Shown here piece by piece: positions 1 through 64,000 of a stretch of DNA of 64,000 nt (within the stretch, counting starts at the first letter, position 1; every line of letters starts with the position of its first letter). A program made the translations under genes and the position numbers. The notes under the pieces are model-generated. The model saw nothing but the letters and a program-made list of their open reading frames with translations. It did no database searches and was not told the DNA's origin. The stretch spans positions 186,001 to 250,000 of the forward strand of contig OW569392.1 in assembly GCA_937625935.1 (NCBI GenBank). Reading direction: 5' to 3'. The stretch is from Tetramitus jugosus. Lineage: Eukaryota; Protista; Heterolobosea.

Positions 1-154
1 TCACCCTCATCAGACTTGCTCCCACGACCCCAGATCATTGATGATGCAAGAGAAAGGGAAGCATTCAGGAGTGGAGAAAACAAGATCATTCTTGTGTTGT
101 TGTTTGCGTCGTCAGTCAACGAGAGGAGAAGACAATTGTGTGATTTGTTTTTGA
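1..154 (+). CDS. Possible 3' end of an upstream gene (partial; ends ...FLCCCLRRQSTRGEDNCVICF*)
   Basis: Frame 2 is open from the window edge to TGA 152-154, with AATAAA near 185. Frame 1 is also open (to 159), so the frame is uncertain. Confidence 0.3.
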   Translation, partial: HPHQTCSHDPRSLMMQEKGKHSGVEKTRSFLCCCLRRQSTRGEDNCVICF

Positions 155-288
155 ACTAGTTGATTTTTATTGTCTGACGACATAAATAAAGCCAAGGGTG
201 TCGTCTTTTATCCCAAGACATAGTTCCTAATAATTATTAAGTAATTTGTGTGTTTGGATTGATTGGGTTGGTAATTTGATGTGTGAGC

Positions 289-3200
289 CTAGCACTTTTG
301 TTGCTGAGTCGTATCAGCATAAGTGCACAATGAGTAAACCTTGAAACCAGTGTTGATGGTCAAGAAGGAGCTATCACCACTATCCATCTCGACACCACCA
401 TCCATAGGTACTTCGCCAAATGTATTCACAGGAGATTTCGACAAAACGTCATTAATGTTCCACAGCTTAACAGTACGATCATATGATCCACTGGCAACAA
501 CGTTTGGTGCATAAGGAACAAGACACTTGACAGCATTCGAGTGACCATAGAGTGTTGACATGCATGACCATGAACCTCCACGAATTGAAGTAGATCTGTA
601 ATCCCATAACTTGATAGTTTGATCCTTTGATCCACTCACAAGGACGTTATTGGAATAACATAAACTTAAGACTCCACTTTGATGTGCCTTTACACTCTTC
701 GAAAGGCCAGTATTTCCAGCAGCGGATTGACTGATAGGTGCTCTCATATCATATGCCTTAATAACACCGTCGTAGGTACCGCAGTACAATAAGCCTTGCT
801 CTGCGTGATAATACAGAGACAAAACAAATGATGTGTTCTCATACTTCAACAAGCATTTGCCCTTCTCTACGTCCCACATGCGCACAGAGCGATCACCACT
901 ACCACTGAACAAGAATTGATCATTGGTGGAGCAGAGAACATTGATCCAATCAGTGTGACCGTTCAATGTCTTGACACATGTTTGCTTGTTCAGATCCCAG
1001 ATACGAATCTTGTGGTTGGTTGGTCCGTCTTTGGAACCACTGACCAAGTTTCTTCCGTGAGTGCACAAGGCACCAACCTTGCCCTCACATCCGTGCAAAA
1101 TAGCCTTGCAATCACCAGTTTCAAAGTCCCAGAGACGAATACTTGTATCGCCGGAACCACTGCAAATATATCCCTCTTGGGAGTGGAGAGCACTGACAAA
1201 GCGAGTGTGTCCCTTGAGTGACAGAGTACACACATCCTCCTCCAAATAAATATTGGTTCCAGTAGTGGAGTTTTGAATTGCAGAGTCAGTGTCCCAAACT
1301 TTGATACTTCCAACACCACCGCCAGCCAAGAGGAACAATCGACCATTGCTGCAGCTGCTACCGACCTCTACAGACGGCTTCAAAGGAGAAACAATGGCAT
1401 TGGAAGACGCAGCAGCAGCAACAGAAGGAGCAGAGTTGCTACCGTTGTTGCCAGTATTGCTGGCTGACAATTTGTTCATTGTTGGTGGAGTGTTGATGGT
1501 GATATTGGGAATAGTAGTGGAGGAGCCCATGGGTCCACCACCACTGCTACCACCAGCATTAGGATTCATCATCATGCCCATCATTGGTGAATGATGTTGG
1601 TTGTTGAGCATCTTATTGTTGTTCCTAGGTGAAATTTGATTTTCATGAGTGATACCAACAATGGATGAATAACCTCCGGAAGAAGGCTTCATCATGCTCG
1701 ACATGGACGCTCCTACAGAGTGGAATCCAGTACCTTCAACAGATGTTGGACTTCCGGCTCTGCTGCTGTGATTGCTGCGTGGTGGAGAAATTGTCTTATC
1801 ACAATTGTTCATGATGGAACCAATGTGCAACTCGTGAGTACCGACAAGAGAAGGACCCAACATCATTCCACCACCTCCCAATCCATTCATACTCTGGTTT
1901 GAAAATTGTTGTTGATGGTGAGAGAGATGGTGATGAGAGAGGTGATGATTATGATGGTGATGAGAGAGAGGTAGAGAGTGTGAAATGAGGTGTTGCTGAT
2001 GTTGTTGCTGTTGCTGCTGCTGTTGCAACGAGTGGTGATGGTGATGAGGAGGTGGAATCCCATGATAATTCTTCAATTGATGCAATCGAGAACCGCCTCT
2101 TTCACCACTATTATTCATACTATTATTATTATTGTTGTTGTTATTATTTACACCGCTATTGTTACCACTCGTACCCATATTATTGTTATTGTTATTGCCT
2201 CCAGGGACCATTGACATGTGATCAGTGCCCATAAAAGAATCCATTGCAATCATGCCCTTTGTAACAAGTGGTGATGCATTCGATGGAGTAATCAATGGAG
2301 TCAACGGACTGTTGAGTGACTCCTTACCAAACAGACTGACAAACGTGCTGGCTGAAGTAGCACCTGCATTGGCAGTCGTGGCTCTATCCAACTCAATTTT
2401 CAACGAGTTAATCTGTTGACTCAATTGCTGTTGTTGTTGCAAGAGTTGCACAATGAAAACATCCTTTTCTTCGCATGATTTCTTCAATGATCCACAGAGA
2501 TTGTTGAGTTGAGAGATTTGATCTTGAGCTTGGTTCATGCATACTTGAAAAATGCCCGAAAAGGAACAATCGGATTGTAAATGAGTAAATAATTGTTCGC
2601 GTGGACCCTTCCAGTGACAACCATAGTTTCCTAGAGTGCACGAAACAATTTGTTTGCCGCATGATGTCTGCATGTGTTGATCCATCAACTCAAACTCAAC
2701 TAAATGACCACAACTATTTGGACATCGCATGATATGTGTTGAATTGGCCTATTTTGGATTTGTTAACTTGTTTGTTAGCTTCAACACATGAAACGAGGGA
2801 AAAAAAATGCAAATTTCTCGATCAACACAAAAAAAATTCCAAGAATGGCAGTAGCACAGTAGGGAGTAGTCGACGACTTGAAAAATGCGAACCACAGTCA
2901 CGATAAGTACCTAATGAATTCTTCTTCTTTGTCTAAAAATCAAAAATGTAAACGGACAGTGGTCGGGGAGAGAAGCTCTAGTAGTTGTTTGATGTGCTTC
3001 TTTGCTAACCAAAAATTTGTTGATGCGTTCAAAAACGAAAAAAGCTTTTCTTAGAAACGATTCTCTTTTTCCTTTGTTGATGTTGTTGTTGTGTTGGAGC
3101 TAATAAATTAAGTTGTTTTTTGGTTGATGAGTTGCCGATTATTCTTACTATTATTGTTGTTATTGTTGTGTGAGAGCTAGTGTGCAATTTAGTTTGCAAG

Positions 3201-3823
3201 TTGGAATGGAAGGTGTGATTCTTCAATGGACGGACTCACACAACACAGTGAGGTGTTTTTTTCGTGTGAACGGACTTCACTCCCCGACACTAAATTTTCA
3301 CAGGCATACATCAAACAGGAGAAAAACAGACCCCTCCTTTGCACAAAGAAGGTCTTTGATACACTTGAAGAAAATCGTGGATTCGCAAAATTTCCCTACT
3401 GCCATTTTGGAGTTTACAAAAAAAGAGTTGTTGTGATGCAAGAAAAAATGATGGTTGTGAAGGACTTACGATTTGTTGAACAACTGGGTTGTGAGTGAAT
3501 TGCTCATCCAGAGCTTTCATGTTTCTCACTGGTTGATCACACTTTGGACAAGCTTGAGAAACATTCTTCAAATGCTCAATGAGGTCTTCCCAGTTAAACA
3601 ATGAGTGACAATCTTTGCATTCCCTATTGTTCTTGAGTGTTGATTGACTCAAAGAACAAACGATGATTTCTCTCAACGGCTTTGATTGGAGTTCTGGACT
3701 TAATTTCGACAACCAAGCTGGTGAAATAGTTGGTGATGTTTCGTTCTGTTGATTGCAACCCTTGGTGGAGGGTGGTGCAGGGCTGGCAACAGGTGCTGGT
3801 GTATTAATGAAGATCGTTTCCAT
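289..3823 (-). CDS. TRAF7-like protein: degenerate RING + TRAF-type zinc finger + coiled coil + low-complexity linker + WD40 propeller; exons 3823-3470 and 2748-289
   Basis: Exon 1 has C-S-L-S...ECKDCH..F...CPKC. Donor GTAAGT at 3469, branch CTAAC near 2776, acceptor TAG ending at 2749; the phase-0 join reads NPVVQQI|ANSTHIMRCPNSCG...H...C...C...GC...HLQSDC. C-terminal GH...SGS.D..I++WD repeats. Confidence 0.85.
2749..3469 (-). other. 721-nt spliceosomal intron containing nested inverted repeats (predicted long hairpin)
   Basis: GT..AG ends and an in-frame join of RING to TRAF finger. Complementary pairs: 2838-2854/3396-3411, 2886-2895/3377-3387, 2924-2932/3343-3351, 2958-2975/3275-3291, 3026-3043/3257-3272, 3164-3174/3235-3245. 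Confidence 0.75.
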
Positions 3824-4703
3824 GGTTGATGATTGATTCGTTGATTTGGTTTCTTTCAGTTGAGTAATGGGAATTGCTGCTTGTATTTACAATGTATGGA
3901 TGGATGGCCAATAAATAGTGAATTAACCTGAAACAATCAATGAATGACGCGTACGAGAGTCCTATAATGAGCTATTCTTTGAATGTGTCGATTGGCAGTG
4001 ACTTGAAATACTCTTTAGCGCTCTTCCTTGGCTTGTGAGTTGGTGGTCATAAGTAATACCCGTAACTTGGTAAACGAAAATAGAACGGAGGGATTTCTTC
4101 ACCGATCCTTTGTTGTCCAAAGATGATTGTAAAATTTCCCCACGGGACGTTCACATACAAAAAATAACCTTTTTCTTTTAGAACTGAAACAGAAACGTTG
4201 TAAACAATTTCTGGTCAACTGAAAAACCTCCTTCAACGAAGTAGAGTGGTTCGCCATGAAAAAAGGTGCCCAACATGGAGTCTTAATCTCTCTTGTGCTA
4301 AGCATACTATATGCTTTGCTCCAATAACTTTCAGGTTACGACGAGAAGTCCGTTGAACAGCACTGGCATGAACCAGTTCTGCCAACCTTGTTTGGACGCT
4401 CACCTCCCATGAGGCCTGCACTTTCTGCATTCAGTGTCGAGAGAATTTAGCCCACAGCTGTAGTGTTACGCTCCTTAAGCGCATCGTATGTTTACTGTGA
4501 TAGGAGTCTAACTCCATGTCAAGCATATTATCAAGCCAATTCCAATCGATTTGAACAAAACGTCTTGACGACGGCGAAATAAATATGGTTTTTGTATTGC
4601 CGTGATCAATTCTTCCCGCCACAAAAAAGCAAAAACTCTTCGCTGATCAAAATCACCAAGACCAGCAACCATATCTAACTATCCATCACACAAAACACAC
4701 AAA

Positions 4704-6656
4704 ATGAAGAAAAGGAGAGCAGTAAGAAGAAACACGAGTTCCAACAAGGAGCAAAAACTTGATGGTAGTGACTCCTCAGCTTCCACAACACCAGTCGAAA
4801 AACACACACTATTTCTCACACTTCCCATCTCTTATCAAGTTCATCACTATGATGCAGATGAGGTCGATGTGAGATGGCTAAAGGAAATTAACTCAAAAAT
4901 TGCTCTAGGTGACAAATTAGCAGAGATTTTGCATTTGAAATCATCTGATGGTATTGCAATGCCAATTGTTCATGCATTGTCACATATTGATGGTACTCTG
5001 ACTGCTCAAGCAAGCAAATCTGAGATTCAATCTCAGTTTTCAAATGAATTTCAATGGAATCAACACATGGTCAACTACTCGAGTGACGATTCATCTATTG
5101 TTCCTCCACCACTCAAAGAATGGAGAATTACAGTGGGAGAAGCAATCGGATGTGCACACGATCAAACGTACATGGACATTTGTTTGAGTTGTGGAAAATC
5201 AATTGCCAATCTCACACCCGATCAGAAAAAGGTCTATGGTGCAAAGGTTTCGGTCATGCATGGAGACAACAAGTTCCAAATGAAGCAGACGGATGCTCGG
5301 CAGATTGATATTGAGCATCAGAAGAAATTGTTGAGTGTTCATAAAAAGTTGGTGTTGGTTCTCGATATTGATCATACTTTACTGCAAGCCATGTCGTATG
5401 ATCCTGTTATTAAGGCCTATGATTTTTTGAAACAGTGCGGAGATGAGCTGACATCGTTTGCAGAGATTGGAGGAATGAGACTTGGAAAGAATTGGCGTCA
5501 TATTCTCAAACTTCGTCCCCATTTGAGACAATTTTTGGAAGACATGTCAAAATTGTGTGAATTGCATATTTTCACGCATGGTGATCGATTGTATGCGGAT
5601 TCTGTGGCCGAGGTGCTCGATCCAACGAAAAAATTGTTTGGAGATCGAGTCATTTCGCGTAATGAGATGGAAGAGAAGAGCAAGAAGACATTGAATCATA
5701 TTTTCCCGGCTGGTGATCAAGCTGTAATGATTGTGGATGATAATCTTGGTGTTTGGAGAGGTCATGAACCAAATGTGTTTCACATTGTGCCCTATATACC
5801 GTTTGAGCTTCATTTCGGTATAACGAATCGAGAGGTAAATAATCAGGCTGGAGGAAAACTGTCTCAGAGCGAGCCTTCAAAAATGCTTGACCTTAACTTA
5901 TTCCCAAAGAAAATGAAAGAGATTGATCGTAAGGAGAGCGATAATCAGTTAGAAGTTCTGTCATCGATGATCAAACAGATTCACGAGAAGTTTTTTGAGA
6001 GATATGATGCAGGTGATCGTTCTGTTCACGTGAAAGACCTCATGATACAAGCCAAGTCAAACATACTCAAGGATGTACATTTGCTGTTTAGTGGTATTAT
6101 CCCATTGGACACGGATCCGAATACGAATCGTCTCTGGAGACTGGCACAAAGAATGGGAGCAGCTTGTTATACCAAGTGGCGTGACGAAGTACCCATCTCG
6201 CATTTAGTGATCTCCCAAAGAGATCCCAATAACATAACAGATAAGGTCAAAAGAGCAGAGCAGACTCCAGGTCTGTTCATTGTACATACTTCTTGGATTG
6301 AGGAATGCTATCGGTATAATATGCGGTTGAACGAAGTGGACTATCTGATGATTACGAGTGGTGTTTATCTACCGATTACAAGGCACTACCACGTCGTCGG
6401 TGAGGCTGCTTCTTCATTCCAGGAAGCTGCTCAACAACTGATGATTGAGATGCGCAGAGCTCACTTTAAGCTTCACGAAGTCGTCGAAGATGACTTTTCT
6501 GATCTGGATGAATTGTCTGATGTCTCCTCTGCAGAAGATGAAGCATCTGACAGTGCTGAAACTCCTCTCACACCTGCTGCAGAAGAAGGCAATTCAGACG
6601 AAGAGGAAGACTCTGGTGACGAATTCCTCTCCCTGCTCGAACAATCGGGACAATAA
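4704..6656 (+). CDS. FCP1: RNA polymerase II CTD phosphatase FCP1/CTDP1
   Basis: LVLDIDHTL (DxDxT), KLRPHLRQFL, FGDRVISR and VMIVDD motifs; C-terminal BRCT domain (LLFSGIIP...SHLVI...VHTSWIEEC); acidic tail. Confidence 0.93.
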   Translation: MKKRRAVRRNTSSNKEQKLDGSDSSASTTPVEKHTLFLTLPISYQVHHYDADEVDVRWLKEINSKIALGDKLAEILHLKSSDGIAMPIVHALSHIDGTLTAQASKSEIQSQFSNEFQWNQHMVNYSSDDSSIVPPPLKEWRITVGEAIGCAHDQTYMDICLSCGKSIANLTPDQKKVYGAKVSVMHGDNKFQMKQTDARQIDIEHQKKLLSVHKKLVLVLDIDHTLLQAMSYDPVIKAYDFLKQCGDELTSFAEIGGMRLGKNWRHILKLRPHLRQFLEDMSKLCELHIFTHGDRLYADSVAEVLDPTKKLFGDRVISRNEMEEKSKKTLNHIFPAGDQAVMIVDDNLGVWRGHEPNVFHIVPYIPFELHFGITNREVNNQAGGKLSQSEPSKMLDLNLFPKKMKEIDRKESDNQLEVLSSMIKQIHEKFFERYDAGDRSVHVKDLMIQAKSNILKDVHLLFSGIIPLDTDPNTNRLWRLAQRMGAACYTKWRDEVPISHLVISQRDPNNITDKVKRAEQTPGLFIVHTSWIEECYRYNMRLNEVDYLMITSGVYLPITRHYHVVGEAASSFQEAAQQLMIEMRRAHFKLHEVVEDDFSDLDELSDVSSAEDEASDSAETPLTPAAEEGNSDEEEDSGDEFLSLLEQSGQ

Positions 6657-6730
6657 AATTCCGCCAAACAAACTCCGAACTTCGATCACCAAAACAAACA
6701 ACAAGCAACCCTCAATCACAGAACAACAAC

Positions 6731-7426
6731 ATGGTTTACATTGCACAAAACGAAAAATTCATATCAGAAGTTGGAAAGCTTTATGATGCATGTAAGGACA
6801 AGAGATCCGTTTGGATGACATTCAAAAAGTGTACGTACATGACCATGCATAATCAACGAAATTATTCAAAAGCTCTCAAGTCGTGGTTAAGTTAAAAAGT
6901 GCATTTTTTGAACTGACACAACTATAACCTTGTTTTCTTTTTGAACCATTGATGATGACTATTGTTTTATATTGATTGGAATGGATGTTGAATAATGGAT
7001 GTTGTTTGGGGAAAATGTACATACATATGTGTGCGTAAATGAGTAGTCACTCCACAAGTACCAAAGCAAAAATCAAAGCAACAATTGGAAAAATCAGCAA
7101 AAGCAGCCGCTGCTTCAAACGAAACGAAAAAACCTGCGACAGCAACTCAGAAAAAAGCTGTCAAGCTACCAGAAGGCTGCCTCATTCGTGTTACTGATGG
7201 TCACAAGAAGAAATTGTCTACGATTGTACCACAAAAGAATTTGACCACATTCCAAGTTACTCTGTTCAATATTGTCAAGCAAAAGATGACAAATTTGAAA
7301 TCTGTGGAGAAGAAGGCTCCAGCAAAGACGAATGTTACTGCTGCAGCTGCTACGCAAGCTACAAAGACTACTGCTGCCAAGAGTGCTCAACAAGCAAAGG
7401 GCAAAACCTCATCCAAGAATGTATAA
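6731..7426 (+). CDS. SRP14: Signal recognition particle 14 kDa subunit; exons 6731-6830 and 7047-7426
   Basis: Exon 1, missed by the ORF track, reads MVYIAQNEKFISEVGKLYDACKDKRSVWMTFKK. GTACGT..TAG intron 6831-7046. Exon 2 has CLIRVTDGHKKKLSTIV and an A/K/T-rich tail. Confidence 0.88.
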
Positions 7427-7522
7427 TTTATCTATATTAGAAACAATAAAATAACATTGTATAACAAAAGTCGGAAGTGGAATAATACAATTAACAAACG
7501 TAAAAGAAAAGTAGTTCTTGTT

Positions 7523-8830
7523 TTACATCTTTCTCTTCTTGTTCTTCTTCTCATCATCAAGTGTCACAAAATCCTTTGTTAGCTTGTTGATACCGGCATA
7601 ACTCTTTCTCTTCTTTGCATTGTCTTCCTTTTGTTTCTCTTGTTGGTCCTTGACTCTTTGTTGTTCAGCCTTCTTCTTTGGAACCAAAGTAACAAGTTCA
7701 ACATCATAGTAGACGGTAGAATTTGGAGGGACCTTTTCTTCGATACCCTGAACACCAAAGGCTCTGTTTGGAGGTATCACAAGCTCTCTCTTTCCATTCA
7801 ATGTCATTCCTTCGACACCAATATTGATACCCTTGATCACCTTCTTTGAACCTAACCGGAAAGTAAACGGATGCTTCAAATTTGTCTTATCAAAGCACTT
7901 GTTTGCATCAGGGTTCAATCTTCCCTTGTACGCAACACCGACTCTGTCTCCGATTTGAGCTCTACGTCCATGACCGACCAACACATTGAAAATCTCGACA
8001 CCCTTTCTAATGAATTGCTTTGGATCAGTGTGATCTTCCTTCACCTTGTCTTCCTCCTCTAGATCCTTATCTCTAATCTTCTTGTTTCGTTCCATGAGTT
8101 GAATCTTCCATGGTGCGTGATCAGGGTCCTTTTCTCTCAACAAATTTTTCACCTTTTCTTCGTGATGATTGGTCAGCGCAATCTTTCTTGCGAGTTTCTC
8201 GTTTGGAGCCGTACCAGGAATCAAGAAATTACCAATCAAGTGAACCTTGCAGAATTTGCTGTCCAATTCTGGTCTTCCCTTCATTTCAAAAGTCAAATTA
8301 TTGATTTGTTCAGTGTCAAATCGATGATCAAGCTTTAGCTCTGTGCTTGCCTTGGTAGACAACGTGGCCACCACAAACTTTCTTCTCTTTTTTTCTTCTG
8401 GATCAAACAAGCAGACTTGCAAGGCACAACCATGAGGTTTCGTATCACCCAACTTACTATTGTACTTTAATTCCATGGATTGTCTTGCTTTCAAGTACTG
8501 TTCAACATGTTTTGGCATTGGAGCTTTGACACCTGTTGTTTTTTGTTCATTTAAAATTCGATCCAATTCTGCTTCATTGGCATTGATTTGTGCAGTGGAA
8601 CCCAACTGTTTTTTTAGCTCTACTTCTAGAATGGCACTGGTCACGTGTAAGAGTGATCCATCAGGTACCGTATCGAATGAAAAAGGTTCGTGTGGCTTCA
8701 CAACAATGGACCATGTGAGAATGGTGTCATCTTTGATCATTTTGACTTGTTCGAGGGGTTCGGAGAATTGAACGTGTTGTTCTTGTTTCTTTTGTTGTTG
8801 TTGCTTTTTGGATTTTTTGGTGTGGGGCAT
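7523..8830 (-). CDS. Nucleoplasmin-like domain + FKBP PPIase (Fpr3/Fpr4/FKBP53-type nuclear FKBP)
   Basis: N-terminal WSIVVKP..LHVTSAIL..FVVATLS..VHLIGNF. C-terminal FKBP motifs GDRVGVAYKGRL, PFTFRLG..VIKG, GKRELVIPP, VPPNSTVYYDVEL. Basic tail. First good ATG at 8830. Confidence 0.85.
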   Translation of the reverse strand: MPHTKKSKKQQQQKKQEQHVQFSEPLEQVKMIKDDTILTWSIVVKPHEPFSFDTVPDGSLLHVTSAILEVELKKQLGSTAQINANEAELDRILNEQKTTGVKAPMPKHVEQYLKARQSMELKYNSKLGDTKPHGCALQVCLFDPEEKKRRKFVVATLSTKASTELKLDHRFDTEQINNLTFEMKGRPELDSKFCKVHLIGNFLIPGTAPNEKLARKIALTNHHEEKVKNLLREKDPDHAPWKIQLMERNKKIRDKDLEEEDKVKEDHTDPKQFIRKGVEIFNVLVGHGRRAQIGDRVGVAYKGRLNPDANKCFDKTNLKHPFTFRLGSKKVIKGINIGVEGMTLNGKRELVIPPNRAFGVQGIEEKVPPNSTVYYDVELVTLVPKKKAEQQRVKDQQEKQKEDNAKKRKSYAGINKLTKDFVTLDDEKKNKKRKM

Positions 8831-9178
8831 GGTTGGTGTTTTAGGGTGAGAAGATGTGGTTGTTCGTTGTTGTGTGTGGTTTTGCTTTTCTGTGTGAAAC
8901 GCGTCGTTCTTTCTCTTGTGTGGAAATGAAATTTTGTGTCGCGCTTCAACAAAAAACATGAACTGTGAATTTGAGGTGAATACAATGGGTTTTCTCAAAG
9001 CTGTAAGAGTCAAGAACTGTGAATTATCAAGTCCATTCAGCTGATAAATGGAACATCTACGTCGATGAGTGAAGAACTGTTGTTGTCCTTCTCAAAGCAT
9101 TTTGCATGCTACACTTATTTCTCCGTAGATCTCCGGAAAAACTCCACGAAAAAAAAACGAAAGCAGTCTGTTGACAAC

Positions 9179-11023
9179 ATGCAACTACGAAAGAAATCAA
9201 CCTCAGCAGCAACTGAAGCTTCAACAACAACAACAACAACAACCACAACAGGAGATGAACTAGACGATAACATTGATGATATCGATTTCGAGTATCAACC
9301 ATCAGACAATGAAAATGACGAAAATGATGATGAAAACGACATAGAAGTCGAAGAAGAAGAAACAGAAGGACAAGTCACTACCAAATTATCATCATCAACA
9401 CCTAAAAAACCAACAACAACTACTCGTAAAAAGAAAACAACAACAACAAAACGAAAAACAACAAAAACGGCATCGAAAAAGAAAACTCCGAAAAGAAAAC
9501 AATCAACAAAGAAAAAGAATGGTGAAGATAGTGATGATCAAGATGATGATTACGAGTACAATGAATACAGTGATGAAGACAACATCAAGGCTGTAAAATC
9601 AACTTATTCGACTAAAAAACGATCCAATGTGTCAAGTGATGAAAATAGTGATGATAATGACGGTGATGATGATGAAGATGGTGAAGGAAATGATGGTGAA
9701 AGTGCCATGTTTGATGACTTGTATTTACCATCAGATGATGACAATGATGATCAAAATCAAAAATCAATCAAACAAACAGGAGTCAGTTTAGTAGACAACA
9801 AGTCAAATGGTGATGAACAAAAGAATGGTGAAACAATGATGGTCAATGACGAGAGTGAATCAACAACAACGGCAACAAGAAGGAGAAATAAGGGAAAGGG
9901 CAAAGCAGTGGATTACTCTGAGGAACCCATTGATTTGGCATCAGTGTTTGGTGAAGGTGCAGTTGACTATGATGATAAAACGGATGAAAAAAAGAGTAGT
10001 AAAAGTACTGAAAATGGTGGTGAAAATGCAGAAGAAGAAGATGATGGAGAATATAGAGAGAATGATGATGAAGAAGAGGAGGATAGTGATGCTGATGAAG
10101 ATGAAGAGGATGATGAGTTTGATGATGAATTCGAACCAGAAGAGGAAGAAGAAGAGGAAGAATTGATGAATCCAAATCAATTGGAACAAGTAGAGAAGGA
10201 CAGAGCAGCAATAAGAGATTTGGAACCAACGATTATACAAGAAGAGGTTTACATGTTGTACAATGATATGACAAAGGATGTGAAGGATGTGATTCGGGAC
10301 CATGGTAATTCTTCATCGAGTTCCGTGGGTGGATCTTTCTCATCTTCCTCTGGTTCTTCCTCTTCTTCATCATCCATGTCGGCAGCCTCTTCATCCTCAT
10401 CAAGCAGTAGTGGTTCACAAGAAAAACCTGCATCGAGTTCTGTCGATAGAGAAGAAAATCGTGATCTAAAGCGGATGTACGATAGCGTCGACGATTTCTT
10501 TAATCACATGAAGAGTAACGCACCACCAAGCAAGAAACCAAGAATGGAGACAAAACCAGTGACAACTCCAACTGTACAATTAACTCAGCCACAAGTCAGA
10601 TCAACCTCTGCCCCTGTCTATGTTGCTGGATCATCCAGTAGTAACACAAACAGTATTGATGACTTCTTTAACGAGATGCATCAATCAAGTCTGACGGTGT
10701 CTCAAAAGAGTGTTCTCACAGGATCGTCAATGGCACAAGAAGAAGCACCAAAGGTGGAAGTGGAGCAACGTCAGGACAGATTAAGTGCCATGATTGATCG
10801 GTTGCAGAAGAAACAGGTATCAACGATTCAAAAGAGTAAGATGGATTGGCAAAAGTATAAAACTGAACAAGGACTTGAAGAAGAGCTGCAACATGCCACA
10901 AAGGATGGTTATTTGGAGAAGCAAGCGTTCTTAACGCGAACAGAGCTTCGAGAATGGGAGAAGGATAGAGATTTGCGTAATCAAGAACGTGAGCGTCAAC
11001 GATGGGCTCAACAAAACAAATAA
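9179..11023 (+). CDS. CFDP1: BCNT-domain protein (CFDP1/Swc5, SWR1 complex subunit)
   Basis: C-terminal BCNT motif STIQKSKMDWQKYK..GLEEEL...KDGYLEKQAFLTR; long acidic/basic low-complexity N-terminus. Start at ATG 9179 is inferred. Confidence 0.85.
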   Translation: MQLRKKSTSAATEASTTTTTTTTTGDELDDNIDDIDFEYQPSDNENDENDDENDIEVEEEETEGQVTTKLSSSTPKKPTTTTRKKKTTTTKRKTTKTASKKKTPKRKQSTKKKNGEDSDDQDDDYEYNEYSDEDNIKAVKSTYSTKKRSNVSSDENSDDNDGDDDEDGEGNDGESAMFDDLYLPSDDDNDDQNQKSIKQTGVSLVDNKSNGDEQKNGETMMVNDESESTTTATRRRNKGKGKAVDYSEEPIDLASVFGEGAVDYDDKTDEKKSSKSTENGGENAEEEDDGEYRENDDEEEEDSDADEDEEDDEFDDEFEPEEEEEEEELMNPNQLEQVEKDRAAIRDLEPTIIQEEVYMLYNDMTKDVKDVIRDHGNSSSSSVGGSFSSSSGSSSSSSSMSAASSSSSSSSGSQEKPASSSVDREENRDLKRMYDSVDDFFNHMKSNAPPSKKPRMETKPVTTPTVQLTQPQVRSTSAPVYVAGSSSSNTNSIDDFFNEMHQSSLTVSQKSVLTGSSMAQEEAPKVEVEQRQDRLSAMIDRLQKKQVSTIQKSKMDWQKYKTEQGLEEELQHATKDGYLEKQAFLTRTELREWEKDRDLRNQERERQRWAQQNK

Positions 11024-11191
11024 TCGAATACAAAAATTCGTGATTTTTACTAGTACAAACAAGAACCGAAACCAATGGAAAAGCTCTCAAAAACCGTTCT
11101 GTTCAGTCTGCTCATTTGAAGAAACCTAATTCGTGTTATTCCAATCCAATTCCTTGAGATGAATATTGACTTTGAACCGGAATAAAGTAAA

Positions 11192-11611
11192 TTAATTGCT
11201 TACCTTCTTATTCAAGCTTAAGCTTTCTCGTTTTAACACATGGAGAAGTGTCTGAGAAGACTCCAAAATCTTGTTGTACGCTGCCTCTGTCTCTTGCAAT
11301 GTTTTTTCATACTCTTGTCTCGCTTGATGCTTTCTGCCCAAGCTGTCATTGATCCTGTTTAGTTTATCTGTCAAGATTCGCAGGTCATTTTGGATCTTTA
11401 CTTTCTCTTCTTCCTCTCTCATAATTTGACGATTTGTTTCGTCTCTTCTCAACCTCAGTTCTTCAATACCTATACACAAGCAATAGAAACAAGTAAGAGT
11501 AAGATGTAAGAAATGACTATTGATCTTTGGGATGCTGTCAACAGAATGTTCAACAATACATTTTACGAGTTGGTTGTTTGTGTTTTGAAGTGTAGCTCCC
11601 TGTTGTGCCAT
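11192..11611 (-). CDS. SSNA1: SSNA1/NA14/DIP13 microtubule and basal-body coiled-coil protein; exons 11611-11560 and 11469-11192
   Basis: Spliced product reads [18 protein letters not shown]|[35 protein letters not shown]. 90-nt in-frame GTATTG..TAG intron at 11470-11559. Confidence 0.92.
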
Positions 11612-11879
11612 TTTACCAAATCAATTCTGTCTCTATGTTTGTTTTGTGGTTTTCGGAAAATGAACCGACAGATTTTCTGTAGTTGAAAGAAACCGCCCAG
11701 AGATCTGAGAAGTAATAAAGTGATGCAAGACCACGACCTAATAGCTAATATGGGATCCCTTCCAGAGTTATTGTCTCTGGAAGAAGGAAGAGATGTTGAT
11801 CCAACTTGAAGCAATTTCCAATTCTGCAAACATGCAAAGCAACTCACAAAAAAAAGAGAGAAATAGCTCCAATCAAAGG

Positions 11880-13115
11880 ATGAGCAGCACGAAGATAACA
11901 ATCCTCCTATTGTTCATTGCCCTCTTCCAACCCGCCCATTGGGTGGTTGTGCACGGCAAAACATCGCAACCTTCATGGACCCAACTATCCGATCAATTGC
12001 CCATTCATTTCGATGCTTCTTTTGCCTATTTCGAAAGAACAAGTGATATCATGGTGTACGGTGGTGTGAATCAAGACTTTGCAATTCTCGATGACATGTG
12101 GCTGTTCAATATGAACAACCAAACGATGAAAGCTTTGAGCAAGAATATTGAAAAACCATCTCCAAGGAAAGAAGCTGTAGGCTACTCATGCGACCACGAT
12201 TTGTTTGTGATTGTGGGTGGAACAAAGAAGGATTCCAATAGCGACAAGCCAGTGATTACAGGTGAAATGTTCTACTTTTCCAATTTGAAGTCATCCTCAT
12301 CTGAGCAAGAGTTCTCTGGTCAGTGGGCTCAATATCAACACGAAGGAGAGAAATGGACAGCTCGTACTGGTCACACTGGTGCTTGTATTCGCGATAATCA
12401 ATACTTGGTGATGTTTGGTGGAGAACGTGCCGATGGAACGTTTTCTAATGAAGTTACAGTGTTTAATGGTGCAGAGTGGGTGAATATCCCACATCGTCCA
12501 TCATCAGACGCTCCTTCACCTCGAAAGTATGCATCGATTGCTTCTGTTCCAATCAGAGATGCACATGGATATCAAATTGATGACTCGATTGTGTTGTTTG
12601 GTGGCTTGTTGAAGCCATCTGGCGTCGATCGTGAGTTCTGGCAGTTCAGATTCAGTACTCGCACCTGGACTCTGCTTTCCAATGGCACACTTGCCGGAGA
12701 AGCTTACCCTGAACCAAGAAACACTCAAAACATGTTTTATGACTCCAAGATGAATCAACTGGTCATGTTTGGAGGCGAAGATGCGAAGGCCAACGGAATG
12801 AATGATTTGTGGACCTACAGTTTCGCCTCCCTTGTCTGGAACAACATTGAAACTCCAGCTCAGCCTCCTGCCCGACTCGGATCTGGCGGAGTGCTCCTCA
12901 ACACTCAACCTCTCTCGCTTGCCGTGTTTGGAGGAATTTCTGGTTGGACCAAAGCAAGTGGCAAACGTGTGTTGGGCGACATGTGGCACCTCAAAACCGC
13001 AACCACCTCATCACGCATTCACCCACCAACAACACCCACCTACTCCAACATTCACCGACTGCACCACCATCGCACAAACAAGCACAAGAACAACAAGAGA
13101 TTCAAATTTGCATAG
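11880..13115 (+). CDS. Secreted Kelch-repeat beta-propeller protein
   Basis: Hydrophobic signal peptide MSSTKITILLLFIALFQPAHWVVVHG; about six Kelch blades (VYGG..DDMW, PSPR..IVGG, ARTGH..MFGG, LFGG, MFGG..NDLW, VFGG..GDMW). Confidence 0.85.
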   Translation: MSSTKITILLLFIALFQPAHWVVVHGKTSQPSWTQLSDQLPIHFDASFAYFERTSDIMVYGGVNQDFAILDDMWLFNMNNQTMKALSKNIEKPSPRKEAVGYSCDHDLFVIVGGTKKDSNSDKPVITGEMFYFSNLKSSSSEQEFSGQWAQYQHEGEKWTARTGHTGACIRDNQYLVMFGGERADGTFSNEVTVFNGAEWVNIPHRPSSDAPSPRKYASIASVPIRDAHGYQIDDSIVLFGGLLKPSGVDREFWQFRFSTRTWTLLSNGTLAGEAYPEPRNTQNMFYDSKMNQLVMFGGEDAKANGMNDLWTYSFASLVWNNIETPAQPPARLGSGGVLLNTQPLSLAVFGGISGWTKASGKRVLGDMWHLKTATTSSRIHPPTTPTYSNIHRLHHHRTNKHKNNKRFKFA

Positions 13116-13136
13116 TTCAATCTTGTAAAAAAAATC

Positions 13137-15455
13137 ATGCTCAAAAAACTTTACAAGGCGACACCAAGATTGCACTTCCGTTCCACAGCGACATCACCAC
13201 TGTTGAGCAAAGTTCAATTTTCCCATTTGACCACCCATCAAAACCAACAACCATCACCACTTTTATTATCATCACCAACAAGCACACAGCTGAGATTATT
13301 CTCCAACAACAGAATGAGCAGTGATAAATCAAAGGACAAGACCTCCACTCATGAGAAATATGAGTTAATTGGTCAACAACTACAAGAAAAAAAAGCCTTG
13401 TTCAATGACAAGATTGAAGAAATCAAGGTATTGAAGGCACAAGAGCCTCAAGACAAGGAAGCGATCAAAAATTTGGCTGCCTTCGTCAATAAAATCAAGG
13501 AAGAAGTCAATCAGTTGACAAAGGAATGGTTGAGAGCCGATCCTGATAAGCTTCACATTGACAGAGAAGAATTCAATGATTTGTTGACTCGTAGATTCTT
13601 TGTTGTTCAAAGTTTTGAAATTTATGGATCTGTGGCCGGTTTGTACGATTATGGTCCACCTGCCTGTGCCATTAAGGCCAATTTGTTGAACTTGTGGAGA
13701 CAACACTTTATTTTGAATGAAAACATGTTGGAGTTGGATTGTGTTTCATTGACACCAGAGGTTGTGTTCCAAGCGAGTGGTCACGTGGCTAGATTTGCTG
13801 ATTTCATGGTCAAGGACGAACAGACTGGCGAGTGCTTTAGAGCAGACAAGTTGATTGCTGAGTTTATTGAGGGACAATTGGCTCTGCCTGATCTCCCTGC
13901 TCAAAAACTTGATCAATACAAGGAAGTTTTGAAGAAGGTGGACGGTATGGGTAGTCATGACCTCGGTCAGACCATCAAGGATTTGTCCATTACTTCCCCA
14001 ACCAATGGTAACCCATTGTCCGAGCCATACGCATTCAATCTTATGTTTGCCACTCAAATTGGTCCAACTGGTAAGTTGACTGGTTATATGAGACCAGAGA
14101 CTGCTCAAGGTATTTTTGTCAACTTTAAGAGATTGTTGGATTACAATGGTGGTAAGATGCCATTTGCTGGTGCCACAATTGGTCAAGCTTATCGTAATGA
14201 AATTGCTCCAAGATCCGGTTTGTTGAGAGTCAGAGAGTTCACATTGGCTGAGATTGAGCACTTTTTGAATCCAAACGACAAGAGTCATCCAAAGTATGGT
14301 GATGTGAAAAATATTGAATCAAACTTTTTCTCTGCTGCTCTACAGAACGCTGGTAAGACCTATCAGAGAATGACCATTGGCGAAGCTATGGAGAAGGGTA
14401 TTATTAAGAACGAGACTCACGCTTACTTTATCGGTAGAACTCAATTGTTTATGAACGAAGTTGGTATTTTGAGCAACGGTATTCGTTTCAGACAACATTT
14501 GAGCAACGAAATGGCTCATTATGCATCTGATTGTTGGGATGCTGAAATTTTGACCAGTTATGGTTGGATTGAAGTTGTCGGTATCGCTGATCGTTCATGC
14601 TACGATTTGGAAGCTCACAGCACAAGCTCAAAGACTGACTTGGTTGCATTCGAAAGATTCGACACTCCAAGAATTGAACACGTTGTTGTTGTCCAAGAGA
14701 ATAAGAAGACTTTCGGTAAGACTATGGGTAAGAAGTCGAAACCAGTTCTTGAGTATTTGAACTCTTTGTCCGACGCTAAGAAGATGGATCTTCAAAGTCA
14801 ACTTGAAGCAGATGGTAAGATTACTATCACTGTCGAAGATGAGTCTATTGAATTGAGCAAGGACTTGATCGGATTCGCCAAGAAGGAGAACAAGATTATG
14901 GGTCAAAACTTTACTCCTGGTGTCATTGAACCATCATTCGGTATCGGTAGATTGATCTACTGTTTGTTGGAACACGCATACTGGGTCAGAAAGGGAGCTG
15001 AAGAAGAAGAAGAAAAGAAGGGCAAGAAGGCTGGAGAAACATTTGTTCCTCGTGCCGTCCTCTCTCTTCCTCCATTGATTGCACCATACAAGACTGCTGT
15101 GTTGCCATTGTTGAGCGATGAGAAATTGTTGCCTCATGTGAACTCTCTGTCTCAATTGTTGGCCAAGGAGAACATCAGTTTCAAGGTTGATACATCTGGA
15201 CAAACAATTGGTAAGAGATATGCTCGTTGTGATGATGTTGGTGTTCCTTTTGTCATCACTGTTGATGAGCAAGTGTACGATGATGTCGTTACTCTGAGAG
15301 AACGTGACTCTTGTGAACAAATTAAGGCCAAGACCAGTGAAATTGTTACCGTGATCAGAGATTTGGTCAACAAGCAAATCACGTGGCAGCAAGTTGTTGA
15401 AAAGTTCCCAAGACAGGAGCAGACTGCTTCAGCTAAGGTCGGAAAGCAAAAGTAA
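13137..15455 (+). CDS. GARS: Glycyl-tRNA synthetase (eukaryote alpha2 type) with N-terminal mitochondrial-like presequence; alternative start at 13314
   Basis: SFEIYGSVAGLYDYGP, YMRPETAQGIFVNF, RNEIAPRSGLLRVREF, EMAHYASDCWD, VIEPSFGIGR and anticodon-binding TIGKRYAR. Confidence 0.97.
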   Translation: MLKKLYKATPRLHFRSTATSPLLSKVQFSHLTTHQNQQPSPLLLSSPTSTQLRLFSNNRMSSDKSKDKTSTHEKYELIGQQLQEKKALFNDKIEEIKVLKAQEPQDKEAIKNLAAFVNKIKEEVNQLTKEWLRADPDKLHIDREEFNDLLTRRFFVVQSFEIYGSVAGLYDYGPPACAIKANLLNLWRQHFILNENMLELDCVSLTPEVVFQASGHVARFADFMVKDEQTGECFRADKLIAEFIEGQLALPDLPAQKLDQYKEVLKKVDGMGSHDLGQTIKDLSITSPTNGNPLSEPYAFNLMFATQIGPTGKLTGYMRPETAQGIFVNFKRLLDYNGGKMPFAGATIGQAYRNEIAPRSGLLRVREFTLAEIEHFLNPNDKSHPKYGDVKNIESNFFSAALQNAGKTYQRMTIGEAMEKGIIKNETHAYFIGRTQLFMNEVGILSNGIRFRQHLSNEMAHYASDCWDAEILTSYGWIEVVGIADRSCYDLEAHSTSSKTDLVAFERFDTPRIEHVVVVQENKKTFGKTMGKKSKPVLEYLNSLSDAKKMDLQSQLEADGKITITVEDESIELSKDLIGFAKKENKIMGQNFTPGVIEPSFGIGRLIYCLLEHAYWVRKGAEEEEEKKGKKAGETFVPRAVLSLPPLIAPYKTAVLPLLSDEKLLPHVNSLSQLLAKENISFKVDTSGQTIGKRYARCDDVGVPFVITVDEQVYDDVVTLRERDSCEQIKAKTSEIVTVIRDLVNKQITWQQVVEKFPRQEQTASAKVGKQK

Positions 15456-15523
15456 ACTCAAAAAACATTTTCATTCAAACAAACAATTTTTGAAAACTGT
15501 TGAAATCAGTCAAAGCTTTCATC

Positions 15524-16474
15524 ATGAACATACAGGAGAAAGAAATGAGCGTGGCTGTATGTCAATTTGACTCTGAATTCAAACAACCTCAGAAGAACAT
15601 GCAGAAAGTGAGCCAATTTCTAGCTGGGGCAGAGGAAGACTTTGATTTAATGGTTTTGCCCGAGATGGCCTTCACAGGCTACTGTTTCGAATCACCTGAA
15701 GATGTTGATCCATATGCAGAAGATGTATCATTGCTGAGATCTCAAGTAAGTGACCATAAGACAATGAAATCGGATTCCATTGCTGTTGAGCTCGATACTA
15801 CTTCCTGTTACTCGTTTGTACAATCTATTGCCCTTCGGTTCCAGTGTATGGTCATATGTGGATTTCCTGAAAAAGTTATTGAGAGTGGCGATAATGTAAA
15901 GTATTATAACAGTGTCTATGTCATGGACAAGGAGGGACAGTTGCTGCATGTGTACAGAAAGCATTTCCTTTATACGACGGATAAAGCTTGGAGTCAACCA
16001 GGAGAATCTTTTCTGTCATTCGATACGTCAATAGGTGATCAAGATTTAAAACTTGGTGTAGGCATTTGCATGGATATCAATCCATTTGATTTTGTTGCTC
16101 CCTGGAACAAGTTCGAATGGGCCAACTATCACAAGAAGCACAAAAGTCAGCTCATTGTATTGAGTGCAAACTGGTTGGACAACACGGATGATGAAGATAT
16201 TTTAACTCCAGCCCAAGAGAGAAGAGAAGTGATCTCTAGTCAAACGTATTGGCTGCAACGGTTAGAGCCACTACTGGATCCAGAATACAGCGTTTGTTAC
16301 TTTATTTGCGCAAATAGGACGGGACGTGAGAAGGAAGTAAAGTTTTGTGGTAGTAGCTGTGTAATGTCTCTCGGGAATCGTCCTGGTATCTATCTGTCAT
16401 TTGGGCGTAAGGAAGAGGGCTTACAGGTCGTTCCAATACCATGGCTTGCACCAACCGTCCAGACAAAACAATAA
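15524..16474 (+). CDS. NTA1: Nitrilase-fold protein N-terminal amidase (Nta1-like, N-degron pathway)
   Basis: E-K-C triad contexts [24 protein letters not shown](F)DF..PW..FE, plus ANRTGRE..FCGSS, matching the Nta1 subfamily pattern. Confidence 0.82.
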
Positions 16475-16562
16475 AATTTCACAATCGGAACAATCAAACC
16501 AACCAACAAGAAGAATCAAACTTCCACTGTTTAGTCGATCTCGTGTGAACAGCTATCCAACA

Positions 16563-17588
16563 ATGAGCACCAAAAAAGCAAACGCACCCAATCCAATCGT
16601 CTTTCTCGACATATCAATCAACAATGCAGCCCCGGAGCGCATTGAAATTGAATTGATGGCCAACACTGTGCCAAAAACATGTGAGAACTTTAAACTTTTG
16701 TGCACTGGTGAAAAGAAGGGATTTCACTACAAGGGCTCCAAATTCCATCGTATCATACCCAATTTCATGTGTCAGGGTGGTGACTTTACCAAGGGAGATG
16801 GTTCCGGAGGTAGATCCATCTGGAATGGTAAATTCAAGGACGAAAACTTTAAGCTCAAGCATGATCAGCCCTATTTGTTGTCCATGGCCAATTCTGGTAA
16901 GGATACGAACGGTTCTCAGTTCTTTATTACCACGGTTCCATTGCCAAGATTAGATGGAAAGCATGTCGTGTTTGGTAGAGTAGTTTCAGGTCAGAATGTA
17001 GTACAAAAGATGGAAGCTCAAGGCAGTGACGACGGATCAGTAAAGTCTTCAGTGGTGATTGTAGACTGTGGGGAAAAGGTGGAGCAGAAGAAGGGTGATT
17101 TATTGTTCTTCAATGTGGCCATCGATGGAAAAGAAGCTGGTAGAATCACATTCAAGCTGTACGATGATGTCGTACCATTGACTGCAGCCAACTTTAAGGC
17201 CATTTGTCTCGGTGAAAATGACAAGAACTTGACGTATAAAAACTCTGTGTTCCACAGGATTGTTCCTGGATTGATACAGGGAGGTGATATCACTAATGGA
17301 GACGGTACAGGTGGTGCATCCATCTATGGACCAACATTCAAGGATGAAAACTTTAGAAGAAAGCACAACAAGCCGGGTCTTTTGAGCATGGCCAACAATG
17401 GAACCAAAAATGCCAACTCTAGCCAGTTTTATATCACCACATCAAATGCTGAGTGGCTTGACTCAAAGAGTGTTGTCTTTGGAGAGGTTATCGATGGTAT
17501 GACTGTCGTAAGACAATTAGAAAAGTGTGGTGATGCTAGTGGCCAGGTATCAGTAGATGTTCGTATCACCGATTGTGGAGCTGTTTGA
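16563..17588 (+). CDS. Tandem double-domain cyclophilin (two PPIase domains)
   Basis: Domain 1: [39 protein letters not shown]. Domain 2: [39 protein letters not shown]. Confidence 0.93.
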
Positions 17589-18030
17589 ACACTCAACACT
17601 CAATATCTTCGTTCACCCTCACAGTAAAAATAGTTCAATAGATTGATATGGGCATGTCAATCTGTCCGGTCTATTGAACAATTCGTACAGTCTTCATCCG
17701 CTGTCCACCACAGAGAGTCCTTCCAAACGGACCAAAAAAAGCTCAAAGCGGACAATAGATACGATCAACGATAGCAGAATTGTATCAATAAAAACATACA
17801 GCTAAAAAATAGCGATCACCAACAAACCTTCACCTTCTACTACCCCACACCGACAACTACTCCCAATACCAATTGTTTCTCCTTTCCCTCACCAATCATC
17901 TTCTTCTCCTCCTGCTACCACCAACAACAACAACAACAACAAAAACAAAAAGCTAACACAACAAAAAATAACAACAAAATCTACTTGAGCTAGCTCTGAC
18001 ACCATTTAATAAAAAAAAAACCGATAAAAA

Positions 18031-19470
18031 ATGATGATGAATACGAATATGAATTCAGTACCCATGGCTGCGAACAATCCATCATCATCCTTGATGTTTA
18101 CTAACCCCATGCAAGCCAAACCACAACAACAACAACAACAACCACCACAATTACAACAACCATTACAACAACATTCACCAGTTCATGCACAACAACAACA
18201 ACAAGATCCAACAAATGCACTATCCGCTCAACGACTCCAACAACAAATGAACACTTTTAAATTTGGTACAACAGACAACAGTTCAAGCATTCCATTGAGT
18301 GATCCAAACTATTGGCAAATGAGAGACTTTGAAATGTTGGAAACGTTGGGCACGGGAACGTTTGGAAGAGTGAGACTTGTGAGGCACAAGCAAACACAAC
18401 AGTACTTTGCGATAAAAATTATGAAAAAAACAGATATTATACGATTGAAACAAGTGGAGCACATTATAAGTGAAAAGGGTGTTCTTTCGGTGATTAATCA
18501 TCCGTTTGTAGTCAATTTGTATAAGACGTTCCAGGATGAACATTACTTGTACATGGTGATGGAATATGTTTGTGGTGGAGAATTGTTTTCTCATTTGAGA
18601 AAAGTGGGAAAGTTCCCCAATGATGTAAGTTACAATTGATTTTTTTTTGTTGTTGTTGTTTTTGTAATTGTTTTTGTAATTGTTGTTGTTTATGTGATGG
18701 TCATTGTGAATGCATAAATTGTTTGATTGAATGTGTTTGATTTCATTAACACTGGTGATGAACAAAATGAATAATGACTTTCATTTGATTTGTTGATTTG
18801 TTTCATTATTTTGATGATTGATTCAATGGTAAAGGTTGCCAAATTTTATGCTGCTGAAATTATACTTGTGATTGAATATTTGCACAGTAAGCATATTGTG
18901 TACAGAGATTTGAAGCCTGAGAATATTTTATTGGACACGAAGGGTCATGTGAAGATTACGGACTTTGGATTTGCAAAGAGAGTCATGGATCGTACTTGGA
19001 CGCTGTGTGGCACACCAGAGTATTTGGCACCAGAAATTATTCACTCCAAGGGTCACGGCAAAGCAGTGGACTGGTGGGCCTTGGGTATTCTGATATATGA
19101 GATGCTTGTTGGTTATCCACCATTCTTTGATGAGTCTCCATTCAAGATTTATGAGAAGATTCTGGCTGGTAGGATCGAATTTCCTCGATTCATGGATCCA
19201 GCTGCCAAAGATCTCATCAAGAAGCTGTTAACACAGGACAAGATGAAGAGAATTGGTAACTTAAAGAATGGTGCGGCAGATGTCAAGCAACACAAGTGGT
19301 TCAGAGGAGTGGATTGGAACGATTTGTACAATAAGCTCATTCCTTCGCCAATCCCCGTCAAGGTTTCATCCGCAGGAGATTCTCGATACTATGAAAAGTA
19401 TCCAGAGAGTGTGGAAACGCAGAGTGGAACATTACCGGCCGATGTTCAAGCACTGTTCGAGTCATGGTAA
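18031..19470 (+). CDS. PKAC: cAMP-dependent protein kinase catalytic subunit; exons 18031-18624 and 18835-19470
   Basis: LGTGTFGRV, IIRLKQVEH, YRDLKPEN, DFGFAK..TWTLCGTPEYLAPE, KAVDWWALG. GTAAGT..AAG intron 18625-18834 joins KFPND|VAKFY. Confidence 0.95.
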
Positions 19471-19541
19471 CCATGCAGAGAGTTTTGTTACTGAAACAAG
19501 CAATAAAAACAAAAAAGTTTCAAATCTCCATGTGATCAAGT

Positions 19542-20919
19542 TTATTGTTCTTCATTTTCTCTTCTGAACAATGCGTTGGCCAAGTACAACTTACTGACTT
19601 GCTCGCCAGCAACCTTGTTGATCTGTCTGCAAGTGTGGTTCATTTGATAGGAAAGGAGCAGAGTTTCCAATTGAGATGGTTGTTGGATAGATCGAATGAA
19701 TTGATCTTGTTCTTCTACCGATCGATCTCCCTTCTTTTGGAGGAACGTCTTGTGAGACATAATCCTCCTTTGGTACAATTGATATTTGTTTCTTTCATTG
19801 TTCAAATCATCGGAGCACTCTAATAAACTCTCCAAGCTCTTCTCCAAAAAGTTGTTGGAGCTCAAATCTAAATTATCAAACTCGTCGTCAAACACTGCGC
19901 TAGACTCTTCATTCTTCGCTATTTCGAACAAGAATGCCTTGACGAGGGAAATGTTGTGAATCACAATTGGCAACTCTTCAAAAATCTCCTCACTTGTCAT
20001 GTTCAACTTGATCAAGACGTCTTGAATGATTTGAACACGGCTAATGGAAGCTGGCAATGAAGAATCATGTTGAGAGACAGCAGTAGGGTTAGCAGAGACC
20101 TTTGCACCCAACTTCTTCTTCAATTCATCAACAATGACTTGTTCAGCAATGCTCTCCTTGACCAAGTCAAAGAACTTTGCAGTGAGACGATAGGCCTTGA
20201 CAAACAATTGACCCTTTCTGGTTCTCACAGGGTCAAAAACAAGGTGAACACACTTGTCTCCAAACTCCATTTGATGTTGATACTGTGCATCAATAGTCTT
20301 TGCGTTCATAAAAGACTCGAGGAATGTGGATTGATACCATCCAACTGTATTGCAATCCACATTGACATCACGCAAGCACTTTAGCATGTCGACTTGATAT
20401 CGTCGTTCATCCTCCAAGAAGGATCCTGCCAACTCTGCAGCTGCAGCAGCAGCAGCTGAAGAAGATGAAAAAGATGAAGAAGAAGCAGCAGCTGAAGAGT
20501 CATCGGCAATCATTGGGAAACAATTGGTCACTTCCAATGTTTCTCTCTTGTTCAATCCCAACAAGATACCGTTCACTGGGTTAGGTACCTTGTCACTGCA
20601 ATGATTGATCATTTTTAGGAGGACCTATCACACAATCATCAAAAATATTGTAAAATAAAAAAATGGTTTTTTTGGCGCCAAAAAAAGGATCAAAAAAGAG
20701 TGTGGTTAGTTATGTGGTCGATAGATCACACGCATCATAAAGAGATCAGAGCATGTGATGAGAAGACAAAAAGCTTTTTTGTCATTTTTTCAATTGAAAA
20801 AAACATACATTAGCATCGATTTGAACGGTTGTAACGGAAACTTTGTCATTTGATTGAATTTCTTGGACAGATTCCTTGTCTAATTGAAATGGTTGTTGTT
20901 GTTGATATGGAGAAGTCAT
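19542..20919 (-). CDS. EIF3H: Translation initiation factor eIF3 subunit H (MPN-); exons 20919-20809 and 20624-19542
   Basis: VQIDAN|VLLKMINHC, GILLGL..LEVTNCFP, YQVDMLKCLRDVNVDCNTVGWYQS, IFEELPIVIHN. GTATGT..TAG intron 20625-20808. Confidence 0.93.
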
Positions 20920-21504
20920 GTTTGATTGGTGTATTGGTGCTGATGTGCGTTTTAAGTGTGTGAGCAAAGTTTTTGTGTGTGGAGAAATTTGATCATTTGT
21001 CCGACTAGGTGAAAGTTCTTTTCACAAATTGTAGAATCAACCTCGATGAGGAACCTTCTTGGAAATGGTTGAACCTTGAAGAATGCGGAGAGTCCTGCAA
21101 AATTCACACAATGAACAGAAATCTCCGAAGTCAGGTGCAATGCTCGATACTTTTGAGTGTCCACAATCGTTTATCACCAAGCATGCTGTTCAATACACCT
21201 ACCACCACCAGACATTCTCGCATCGGTGTCACCGAATTCTGAATGGAGATTCAAATGCCCAAAATTCACGCAGACCACGGGAAAATAATTTGTTTTTCCT
21301 GAGCGTGCGGTTCAAAAGCACGTGCCCTTTGGGTCATCAGCACAGCGCTCAAACTCCGCGCACCACAATGCAATTCTGCCAGTGCTAGGAGGAGTTGGGA
21401 TAAACAAAAACGAAAAAAGAAACAGAGAGCCCATCACACAGCGTGTTCCGTTCAAACCCATTTGATATTTATGCGTTCTTCATTTCACTGAAAACACACA
21501 CAAA

Positions 21505-24471
21505 ATGACTGAAGCTCTCACTGAACAACAACCAACAACCACAAACACAAACACAACAACAACGATAGATAGTGATGATCATGAAGAATCAACTGTAAGC
21601 TTGATGGATCAACTATTGACTCAACATTCCACAGTCATCCTATTCGCATGTCATTTCAACACTACTTCCATTGAAAATTCAGTTGATAATGATCAACAAC
21701 AACAACAAGAGCAACAACATGATAGTGAAGTAACTTGGATGACTATTCAAACGAGAGATGGTTCAAAATTAGATCAATGCACTGTTCGTGTCGCATCAAC
21801 ATCAACTGAAGCATCATCTTCATCAAGTAATGAACAACAACAACAACAGGATGAAAATGAATCATCAGTGATTGTTGTGACTTCCTTATCGCAAGTCATG
21901 CAAAAGGTAAAATTTTTCACTTTATGTTTCATTGTATTCATCATCACATAATAATGAATGATTCACACGTGTGTTATGTTGTTTTAGTTTGATCAATACT
22001 TGTATGAAAAGTATATTCGTGACAAGAGTGAGTTCTGTCTCGTCTTGTACGACTCTCATGAACAATTGTACAGTAAACATGGTCTGTATCACATGGCAGA
22101 GTCACTTGGTATTCGATTGGCAGCACATTATCAATCCTTTTATGATTTGAAGAATATTTTGGTGCTCAACAACAACAATAGCAGTTCAAATGATGATGAA
22201 AATGATGTGAATAATAATAGTAATAGTAGTAATGATGATAATAAGGTAAATGATACCATTTCCAAGTGTAAACAAATGCAACAAGTGTTTATTAGTAAGC
22301 ACAATCAAATTGTGCAGCACTCTCAGGAGAAGATTAAGAATTTCAAGTTGTCTGTTGAATCACCGGAATGGACCGGTAGAATTGCATCGACGACAAAGCC
22401 CATTAGCACACCAGTGATTCGATTAAGAGGGTTGCCATGGACGTGCAGCGAAGAGGATATTGCAGAGTTTTTTGCTGGGAGAAAACTTGCTTCCAAATCA
22501 TTGAATCCATCCTTTGCTTCCTCTTATGCTGCTTCTTTGAATGAGAGTGAGTTGCAAGAATCAGAACAACAAGAGCAACCACAAGAAGAAGAAGAAGAAA
22601 AATTGGAAAATGAACAAGAATCAGTCGGAGAGAACAAACAGCAACAGCAGGAAGAAGAAGCAGTTGAGAGACATGAAGAAGTTGACAATGAAAACAATCA
22701 AGAAGAACAAGTAGTGGATTTGATTGGAGCTAAAGATGCCAGTGATGCCAACGTGTTGCTCGTGCTCAACTCGTATGGTCGTGCCACTGGTGAAGCTTAT
22801 GTTGAGTTTGTTTCGGCAGCGGAAGCAAAATTGGCATTTGACAAGGATCGAGCCACCATGAAGCACAGATATATTGAGATTTTTGCGAGCTCAAAGCACG
22901 AAATGGAACAAGTGAGATGTGGAATTGAGCACGATTTGGGAGCACTCGGTGATTCTACAGTGATTCGAATGAGAGGACTACCGTACAAGGCCAATGTTTC
23001 ACACATTGAACAGTTTTTTGACGGATTGGAGATTGGTACTTTTCCTAGAAGATCAAGGAGTCAACCCAATGGACAAGTCGTCTATCACAAGAAGATTTTG
23101 ATTGTGATTGGACAGGATGGAAAATCAACTGGTGATGCCTATGTGGAGTTTGTAGATGTTGCCGTGTTGAAGGAAGCACTCAAGAGAAACAAGGAAAAGA
23201 TTTTCAATCGTTATATCGAGTTGTTTAGGAGTACGATTGCAGAGATGAATGCTGCTCGATTGTACTCGAAGCGTTACAGCTATCAGTATCAAATTCAACA
23301 GCAGCAACAGCAACAACCTGGTATGGAGTATGCTCCAGTGTACAATGGTTATCCTCCACATCCACAACAACCATATCGTCGTTATCCTCGTCAGCATCAC
23401 AACAATGGTAACTATCAACCAGAGTACATGGGACATCAAATGGGATACTATGAGAATGACAATAACAATAATGAGGTAAATGAGATGGATGAACAGCAGC
23501 AACATGATGAACAGTTGGTTGTGAGTGACCATGTAGTGCGATTGACCAATTTGTCCATTCAATTCGATGAAAAGTATATTGCTGAATTGTTTTCGATACT
23601 GGGTATCGAAATTGTACCACAGGGAATTCATTTGGTGATTGATGATAATGAAGTGTCGACTGGTGAAGCTTTTGTTGAATTGTATTCTGAAGATGATGTG
23701 GATACTGCTGTTTTGAGCTTGACAGAGACCTTGAAAGCAGATGGCGCACAAGTGACAAAGTCTAGTGCACAAGAGCTAGTCTCTCCATCGAATTCATTGT
23801 CTCCTGAAGAGACTGAAGAAACCTATGATTCATCATTGGAGTCTGAACATCAACAACAACAACAAGAGGAACACATTGTCGAGGAAGAGGTGCAGTCCGA
23901 TGTGCAATACCGAGAGTATTCTCAACAGCAATCACAGGGATACCACAATCATCATCCTCAGCATCAGCAGCACCATCATTACCAGAATCGACAACAGCAT
24001 CATTATCCACAACAACAACAGCAGCAGCAACACAAGCCTCATTATCATTATAGTAATTATCATCAACGATCCAATTATAATCATCATAATCATCATCACA
24101 ATGGTAACTATCATTATCATAATAACAACAGATCGCAGCAGTATCACCACCATTACAACAATGCAAATCATTACCACCAACATCAATACGCAGGAATACC
24201 GCAGTATCAACAAGAACAAGAAATGAATGAATACAATCAGCAGCCCCAAAACGCTTATGTTGAACAATTGGACTATTCCTCTGGTGGTATGCAACCACAG
24301 CAACAGTACCATCATTACAAACCAAGAAGAGGCAACTATAGAGGTGGAGGAGCACAAAGACACACAACACAAAGATATAACAACAATTACCAAGGTACGC
24401 ATTACCACTCACATCAACAACCATATCACCCAACAGCAAGTGAGCACGAAACTAATACCGGCTCAGAATAA
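21505..24471 (+). CDS. ESRP/Fusilli-like splicing regulator: degenerate N-terminal DnaQ/exonuclease-like domain + three quasi-RRMs + Q/H/N/Y-rich tail; exons 21505-21906 and 21988-24471
   Basis: qRRMs VIRLRGLPW..GRATGEAYVEF..RYIEIF, VIRMRGLPY..TGDAYVEF..RYIELF, VVRLTNL..TGEAFVEL. N-terminal VILF..SLSQVMQK|FDQ..EFCL..YQSFYDLK parallels the ESRP1 N-terminal domain. 81-nt GTAAAA..TAG intron. Confidence 0.8.
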
Positions 24472-24616
24472 ATTATGATTCTTATTATTGTCAATTAACG
24501 AACCTCAATTTTGTGATTGTATTCAGTAATAGATTGTTTTGTGTGTCAGAGGAATAAACAAGAATGAACAGAAATTGTCTTTATGGTGACGAAGAGTAGA
24601 TAGCAAAAGTTTGTGC

Positions 24617-27022
24617 CTAAGTGTCGTTCGTGCTCGATTGTTGTTCCTCTTGCTGTTCCTTATTGTCTTGGCTGTTGAGTTTTTGCTGCTTAGTCGGCGA
24701 CTTGTTTGAAATGCTGCGATAAGCATGACTCATCATTGAGAACATGTCACTATACAATTGTTGCTCTTGATTGTAATGTGAGTGATGATGAGTGCTACTA
24801 CTCGTACTGGTAGTAGAGGTCACAGTACTACTGCTGCTAGTACTGATGTTGGTCTGAGCATGATCGTGACGATGATGCTCATGATGAGATGATGAAGGTC
24901 GAATCGCATTTAAATGATTATTAACATTCAAATGACTATTCTTAATGCTGTTATGTTGATGATCGTTGTGATTGCTGTTGATAACATGTTGAGAAGATGA
25001 TGAGAAAATGGTAGATGATTGTTCAGAGTGTTTCAGTTGTTGACTCTGTTGATCATTGAGCAATGAATCATTGTTGTTGACTGATTCAGCTGATTTTGTT
25101 GAATGACTGTCAGATGATTCACCAGTGGTATTCATAGTATTCATAGTAGTGCACAATGGATCATTATGAATACTATTACGACTATTATTGTTCTGAGTAT
25201 TATCAGATGGTTCTAACTTGATGGCAATCTTATTCGTATTCAACACTAATGGTGGTGACTTGTGAGTATCATTCGCATCATCCATAATACTTGTTTCGCT
25301 CTTTGTGGATTTAATCATTGATTTAGTATCTGAAACAGGAGTATTATTATCAGTACTACTACTACTACTTCTACTATTATTATGCTCATTATCATTCTTG
25401 TTATCCTGCTTTGATTGTTCATCTTCCTCTTCTTCTTCTTCTTCACTTCGTTTTCTCTTGTGACTCATTTGTTGCTGTTGTTGTGGATGCTGTTGAGTTG
25501 AATCATTCAATAGTAATGATTGTTGTTGATTCACCTTGTTCATCGTTGTTATACTTGATGATGAAGAGGGTGATGGTGTCAACAATAGAGAAGGAGATGA
25601 TGAGAAATGGTTTGTCGCATTTTGTTGTTGTTGTTGTTGTTGTATCGATTGATTACTAGTATTACTATTATTACTATTATTACTATTATTACTGGTATTG
25701 TAATGGTTAGTGCCTTTCCTGCTAATGTTCCGAACAACGTCCTTGCACTCAAAATTCTTTTCCTTGCATCGTTGACAGGGTCGTTCACCAGAACATGCCT
25801 TGTGATGTTTTCTGCACATTTCACACGCATAAATAATCTTTTTCTCATTGTATCCAATGTGAAATACACTACTCATGGCTGCACTACCCACTACAATCAT
25901 GTTATTGTTAACTGCACTTGAATTTTTGTTGTTATTAATAATTTGATTTTGTTGTGGTTGTTGTTGAGAAGTATTAGTTGTGGTTGTTGTTGTTGTTGTT
26001 GTGATATCGATAATAGATGGTGATGATATACTTTTTGTTGTATTCATGTTGTTAGATGATGATGATGATAAGACGGGAGAAGATGCGTATTGGAACCATT
26101 TGACTGGTTTTGTAACCGATTTGGTGACTATAGATAACTGTTGTTGTGGTTGTGGTTGTAAAGGTGATGGTTGATAAGTAGCTAATGGTGACGGTTGATG
26201 ATGTCGCACTTCAGAATTGTTATAAATATTGTTCGCAGTAGTTTGATTATACCGATGTTGTTGTTGAATGGTATTGTTATTATTATGAGTTGGAAAAGTA
26301 TGATTGAGAGAGTGTTGACCAATATGACTGTTACCACTTGACTTGTTAACTTCAGTTCCTCCACCATCATCTACTGAAGAAGAGCGACGATGCTTTTCAT
26401 GATAATAATTCGAATACGTGACTTCTTCCTGATAAGAAGACGATGCTTCATGATGATACTTTACAACAGCAGCAGCACTAGTAGTAGGATTAAACTGTTG
26501 TTGAAAAGGTTGGCGCTGATGATTATTATTTGTTGTTGTATTCATAGTTGAATGGTAATCATAAGGTGGTGGAGGTGTAGTTGACATTGTAGCATGTCGT
26601 TGTGGATGATAATGAGGTGATAATGGGGATAGAGATGATGATGACGGAGAATGATGGTAGGGATAATTATTATGGTTATATTGGGTATTATTGCCATAAT
26701 TGTTATGATGATGATTGTTAAATAAAAGAGAGGGTGATGACAATGATGAAATGGACGGCAATATTGCAGGAGTATTGTTTCGTCTCATGATTGGAGAAGT
26801 AGTGGTACTCGTTGACATCATTGTTGTTGTCGTTGTGGCCATGGGTTGTTGTTGACGAGGTGAATAGACTGAGAGTGGAGATAATGCTGATGATAAGGGA
26901 GAGTGTACGATGGGAACATTTGATTGTTGTGGTGGTTGGTACGCATGTGGTGGTGATGGATATTGAGGAGGGTGTTGTTGCTGGTGATGAGGATGTTGTG
27001 GCTGTTGTTGGTCTCTTCTCAT
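24617..27022 (-). CDS. Zn(II)2Cys6 (GAL4-type) transcription factor with low-complexity flanks
   Basis: ACEMCRKHHKACSGERPCQRCKEKNFEC at about 25745-25829; NLS-like HKRKR; the rest is Q/N/S/H-rich. Confidence 0.88.
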   Translation of the reverse strand: MRRDQQQPQHPHHQQQHPPQYPSPPHAYQPPQQSNVPIVHSPLSSALSPLSVYSPRQQQPMATTTTTMMSTSTTTSPIMRRNNTPAILPSISSLSSPSLLFNNHHHNNYGNNTQYNHNNYPYHHSPSSSSLSPLSPHYHPQRHATMSTTPPPPYDYHSTMNTTTNNNHQRQPFQQQFNPTTSAAAVVKYHHEASSSYQEEVTYSNYYHEKHRRSSSVDDGGGTEVNKSSGNSHIGQHSLNHTFPTHNNNNTIQQQHRYNQTTANNIYNNSEVRHHQPSPLATYQPSPLQPQPQQQLSIVTKSVTKPVKWFQYASSPVLSSSSSNNMNTTKSISSPSIIDITTTTTTTTTNTSQQQPQQNQIINNNKNSSAVNNNMIVVGSAAMSSVFHIGYNEKKIIYACEMCRKHHKACSGERPCQRCKEKNFECKDVVRNISRKGTNHYNTSNNSNNSNNSNTSNQSIQQQQQQQNATNHFSSSPSLLLTPSPSSSSSITTMNKVNQQQSLLLNDSTQQHPQQQQQMSHKRKRSEEEEEEEDEQSKQDNKNDNEHNNSRSSSSSTDNNTPVSDTKSMIKSTKSETSIMDDANDTHKSPPLVLNTNKIAIKLEPSDNTQNNNSRNSIHNDPLCTTMNTMNTTGESSDSHSTKSAESVNNNDSLLNDQQSQQLKHSEQSSTIFSSSSQHVINSNHNDHQHNSIKNSHLNVNNHLNAIRPSSSHHEHHRHDHAQTNISTSSSSTVTSTTSTSSSTHHHSHYNQEQQLYSDMFSMMSHAYRSISNKSPTKQQKLNSQDNKEQQEEQQSSTNDT

Positions 27023-27709
27023 GTTCAAATCTGAGAGATAGGGACCAATTTCATGAGGGGCGATTGTTTGTGTTTAAACAAATGATGGTATCTTGCTTTT
27101 CTGATGAATTGATGGGATCAATCAGTGCGAATTTTATAAAGGAGAGTACGACTTGAAACAACAACTTGCGTGATGGTTGGGTTGCTTGGTTGCTGCTGGG
27201 CGGCCTCGAGGACAAATCGGTTTTAGGTTGAGATTTTCACAAGCAAGGTTTTCTTTTTTGTTTTGGTGATCAATTTCACAGACACACCTTTACTGAAGCG
27301 TATTCCAATTACCTCGTCCTGGGGTTCAACTTTCTGCAGGCGCCTTTTATCCTGGTGATTTCGGCAAGGGTTCGACCTAACATGGAAGTGGCCCTCCCTT
27401 GGCGTATCTCCAAAAATTCTTTTCACATGTGAATTGGGTGCAGAGCCCGATTGGTGAAAACAACTCTCGCACAACAGAAGCTCTGCATATGCAACGTTGC
27501 TGGACTCTTGTGGCGACGGTGTACGTGCGGGAATTTGGATCCGTTGCACTGGTTAACTTGCCCCTTTTCGTGGTTTTTTGTTTGCGGCGAATTATTGTTG
27601 AGATCTACTTTCCTTTTAAGGCAGTTCCGAAGAAAGAAACTCGCGGAGTGACAGGCCAAAAGATCAGAGACATTCGTCCGGTGACCGAATGCAATCTTTG
27701 ATGTATTCA

Positions 27710-30700
27710 CTAATCCGTATCTGCACTTTCCAGGATTTGGACCAACTTTGGCAGAAGATGCCGAGCCAGCAAACCTAATTCTAGCTTGTCTTCCTCTGAC
27801 TCAACTACGATGGATCTGTCTGATAGCGAGGAGGTAAACAACCATCCTGTCACTGTTTTTTGTTGTGCTTCCAGTGTAAGTTTCAATACGAGTGTCGTAC
27901 TGTCTCTTGACAGGGAGCACGTACAAAAATCTTGCAGTGCATGTTTCCACTGAACTGTCAAGTCAGACAGTCGAGAACAGATGATCCAGTTGCGAGTCAC
28001 AAGCACAATTGTGTTCGCACTTGGGAGTGTTACATGGAATTCATATGGTTCTCTAGATCGATAATAGGCCTGGTCACTCAATGAGTAGAGCATCGATTGT
28101 CCATGTGCTGCACGAGCGTCATAAGAGAGCAGACAATAATTATGGAAGGCTCGCGGCTCCCGTGATCTTTTCTTGTCTTCTCGTTCGAAGTAGGTAGTTG
28201 TGTTTCTGATTCCTTCTGTCGTGCTGTGTGCAAAGTCGAATAGGGCAGCCACGGGCTTGACGGGTACTCCAATGATACCCTTGCCAACACCGGTGAAGAA
28301 ACCGGAGACACCATCATTCATTGCACCTTCGATTGGTTTTGTTAACACACCAGACGCTCCTTCAATAATGCCGGATCCAAGTGCTTGAAAGCCAGAGAGT
28401 AATCCTTCTCCAACATGCTTTGGTTTGATGTGCGCAGTTTTGCTTCTTTGTTTCAAGTAGGTCTCATCCATACTCAGAATACTAATTCCATTACCAATTG
28501 ATTCAGTCACCTTACTTGCAGTGTTACTAAAACCGTGGACTGTGTGCTTCATTAGACTCAGAGAACCCTTTGCTAATCCTCTTGTAAACTCATCCGATGA
28601 TTCACTCACAGAATCCATTGGCTCATAGAACATGTCATAAACACCAGAGTCGATATCTACAATATTCACAGGGATGATAATACACAAATACACCATTTTA
28701 CAACAAGTTAATAAAACAATAAGTTCATGAACAATCACCAAAATGAAGTAAGTTTCAACAGACCATTGAAAAGTCCAATCGGATTACCAATCGAAGAGAA
28801 CGAGCCCAACAACTTATACATTTCCGATAGAGCGTTCTTGGTATAATGCTTCTGTATGGATTCTGTCAAGGCTTCTCGACTTAAGAAGGGATGCTGTAGA
28901 ATAAGAGCGTTGAGGCGAATGGGTGCTTGATCAATATTGGCATGGAGATGAGCACCAATCGTTTGTAATACCAGAAGTGTTGGATTCTCACGTTTTGAGG
29001 GATTATTCTGATCTACACCTTCCTCTGCTGACTCTTCATCCACTTGATTAAATAGGAAACTAAAGTTGAATCGGATAGGATGCAACTGCATCAGTTCAAA
29101 ATACACCTTCTTGTGCTCACCAATACTGAGCTGTTGTTCCAATAATACAGCAGCAGGGTCGCTGTTGAGGTCAATATTGTGTACTTGAATGTCACCTGGC
29201 TTATAGATTTGCTGCCGTTGCTGATTGTTTTGGCTAGAATTGGTGATCAGTGTAGTAGAATCCAGGACACTCATGAGATTGTTTGTCAGATTGTGCATCC
29301 GATTCATAAGCTTAAAATCAAAGGCAAGGTCAGCTTCTTGCATACAGAAAGAAAAGTATGGGATGCAATCATAGGTGGTCTCCTTGTGGTTTCGTATCAT
29401 GCTGACATGTATGAAATGCTTTCCAACATCCAATTTCTTAGAGTTAGACAGCAACACGGGATAGGCAGCATTGTTGGTTTGGTTATTGGCTTGCAGTTTG
29501 TGTAGCTTCATTTCAATGTACTGTGTCTGTTCGGTCATTTGCAAGTTGAGAGTAAAATGATCTAGCAGTACATACAATAGCTCTTCAGGATAACTATCAC
29601 TGAGAGACACACCGACACCCTTCAAGTCTATCAGGGCCTCAAACAGTAAATGACTCGATGGATCCATTGATTGACTTGAAGAGGATTGCCTGCTATGTTT
29701 AGCGGACACAGCATGACGTTGTGTTTCCTGCGAGTTTCGCTGAGACTTCTCTTGTACTTTGTGCTCATGTTCTGAGAACTGCAATACTCGAGTGAATCCC
29801 TGAGCTGAAACTTCCGCTGTGATTGACTTCGACGAATCCTTCAACGGTAGTGTCTTGCAATTGGATACAACATCAGCATCTATTGTCGCGCCAGTGTTGT
29901 TGATATGATAGACCATGGTGTGTGGCTTGCTCTGATCTGGCCATGAGAACGGTGCTTTGGTGTTAGGTTTCATTTTAAACAACCCTGTGACACCATGTTG
30001 ACCAAGAACGATATCATGGCTCGTACGGTTGTATAGATAGTATGGAGGATGTTTGGAGACAGCAAAGATGACGAATGTGATTCCTTTTTCTTGATGGGTT
30101 CGAACTGATACATACGTCTTCTTCTTTTTGGGTTGAGAAGGCAGCTTCCTGTTGTGTTTCAAAATAAGAATAACCTCACTATCATCGATTCTGAATGGAA
30201 TCGACCAATCTGTATAATCCAATTGCATCGTCATCATTGTTGCCACTTCCTTTCTTTCCGTCCAATAAAAGCTATGGGTGTCATTTGGCAATAGAGACGA
30301 CTCTGAAGTCGCGCCGTACTGTTTGGCCTTCAGAGGATATTCGGTCCGGTTAACGAGTACGAACTTTGGTGTGAAAGTTACCATTTTCGTTCTTTTGAAC
30401 TTATCAGGACCCAACGTCACAGACATGCCAAGACTCAGCCTATGAGTGCCGTTAGTGGTCTCAATGTCAGTTGAATCACCCACATTGTCAATAGAGAAAG
30501 TTGAGGATGTGAAAGAGTCATTAATCTTGATGTTCACCTTGTTGGAGAAGATAAAGCTACCACTGAGATAGTCGAACAAGAGGGGTTCAATATCATTGCT
30601 AATCTGTGATCGAGGTGTTGAAGGTGGAGATGTTTGCTTGAAGCATTGACCTGAAGTCTCATTTTCACCTTCTCTTAAGCACAGCTTCAAATCGGTATGA

Positions 30701-33700
30701 TTGAGGATCCAATATGAACAATAGACACAAACTTCATGATAAGAGTTTGCCGTGTGACAGTAGTCTAGTCTTAGTATCAGTTTTCCTCCGTTGTGATCTA
30801 AGTTGAGGAATTGACGACTGAGAGGAGCATCTTGCTGCGGGGAGAAGACCAAAGACATATCACTTGTTTGCCATCTTATACTATTCTGTTCCAAAACACA
30901 TTGGAGCCATAACTTCTTCTTAATATTGATATTATACATGTACTTTTTCTCACCACGAGCCAATGTTTGTGACCACAGAGTATTCATTTTGTCTGGATCA
31001 TCACTTGACTTTGATAGAATGGTAAAGTTAGCACTGAGTCCTAACGTGTTTTCTATGGCTAATGGAGCCATAATATTCACTACACAGTCAGAAAATGACT
31101 CATCAATTTTCTTATGTGTTGTTCGAAGAATGCAATACACCTTTTCGGGACTCGAGTTGTTTCTACAATACGGTAAGAAATTCGTGTCGCGTGAGAGCAT
31201 CTTTGTCAATTCATATTCTTTCCTCTTGGAGAACCATTTGAATGTGGCATCATTCGGACGTATTGTGAGGAAGGAGGATGATACCAGAAGGTGACATGGA
31301 ACATAAACGTGCATACCGGGCAACACCAACGCGAAAGGAGTCACAGTTGTGTTTGCATCATTGTATGTTCCTAGATCCCAGGCCCGAGTTGTATTATTTA
31401 CAATTTGCACACCTGAATGGATCGTAATTACCTTTCTTCCATTCACGAGCGTAATGTCAATACACAATGGAGTATTTCTACCAAGAGCTGGTACGGTGAA
31501 GAAGTACTTCCTATCCTTGTTCGCTAGAATCTTTTTCACAACTCCTTCGATGGAAACAAATACATAGTGATCAACATTCTTAAAGTCCTTTGTTCTGAAG
31601 TTTGAGAAACCAAACTTTAGTTCTTGATCATGAACAAGCTCTACGTTCTTACTCATATCGCTTTGCTTTGAGAATAGCGCTTTGAGACCACTCTGGTTTT
31701 GTATGGAGAATGGTTCAAATTTCATGGAGATAGGATTGTGGGGTTGCTTGAATCCATCGATCCATGAGCGAGATGTTGAAATTGCATTCTCTAACATCTG
31801 CTGGGTAATATTTACATTGATCACCTGTTGACATTTGAATTGTAAACTGTTGACTTCCGTTGACTTCTTTTGTAGATGTCTTGGTTGTCGAGTGAGCATA
31901 ATTGAAAGTGGAACTTTCTCAATGATCGGTTCCCATTCCGCGTACTTAAAGTTGTAGTAGTTTGCAAAGCACGAGAAATGGAAAGAGGAGTCTACTTCGA
32001 TTCGGGTTCCATCTTGAATAATCTGGGTTGATGTGTCAATATCAGACAAGTGAATGTCAGTCAGAGGCAGATCGTAACCCAAAATATCATCCACGAGGAG
32101 CACTGCTAGATCGTTGGAGGATTTGAACTGAACGGACAGAACTGACTGATGAGGAGCAAGTTGAGACTTTAGCGCTTCTTCGATGTTGATGAGTGCCTTG
32201 TGTTCACTGTGTTGTTCCTCGCTGATGAGCTCAAAGTCATCCAACTCTCGATCTTGATCAACAAGTTTCTTTGATTGATACATGTTGGCGTATTCTTTGA
32301 ATCGTTCAACAATTGAAAGGACCATCCGAATGTCTTGATACGATACTCTTGCTCTTCCACCTTGGTTCAAATCGAAAACAACACTCCTTTCTGTACGTTC
32401 TTCCGTTAACACAGACGACAGATGACACAAAATGCGGATCGGTTCGACAATTGCTATAGGTTCAGCATTGGAGTTGTTTTGTTTGACATAGATTGTCGTT
32501 CCATCAATATCGAAATGTGCTTTCTCTTCCATTGGATTTTTGCTGAAGTAACCCTCAAATGCTGACTCGAAAACAATAACCTTGCAGTTGATGTCTGTGC
32601 TGTCAGAGGGTAACAGTACCTCTGGTTTGCCAAATATAGTGGTGAGTTCGAATGAGTGTTTGGTAACCGTTAGACGCTCCTTGAGAATAGAATGCATAGG
32701 CGATTCTGCTTCTTCAACGGGAGAAGATGTTGAGGATTCGGAGGATGATTCTGTTATGCTATTGGCGTGACAAGCGTTATCTACTGATAACTGTGACATT
32801 GAATTAAATGGATTCGAGCTGGCTGAATAGTTTGCATTGGCAAAAAAGTTTTTGAACTCGATCACAACTTCAGGTACACAGAATATCTGGGGATCAGACA
32901 ACACAAGAGACACTGTTGTTTTTAGATTTTGTGGAGTGTGTCTAACACACAGTTTGAGACATTCCTTTTGCTTCTCGTTGAGACTTCGGGAGTCAAATAT
33001 TGTTTTGAACTGGTTGTTCGTATTAATTCGAGTATCCACACCCAGAATATATCCCAGAACAGCATCAGTCTGTATCGATTCATCTGAATGGAACAAGTTG
33101 TGAACATTCAGCTCTGAGATTGTTAGCTCTGCAATGGGATCATATTCATTCTCTTCATTCTTGCCATTACCTCTCAACAGACTAACAATCATCTGTGGCA
33201 CTTTCACACTGACGACTGATTTAACTCTCACAACATCTGATGATATTAATTCATCATCATCGTACTGACCAAACTTTTCAACTTCCTCATTCTTGGATAT
33301 CTGACTATTGTTTCCTCCAGTTATTCCGATATTGGAGAGAAGTTTATCCTCAATCTCATGAATCATTTGTTTGGCTTGGGAAGAGGGCATAGCTGATTGG
33401 TTGATGGAGTCGGACATCATTCGTTTTGATTGATCGATTCCTGCCTTAATATTGTCATTAACAATATCAAAAATCAGTTGATACTGCTCTTCGGACATCT
33501 TAAACTTAACTTTGGAGATTTCAATGTCCACTTGATTGTTTGGAATTGAATTATCAGGGTTGATAAGCACAGTTTTTGTACGAACAGTGATATCTACATC
33601 GTCTACGACGTGCTGGGATCTTTCATTCTTGCCATGACTACTTGTGAGATGCATATTTTTCAAAGAGTAAGCGATGCCATCAATCAAGTTGTCATTGGAG

Positions 33701-36700
33701 GAGTCGAGGGAACTGTTAATATTCAAGTTACCTAGATTTCCAATGAAATAATCGTGTGATTTGTGACTGCTCGGCAGAACGATAATTGGAGATATCATCT
33801 CAACATTGATCTGAACACGTTTGTTCATCATTGCACGTCTTACGAGAGTGTTGTCATTGCTACTGTAATTATGAATGTGTGCCTTACTCCTTGTTTGTTT
33901 CCGAGAATATTCACGCGAAAGAGCTTGATTCAGAGGACCCTTGATATATACTTGCCACTGCTGCACATAGAACTGGATATGTACATAGCGAACAGCTTGC
34001 ATCTTGGCAGATAAGCTGCTCCGATAATTGAATTCATTGTCCTGTGGATTGTGATGCGACGCAAAAGAGTGTCTGAATTCAAAGTCGATCAATGATTCAC
34101 CTTGTGTGCTTGTTACGCCCAAAATGTTACGATACAGTGTATCAGGTGTGATATAGTCTTGCACGATCAAATTTCCTAAATTTCCAGATAATACGAGATC
34201 ATATCTATTCAATTCGAACGACACAGCTGAACGAGACATGCACAAGCTTGTAAACTCCCTGTTGTTGTTGATCACAATAACATTAATGTCATTTGTTTTC
34301 ACCATTAATTTGAATAAACTCTTCTGGTCGAGTGGATTGTTGATAAGATCTAATGAGCCACCTGTCTCGCTGGCCTCAGGTGATGTACTTGTTTCGTTTG
34401 AAACAACTTCCGTATCCACAGATTCTGTCGTAGAAAATTCATCAGAAGCAGTACTATTAGCAATAGAGTCATCTTGTCCCAGAGTTTTTCTAATCTGTTT
34501 GCTAATCTCTTTGATAGCGACTGTTGATTTGGATTCTGTGGATGGAGCTTTGGCCGAGAAGACCAAAATTCGGTCATCCACAGCTTTGTCGAAAATATCT
34601 TGCAAGTCATACCCAAACTGAATAAATTCAATCAGGATGGATGGCTGAACGTGCACCGTGACCTTTTGGAACGTCGAGTTCAACACAACAATAGCATCCG
34701 GAGTATAGAACTCAGAATCCTTTCGTGCATAGATTACACTAATGTCTACCAATGAGGAGTTATCTTCAACCTCAGATTGTAAAATGTACTTATTGGCAGA
34801 GGTTTCTTCATAGTGCTGTTGTATCAGATTTTCAATCGTCAATGCATTTAGTTTCATCATTAGCACCGTATCATAGGATCTGTGCTTAAAATCAGACGAC
34901 AGTTGATTGAAAAGAACACTACAAATCGTGCGGTTCCTCTCCTGCTTTGTTTCTCTCTGGAAGTGCACCTTCACATTGTCTAGTGTAAAATCAACATCCA
35001 GAAGCACTTGATTGTTTTCTCGATTGGCAATCAAATTCATGCCCTGTCGAATTTCGTTTCTTGCATCTTTGATTAGGCTCTTGGCAATGTTACCCATGAG
35101 AAAATTCTCATTGAAACTCGTAATGAAATACTTGAGCGAAGATACCCAATGATGAAGTTCTTCACTGTCCTTGCACTCAAAGTACAGCTTCACTACTGGT
35201 TTGCCAGCACTTTGAGGTAACACAATACGGAAAGTGTTGTCGCGAGTCCTAGATGCACCAATCTCCGCATGACTATTCAAGTTAACAATTGCCAATTGAT
35301 TATTGAGCTCTTGAGTATTGATCTGAGTTATTTCGTTACTCAGAGCTTCTGAGTCGTAGAGAATGAGCTTGTTTGAGTTTGTTACTTCGATCCAACAGCT
35401 CATCCAAGAGTCATTGGTCATTGGTCCATTGACTCTCAGTAATCCGCGTATCTTTATGTTGGATCCAGAAGAGCCACTCGGGTTCTGCGCAAATGAAACC
35501 CATTGACTCACAATATCTGTGCAGACACTAACTTTGGCTGCAGAGACATTTAATGTAATGGAGGGAACTTCACCCTTGATTGTTAATCGAGGCAAGTTCA
35601 CCTCATCAGGAGCAATAGACTTTGCAACCTGAAGATCCAGTGTCACCTTTTCTACCAAATGAATGCCATTCATAAAGGTGGTATCGATGCTAGCCAAGGC
35701 ATCTCTCCTCCGTAGAGCTTGGTCTTGGATTTTCAAACGCTGTGCCAATTCATTTCTGAGCAAAGTACTCTGGTATTGCTTATATTGACTCAAAAAGGGA
35801 AGAGCTTCCTGGTCTGGTATCAATATTTGAATGTCTTGCATTAGGAAGTGAAATCGATCGTACTGGTCGGTGGTTAGCATCGATGATTCCTCTTGTTCTT
35901 GAAGGATATCGCTATTCCAATTGAATTGACCAAAATCCATAAACACAAATTTTGTTTTGTCGCTGGTACAATCAACAGGCATGAGCAAAGTAGGTGCCTG
36001 TACTCGCAAATTGATATCAATTGCCTTTCTATTGTCCAGAATGTTTTTAAGTTCCTTTTTGGCATAGGACTTGGCCTTCTCTAGCTGTACTTTGGCCACT
36101 GATTCCAAATGATTGAAATTGACGTGATCAAACATGAAGAAATTCACTAGTCTCTGTATCAATTTGATATTTAGAACGAGATCGATACGATCGAGTGACA
36201 TGTCTAACCGATAGTTAGACCTGTTGCTCGTCGGTGTTTTCTCCAAGAAGAATGAAGCCAAATATTTTTGAGCGCGCGTAGGATCATCCGATACTCTGCG
36301 ACTCAGTATATCAGGGAACAACGAATTCGTAGTGTACTCATCTCGCACTCTCAAATCTGCCATTTTCACCAAACACTTAAATCGACCTTCCAACAACTCA
36401 ATATCGACACTTAGATCGCTCATCGTCGACCGGAGAATGGCTGTTCTTGTCCTTGATTGCTCAATCACGAATTGAGACTGTGAAATTTGCAAACGAATCT
36501 TCATTTTGACATAGTCTGCATTGCCTTTGATTGTATCGGATATGGAGGACGATAATTCTTCATCATATCCCACTGATTGATACAGTTCTTGTCTCTCTTC
36601 ATCCGATAGTCGAATAATGGGCGCAGGCGTCAATAAACTACTCGTGCTGCTACTGCTTCCAGTAGCACCACTACTACTAGCTTTCAATCGATCGAACCAT

Positions 36701-38355
36701 GATGTCGATGGAGAGGATGAAGCCATAAAAGAAGAGGAACGTCCACTGTTCCTCCTCTCAATCTTCTTCTGTTGTTCTAGTTGTGTTTCCTTCCATTGCG
36801 TGTGCTGCTTTGCTTCTTCTTCCATCTCCGCATATGCCAATCGCCTAAAATAAAGGATATCTTTGACGTCGTGCTTCATTTCCAACCGTTCCATTTCCTG
36901 TGTTTCCTCTGGTGTGATCTTAGCGAGCCACGGCACACAACAATTCTTCTTGTACAATTCAATATACAATATTCGGTCACTATTCTTCTTGTCTTCTCTT
37001 CTCTGAACATACTTGCTTGATTTTTGTTTCAGATCATAGAGCACAGAACGATACGCATACTGCCACCACTGTTTCGCTGTTTGATGATTCAATTGTCGAA
37101 TGTGCATCTCATTTTCTCTCATGCTCTCTCTCAGCAACCGTTCATCCTCTGTCTCTTGTTTCCCTTGTTGTTGTTGTTGTTGTGATTCTGCTGCAGTTTG
37201 ATCCAAACGAGCATCATTAGGAATCGCAATAAACGACAGAGCATTCATCGGTCTAAATGGACGATACCGTGCCATACGTATCGGATAATTCGTAAAGTAC
37301 TCCACCAACGAGAACCAATTCTTGTACTGCTTATCATTCAAATGAAACGACAAATCAGGGAATAAAAATTCGGCATCAAACTGCGGTTTACTCAAATCCA
37401 TGTTTCTCGCCAATTTTTGCATTGTTAATCTCAATGTTCCATTCATTGGTTTCAATAAATATTGTTCTTGTTGTTGTTGTTTTTGTTGTTGTTGCGATGA
37501 CTGTGACTGTGACTGTGATGACTGTGATGATGATGATGATGGTGACTTTGACTGTGGTTGAGAAAATTGTTGTTGAGTCATGGTTAACCATTGTTTCATG
37601 CGTTGTGCTGCATGAATGCGATGATTGACTCGACTGATAAAATCCGATTTGGGATACACGTTCGTACAATTCATGTAAAATGAAAATTGTCGCATCTCAA
37701 ACAATTTAAACGTCAAATCACCCACTTCTCTCATGAATGCCCTCTTCCAATCCACATCTGTCGACTCTATACTCATACTATCCAATGTAATACCCATGAC
37801 TAGCGGACAATTATTTCCACAAGTGTTTTCATCTTCGTATCGAATGTGAATATTCTTGATGGTGACTTGAATGTTATTAATGATGGTTTCAATAAGCTTA
37901 TCCATGAATCCACCCTTGTTATTATTTGCATTATTATTAGTTGTTGTTGTTGATTGATTGGGTAATATAGTTTGTTGTTGTTGTTGTTGAAGAAGATGAT
38001 GATCGGACAAGACTTTTTTTTTGCGATCCATTTCTCGTATTTTTTCATCTTGAGCATTGTAGGGCGTATCACGTTTGGGTACGAGCACCATGTACACTTG
38101 ATCAATTTCACATGTGACTGGACTGCTGCGTAAACTGGTCCATGGAACGTTGATTTTGCATGATTTGAGATAGGATTGGGAGATGAAGAGTGGAAAATCG
38201 GGGTGAATATTGTCGAATGCGTGTTGTTTGAGTGAAATGTCGTTGAGTGAGACTGTGCCTTTGAGAAGACCAACATTCAATCGATTTCGATCAAAATTTT
38301 CAACATATTGTTCCAAGTGAGGGATCAATAGGTTGGATAGAATGGATTCTAGCAT
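27710..38355 (-). CDS. VPS13: VPS13 bridge-like lipid transfer protein with an internal PH domain; exons 38355-28764 and 28656-27710
   Basis: Chorein-N (MLESILSNLL..YVENF..VPW..IKNIHIRYED), WEPIIE, VAB repeats (YWILNHT, TKMVTFTPKFVLVN), ATG_C region (GLAKG..GVGKGIIGVPVKP..TEGIRN). 107-nt intron 28657-28763 with GTCTGT donor joins PIGLFN|DIDSG. Confidence 0.95.
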
Positions 38356-38615
38356 TATGCTGATTGGTGATGTTATTTGTTTGTTATTTTTTGTCGCTTG
38401 TTGTCTGATGTTGTTGAATTTTTTGTATTTGTGATCGTTTTTTTTGTGATGTTTTTGTTGTTGTTTGATTTTGGATTTTGAGATTCCCCGATTTTATGTG
38501 ATGCTTGTTCGGTGTTTGAAGTATGAATACAATGTTTCAGCAATTGAGATTTGATCTTGAAGGTGGGAGAGAATGGAGTTGGGTGATGGAGTGGAGGAAT
38601 GAGTTGGACGGTTCT

Positions 38616-39917
38616 TCAAATGCTGGAAGCAATGAGCAATTGGGCAATAAAGTACAATGGGAGACCGAAAGCCCTGTTCAGAAATGAATCTACAATAAAC
38701 TTTTGTCTTGCTACAAACATGTCACTGCTATAGAACAAGACACTGCCAATCACTCGATAGATGAATGAATAATTGATTTTCATCGTCAATGAAGTTCTGT
38801 TCTTCTCTCCTTGATCGTCTTCGTCTTCCGAGCTGTCAGTTGCCTGAGCGTCCGCGACTTGAGGTTCTTTATTGGATGAAGATTTGGCCCATTCAACCTC
38901 GGATTGTTGGTCTCTTTGGTCAGACTCTTGCTTTCTCGAATCTTCCTTCTTAATAATGACGAGTAAGTGATGATAAACTGATTCACCTGCAGGTGAGAGA
39001 GCTACCATGATACTGATCATGACACCATAGATCCAAACAAATTGACTCATCACTCTTTGAAGTACCATTGTAGCAGCGGACTCTATCATCATGTACTTTG
39101 ACTTTCTCTGTTGTGTTGACAATTGTTCATCGGCTTCCATCGAATTTCGATGGTTCATGTAATACAAAATTCCTCGAATAATGACAAAATAAGTGCAAAA
39201 TGAGATGAATAGAGTCATCACAAGCAACCAATTCCAATTCCATGGAGTAACTGCAATTGTAATCATTCTTCTCACGTGGCCACGTGAGTTCCACTTTGAT
39301 ATCAATCGACGAGTCATTCTCTCCTTCTTCTCATTCTTTTCTTTATCATTCTCCCCTTGGTTCTGTTTGGTTGATTTATTCTTCAAGGATGAGTTGATAC
39401 TCAATCTCCTCTGATGATATTTTTGTAAACCGTTGCCCATCGTGAAATTGTAAACGAGTTTAATCACGTAGGCCATCATGTAGCTCAAATGAGCAAACGA
39501 AAAGAAGATTCCTCCCACCAGAAAGAACAAGTCATGGACTTCACTGCACACGAGAAAGACATCCCCGATCAAACTAAAGAACAATCCCACGACAATTGTA
39601 ATCTGGTGAATATTTGAGGGAGAAGTTGTCGATGTCTTTGTTGGCTTTTCTTTGATTTCGGTACGATGATGACTGACACTCTGATTCACACTGTTGGGAT
39701 GATAGAATCGATGAATAGCAAGAGCAACGAAACAAGCAGCAGATATCGATTTGAATACACCATAGATCATCAAGTGATACTGATGAAAATCAATGTAGAG
39801 AGCAATGATGCATGAGACCATGCACGTAATGATTAGTTTGTGCTCTCTGTGAATACTCCTCTTTTTGTTGGACTGTTGTTCGAACTTTACACTATTTGAC
39901 CTGTTGTCAGTGGGCAT
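38616..39917 (-). CDS. YhhN/TMEM86 family lysoplasmalogenase-like membrane protein
   Basis: Multiple TM segments; motifs GLFFSLIGDVFL, FFSFAHLSY, GSVLFYSSD, LYFIAQLLIA; hydrophilic insertions in loops. Confidence 0.82.
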   Translation of the reverse strand: MPTDNRSNSVKFEQQSNKKRSIHREHKLIITCMVSCIIALYIDFHQYHLMIYGVFKSISAACFVALAIHRFYHPNSVNQSVSHHRTEIKEKPTKTSTTSPSNIHQITIVVGLFFSLIGDVFLVCSEVHDLFFLVGGIFFSFAHLSYMMAYVIKLVYNFTMGNGLQKYHQRRLSINSSLKNKSTKQNQGENDKEKNEKKERMTRRLISKWNSRGHVRRMITIAVTPWNWNWLLVMTLFISFCTYFVIIRGILYYMNHRNSMEADEQLSTQQRKSKYMMIESAATMVLQRVMSQFVWIYGVMISIMVALSPAGESVYHHLLVIIKKEDSRKQESDQRDQQSEVEWAKSSSNKEPQVADAQATDSSEDEDDQGEKNRTSLTMKINYSFIYRVIGSVLFYSSDMFVARQKFIVDSFLNRAFGLPLYFIAQLLIASSI

Positions 39918-40543
39918 GTATCTGGTGAGCTTGTGTGCAACCTGGAGAAGTGATAGTGTTGTTTGTTGTGTGAACCTGGTTTTGCAAAAAGACGTTGGAC
40001 CACACCAATTTTCTAGCCAGATCTGCGTCAACTAGACTCAAAGGCTCCAAAACCAATATAATACCCTGAAGAAATAGACCGTCACGTCATCCTTCAAAAA
40101 TACTTCGCGGAGAAAATGAGCGGGAAAATACCACTGTAGTGTGGAACTGTCACTCGATCAGAGTAACCCGAATAAAAATCAGTTTCCGCCTCCACATTTT
40201 CATTTTTCCGTTTGGCGTTGCAATGTTACAGTCAACTTTGCAGATGGAGACACGAAACGGTGGACAAATTGTTGGTCATTCGTCAGCAAATAGCAGCAAT
40301 GAGTAATGAGCATTTTATCAAGGAAATTTTTATTGTATTGTCTTGGTCTAGGCCAGTCGAGGCCCCTTGGGAGGAGGAGAGGCGTCTGGTTCTTGGCTGT
40401 CCAGACTTGAATCAAATGACCTCTTGCCCATTTCTTAAGTTTAGATGGCGAGGGTACCTGGCCTCGTTCATTGTTCTTTGTCGCTGATTACTTCAGAGAT
40501 GATAGTAACGGAACAATGAAGGACAATCTACAATACCGTCCAA

Positions 40544-40778
40544 CTATTCGAGCTGCTCCTGCATTTCAATGGCACAACGAATAGCTTTGTCTTCATGATT
40601 CTCTACATGTAGAGGTGCATTGAACAGGGCCACTGCAGTTATGAAATTTCATGAATCTGTACTTGTCCACTACACCCTCATGCTTTGAAACAATCTCACT
40701 CATCATGGTGAAAAATAGCTTCATCAGTTGCACGAGGGAATCCGCGTCACAGTTTCGAAACATTAATATAGTTAACAA
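40544..40778 (-). pseudogene. Relic of a class III adenylate/guanylate cyclase catalytic domain
   Basis: LVQLMKLFFTMMSEIVSKHEGVVDKY, then a frameshift where IGD is expected, then HEDKAIRCAIEMQEQLE* in another frame. Confidence 0.7.
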
Positions 40779-40819
40779 ACATAGTTGGAGTTACTTGCAG
40801 CAGAGCAAATATTAGTGCT

Positions 40820-42915
40820 TTGAAGGATCTTCAATCGAAGACAACACCGTTTCAACTCGGAGAAGGAACCCAGGTGAAATTACCAGCAATGATTTGTGTG
40901 TGTCACTTGTGCAAAAGTGACAAATGCAATATGAAGGTCAAACAAATTCTAGTTCCAGTGAAGGAGTACAGTATCGTGGCAAACTACGTATTGAAGCCGA
41001 GAACAGTTCTCCGGTGTAGACAAGAGGCAATCAACAATCTGTTGCTGACTATAAATTATTCTAGTTCCTTTCAATTGCAGTGCAAAAGTGGTAACTCTGT
41101 CTTGTACCTTGTATTCATTCAGACGATCATATGGTCCACCATTTTGATGAGAGAGTAGAAGGTGGACACAGAGAAGTGGGTGATAACGCAGTTCAGATTG
41201 GTATCCTCACTCCTGCAAATACATTTGATCAGCTGGAGATATCTTGTGACCGTGAAGTCTCTATTACTGTTATTGCATATACAACGCATATTGTTGGTCA
41301 GGACACCATTATTTACATACCAGAATTCTGAGGCAGTGAGGAAGGTATTGCAGCCTTCTGATGTATTTACAACAGATAAGAAAAGCGAGTCTAACATGGC
41401 TGCTGTATGTAGTGATGATTATCTGAAAGTATTGCAGGAAGAGTTTCCTCAATTCACTGGTTTAATTCCGCTGGTTAGTCTGATGAACAATACATACCAC
41501 AAGTGTGTACAGAAGTATGCATTTTCTGATTACAATAAGTGTTTGAGTGCAAACACAGCAGATCTATCTCACAGTAAAAGGATATATATAATTCTGGATT
41601 GCAGCAAATACAATTTCCCAAAGGAGATTTTGGAATCATACACGCTCAATGCAGAGTCTGTTCAATCACTGGTGAAATTGCTGGAACATTTTGGTATTAC
41701 TACTTTCAATCTGCATCTATCTATGACAAATATCCTGAGAGGGATTGTTCGGTGAATTCAGAGCAGTGTTTCGAGGATTCACAGTACTTGCTTTTCTGAT
41801 GATGTTATCCAAAGTGAACCAGCAGTGATTATTGAAGTATCATCCAGATCATTTACATCGAGCTAGCATTGGAACAGACGCGTATTACAGCGACACGAAC
41901 ACTCAGACCCAGAGCACAAACACTGCAATAGTTGCAAGTAGTAAGAACAGAAGCAAGCGGAAGCAGGCTGAATACAATGATCAGCAGTACAGCCGAGCCA
42001 AGTTAATTGATGAACAACAACTCAAAATTGGATCAAAGTAGAGTAGAGACTACATGATTGGGTCATTCGCTCAAGAAGCAGTGGCTTTCATGCAGCTGAG
42101 AAGTATGAGTGTTGTGGTGGATGATGTTATGATTAAGGCAACCAAGCGTGTTGAAGCTGCACCAGCCACATCAGAGCATTCTGGAGAATGTCCTTTGGAG
42201 TGAAATACACTGAGTTGTGGAAGCGACCAGACAAGAAGCAGCTCCATGAGCTACAGCATGTGGCTGAGGATTTGTCTACTGTGATTTTGAGTGGAAAGGC
42301 TGGCAATTTCCAGAATACATCTGTTTGCTTCAACCACCCTAGATCTGGTATTGTATTCAACAGTCTTGTCAGACAAGGCAGTGCTGGCAAAGTGGACATT
42401 CATGGAATCACGAAGCAGCAATTGAGATCGGCACCAACACCCATTCATGTTTGTTCTGAGATCCAGCACTTCTTCAATGGTCAACGCAGATAAGATGCAC
42501 TGGCAGCATATTTTGGTAGATCAGATGATTATCAATCATTGGTCAAACTATTTGCTGGTGTTGACTTGCCATTTATGAAGGATCTATTATTCACAGATCT
42601 GCAGTTTGTGGTGAAGCATATGACTCGGAAGGAACGTGTTGAACTAGACTCTTTGTCACTGCCGAGTTTCCTATTTTGGAAAGAATAAGTATGAGCAACA
42701 CCAAGCAGCAGTATATGGAGTAGTTGTGTCTGGTTGTGATAGGAATAATATTGATATATCCACCGTTGAGAAGCACTACGATCTGCTGGTATCAACACAG
42801 CCACATTCCACCCCCTATGAATAAACGTTTGAATAGATTTCTCAGACCCTATCTGGACGCTCCCGATGAGGCAGAGTTAGAGTCGGACTACGACGAAGAA
42901 GAGTCTGATGATTAA
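40820..42915 (+). pseudogene. Decayed unknown gene(s): chain of short protein-like ORFs broken by stops and frameshifts
   Basis: Co-directional fragments (41162-41755, 42188-42493, DALAAYFGRSDDYQSLVKLF near 42495, acidic end ...ESDYDEEESDD* at 42915); no recognisable family. Confidence 0.45.
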
Positions 42916-42994
42916 ATTGATAAAGAAGAGTGTTCGAGTCAATCCTGATCCATATCCAGAAGATTGGCCCGAACCTGGTTTATTTTGTTAAAGT

Positions 42995-44212
42995 TTAATT
43001 CCATCCATCAACCTTCATTGTTCCCTTATCCATCAAGTTGCAGTGCATCTTAAAAGCATGCTTCAACATGTGTGGTTCGTGACCCATCTTCTTCTCAAGG
43101 CAAATCTTGGTTGACATATCCAAGTATTCCTTCAAGAGTGGCTTGTACTCTGGATGAGCGCACTTTTCAATGATAACCTTTGCTCTGTCCTTTGGTGACA
43201 AACCTCTGACATCAGCCAATCCTTGTTCTGTGACAAATACGTCCAGGTCGTGCTCCGTGTGATCAACGTGAGAGCAGAATGGCACAATACTGCTAATACC
43301 ATGAGGATCAACCTTGGTTGGTCGAGTGGAAGGAGCATGCACGATTGAAATCTTTGCATTTCTCAAAAAGTCTCCAGATCCCCCTAGACCGTTGAGCATG
43401 CGAGAACCGTTGACACATGTGGAGTTTGCGTGACCATAGATATCAAACTCAACAGGTGTATTCATGGCAATGCATCCAAGTCTCCGAATGACTTCAGGGG
43501 CATTGGATACGAGCTGTGATCTCAAGATAATCTTTGGTGTGTACTTGTCCCAGTTGGCATAGAAGCGATCAAAGCCCTCTGGTGAGAAACAAATCGATGC
43601 AGCGGATGCCACTCTGAGCTTATTCTGGTCAAAAAAGTCCAAGAAGGTGTCTTGGAGGACCTCAGTGTACACGCTCAAGTCTTCGAATGGACCATTGGCC
43701 AATCCTCCAATAATGGCATTCGATACGTTGCCAATACCAGATTGCAATGGCAACAGATTCTTTGGCAATCGTCCGTGCTTGACCTCGGATTGCAAAAATT
43801 CGATAATGTGTGGTGCAATTGCTTCCGACTTTGGAGACACCAAATCCTGTGGAAACATGCTCAAATGTTCATCAGCAAATCGGATTCGACCACTGTTGAT
43901 CCCATCTCGAATACTTTTTCCGACTTGATAAGGGAACCTGCGATCAATCATGTCCAGTTTGGCCCATCTGTCCTCGCACTCTACACCGGCACTGGCACCG
44001 ACACACAAGTTGAATTTCATTTGACCTTGAAGGTTGTTGCGTTCCACGTGTTCTGCCAAAGCCAATGGAACCATCTTTGGATAGCCTACAGTGAAGCCAG
44101 ACCATCCTAACCATTGACCATTCTTGAATAGGGGAACGAGATCGTTGGCTGATGGAACGACCTTGGACAAGAGTTTGGTGTTTCTGATGCGTTTTGTTAA
44201 TTGACTGCTCAT
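42995..44212 (-). CDS. ACH1: Ach1-type acetyl-CoA hydrolase / succinate:acetate CoA-transferase with a large in-frame internal deletion (possible pseudogene)
   Basis: [79 protein letters not shown]. 405 aa versus about 525 aa typical. Confidence 0.88.
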
Positions 44213-44296
44213 TGTTTTTTGGATAATGATCTTATCGTAAGTTGTTGTTTTGTTGTTGGTTGTTGTAAAAGCTTTTTGTAAGGATCACTTCACATT

Positions 44297-44304
44297 CCAC
44301 GTGA
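44297..44304 (-). promoter_or_regulatory. E-box TCACGTGG about 85-90 nt upstream of the ACH1 ATG
   Basis: The same octamer occurs in the same sense orientation at 48033-48040, about 105 nt upstream of the C-CAP ATG. Confidence 0.35.
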
Positions 44305-44344
44305 CTTCGATGAAACGTACCATAAGTGCACAAAGGACATTCGA

Positions 44345-44880
44345 CAGCTATCTGTTGTATCTGACACGGAAGAGTCGTTGGACGTTATGTCGAATGTCCT
44401 TTGTGATATCAGGTCTTGAATGATAATCGTAAAACCATCGTCGCTCTGTTCATACATCTTCTTTAACAGGGAGTTGACTCAAGGAATAACTGCATGATGG
44501 GAAGATCTTTTTGATCACTATTGATAATTCCATGTGTATCTCCCAGAACAGCATTCAATTTGGTGTATGATTCGATCTGCATCTCTTTTAGAGGTGTTGG
44601 TGCGAGAGAGAGAAGAGGTTGAAAATATGGGTTTTCTTGCCCAGCTCTATCAATCATTTGTTCCACTGTTTCACAAGTCTCTCTTCTCGAAACGCCCATG
44701 TAAGACAGTACAATCCCCTCCGTCTTCGACATGTAATTTAAGTAGTCAGCAAGGACGGACATTGGTAGAATCGATAGTGGGTTTTTATTCATAGTTGAAA
44801 CCATCATCCGCCACTACAGACTTCACTTCAAAGTAGGAGTACATCTCCTTGATCGATTCCATTCATTGCTCGTCAACTGG
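44345..44880 (-). pseudogene. Decayed unknown ORF (frameshifted fragments around ORF 44463-44807)
   Basis: Protein-like stretches in shifted frames: MESIKEMYSYFEVKSVV..., the 114-aa ORF, then KKMYEQSDDGFTIIIQDL.... Confidence 0.35.
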
Positions 44881-45153
44881 TCCTCAAACAAGTAGGCGTT
44901 GGAAAAGTTCTGAAACTATTCACTGATGTCAGTGGATTTCTCTCGGAATGACAAGTGTAGGTGGTTGACCACCAACTCCTGCTTCTGTTCCGCCACTACA
45001 CATGACAAACAAACAAATTCTTATTCAAAAGACGAGAAAATGAGGACGGAAGAGGACCACAATAAGAATTTGGGTTTGTTCTCAATCTGCGCTTGACAAA
45101 GACAAGATCAGAACTTGACTCAAGTCCAGCGGGAAAATAACAACAAAGACAAC

Positions 45154-46104
45154 ATGCGAACCAACAACGTTGTTGTCACAAAGCACAAGCAAAGAACAGA
45201 TGAAAGTGATGAATGGATAAGGACCAGTGAAATTTGTTCCCCACTATGCAGGGACACATGGTCAAAAATTGTCGAGTTTTGTGACACTCGAGAATGGTTT
45301 CAATTGAGTTACACTTGCAAGGGAATCAACAAGTTCAAATTCAATCAATGTCTCATGATTGACAAGGTGAGAACTTTGAAAAGAACTTTGAATGATAAAG
45401 AAATTGACCATTGGTTTCAATTGGGAAAAGGAATGTTGTTTAATGTTAACTTGAACGGTTGTCCTGCAGTAGTGGACGAACATTTCCAATATCTGGAAGG
45501 CATACACACTCTCAACATGGTTGATTGCGAGAATATCACAGATGATGCATTCTCTCATTTGATTGGTATTCACACGCTCAACATGAGAAACTGTCAGCAT
45601 ATCACAGACAATGCATTTACTCACTTGACTGGTATTCACACTCTAAGTATGAGTTTTTGTAAGAAGATTACAGATAGTGCATTCATTCATTTAGCTGGTA
45701 TTCACACTCTTGACATGAGTTGTTGCAAGAAAATCTCAGATAATGCATTTCCTCATCTTGCTGGTATTCATACACTCCTTATGACTCGTTGTGTGCAAAT
45801 CACAGACAGTGCTCTCGTTCATTTGACTGGTATTCACACACTAAATATGAGTGGTTGTACTCAAATCACAGATAAGGCCTTTGTTTGTTTGACAGGTATT
45901 CAAACACTTGAGATGAACGGATGTAACCAAGATTCTCTGACAGAGAAGGCATTGCTTCAGCTGGAGGGTGTTAGAAAACTCAGTTGGTTTGGCAGGCGTA
46001 ATGAATTCACGAGAGAGGTTATCGACTATACCAAGCCCAGTTCGATTCGAGTTGTGCAACCAATAACATACTACGCAGGTCAAAGGTTGAACAGATCCCA
46101 GTAA
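45154..46104 (+). CDS. F-box-like + cysteine-containing leucine-rich repeat protein
   Basis: F-box-like PLCRDTWSKIVEFCD...LSYTCK, followed by seven GIHTLxMxxCxxITDxAFxHLx repeats. Confidence 0.85.
   Translation: MRTNNVVVTKHKQRTDESDEWIRTSEICSPLCRDTWSKIVEFCDTREWFQLSYTCKGINKFKFNQCLMIDKVRTLKRTLNDKEIDHWFQLGKGMLFNVNLNGCPAVVDEHFQYLEGIHTLNMVDCENITDDAFSHLIGIHTLNMRNCQHITDNAFTHLTGIHTLSMSFCKKITDSAFIHLAGIHTLDMSCCKKISDNAFPHLAGIHTLLMTRCVQITDSALVHLTGIHTLNMSGCTQITDKAFVCLTGIQTLEMNGCNQDSLTEKALLQLEGVRKLSWFGRRNEFTREVIDYTKPSSIRVVQPITYYAGQRLNRSQ
45499..45960 (+). repeat. Coding tandem repeat, 66-bp period (22-aa LRR), 7 copies
   Basis: GGTATTCA recurs at 45565, 45631, 45697, 45763, 45829 and 45895; first copy GGCATACAC at 45499. 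Confidence 0.9.
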
Positions 46105-46230
46105 ATGTTGGACAAGTCGGTGATGTTAGACCGGAGGAGAATTTCGTATTTGGCCGAAAAAATCAATGAAAAAAACGCATAAAAATTAATCAACAAATAG
46201 TTGTTGTTGAATGGTGGTACGCGTAGTGAG

Positions 46231-47841
46231 ATGAATAGCATGATCAACTGGTCATTGATCTCCCAATCATTTGATCAACTGATATCTACATTGCATGAAA
46301 ACACCATTTCCACCAACAAATTAGAAAAAAATCATCATGTGGACCAAAAAGAAGAAGATGATCAAAAAATGAGGATGATGATCATTGATGAGTCATTGGG
46401 TATTCCACCTCTTTCTCTTGTTCTCTTCACTTTGAACAACCTCAATGATGATAATGATAATGATAATGATGATGAAGCAACAACCAATGAAGAAATGATG
46501 AGTCACATGTATGCTTATTATCAACAGGCAACCAAAGGAGATTTTTCATCATCATCAACAGAGTATGAAAAACAAGAATTTCATCATCAACATGGCGGCG
46601 GCGGCAACTCAAAATTCCACTCTTTTCTCTCCAGTGTTTCCTCTTTTTTCTCCCTTCATTCTCACCACCATAACAACAACAACAACAATAATGATTATTC
46701 AATCACTCATAACAGTGATGATGATCATTATAGACAAATGATCGTGAATCAGGGAAATGAAATACACAAGAGACAATGTCAGGGAATGAATCAATCGGAA
46801 GCTCAGTTGCATTACTTGTTTCTCCTACTTGAATTTTATCACTTGTGTTGTTCAATGGTTTCTTCCCCACAAGAACAACAGAATGATAGTGATGATGATG
46901 ATAATTTATTCGTATGGTTGAAACAATGGATATCAAGTATGAGAGTGTTGTTACTCGTACAACATGAATCATCCATTCGACAATATTATCATCAATTCAC
47001 AAACACTATAACAACAACAACAACAATGAACCAATACAAAAATCACAAGACTCCAAAAAAGAAGCAACCACAACAACAACCAAAAAATAACAACAACAAC
47101 AAAAATAATAATAATCATAGTATAGCAGCTGTGTATGATGATGATGATAACCACATCAATAATCATCATAGAGAAGAACAAGAACAACAATTGATCATAA
47201 GAATGAGTGAAATTAATGACAAGTGCGATGTCATGACTCAATCCATGATTCATCAAATACACTTGTTGTATGCATCACTCAGAAACATGTCCAATCGAAT
47301 CAATCAACTAGAATCTATTGTTGTTGATACAACTACTACCACTACTGCTACTACTACTTCAATGTTGACTCATAATAATAACAATGATGATGATGATGAT
47401 GATGATTCACAATTCAAAGTGAGTGAAAATGATGAAAGAGTGATGAGTGTGATGATGGAAGCAAAAATTCAATCCATACAACAACAATTACAAGCATATG
47501 AATTGTCATTATTAACAAGAGAGAATAAGAGTGATGACAGTGAAAATAATAGTGAAAAAACGAGTAGGTTGATTCTGAACAATGTTCAAACAGCTTATCA
47601 CATACTGGAGAACAAAATGTCCATTACGAATCAAGTCATTGAACAAGAATTGTTGTTGAGAGAGGATCATTCAACAACCACAACAACAACTAGTCCTACT
47701 ACATTGGTCACTTCACCCACGACGGTGAATGAGGATTCTCCTGATACCTCTAGTAGTACTACGCAGAGTGTTGTGATGGATGCAATGGGTTTATTGAGTG
47801 TGATTCTTGCATTTGGATTCCTTGCTCTATCAAAAAAATAA
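46231..47841 (+). CDS. Tail-anchored protein with divergent acyl-CoA-binding domain and coiled coil (ACBD5/Atg37-like architecture)
   Basis: MYAYYQQATKGD and QGMNQSEAQLHYL resemble ACBP motifs LYGLYKQATxGD and GMSKEEAMxxY; coiled-coil segments; C-terminal TM MGLLSVILAFGFLAL-SKK*. Confidence 0.6.
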   Translation: MNSMINWSLISQSFDQLISTLHENTISTNKLEKNHHVDQKEEDDQKMRMMIIDESLGIPPLSLVLFTLNNLNDDNDNDNDDEATTNEEMMSHMYAYYQQATKGDFSSSSTEYEKQEFHHQHGGGGNSKFHSFLSSVSSFFSLHSHHHNNNNNNNDYSITHNSDDDHYRQMIVNQGNEIHKRQCQGMNQSEAQLHYLFLLLEFYHLCCSMVSSPQEQQNDSDDDDNLFVWLKQWISSMRVLLLVQHESSIRQYYHQFTNTITTTTTMNQYKNHKTPKKKQPQQQPKNNNNNKNNNNHSIAAVYDDDDNHINNHHREEQEQQLIIRMSEINDKCDVMTQSMIHQIHLLYASLRNMSNRINQLESIVVDTTTTTTATTTSMLTHNNNNDDDDDDDSQFKVSENDERVMSVMMEAKIQSIQQQLQAYELSLLTRENKSDDSENNSEKTSRLILNNVQTAYHILENKMSITNQVIEQELLLREDHSTTTTTTSPTTLVTSPTTVNEDSPDTSSSTTQSVVMDAMGLLSVILAFGFLALSKK

Positions 47842-48143
47842 ACTTGAAAATGATTGGATCAGGTCAATCAACAACATCCATTGATTATTGTAGATTGTAG
47901 ATTTCCGGAACATCTGATTTCTTGGAGTGCCGACATTGACACACACGAGATTTATTTTTACTCGTGTGACTGTTCGATGAACGCCCGTCACAGATGATTG
48001 ACATGCAGCAAAATTGACGTAGCATGTGAATCTCACGTGGTACTCTCAATGCTCAGCGAACATAAAAACACAAGTTGCCAACAACCAGAAAACAACAAAA
48101 CACAACTTGTAACCCAAACAACACACACATATAAATATAAAAC

Positions 48144-48641
48144 ATGCCATTGACACCAGTTCTCGAACTAAAGGAAGACAAAAAATGGATTGTCGAATAC
48201 CAAAAGAATGTACAAGACTTGGTCATTGACTCTGCTCAAACCAAGCACGCCGTTGCACTCTACAAGTGTGACAATGTTGTCTTGACCATCAAGAACAAGG
48301 TCAACAGCATCTTTATTGACAATTGTACCAACACTGCAGTGATTTTTGACTCTGCCATCTCCAGCGTCGAAGTCGTCAACAGCAAAAAGACTCAAATTCA
48401 AGTCAATCAATCCGTTCCGACAATGTCTGTGGACAAGTGCGCCGGTGTCAACATTTTCCTGAGCAAGGACAGTTTGGACACTGCTATTGTCACTAGTTTG
48501 TCCAGTGAGATGAATGTCTATGTGCCAAACAGTGAGGATGACTCTGTTGAATTGCCAATCCCTGATCAATTCACTACCATCTATGACAAGAACTTGAAAA
48601 AGTTGGTGACTACTGAAGGAACTAATGTCGTTGGTATTTAA
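48144..48641 (+). CDS. Stand-alone C-terminal (CARP beta-helix) domain of cyclase-associated protein (C-CAP)
   Basis: KKWIVEYQ, KVNSIFIDNC, VEVVNSKK.QIQV..VPTMSVDK, SLSSEMNV, ELPIPDQF; ATG preceded by a typical CA-rich leader. Confidence 0.9.
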   Translation: MPLTPVLELKEDKKWIVEYQKNVQDLVIDSAQTKHAVALYKCDNVVLTIKNKVNSIFIDNCTNTAVIFDSAISSVEVVNSKKTQIQVNQSVPTMSVDKCAGVNIFLSKDSLDTAIVTSLSSEMNVYVPNSEDDSVELPIPDQFTTIYDKNLKKLVTTEGTNVVGI

Positions 48642-49062
48642 ATACAAAAAGTTTGATTTTATATAAACAAACTGGACACCCCTTTTGATTTGTGATCCGA
48701 ACGAAACATTTTATTGTATTTACATTATTCGGCCAATCAGATTCCTGCCCACAAGCCTCGAGAGGGTTTGTTAGTCTTCCCTCTAATGGAATTTTTTCTC
48801 TGGGATTGAAATTTATTCTCAGCCCGAACAATCTGACTTGACCCACTCTCTCCACGCTGGTTTCTAGCATATTCCAAGTGATCGTTTTCAGGAATGTTGG
48901 ATCGAATGTAACAACCGTTTCATTGTCCTTGTTCAAGAGATGATACACCTCATGCTTTTCTCCAGTAAGAGTCTCTAGTTCCCATTGCACTAAAGAAGAG
49001 GGCCACTGCTTGAATGCCATTTCTATTGCTATCGCATGAGACAAGTGCGCTGCTACACTAGA
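48622..49062 (-). pseudogene. ORF remnant without its own start, apparently interrupted at the direct repeat
   Basis: The frame reads SSVAAH-LSHAIAIEMAFKQWP... from repeat copy 1 and is closed by TAA five codons into the insert. Confidence 0.4.
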
Positions 49063-49451
49063 TATAAAAGTCTTTTATTGAGGAATACGGTGCTGTGCCT
49101 TGACGGCTAATGAGTGCGATAGAGTCCCACTCTGTATCATCTCATGATTTGGTTTGTGGTTATGGTCCCTTTAGTGGTAGTGTTGTATGCATCTTTTGTA
49201 GGCGGCGGTGTAAATGAACCTAGCATTGATTGGAGATTTTGTCTAGCGTATGAGTGATGAGCGCATTGGTGCCTTTTGTTGATAGGGCCTCCTTGACACT
49301 TACATGTAGAGTGTCTCTGAGTTTTGTGATAGTACTGTGGTAATAGATTCCTCTCCAGTCAATAATCACTGAGTCGTTTGGTGGTAGTTCTTCTTCAGTC
49401 CAGTCCAACGTTAGATCGACATCTAAGTTCTCGGTGCGCTGCTACACTAGA
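49045..49451. repeat. Exact 18-bp direct repeat GTGCGCTGCTACACTAGA (49045-49062 and 49434-49451) flanking a 371-nt segment
   Basis: Both copies read directly from the sequence. Confidence 0.9.
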
Positions 49452-49549
49452 ATTATTTTGCCGAAAGTACTTTACAAGAGACGGTGGATGAGAGAATGCA
49501 TAAATAGGTAAACAAATATCTGCCCTCTTGATGTGCACAAAACAAAGCC

Positions 49550-50578
49550 ATGAGTCTCTCAATCTCCCGCCCATTTATTCCTAAACACTTCCTGGACCCT
49601 TTAGACATCGACCTAAAATTCGGCATAGACCTGGACCAAGACACAATCACTGACTTTGCAATCCTGGTCATTAAAATGGCAGAGGCCTTCAAATGGGATT
49701 ATCCTGACAAAGTTGATTTTAATGACGAGAGCCATGAAAAATTTGACACTCAGTTCTCCTACCACTATGGCTTTACAGAGATGAATCCTTCTCTATTAAC
49801 GAAGGCTCGCTTTGAACAAATGGGCCCACTAAGCAATGAGGTGGTTATCATCTACATAATTCCTAACCAAGACAATCGTGGGGGTGTATGGCTTAGAGAG
49901 ACTCAGAACGATGAAGGAGTGTTTTTCTCATTGATATGTGTTCTTGATGTGGAGGACCATATTTCTGTTGGTCGACTATCAAGCAGAAGCTCTGCCAAAC
50001 TCATTCAAAATTTGAAAGATAGTGGTCTCAATGTTCCAAGTATTGAGACTCTTCAGAAGAAGAGCTACACAACTCATAAACTCAAGTTTCAGAGCGCTGA
50101 TGGAGAGGTAAAGTGTCAATTTTGTGTCTCAGATATGGGAGAAGGCAATTATTATCAACATGCCAGCTTCAAATTTGATTCCCAAAAGATTAGCCCTGAC
50201 CTCTCCAGTGAGAAAGCCAAGAAACTAAAGGAAATGTTGAATCTTCGACAAGGAAGAAGTAGTGTTCTTGAGTGCTTTCGGCTTTACTTCCCAGCAGAAT
50301 ATAACCAGATTACGAAATTGGACTATGAAGGAGATCTATTGGACTGTTACAGTAAGTTCAATTACTTTGCACAAGAAGAAGCAGAAAGTGAATGTTCTGA
50401 ACCAAAAAAGATCGAAGAGGAAGAAGAAGAAGAAGAAGAGGAAGAGGAAGAAGAGCAAGAAGAAGAAGAAGAAGACGAAGGTTATTCCCCCTATGACGTG
50501 TTTTATCCACCAAAAACTGATTGGAAGCTTTTAAAAAGTATTCCCGAGATGGAGAGAAGCCTGATGAACAGCGAGTAA
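49550..50578 (+). CDS. Hypothetical protein, 342 aa, poly-E tract near the C-terminus
   Basis: Long ATG-initiated ORF with globular composition; AATAAA overlaps the stop; no family recognised. Confidence 0.7.
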   Translation: MSLSISRPFIPKHFLDPLDIDLKFGIDLDQDTITDFAILVIKMAEAFKWDYPDKVDFNDESHEKFDTQFSYHYGFTEMNPSLLTKARFEQMGPLSNEVVIIYIIPNQDNRGGVWLRETQNDEGVFFSLICVLDVEDHISVGRLSSRSSAKLIQNLKDSGLNVPSIETLQKKSYTTHKLKFQSADGEVKCQFCVSDMGEGNYYQHASFKFDSQKISPDLSSEKAKKLKEMLNLRQGRSSVLECFRLYFPAEYNQITKLDYEGDLLDCYSKFNYFAQEEAESECSEPKKIEEEEEEEEEEEEEEQEEEEEDEGYSPYDVFYPPKTDWKLLKSIPEMERSLMNSE

Positions 50579-50900
50579 ATAAACAACTGGCCCTCCTTAG
50601 ACCAACTTTATCGGAAGAATCTTAACACAAAGGCTGAGCAAAAGAAATGCTAAGAGTACCATTTAAGGGGGATACCTTAAGCAAAAGCGAATTTGATTCT
50701 TGGCGATGGAAGTCGATGGTATGCAATTTGCAGCTGTTGTGTTCGTGCATTGACCACTTACTAATGATCCTACAATTCAATACCACAAGGAACAGGGTCT
50801 TTCGATGTTGCGTCGACTGTTTATTACAATAAAATTTCTTCCTTGCAAAATATTTACAATGATGTTCGCAAGAGAAGGTCCTTCGCCTGCCGTGGTGTGA

Positions 50901-51386
50901 TTAGAACACAGGGCATTGAGTGCCGACTGGTCTCAAGTTTCCACCTTGGCCTGGAGCACCTGGGCAACATTGGAAGAGTTGAGATGAGTAGCAAGCACCG
51001 TTGCAAGACAATGGAGCAGAAACAGGGCAGAGTTGACGAGCTGGAGCTCCAGAAGATGGTTGATTGTTGACTGCACAAGTATGGATGGCAGTATCGTAGC
51101 ATGCCTTGTTGCAGCATCGAAGACCAGCAGGACACAAGCATGCATCACCAACTGACAAGTCAGTGATACAGTTGTATTGAGTGCTGCTGTAGCACTGCTC
51201 TTGAGTTGGAGTTGGAACTCCATTCACTGGAGGAGGAGTCCATCTGCAACACAATGGAGTGTTTGGTTGAGCAGCGCAGAGTGCAACCTTCTGTTGGCAA
51301 GTACCTACACCTGTTCCTTGAACACTCAATGTGCCCAAAATTAGGCAAAGGAAAAAACAACTGGCAATGATGTTGAAGACCTTCAT
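50901..51386 (-). CDS. Small secreted Cys-rich protein with CBM52-like (Carb_bind) repeats
   Basis: Signal peptide MKVFNIIASCFFLCLILGTLSVQG; three CY-x4-[YHF]-x-C units (QCYSSTQYNC, ACYDTAIHTC, LCP..LSCNGACYSSQLFQC). Confidence 0.75.
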   Translation of the reverse strand: MKVFNIIASCFFLCLILGTLSVQGTGVGTCQQKVALCAAQPNTPLCCRWTPPPVNGVPTPTQEQCYSSTQYNCITDLSVGDACLCPAGLRCCNKACYDTAIHTCAVNNQPSSGAPARQLCPVSAPLSCNGACYSSQLFQCCPGAPGQGGNLRPVGTQCPVF

Positions 51387-51691
51387 TTCAATGGTATTAG
51401 AGGATGATTCAGATTAGTTTGGTTTGTTTAGGTTGGTTGTATTGCTTTGAATTGATCCAACGCAATTCTTGCCTTTTATCTTTCCAATTCTGGATGGAAT
51501 TAGCTTATCTGGATGGAATTAGATTCCATTATACAATGGATGGTCAATATTTTTCTTTTCTACAGGTTGTATTTGTGCAGTTCTCGTTCTTAAGAAGATT
51601 ACAAATACGACATCGAGCGGAACTCAGTTTTTCCGCTCAAAAAACAGATGCCTCCACTTCAACTCTTGGTCATTTCGTTGGCCAAACTATT

Positions 51692-52316
51692 TTATTGGTT
51701 GTAACAGAACAGATCTTCTTGGTCAACAATTCTGTGGAATAGATTGTTCATCTTCATTCGTTGCTTGAAATCTTCGAAATCCTTGGATAGAACTTTGTTT
51801 CTTTCCTCAAGAATTCTTGGACACAAGGGTTGATAGTTCAGCTGAGCAACTAGTTCTTGCAGAGAATCCACATTGGGGTTGAATTGAATATACGATCTCC
51901 GAATTCTAGAACAGAATAGATCTCCAAAGTCTTTTCTGAAGGTAAGGTTGCTGGGTTTATCCTTCGAACAACTCTCCTTCCTGTTCATTCATTGAGTCGC
52001 GAAAGAGTACTCGATTTGTCGAGTTTTCCATACTCTTCTTCTCTTCGATTCCGAGATACAGCCTCGACTTGTTTGTTCATAAGCACATTTTTGTGGCAAA
52101 TCAATCATTAAGGGTTCAGAGTTACTATTGAACAACATTTCCCACTTTTTCTCTTGAAACGAAGCCAAATTCATCCTCTGCTGATTCACAACACATTGAC
52201 AACAGCCCGATCTCTGCGATCCACATTTTGTTCTTATCAATTCTTCGTGTTTTTAAGGTCACTATCAAACTCCCTCCGGACGAAAAGACCGTGGTCAGGA
52301 GGTCAAAACTGATCAC
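51692..52316 (-). pseudogene. Decayed unknown gene; two same-frame ORFs separated by one TGA, plus an upstream shifted ORF
   Basis: 52240-51989 and 51988-51692 abut in frame (FATQ*MNRK); the downstream ORF ends in AA-TAA-A. Confidence 0.4.
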
Positions 52317-52717
52317 AACCTATGCCCTATGCCGTACAAAAACTATTTAGAGAATGTATAATCTAGTTTATCGCACAATATGTATGAAAATCAAACACCA
52401 GAATAAAACAATCGGTTATTTTATTAAGATAAATGGATTTTCTAAATCCGTCTCTTAAGTTAATTTAATTCTTTCGAGATGTTAAAGAAGTATTAACAAA
52501 GAGGTTCGTATATTGTCATATCCGTCACTAGCCCTTTTGTTAAAACTAGTTTCATGTGTTTGCTCTTGCTCAGTCAAATCCAACTTCGCTGGCTTAGCAA
52601 GACCAGCACTGAAACGTACTGTTGCTCTCAATATTTGGTACATCGATTTCGATTTCTATCCAAGCACTGCAGCGAGGTTGTGCGCAAAAGAAGAGGGTTT
52701 GGCATGCACGAGGATGT

Positions 52718-55700
52718 TTATTTGGGTTTGGTACGACCAAAGAGCGAGCGGAAGGGTTTTCGTAGACTGGTAGCTATGCTAATGGTGTTGCTTCGCTTCT
52801 TTGTAGTTTCTTTCTGGCTATCATCCGACTCGGTTGCTGTTGTTGATCCATCATCGTCATCTGAACTCGTTGTGCTGAGTCCGGAGAGAGTGACATGTTG
52901 CTTTTGGGGCAGTGTGTTGTCAATGTTCTCCTCTGAATCTCTCCTGTGCTTTGAGAGATGAATCAAATGAACGAGGGACATTGGTTTTGGTGAACTGGAC
53001 ATGTTTGTGTCAATTGCGCTACTGTGCGTCATCATATCTTCCATTTGATGTTCATAGTTCTTCGAGTTGCGAAGTAAGGAGGCAGCGTTTCCCTCCTCTT
53101 CATCCACATCCAACAATCGACTGATGCCAGCACCGAGACTTGCATTGATTCTCATGTGTCTCTGTCGAGCCCTCATGAGTTGATGACCAATGGTTCCCTC
53201 TGTCATATCACGTCCCACATTGGTCAACAATGATGAATTTCTTCTCGTGGGAGAATCCATTCCGTTCGGGCTCGTGACACTGCTGCTGCTGTTGGTGAGT
53301 GACGATGACAATGAAGAAGATGGTGCTGCAGTGGGTGAAGATGGTCTGTCCGGAGATGGTAGTCCCTGCATGATCTGCGATGCTTCTTCTTCAATCTTGA
53401 GAGCAATGTCCATCTCTCGCTGCAGTTTCTGTTTCTGTTGAGCCATCTTCTCCAGTTCTTTCTGCTTGCGTAGCTCTTGCTTAATCTTGTCCTTTTCTGC
53501 CGCTTCCTTTGCCTCTGTAAGCTCCTTGGCATACTGATTCATACGATCGAGCACTTGTTTCACCACTTTGAAAAACTCGTGCGGCTTTGTCAGCATGTCA
53601 CTCTCCTTCTCTTCGAATGCAGCAGATGCCTTCTTCATTGCTTCTTCAAAGTGCTTGAGGGCTTCATTGACATCGGATAGGTCATCCTTGGCCTCGGATT
53701 GGAACTTGGTCAACATTTTCAAGAACTTTTCACTGAATGGGTCGCTGTGACTCTTGGCCTTCTTGATTTCGTTCAGTTCGGATGTGATGACTGACATGCC
53801 CTCGGTCAACTTGCTCAAATCGTTCTTCAACTCTGAAATTTCAATAATACTGGCATTCTTGAGTGAATTGAGCTCTGCATGAGTATCGGTGAGCATTGTA
53901 GCGTACTTGGCATGATCACAACAAAAACTGGTAATGGTCTTTAGAAGATTGCCAGGAGGTTGATCTTCTCCCTCTGTTCTCACATCTTCCAACTTTGTCA
54001 AGAAAAGCAGCTTGAAACCGTAGACCTGTGATGCCTTTGGATTCAAAAAGTTGATCACATCGAGAATAATGGCCAACAGTTTGTGGAACGTCTTGGACTC
54101 CATCATTTGCTCCGCAGCGGTCCACAGACACTCCACATTGACTCTCATGGGTGCAATCAACTCTTCATAGTCGAGCATGAAGCTCCAACAAGCAAACTTT
54201 TGCTTCAATCTTGGAATGTCGCCCAGGACATGGAACATGTGATCTCCTGGGTCCAACAACGATGTTCCATTGGCCTTGGAGTACTCCATCATCTCAGTCA
54301 TCTTGTCATCTGTTGGACACAGGTTCTTCATTGTGTGAATAATTTGTTTGGCTACAACATTGTAGTTCATGTCGATGATTGCCTTTCGGAACGTAGGTGG
54401 ATCAATCTTCATGTACCCTCGCAACAAACTGATTTGACGATTCTGGTTGGCGTCCAAGAAGCTCACTTTTTGTTCGACAACCTTCTCTGGCTCAGCCTTC
54501 TTCTTCTTCTCTGCCTTTGTGTACTGACGTTCAATCTCATCCCAATTGATATCCTTTGCCACGTCGAGAACATACTTTTTCACAATGTCGAACCATAGGG
54601 TCTTTGAAATCTTTGGATTATTAATCTTGAAATCGTTGACAAACACTTTCTTTGTGAGTCCCTTTGGTCTCACAGTTGGTAGTTTGGGCAATTGTGGTCC
54701 CATACCCATCATTGGAGGCGGTGGTGGTCCGCCTGGTCCTCCACCCATCATTGGTGGTGGAGGAGGTCCTCCGCCAATCATGGGCGGTGGTGGTGGAGGT
54801 GGTGGTCCTCCGCCAATCATTGGTGGAAGAGGTGGTGGAGGTGGTGGTCCACCCATCATTGGTGGTGGAGGTGGAGGAGGAGCAGCCACACCTGCACCTA
54901 CATCTGGTAAACCAACACCCATACTGCCAGCACCATTAAAGTACTCCAACAGTGTTCGAATCAAATCCTTTTGCTTCAAGTCATCATCGATTGTCTCAGT
55001 TGATGGCTTGCGTTCAATCTTTTCTCGCAATAGGGCAATTGCTTTGTTTCTCTCCCGTTCCAACTCCTTAATCTTCTTGTATTGTATCTCGACTGTGTTT
55101 TGCAGTTTGAGCTCGGTTGGTGACGCGTGGTTCACATCGAGTGTTTGAGTGTTGGAATTGAGACTAATCGCTTGAAAGATCATATCTTCCATGGCTGTCC
55201 AATCCTGTGTCAATGTACTATCGCTGTGCTTCATCGATACGAGCATCATGTAACGAATCGTGTTCGTGAAGCTGCTGTTGGCAGTTGGCAAACCACTGAC
55301 TCTGTTACGAATAAAGTTTGTCATCTCCAATGGATCTTCAAGCATACTAAACATTTGATACTCTTCATCATAGTTGGAATCTCTGTGATGAGTTGGAGCA
55401 GTTTGCTGTTGTTGATCCATGTTATCACTGGGCACAACAGCATTGTTTGGACTCGTGACTGAATCCGTACTGAATGGAGAAGTAATGGAAGAGCTGCCCA
55501 GTGATGATTCAGAAAAGAGATCTCTGCCAGCGCTCTTGCTCTCTGATGCCGTATTCACACCTTGAACAATCAATTTGAACAAGTCTAGTTCTTCTCTCTC
55601 GAAATCCAAATACATTTGTACTTGCTTCTGCAGTTTAGGATAGGGAGAACTGAGCAAGACGGCATTCAAGTGCTGAGTGACACCCATCATACCAAACTCC

Positions 55701-57504
55701 TTGTACAAGTGATTACGCTGAGTTGCATCATTGGGTGCATAGTACAACGCATTCATGAACATGAGTGCATGAGTCACGTACTCGAGTCCCAACGGCTCCG
55801 TCACATCTGCCCTCAAGAATGACTTGACGAGCGAACTGAAGCGCGATACTTCCCTCTTCATGAGCTTGTAGTGATTCATTGCTTCCAATACGACACAATA
55901 AATCTCTTCACTCGCATAGCACAACACTGACAACAGATACAACAGATGAATACGGATACCAATCTGTTTCTTCCAATAGAGACAAGTTGCCTTGAGTGCA
56001 CTACTCATCTTGAAATTCAAATTGTTGCCACCGAGCATCGTGTTACCAACAATGACTCTTGAACCACCACCACCCATACTAGTATTCTCATCAGGATGAT
56101 GATCCATACTGTTGGTGCTGCTTGTACTGCTTGTGCTGCTCGAATTTTCATTGTTACTGCTACCACCACCACCACTAAAGATACTGGACACAATATTCTT
56201 CTTATTGTGATGATGATTTCTTCGCTTCGACAGCTTTTGGCTGTGTTTCAATGACTCATTCCTCTTCATTGTTTCATAATGATTCGTGCACTGAATCAAT
56301 TCATCAAAGTCCAAACTGATGCACAACGTGTTGATCACCTCTGGATTATGAATCACTGCTTCTAATCCCTCACCCGTATCCAACAAGCTCGATATACAGA
56401 GAACGACTTGTTGTTGAATATCGACATCCATCATGAGTGCAGTCATTTGAACAGATTGATTCTTGGAGTGAACAAACCGTATCACATGAATCAACAAGCT
56501 ACTCAACAGCCCAAGTCCTCCAATCTGAATAAACGACAGCACATAGAACACATCACACGTGCGCAAACAATCCGTTAATGATCTCAATCGATCCAAGTAC
56601 TTTTTCTTTCGTCGATTATCATCTTCAGAGTTACTTGTTTGATAGTGGTGCAACACAATGTTCAACACATCGATAAAATAGGGCACACTGTTGAGTTGAT
56701 GCCTCGATTTCTTGGATTTTCTTGTTTTGCCCGGTGTGGTCAACACTGCCGGTGTAAACAAAATGTCTTGTGCATCCACATTGCTATTATTGTTATTCGA
56801 CTCAACAACCATGGTGGACGTTGAAGATTCATCATCTTGGTTCTGATGATGTTCATCTATTGATTCATTCATTGCACTTGTGGTTGTACAAGTGACTGGA
56901 ACTGCACTTGTTGAAGATTCAGATGTTTCAGATGATTCAACAATTGTTGTTGTTGATGATGATGATGATGATGATGATGGTAGAGGTAGAGATGATGATT
57001 GTTGATCTCTTGATTTGGGACTAATGGGAGGTGTCAGCAGTGACGATGATGAAGATGATGCATTGTTGTTAGCAATTGCAGTAGTCGTAGGTGACTTGTT
57101 TGTACTGTTATTATTATTATTATTCATTGAATTGGACATGGACACTACAAGCATCGATGCACTCATTGTACTATTATTATTATTATTACTACTATTCGTA
57201 CTTGTATTAGTAGTAGTCGTATTAGTAGTAGTCGCATTATTATTATTGTTGTTGGGCAATACACCATGGACTTGTGACGTTCTCATTTGCAACAATAAAA
57301 TCTTTTGTTTGCGAGAGTATTTGGCCAACTCGAGTGATACATTGTTCTGAGAGACACCTCTGGATTGCAACAATCGATCAAATAGTGAATCCAATTCAGA
57401 GTCCGTCAATGTATCATAGGAACTCTGTATCATGTTTGCATTTCGATTATGGAAATTAAATTGACCACCACCACCAGAGCTTCTAGGTGATGGTGATTGA
57501 ACAT

Positions 57505-57536
<32 letters not shown>

Positions 57537-58465
57537 TTACTGTTGTTGAGAGTAGCATTGGGAGTAGTGACTGCAATAGAGTGTCTAGTTCTAGGAGATG
57601 GTGCAGATGAAGGTAACAATAGTATAGATGATGAATCTGTTGTTAATGTTGTAGTGTTGGTGTTGGTGTTGTTGGTGGTGAGTGGTAGTACTGCATCTGA
57701 ATTGGTTGTTGTTGTTGTTGATGTTAGGTTGAGACTGAGTGCACGTGCAGAACTGGATCGTGGAGTCATTAACAAGTCTGATGATATGACTGATGGACTT
57801 AACTTTGGTGTTCTAGGTGTACTTGTACTAGTAGTAGTACTAGTAGTAGTCGTTGGTGGAGTAGTAGTTGTTGTTGTTGTGATGGTTGGTTGTTGTTGCT
57901 GTTCTTCTTCTTCTTCATTCGTGTTGGAATTTAATTGTGATAATTGAAGTGGTGGAATGGGTGATGATGAGAGTTGTGAGCATGTTGATGTTGAGTCGGA
58001 TGGTTGTTGTTCTTCTTGTTGTGACAACAAGGGAACTTTTAATAATGATTCATAATCTTCATCATTCTCAGTACTATTATCAGCATTATCATTTGTTTCA
58101 TTCACAACAACAGTATCAACAGTACTATTATTATTATTATTCACAGTAGTAGTATCATCATTGTGATGATCATCAACAGGAGTAATGTTATCACTGTTGG
58201 ATAATACATCGGTTGAATCTTCCTTTGTGATGAGCGGTGATGACTCCTTACAGTCATCATCTTTATCATCACTATCATTGTTATCATTGTTATCATTATC
58301 AGAAGGGGTAGTGCCGGTAGATACAAAATTGGTTGTTGTTGAATTTTCATCATCATTGTTGTGGTTCACATTGGAATTAGGTTCGACATTTTCGACATTA
58401 TCAACTACATGGTTCATGACGTCATGAACAGTTGTTGTTAATGGTTGTTGTTGGTTGTCGTCCAT
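52718..58465 (-). CDS. Formin (GBD/FH3, FH1 polyproline, FH2)
   Basis: SFIQIGGLGLL and VLEAMNHYK..RFSSLV (GBD/FH3); FH1 PPPP-M(I/M)GGG repeats at about 54700-54880; FH2 INWDEIERQY, SFLDANQNRQI, IPRLKQK, VYGFKLLFLTKLED. Confidence 0.93.
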
Positions 58466-59132
58466 TTTTTTTTTCAAGTGTGAATGAAACGGATTGTGTG
58501 TTGTGAAAGATGTTATCGTTGTTGTTGTTTGATGTTTTTTTGCTGTTTGGGTTCCCGAACAAAATTTGAACAACGGATTTTCTACTGGGCACTGTGTCTG
58601 TCTGTTTGTTTGTTTGTTATAAGCCGAGATAGATCTCGATGCACAAAAAGATTCTCAACTGTATGTTGTGAGAGATAAGAGTAGATTATGATGATAATTA
58701 CGTGTGATATTTCGTGTCCTTGATCTTGACCTCAGTTTAATCCGTGCCTTCAAAATCGGGTTACTTTTGTGAGCTGAGGGAGAATCGTAAGCGAATCACC
58801 CAAACTATCGTTCTAATTTTTTTGTCCGAAGTGATGTGACAAGCGTTGTCATTTGTCTTGAACTTCCGAAATTCCATAATTAACCGACCTTGTTATCCAC
58901 ATTTGCTGTAGTTGAACGATTGTGAGGACATTGCGATTGTGAGCTCATTGAATCTCCAAGTGAAAAACACATGCAATTCCCCCTTCAGACTTAGGATGAA
59001 AAAAACAAGAAGAAAACACGACGACATACACAATCGATTCCGATTCGACAGGGTCCATGAAGCTGTCATTCACCACAAACAATTTTGAATAAACAAACAA
59101 CAAGCAAACAATCATTTTTCAATTGAAACAAC

Positions 59133-62100
59133 ATGGGAAACAAAAACTCATCAGACAATCGACATCAACAACAACAACAACAATTAAATGTCATTGTCAA
59201 TCATCCCAACAACCATAACAACAGCAACAATAATCTCATTACTCCCAAAGATGGCATTCAAATCCCTATTCCACTCGACAACATCAACAATACAACAAAT
59301 ACTACCATCAACAACAACAATAATCAATCACAAGAGAACAATAACAAACAACTACAACAACAACAAAATAAACAACAACAATCAAGTGAAGATTATGTCG
59401 TACTCAACAAGACTCACTTTCATCAAACAGAATACAAACTCATTCGACAACGTTTCAAATTCTTTTGTCGGAGATGTCTCTCTGATATGAACAACAATAC
59501 CAATAATAATAATAGTACCAACAATAATAACAATCATAAACTATACTTGTATAGAGATGAGATGCTACCGATATTTTTCCCTCAGAATCAAGTGTTTAAT
59601 GAACAGGAGACTCATGTGTTGCACTCTATTTTTCAAGCACTCAGAAATCATAATAATAATAATAATAACAACAACAACAACAACAATAATAATAATAACA
59701 CGAGTAATAATGGTAATAGTAATCAGAATGAATTGGAACAAGTAGTAACATTTGAAGAGTTTGCCATTTGTTTATCAATTGCTATTCGAGGCAAAGCACA
59801 TGAAAAGTTGAAATGTATGATGATGTTACTGTTACTGTATTTGATACATGATGATTGTTATTATATTCACTCACTCACTCACTCTTACATGGATGCATTT
59901 ATGAAAATTATGTTAATGATAATGATAGTTTCCTATTCGATATTGGATCCAGAATCAAGAGGATATATAACGCGAGAATCAGTCATGAAAAGCATGAACG
60001 CACTTCGAGACATGTCAATCTTACCTAGTATCACCACTCCTACTCCTTCTACTCCAACAACAGCAACAACAGCAATGAACAATGTTAATTTAATCAATGA
60101 CGAAAGTACTCTAATCATTAATCACAATGATAATAACAACAACAACAACAACAACAACAATAGTAGTAGTAGTATATCGATTGAATCGATTGTGAATGAC
60201 TTTTTTGGTCATGATCAATCACTGTCATTGTCCATGTACATGGAACGACTAGGTCACTCACAATCATCATCATCATCATCACATGCTACTATACCACCAC
60301 CATCACCATCACCACTACTACAATCATCATCATCATCATCATCATTGATTACAAGCATGTTGTTGGATGGGTTAGGAGTCTATGAACAATTCTTTTTTCC
60401 ATTCATGAAACCTGTCATCATGTTCCTGAGTCGAAGTGATCCCTATGAAATACGAGGCATGTTGAAAACAGGAATGGTATGGTCCTATTATGAGATTAAG
60501 GATGGTAATTTTATACGTTACAAGAGCAAGAATTCTTCTGCTTCATCATCAACAACATTGAATAGTCCTTCTGTATCACCTAGAAGTAATGATAACAATG
60601 GAGGTAATAGTAGTGCTAGTAGTAGTAGTAAGAAGGGAATGAAAAAGAGCAAAAAGAGAAAAACTTTATCGGCAACAGATGCTGATGATGCGAATAATGA
60701 TGGTGGTAATGGTGATGATCAAGCAAGTGAAATTGGTACAAGTAGTCGATTGGATGCGAGGAGCAGTAGTGCGACGAATAGTCAATTTTTGAGTTCACCT
60801 ACGCCGACAAAAGGTCGTGGTGGTGCTGCACACAGTCGCACACCCAGTTTCAACTACAATTCCTATCATCATCAACAATTGCAGTATCAGCATCCTCAAC
60901 TCGTGATTGATCACATGATTCCATTGAAGGACTGTAGAGCAGTTGAGGAAGTACCAGACAAGTCCAATGCGTTTATTCTGACGGATCACAAGGGCAATCG
61001 TCTCACTTTTCTTGTCGATAATCGATCTCAACATCAAAATGATCAGAACAATCAGGTTGCAGCGAGACAGGACTGGGTATTCTGTATACTATTGTATTTC
61101 AAGGGTGCGAATGAACATCGCTACAATTCATTTGCACCAGTGAGACTAAGAACGAGAACGAGATGGTACGTGGATGGTAGAGAGGGTTTCTTAGCCATTG
61201 CAAGAGCGATTGAAGGAGCGCGTGAACAAGTGTTCATCACTGGTTGGATGTTGTCTCCACTGTTGCCACTCATTAGAGATGATGATCCCTCTTGTACTCA
61301 TTTTAGATTGGACACATTGTTGAAGAGAAAGGCAAGTCAAGGTGTTCAGATCTTTGTGATCATTTGGGCAGAGACAGCCATTGTGGGTTTGAATCTGGAG
61401 TCGTACAAGGTGAAGAGATACTTGAGATCGTTGCACCGTAACATTCATGCCATCACTGCCCCTAAAAAGTTTCCAGTTGAATGGTCTCATCATCAAAAGA
61501 CAGTTGTTGTAGATCAATCGATGGCTTTGCTGGGTGGTTTAGATATGGCGTGGGGTCGTTATGATGATCTAGAGCACAAAATTACTGACAACAATCATTG
61601 CAAGCTGACATGGCCGGGCAATGACTATTGTCTTCCATCTGTTAAAGGATTTCTAAAGTTCAACAACAAGCTTGATGCCTTCTCAGATGCAGTGGATAGA
61701 GACTATCATGCCCGTATGGCATGGCATGACGTTCATTGCAGCGTGACAGGTGAGGCAGCCGCTGATGTTGCGCGAAACTTTATACAGCGATGGAACTATC
61801 AAACAAAAGCAACCGGAACGCCAAAGGAACTAATTGTGAAGAATGTCGCGCCTGCAATCACTCCAAGCATGAATCCATTCAGTATATCTGGTCTTAATAT
61901 TCGTGACAAGTGGCAAACACTGAGAAAGAAGTCACAGTTCTCTCTGGCTCATCTCAGAAGCCCTCACGATCCACCAGAGCTGGATGAAGATGAGGAAACA
62001 TGGGTCAATACTGATGAATCATCAGAGCAACAACCCAATTTATCTCGTATGCTGTTCCCAAAGAAGCGAAAGAGCATTGTCTCACACAGCAAGCTTTTGA

Positions 62101-63807
62101 GAGATTTACTTGAGAAGGAGAAGAGCAAATCATACAATAAGAATGTTCCAGATGAAGGTTTCTATACCAAGTGTCAAGTGCTGAGATCCATTACCAACTG
62201 GTCAGGTGGTGGAAGAACAGAACGGTCAATTATGGAGGCATACATTGATCTGATCAACAAGGCCAAGCACTACATTTACATTGAGAACCAATACTTTATT
62301 TCGAGCACTGCAGATGGAGGACAAGTCAAGAACACGATCGTCGAGCATTTGTTGAATAGAATTAGAAGGGCAATACGTGACAAGGAAACTTTTCGTGTAT
62401 TTGTTGTTTTGCCCAATCATCCTGACGGCAATCTGGGAGAAAGTTCTTTGCAACAAGTGATGAAGTGGCAATACAGAACAATCAATCGATCACCTACCTC
62501 AATCCTGCAGACTCTTGCTCGAGAGTTTCCCAATGTTGAACTCGAGAAGTACATTGGATTCTTCTGTTTGAGAAGCCATGGTTTCTTGAGCAATGATCAT
62601 GTCTATGAGGATCTTCAAGGATATCTCAATGATGAGATTAATGATGATGATACGTTCTCTGTCAATTCAGCCTACACAAATCAAGGTTATACTGGATTGA
62701 AGGCAGTTACTGAACAAGTTTATGTTCATTGTAAGCTAATGATTGGTAAGTTTACTTTTTTGTTGTATATTCTTGTTGTTGTTCGACGCATTAATGTGTA
62801 ACTAACATAATCAATGAACTCTCTTAGTGGACGATTTGTATACCATCATTGGTTCGGCCAATCTGAACGATCGCTCTATGCTCGGTGACAGAGACAGCGA
62901 AATTGCAATCATAACAGAAGATGAAGAGTTCTACTCAACAAAGATGAACGGAAACAGATATAAGGCAGGTAAATTTGCCTTCTCTCTTCGAATGAGACTG
63001 TGGAGAGAACATTTGGGACTGTTTGAGGATTTGTATGATGCGGATGACGATGAGGAAATTGAAGATCTCGAGAACACTCAACAATTCTCAGTGAGAAAAA
63101 AGTTGAAGGATACATTCGATAAACAAGTCATGAAAACCAAGATCAATAAGATTCGAGATGCAATCATTGATCCAATATCTTCCAAGACTTATGAACGAGT
63201 ATGGTTGATGAATGCCAAGAGAAACACACAAATTTATGAGTCTGTCTTTCCCAGTTTCACACCGTCGAGCAAATTCAAGACTGTGAAGGCCTACTACGAA
63301 GCAAGGAACAATCAACAAAAGGAATACAAGAACAAGCTCGAAGAGTTACAACAACAGATTCAAAATGAAGAAGAGAAGAGATTTATTCAATTATTGCAGG
63401 AGAAGGAGCAAGAAAAGTTCGATGTTGGCTCGAATGAAGACAACAAGATACTTGCAGCTGCCACTCTTCAAGTGGATGAAACCATGACAACAGACACAGA
63501 GACACATGCTGACTCTGCGACAACTGACATTGAAGACCATTCGCTCTATCGACCACGCTCAGGTTCGACAATGGAGGGCGGTACTCCTATCCACCAGCGC
63601 ACATTATCAACAACAAGCACGAGGGATGATGTCACTGCCTCCATTAGCACTCCTCGGAAGTTGAGAGAAGATGAACTGCATAAGCGTCAAGAATTGTCAA
63701 AGATTCAGGGTCACTTAGTCATGTTCCCATTGAACTTTTGCTATGGTGACAAATTTGTGAAATCCTATCAACTTCGAATGGTTGTTGATGATAACATATT
63801 TATATAA
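59133..63807 (+). CDS. PLD: Phospholipase D with N-terminal myristoylation motif, EF-hand region and PH domain; exons 59133-59814, 59929-62745, 62828-63807
   Basis: HKD1 HQKTVVVD; HKD2 HCKLMI|VDD..IGSANLNDRS; RYNSFAPVR, WYVDG, IYIENQYF. EF-like VTFEEFAICLS..EKLK|FSYSILDPESRGYITR. Introns 59815-59928 and 62746-62827. Confidence 0.93.
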
Positions 63808-64000
63808 AATCTTGTCAACTACCGTCTGAAGTCAAGAGACGACCTATACAACTAGTTATGAATGTTTTTTCTATTTATTCCCTCCCTACACTGTGTATGG
63901 CATGCATTCGATCCTGATTCGATCGATAAGCTTCTTAAGCGTGGGTTCATCTGTTGCACCCAAGCGCACCCTTCCAAACGCACGTGCCAACTCACTCTGC

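Follow-up and report, generated by a model that had tools for sequence, protein, structure and literature searches.

Alternative first exons and intronic promoters give rise to N-terminally truncated protein isoforms. The choice and pairing of splice sites has been studied in several introns with complementary segments. In yeast, long introns such as that of RPS17B/RP51B contain "zipper stems" (Rogic et al. 2008, PMC2536676), which have also been probed in vivo (PMC12350175). In the bridged introns of teleosts, complementary (AC)m-(GT)n tracts at the intron ends enforce splice-site pairing (Lin et al. 2016, PMC4691745). For Drosophila, long-range RNA structures have been described by which exons are looped out or splice sites masked (Raker et al. 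2009, PMC2724269), and conserved complementary regions form long-range structures associated with exon looping and splice-site masking in human transcripts (PMC8052449).

The intron analyzed here belongs to a gene of a discoban amoeba, which is far removed from the vertebrates in which bridged introns were found. Similar to the yeast introns with zipper stems, it is a long intron in an organism with mostly short introns. An earlier note, made from the sequence of the window (the whole stretch of 64,000 nucleotides that was analyzed, to which all positions refer), had proposed that this intron folds into a rod of six nested arms. As detailed below, the intron is composite and has two donors, which enclose an internal exon, and it is the first intron of a TRAF7-like gene; this account as a whole is considered probable.

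Gene and exon structure

The gene is located on the minus strand, and a genome search identified a single copy. Exon 1 (3470..3823, minus strand) begins with an ATG at 3823, encodes a degenerate RING-like domain with a weak match to the Rtf2 RING of Pfam, and ends with ...NPVVQQI in phase 0. In the orthologs L003, L009, L010, and L043, conservation of exon 1 reaches the donor. Exon 2 (289..2748, minus strand) encodes a TRAF-type zinc finger, a coiled coil, an N/Q/H-rich linker, and a WD40 propeller; its first ATG at position 2730 opens an ORF of 813 residues. The succession of a RING-like domain, a TRAF zinc finger, a coiled coil, and WD40 repeats constitutes a TRAF7-like architecture. TRAF7 itself has the domain order RING-TRAF-WD40.

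Reading through the 3' end of exon 1 yields an ORF of 170 residues. An exact look-up of this ORF and of the 813-residue ORF found neither on record, and a protein search with exon 1 returned one near-identical contig and nothing else. All sequence searches were run exon by exon and not on the spliced model. The organism is a heterolobosean soil amoeba, for whose GlyRS the closest named relatives are Willaertia, Naegleria, and Acrasis, with sequence identities of 57–60%.

A spliceosomal intron of 721 nucleotides

The two exons are separated by 721 nucleotides (2749..3469, minus strand), which extend from a distal donor GTAAGT (3469) to an acceptor TAG (2749). RNA evidence was taken from contigs assembled from environmental soil metatranscriptomes of low depth. 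Such assembled contigs can neither show transcript starts nor phase isoforms, and the JGI contigs among them possibly stem from the same samples as the RNA runs X1 and X2. In X1 and X2, the joint 2747->3469 has CT..AC ends on the plus strand, which corresponds to the exact excision of a 721-nt GT..AG intron. The genomic ortholog L003 contains an intron of 560 nt at the identical phase-0 position, following ...VQKI. In mRNA contigs of three related species (L009, L010, and L043), the RING|TRAF junction is in frame at the same position and reads ...VQ(Q/S/K)I|(A/V)N(S/T/K)T..IMRCPN. Thus, the intron assumed in the earlier note is real: the segment 2749..3469 is a spliceosomal GT-AG intron that separates the RING-like from the TRAF/WD40 exon. 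The product of the distal donor, a full-length protein of about 937 residues in which the RING-like domain is joined in frame to TRAF/WD40, represents the form in which the protein is conserved among four related species. A CTAAC motif, which had been proposed as branch point near position 2776, is indeed found at 2774..2778 of the minus strand; as read from the sequence, the branch A is at 2775, 26 nt from the acceptor.

A proximal donor and an internal exon

In addition to the long intron, a short intron of 162 nt (2749..2910, minus strand) is excised. It starts at a proximal donor AG|GTACTT, whose GT is at 2910-2909, and shares its acceptor with the long intron. The corresponding joint 2747->2910, a GT..AG intron on the minus strand, is contained in X2, and matching loose ends occur in X1. 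In both runs, RNA depth is zero over 2786-2893. The same junction is present in two further contigs, L002 and L031. L002 consists of exon 1, the unspliced segment 3469..2911, and exon 2, so that nothing but the 162 nt is missing from it, and L031 starts at about 3175. Hence, there are two 5' splice sites and one acceptor at 2749, and use of the proximal donor retains a non-coding exon.

Because the second donor at 2910 is joined to the shared acceptor, the segment that starts at about 3175-3245 and ends at 2911 constitutes an alternative exon. The 3' end of this internal exon or leader (2911..3245, minus strand) is exact at 2911, and its 5' end lies approximately within 3175-3245. Within its 335 nt, it contains not a single ATG in sense orientation, compared to 4.3 expected (P ~0.01), and it terminates with an in-frame TAG at 2913..2911. 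RNA depth over 2894-3217 matches or exceeds the depth of the coding exons; beyond about 3217-3240, in the upstream direction, it declines. It is reasonably likely that much of the internal-exon RNA originates from a promoter inside the intron and is translated from Met 2730, which would result in an 813-residue protein devoid of the RING-like domain. As L002 combines the proximal junction with exon 1 on one contig, the proximal donor is possibly also used in transcripts from the upstream promoter, despite the helices described below. The earlier note had named a split of the region into small exons and introns as evidence against its reading. Such a split is partly seen, in the form of the internal exon (about 3245..2911) and the 162-nt intron, and it occurs alongside the excision of the 721 nt.

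The proximally spliced RNA might also be the intermediate of a two-step removal of the nested or recursive type. The 162 nt would be excised first, whereupon the sequence ...CATTAG would abut exon 2 and its AG would serve as acceptor for the remaining 559 nt. The proximal site AG|GT offers an acceptor-like AG that abuts a donor, L002 matches the expected intermediate of exon 1, 559 nt, and exon 2, and nested spliceosomal introns are known from fungi (PMC9024468). However, AG|GT is an ordinary donor consensus, and a CTAAC-type branch motif is absent upstream of 2911. Moreover, the internal exon is covered several-fold deeper than 3272-3433, which the intermediate should carry equally, and L031 begins within the intron. 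The final product of two such steps would be indistinguishable from that of a direct 721-nt excision. With these findings, a two-step removal is judged unlikely.

Alternatively, two separate genes might be concerned, namely a small RING-like gene whose end and a TRAF/WD40 gene whose start both lie in the "intron", with the 721-nt junction being a rare read-through chimera. At the distal donor, unspliced and spliced RNA have similar abundances (3.4 compared to 2, and 3.9 compared to 4), the internal exon resembles a leader, and the ORF of 170 residues arises by read-through of exon 1. These observations agree with two genes, but the mRNAs of three related species join the RING-like domain to TRAF in frame and at the same position. 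Furthermore, conservation with synonymous changes extends to the residues that immediately precede Met 2730, no conservation of the read-through tail is seen in L003, and RING-TRAF-WD40 is the domain order of TRAF7. An arrangement of two genes is therefore very unlikely.

Predicted nested helices

The arms described in the following are given as minus-strand segments; the 5' strand of each helix is named first. In arm 1, 3396..3411 is predicted to pair with 2838..2854, which lies within the short intron, via 11 + 5 bp and one bulge (probability 0.94-0.97). This outer stem leaves 58 + 89 nt unpaired outside, a figure given in the earlier note that proved correct. Arm 2 is made up of 3376..3387 and 2886..2896 (6 + 5 bp, probability 0.96); its 3' strand is located 14-24 nt downstream of the proximal donor, and a CCA insertion found in other strains adds a CACGAU/AUCGUG helix. 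The 3' strands of arms 4 and 5 are located within the internal exon. Arm 4 is formed by the GC-rich segment 3274..3292 and 2957..2976 with a probability of 1.0, and arm 5 by 3257..3272 and 3026..3043 with a probability of 0.91. Arm 6 is a hairpin (3164..3245) situated approximately where the internal exon has its 5' boundary; in this hairpin, 3235-3245 pairs with 3164-3174 over 11 perfect bp (probability 0.95). In strains L002 and L031, an insertion of 4 nt shifts the register of this hairpin to 11 bp with one bulge. The pair probabilities of arms 1, 2, 4, 5, and 6 did not change when 100-300 nt of flanking sequence were added.

Five of the six proposed arms are thus predicted at their expected positions with probabilities of 0.91-1.0. 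The exception is arm 3, whose strands 2924..2932 and 3343-3351 are complementary and yet reach a probability of only 0.001. This arm is predicted not to form, as it is outcompeted by a local hairpin and by pairing of 3367-3374 with 2920-2927 (0.37). A perfect 10-bp complement of 3308-3317 at 2986..2995 (minus strand) has a probability of 0.0 in the nested ensemble; it crosses arm 4 and would therefore belong to an alternative conformer or form a pseudoknot. Helices further out, in which the distal donor itself takes part (3469-3428 with 2809-2830), were seen in a fold of the isolated intron but were rejected, as their probability drops to 0.0-0.03 in the presence of exon flanks.

Statistical assessment of the fold

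When exact Watson-Crick stems with a minimum length of 9 nt were chained in nested order, the intron yielded a score of 50 nt. Dinucleotide shuffles scored 13.6 +/- 7.1, and 50 was reached by none of 300; it was likewise reached by none of 200 block shuffles, which keep the regional composition. The number of long-range pairs is 108 compared to 42 +/- 16 in shuffles; it was matched in 0/200 and 0/120 shuffles and in 1/100 genomic controls. In contrast to this excess of nested chains and long-range pairs, the comparison of folding energy with shuffled sequences, which had been suggested as a check, gave a marginal result: the MFE z-score is -1.75 (12/200 shuffles) to -2.4, and +0.6 for the antisense strand. 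The nested long-range helices are rated as real and statistically unusual features of the predicted fold.

The earlier note had further argued that the arms shrink the intron to a much smaller effective length. This claim had to be abandoned. The structural distance that separates the 5' splice site from the branch point is 20-35, compared to 28 for shuffled sequences and 29 for genomic controls. Since the controls give an equal distance, an argument of the type put forward by Rogic et al. was dropped; on the basis of effective length, this intron cannot be told apart from random sequence. The predicted probability that the proximal donor is unpaired is 0.48 in long and 0.61 in short precursors, which is a small difference.

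The helices may also be a functionless by-product, i.e. the extreme tail of chance complementarity in an intron of low complexity and strand asymmetry. The splice anatomy would be the same, and the donor would be chosen according to splice-site strength, intron-size preference, and promoter use alone. The marginal z-score and the unremarkable structural distance are in line with this explanation, as are chain scores of 44, 40, and 39, which follow the score of the intron elsewhere in the same 64 kb. In addition, the structure was chosen post hoc as the most striking one of the window, and the proximal donor is abundantly used regardless of the helices. On the other hand, 50 is the maximum not only of the window but of 264 kb of the genome, the maximum in 200 kb of other contigs being 31, and no block shuffle attained it. 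Five arms with a probability of at least 0.91 likewise argue against pure chance, which also does not predict their placement: they are distributed on both sides of the internal-exon boundary and surround the proximal donor. Taken together, the by-product explanation is a substantial possibility, though one with less than an even chance.

Conservation, strain variants and genomic copies

Further evidence that bears on the helices comes from related sequences. An alignment of the intron with that of the ortholog L003 detected no similarity, which makes a covariation test impossible. Among the strains L002, L031, L032, and X23, no double compensatory change was found; their divergence of 0.4-3.4% is too low, and some of their indels and substitutions fall within arms. 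The long-range pairing of the ortholog is fully reproduced by block shuffles and thus reflects regional composition. Both the strain variants and the ortholog are in agreement with helices that are a by-product.

The earlier note had also considered an intron-hosted ncRNA and a decayed foldback element. The first of these proposals found no support and the second found little. A search with Rfam covariance models at E-values up to 10 found no match, the best scores being 13-18 bits compared to thresholds of 43-95 (E >=0.66), and the spliced internal exon accounts for the RNA of the interval. If the rod were a decayed inverted duplication or a foldback-type mobile element, it would have been inserted into a once-short intron. 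The outer arms do resemble terminal inverted repeats of 16-17 nt, as they match in 16/17 nt, the arms are colinear, and a direct repeat of 9 nt, ACAAAAAAA, is located 1-4 nt outside each outer arm (2827-2835 and 3416-3424). This repeat is, however, an A-run of low information. A search of the 26-Mb genome with the 721 nt returned only the self-match, and the pattern of the outer arm found only its own site at up to one mismatch. At up to two mismatches, it gave scattered single matches, 29 compared to 10 in a control (about two to three times). When the intron was aligned, with gaps, to its own reverse complement, the score was 52, compared to 39.6 +/- 8.8 in shuffles, of which 54/500 reached 52; the arms are therefore not significantly alignable. 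Moreover, the spacers on one side differ from those on the other by a factor of up to five, and the ortholog intron is equally long but of unrelated sequence. For this single-copy sequence, an origin from a foldback element is accordingly unlikely.

Discussion

The intron of the RING|TRAF junction has two donors and one acceptor, and the predicted helices are arranged around the internal exon that this choice creates. Their 5' strands (3235-3411) coincide with the roughly mapped 5' boundary of this exon (3175-3245) or lie upstream of it, so that most or all of them would be present only in transcripts that start at the upstream promoter. The 3' strands are contributed by the internal exon and by sequence immediately downstream of the proximal donor. 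It follows that only long pre-mRNAs could fold the internal exon into the rod. The rod would then loop out this exon, bring the distal donor near the branch point, and favor excision of the 721 nt. The notion that the arms might regulate joining of RING to TRAF is a reasonable one and can now be sharpened to a choice between two donors. That the nested helices matter for this choice is a tentative proposal derived from the predicted fold; it is plausible, but less likely than not.

In its most far-reaching form, the rod would be a promoter-coupled splice-site selector. Transcripts from the upstream promoter would skip the leader and give rise to the RING ligase. Transcripts from the intronic promoter would be devoid of the 5' strands of most or all helices, use the proximal donor, and encode the RING-less TRAF/WD40 protein, which might be regulatory or dominant-negative. 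This extended model is improbable. If it were true, promoter and donor choice would be tied by RNA structure alone, in a discoban protist and by means of a rod of 570 nt. If the helices steer the donors in any manner, they would represent a compact long-range RNA control of isoforms outside animals, fungi, and plants, and the gene would give rise to two versions of an E3-ligase-type protein, with and without its RING-like domain. Even if the helices play no role, the gene model is corrected, as it now comprises two donors together with a non-coding internal exon and, probably, a promoter inside the intron.

A comparison with the zipper-stem introns of yeast reveals both similarities and differences. 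Arm 1 with its 16 bp at a probability of 0.94-0.97 resembles a zipper stem; its distance is 58 nt to the donor and 63 nt to the branch A. The resulting linker of 58 + 63 = 121 nt is, however, longer than the 42-85 nt that define a zipper stem (PMC12350175); the rejected outer helices, which could reduce this length, are improbable (0.0-0.03) when exon flanks are present. Instead of one stem, five stacked helices are predicted over about 570 nt, and these enclose an alternative exon and a donor. Unlike in zipper-stem introns, the structural distance to the branch point is not shorter than in shuffled or genomic controls. In both systems, sequence conservation between species is poor, which makes covariation hard to obtain. 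With respect to bridged introns, complementary dinucleotide repeats are absent from 2749-3469, and the arms are unique sequences. The intron of the ortholog L003 contains GT-rich repeats close to the 5' end, and its 3' half has CA/CT-rich ones; it therefore partly corresponds to the (AC)m-(GT)n type.

A donor inside a larger intron and a putative intermediate that lacks only the inner part are reminiscent of stwintrons (PMC9024468) and of recursive splicing. In contrast to stwintrons, the splice signals of the outer intron are uninterrupted, and excision in one step explains the final junction equally well. The locus also resembles alternative first exons: an ATG-free non-coding leader in the first intron is spliced to a common second exon, whose next ATG opens a protein without the first domain. 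It differs from a pure alternative first exon in that one contig (L002) links the leader to exon 1. Finally, the long-range structures of Drosophila and human transcripts are supported by conservation or compensatory substitutions and by mutational tests, whereas the helices of this intron are based on predicted pairing. As in those transcripts, the paired regions bracket an alternative exon and its donor, and the predicted outcome is skipping of the enclosed exon.

Gene structure and transcripts

The gene lies on the minus strand and consists of exon 1 (3823..3470, ATG at 3823, ending in ...NPVVQQI), an intron (3469..2749, 5' GTAAGT, CTAAC at 2778..2774, 3' TAG) and exon 2 (2748..289). It is present in one copy in the 26.35-Mb assembly. 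Searches with the gene were run exon by exon. Exon 1 gave a weak Rtf2-type RING match in Pfam (21 bits, under the cut-off), and its RING-like domain (3470-3823) is degenerate. Exon 2 gave strong WD40 propeller matches; a TRAF-type zinc finger is readable at its start, and PF02176 (zf-TRAF) is annotated in the record of the ortholog. The best named relatives of the glycyl-tRNA synthetase encoded in the same window are from Willaertia, Naegleria and Acrasis (57-60% identity), which places the organism among the heterolobosean amoebae.

RNA of the source amoeba was found in soil metatranscriptomes, and the RNA contigs of two of these runs (X1 and X2) were mapped on 2300-3900. Both contain a joint from which precisely 2749-3469 is missing, with GT..AG on the minus strand; the 721-nt intron is therefore real. 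The earlier note had described a single intron between exons 1 and 2. Its excision is indeed seen, but the interval is composite and includes an alternative exon and a second donor in RNA. A second joint (2747->2910), which has support in both runs, skips only 162 nt from the donor AG|GTACTT. In both, depth is zero over 2786-2893; over 2894-3217 it is at least as high as in the coding exons, and it drops to 0-3.9 upstream of approximately 3217-3240. Two-step splicing of the long intron, a rival explanation of the joints, fits this uneven RNA depth poorly. In the X2 contigs, depth is 6.8 at the proximal joint, 2.0 at the distal joint and 3.4 for unspliced RNA across the distal donor. The 162-nt excision also occurs in two JGI contigs from strains 97-98% identical in protein. 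One of them, L002, extends from the 5' UTR across exon 1 and the unspliced segment 3469..2911 before it jumps to exon 2; the other, L031, starts at approximately 3175. As these contigs may share samples with X1 and X2, the independent observations are counted as at least two, not four.

The locus thus has two donors (3469 and 2910), a common acceptor (2749), an internal non-coding exon with its 3' end at 2911 and its 5' end at approximately 3175-3245, and a conserved full-length junction. The alternative exon and the donor within the composite intron are the new information. Coverage of the entire interval is unbroken in two further runs, X22 and X23, which resemble DNA from two haplotypes or strains. 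Over 2300-3900, these "organism H" runs contain two locus variants that are about 97% alike and differ by many small intron indels, suggesting that two strains or haplotypes were present in the source material.

Coding consequences and conservation

The sense strand of 3245..2911 contains no ATG (4.3 expected, P ~0.01), and the internal exon ends in a TAG that is in frame with exon 2. Transcripts carrying it can therefore not read into exon 2. Their first ATG is at 2730 and opens an 813-aa ORF that lacks the RING-like exon. Taken together, the drop in depth, the point at which L031 begins and the lack of ATGs suggest an intronic promoter, although RNA contigs cannot prove transcript starts. 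On balance, we favour such a promoter and a protein that starts at Met 2730. According to L002, transcripts that contain exon 1 may use the proximal donor as well.

In mRNA contigs of three related species (L009, L010 and L043; 57%, 73% and 65% identity), the RING-like region continues in frame into the TRAF finger exactly at the predicted junction, which reads ...VQSI|VN(T/K)TIMRCPN in L009 and L010 and ...VQQI|VNTTIMRCPN in L043. A genomic ortholog from one organism (L003-L008, 70% identity), syntenic with a NIF phosphatase gene, is interrupted by an intron of 560 nt at the identical phase-0 position. The joined junctions in three species and the position of the ortholog intron indicate that the conserved product is the full-length protein, and this conservation rules out a reading as two separate genes. 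The NIF/FCP1-type phosphatase gene is head-to-head with the TRAF7-like gene in both species (window 4704-6656; L003:936-2822), i.e. synteny is conserved; the other flank of the ortholog contains SRP14 and FKBP genes.

The L043 mRNA has a CA-rich 5' leader of 451 nt (L043:1-451), in which no ATG was seen on reading and whose composition is like that of the internal exon. The ortholog intron (L003:4501-5060) contains a TATATAA box at about 4958 and an ATG at 5013 in frame with exon 2, a hint that this intron, too, may have a promoter. A perfect complement of its donor GUAAGUAUA is UAUACUUAC, located about 65 nt upstream of the acceptor; UAUACUUAC resembles the 5' end of U1 snRNA.

Nested helices in the intron

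Of the six nested inverted-repeat pairs proposed earlier, a repeat finder and the minimum-free-energy fold recovered arms 1 (2838-2854/3396-3411), 2 (2886-2895/3377-3387), 4 (2958-2975/3275-3291), 5 (3026-3043/3257-3272) and 6 (3164-3174/3235-3245). In the partition function, these arms pair with mean probabilities of 0.94, 0.96, 1.0, 0.91 and 0.95, respectively, values that stay the same with 100 or 300 nt of exon flank included. Although complementary, arm 3 (2924-2932/3343-3351) has a pair probability of 0.001; it is displaced by a local hairpin and by the pairing 3367-3374/2920-2927 (0.37). A perfect 10-bp complement crossing arm 4 (2986-2995/3308-3317) has a probability of 0.0 in the nested ensemble.

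Folding energy compared with shuffles is weak evidence on its own, whereas the topology is unusual. The z-score was -2.07 with 20 dinucleotide shuffles (none folded as well), -1.75 with 200 (12 folded as well) and -2.4 with shuffles within 40-nt blocks (2/120); for the antisense strand it was +0.6 (13/20). Long-range pairs, i.e. those spanning >200 nt, number 108 in the intron compared to 42 +/- 16 in the shuffles, a count reached by 0/200 of these, 0/120 block shuffles and 1/100 genomic controls of 721 nt. The nested-arm observation was tested directly by a chain score, computed for the best-scoring nested series of exact Watson-Crick stems that are 9 nt or longer. The intron scores 50 nt with five stems; dinucleotide shuffles yielded 13.6 +/- 7.1, and 0/300 of these and 0/200 block shuffles reached 50. 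This score is the highest in the 64-kb window (runners-up 44, 40 and 39), and the maximum in 200 kb from 20 other contigs is 31. The helices are thus a real, statistically unusual nested set within a real long intron.

The runners-up are segments 18001-18721, 44641-45361 and 57061-58141, the genome mean being ~9-11; stems of one of them are 18125/18690, 18147/18671, 18191/18660 (14 bp) and 18316/18597. Within the window, the segment that aligns most strongly to its own reverse complement (9841-10800, score 94) lies inside a BCNT-domain ORF, with stems 10100/10395, 10138/10366 (13 bp) and 10153/10351.

Origin and possible role of the helices

A decayed foldback element, suggested previously as the origin of the arms, has little in its favour: the sequence is single-copy, no terminal-repeat family occurs elsewhere in the genome, and the arms are unalignable. 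The lone hint of such an element comes from a 9-nt direct repeat of low complexity that lies beyond the outer arms. When the intron was aligned with gaps to its own reverse complement, the score was not significant (54/500 shuffles reach it), and the pattern is one of perfectly paired islands amid unalignable spacers, without a recognisable old inverted repeat. The suggested intron-hosted ncRNA found no support in Rfam. Shrinkage of the intron to a normal effective length does not discriminate: the structural distance that separates the 5' splice site from the branch point is 20-35, where shuffles give 28 and genomic controls 29.

The intron does not align with the ortholog intron. Long-range pairs are likewise present in the fold of the latter (z -2.0; chain test P ~0.02-0.04). 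As its 5' part is GU-rich and its 3' part CA/CU-rich, shuffles that preserve regional composition reproduce this pairing in full; they do not reproduce that of the window intron. Strains diverge by 0.4-3.4% in the intron. A CCA insertion lengthens arm 2 by a CACGAU/AUCGUG helix, and one of 4 nt changes the register of arm 6, which becomes 11 bp with a single bulge. In arm 4, one A-to-G change converts an A-U pair to G-U, and two other changes at its end are uncompensated. Three substitutions directly adjoin arm 1, and none lies inside it. This variation is too small to favour or oppose the structure.

All 5' strands of the helices (3235-3411) are either at the approximate 5' limit of the internal exon (3175-3245) or upstream of it. 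The 3' strands of arms 4, 5 and 6 are in this exon, and those of arms 1 and 2 are just downstream of its donor. With this placement, the rod could be formed by long pre-mRNAs only. There it would enclose the internal exon and the proximal donor, and would draw the distal donor towards the branch point. An influence of the rod on donor choice is conceivable from this geometry but rather unlikely: the proximal donor is barely less accessible in the long precursor (0.48 vs 0.61 unpaired), the robust outer stem leaves a linker of 121 nt, and the proximal junction is abundant in RNA.

Among the closest known systems are the yeast zipper stems (PMC2536676, PMC12350175); these are defined by a linker of 42-85 nt (PMC12350175), a range outside which the 121-nt linker falls. 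The others are the bridged AC-GT introns of fish (PMC4691745), long-range structures by which exons are looped out (PMC2724269, PMC8052449), and ordinary alternative first exons.
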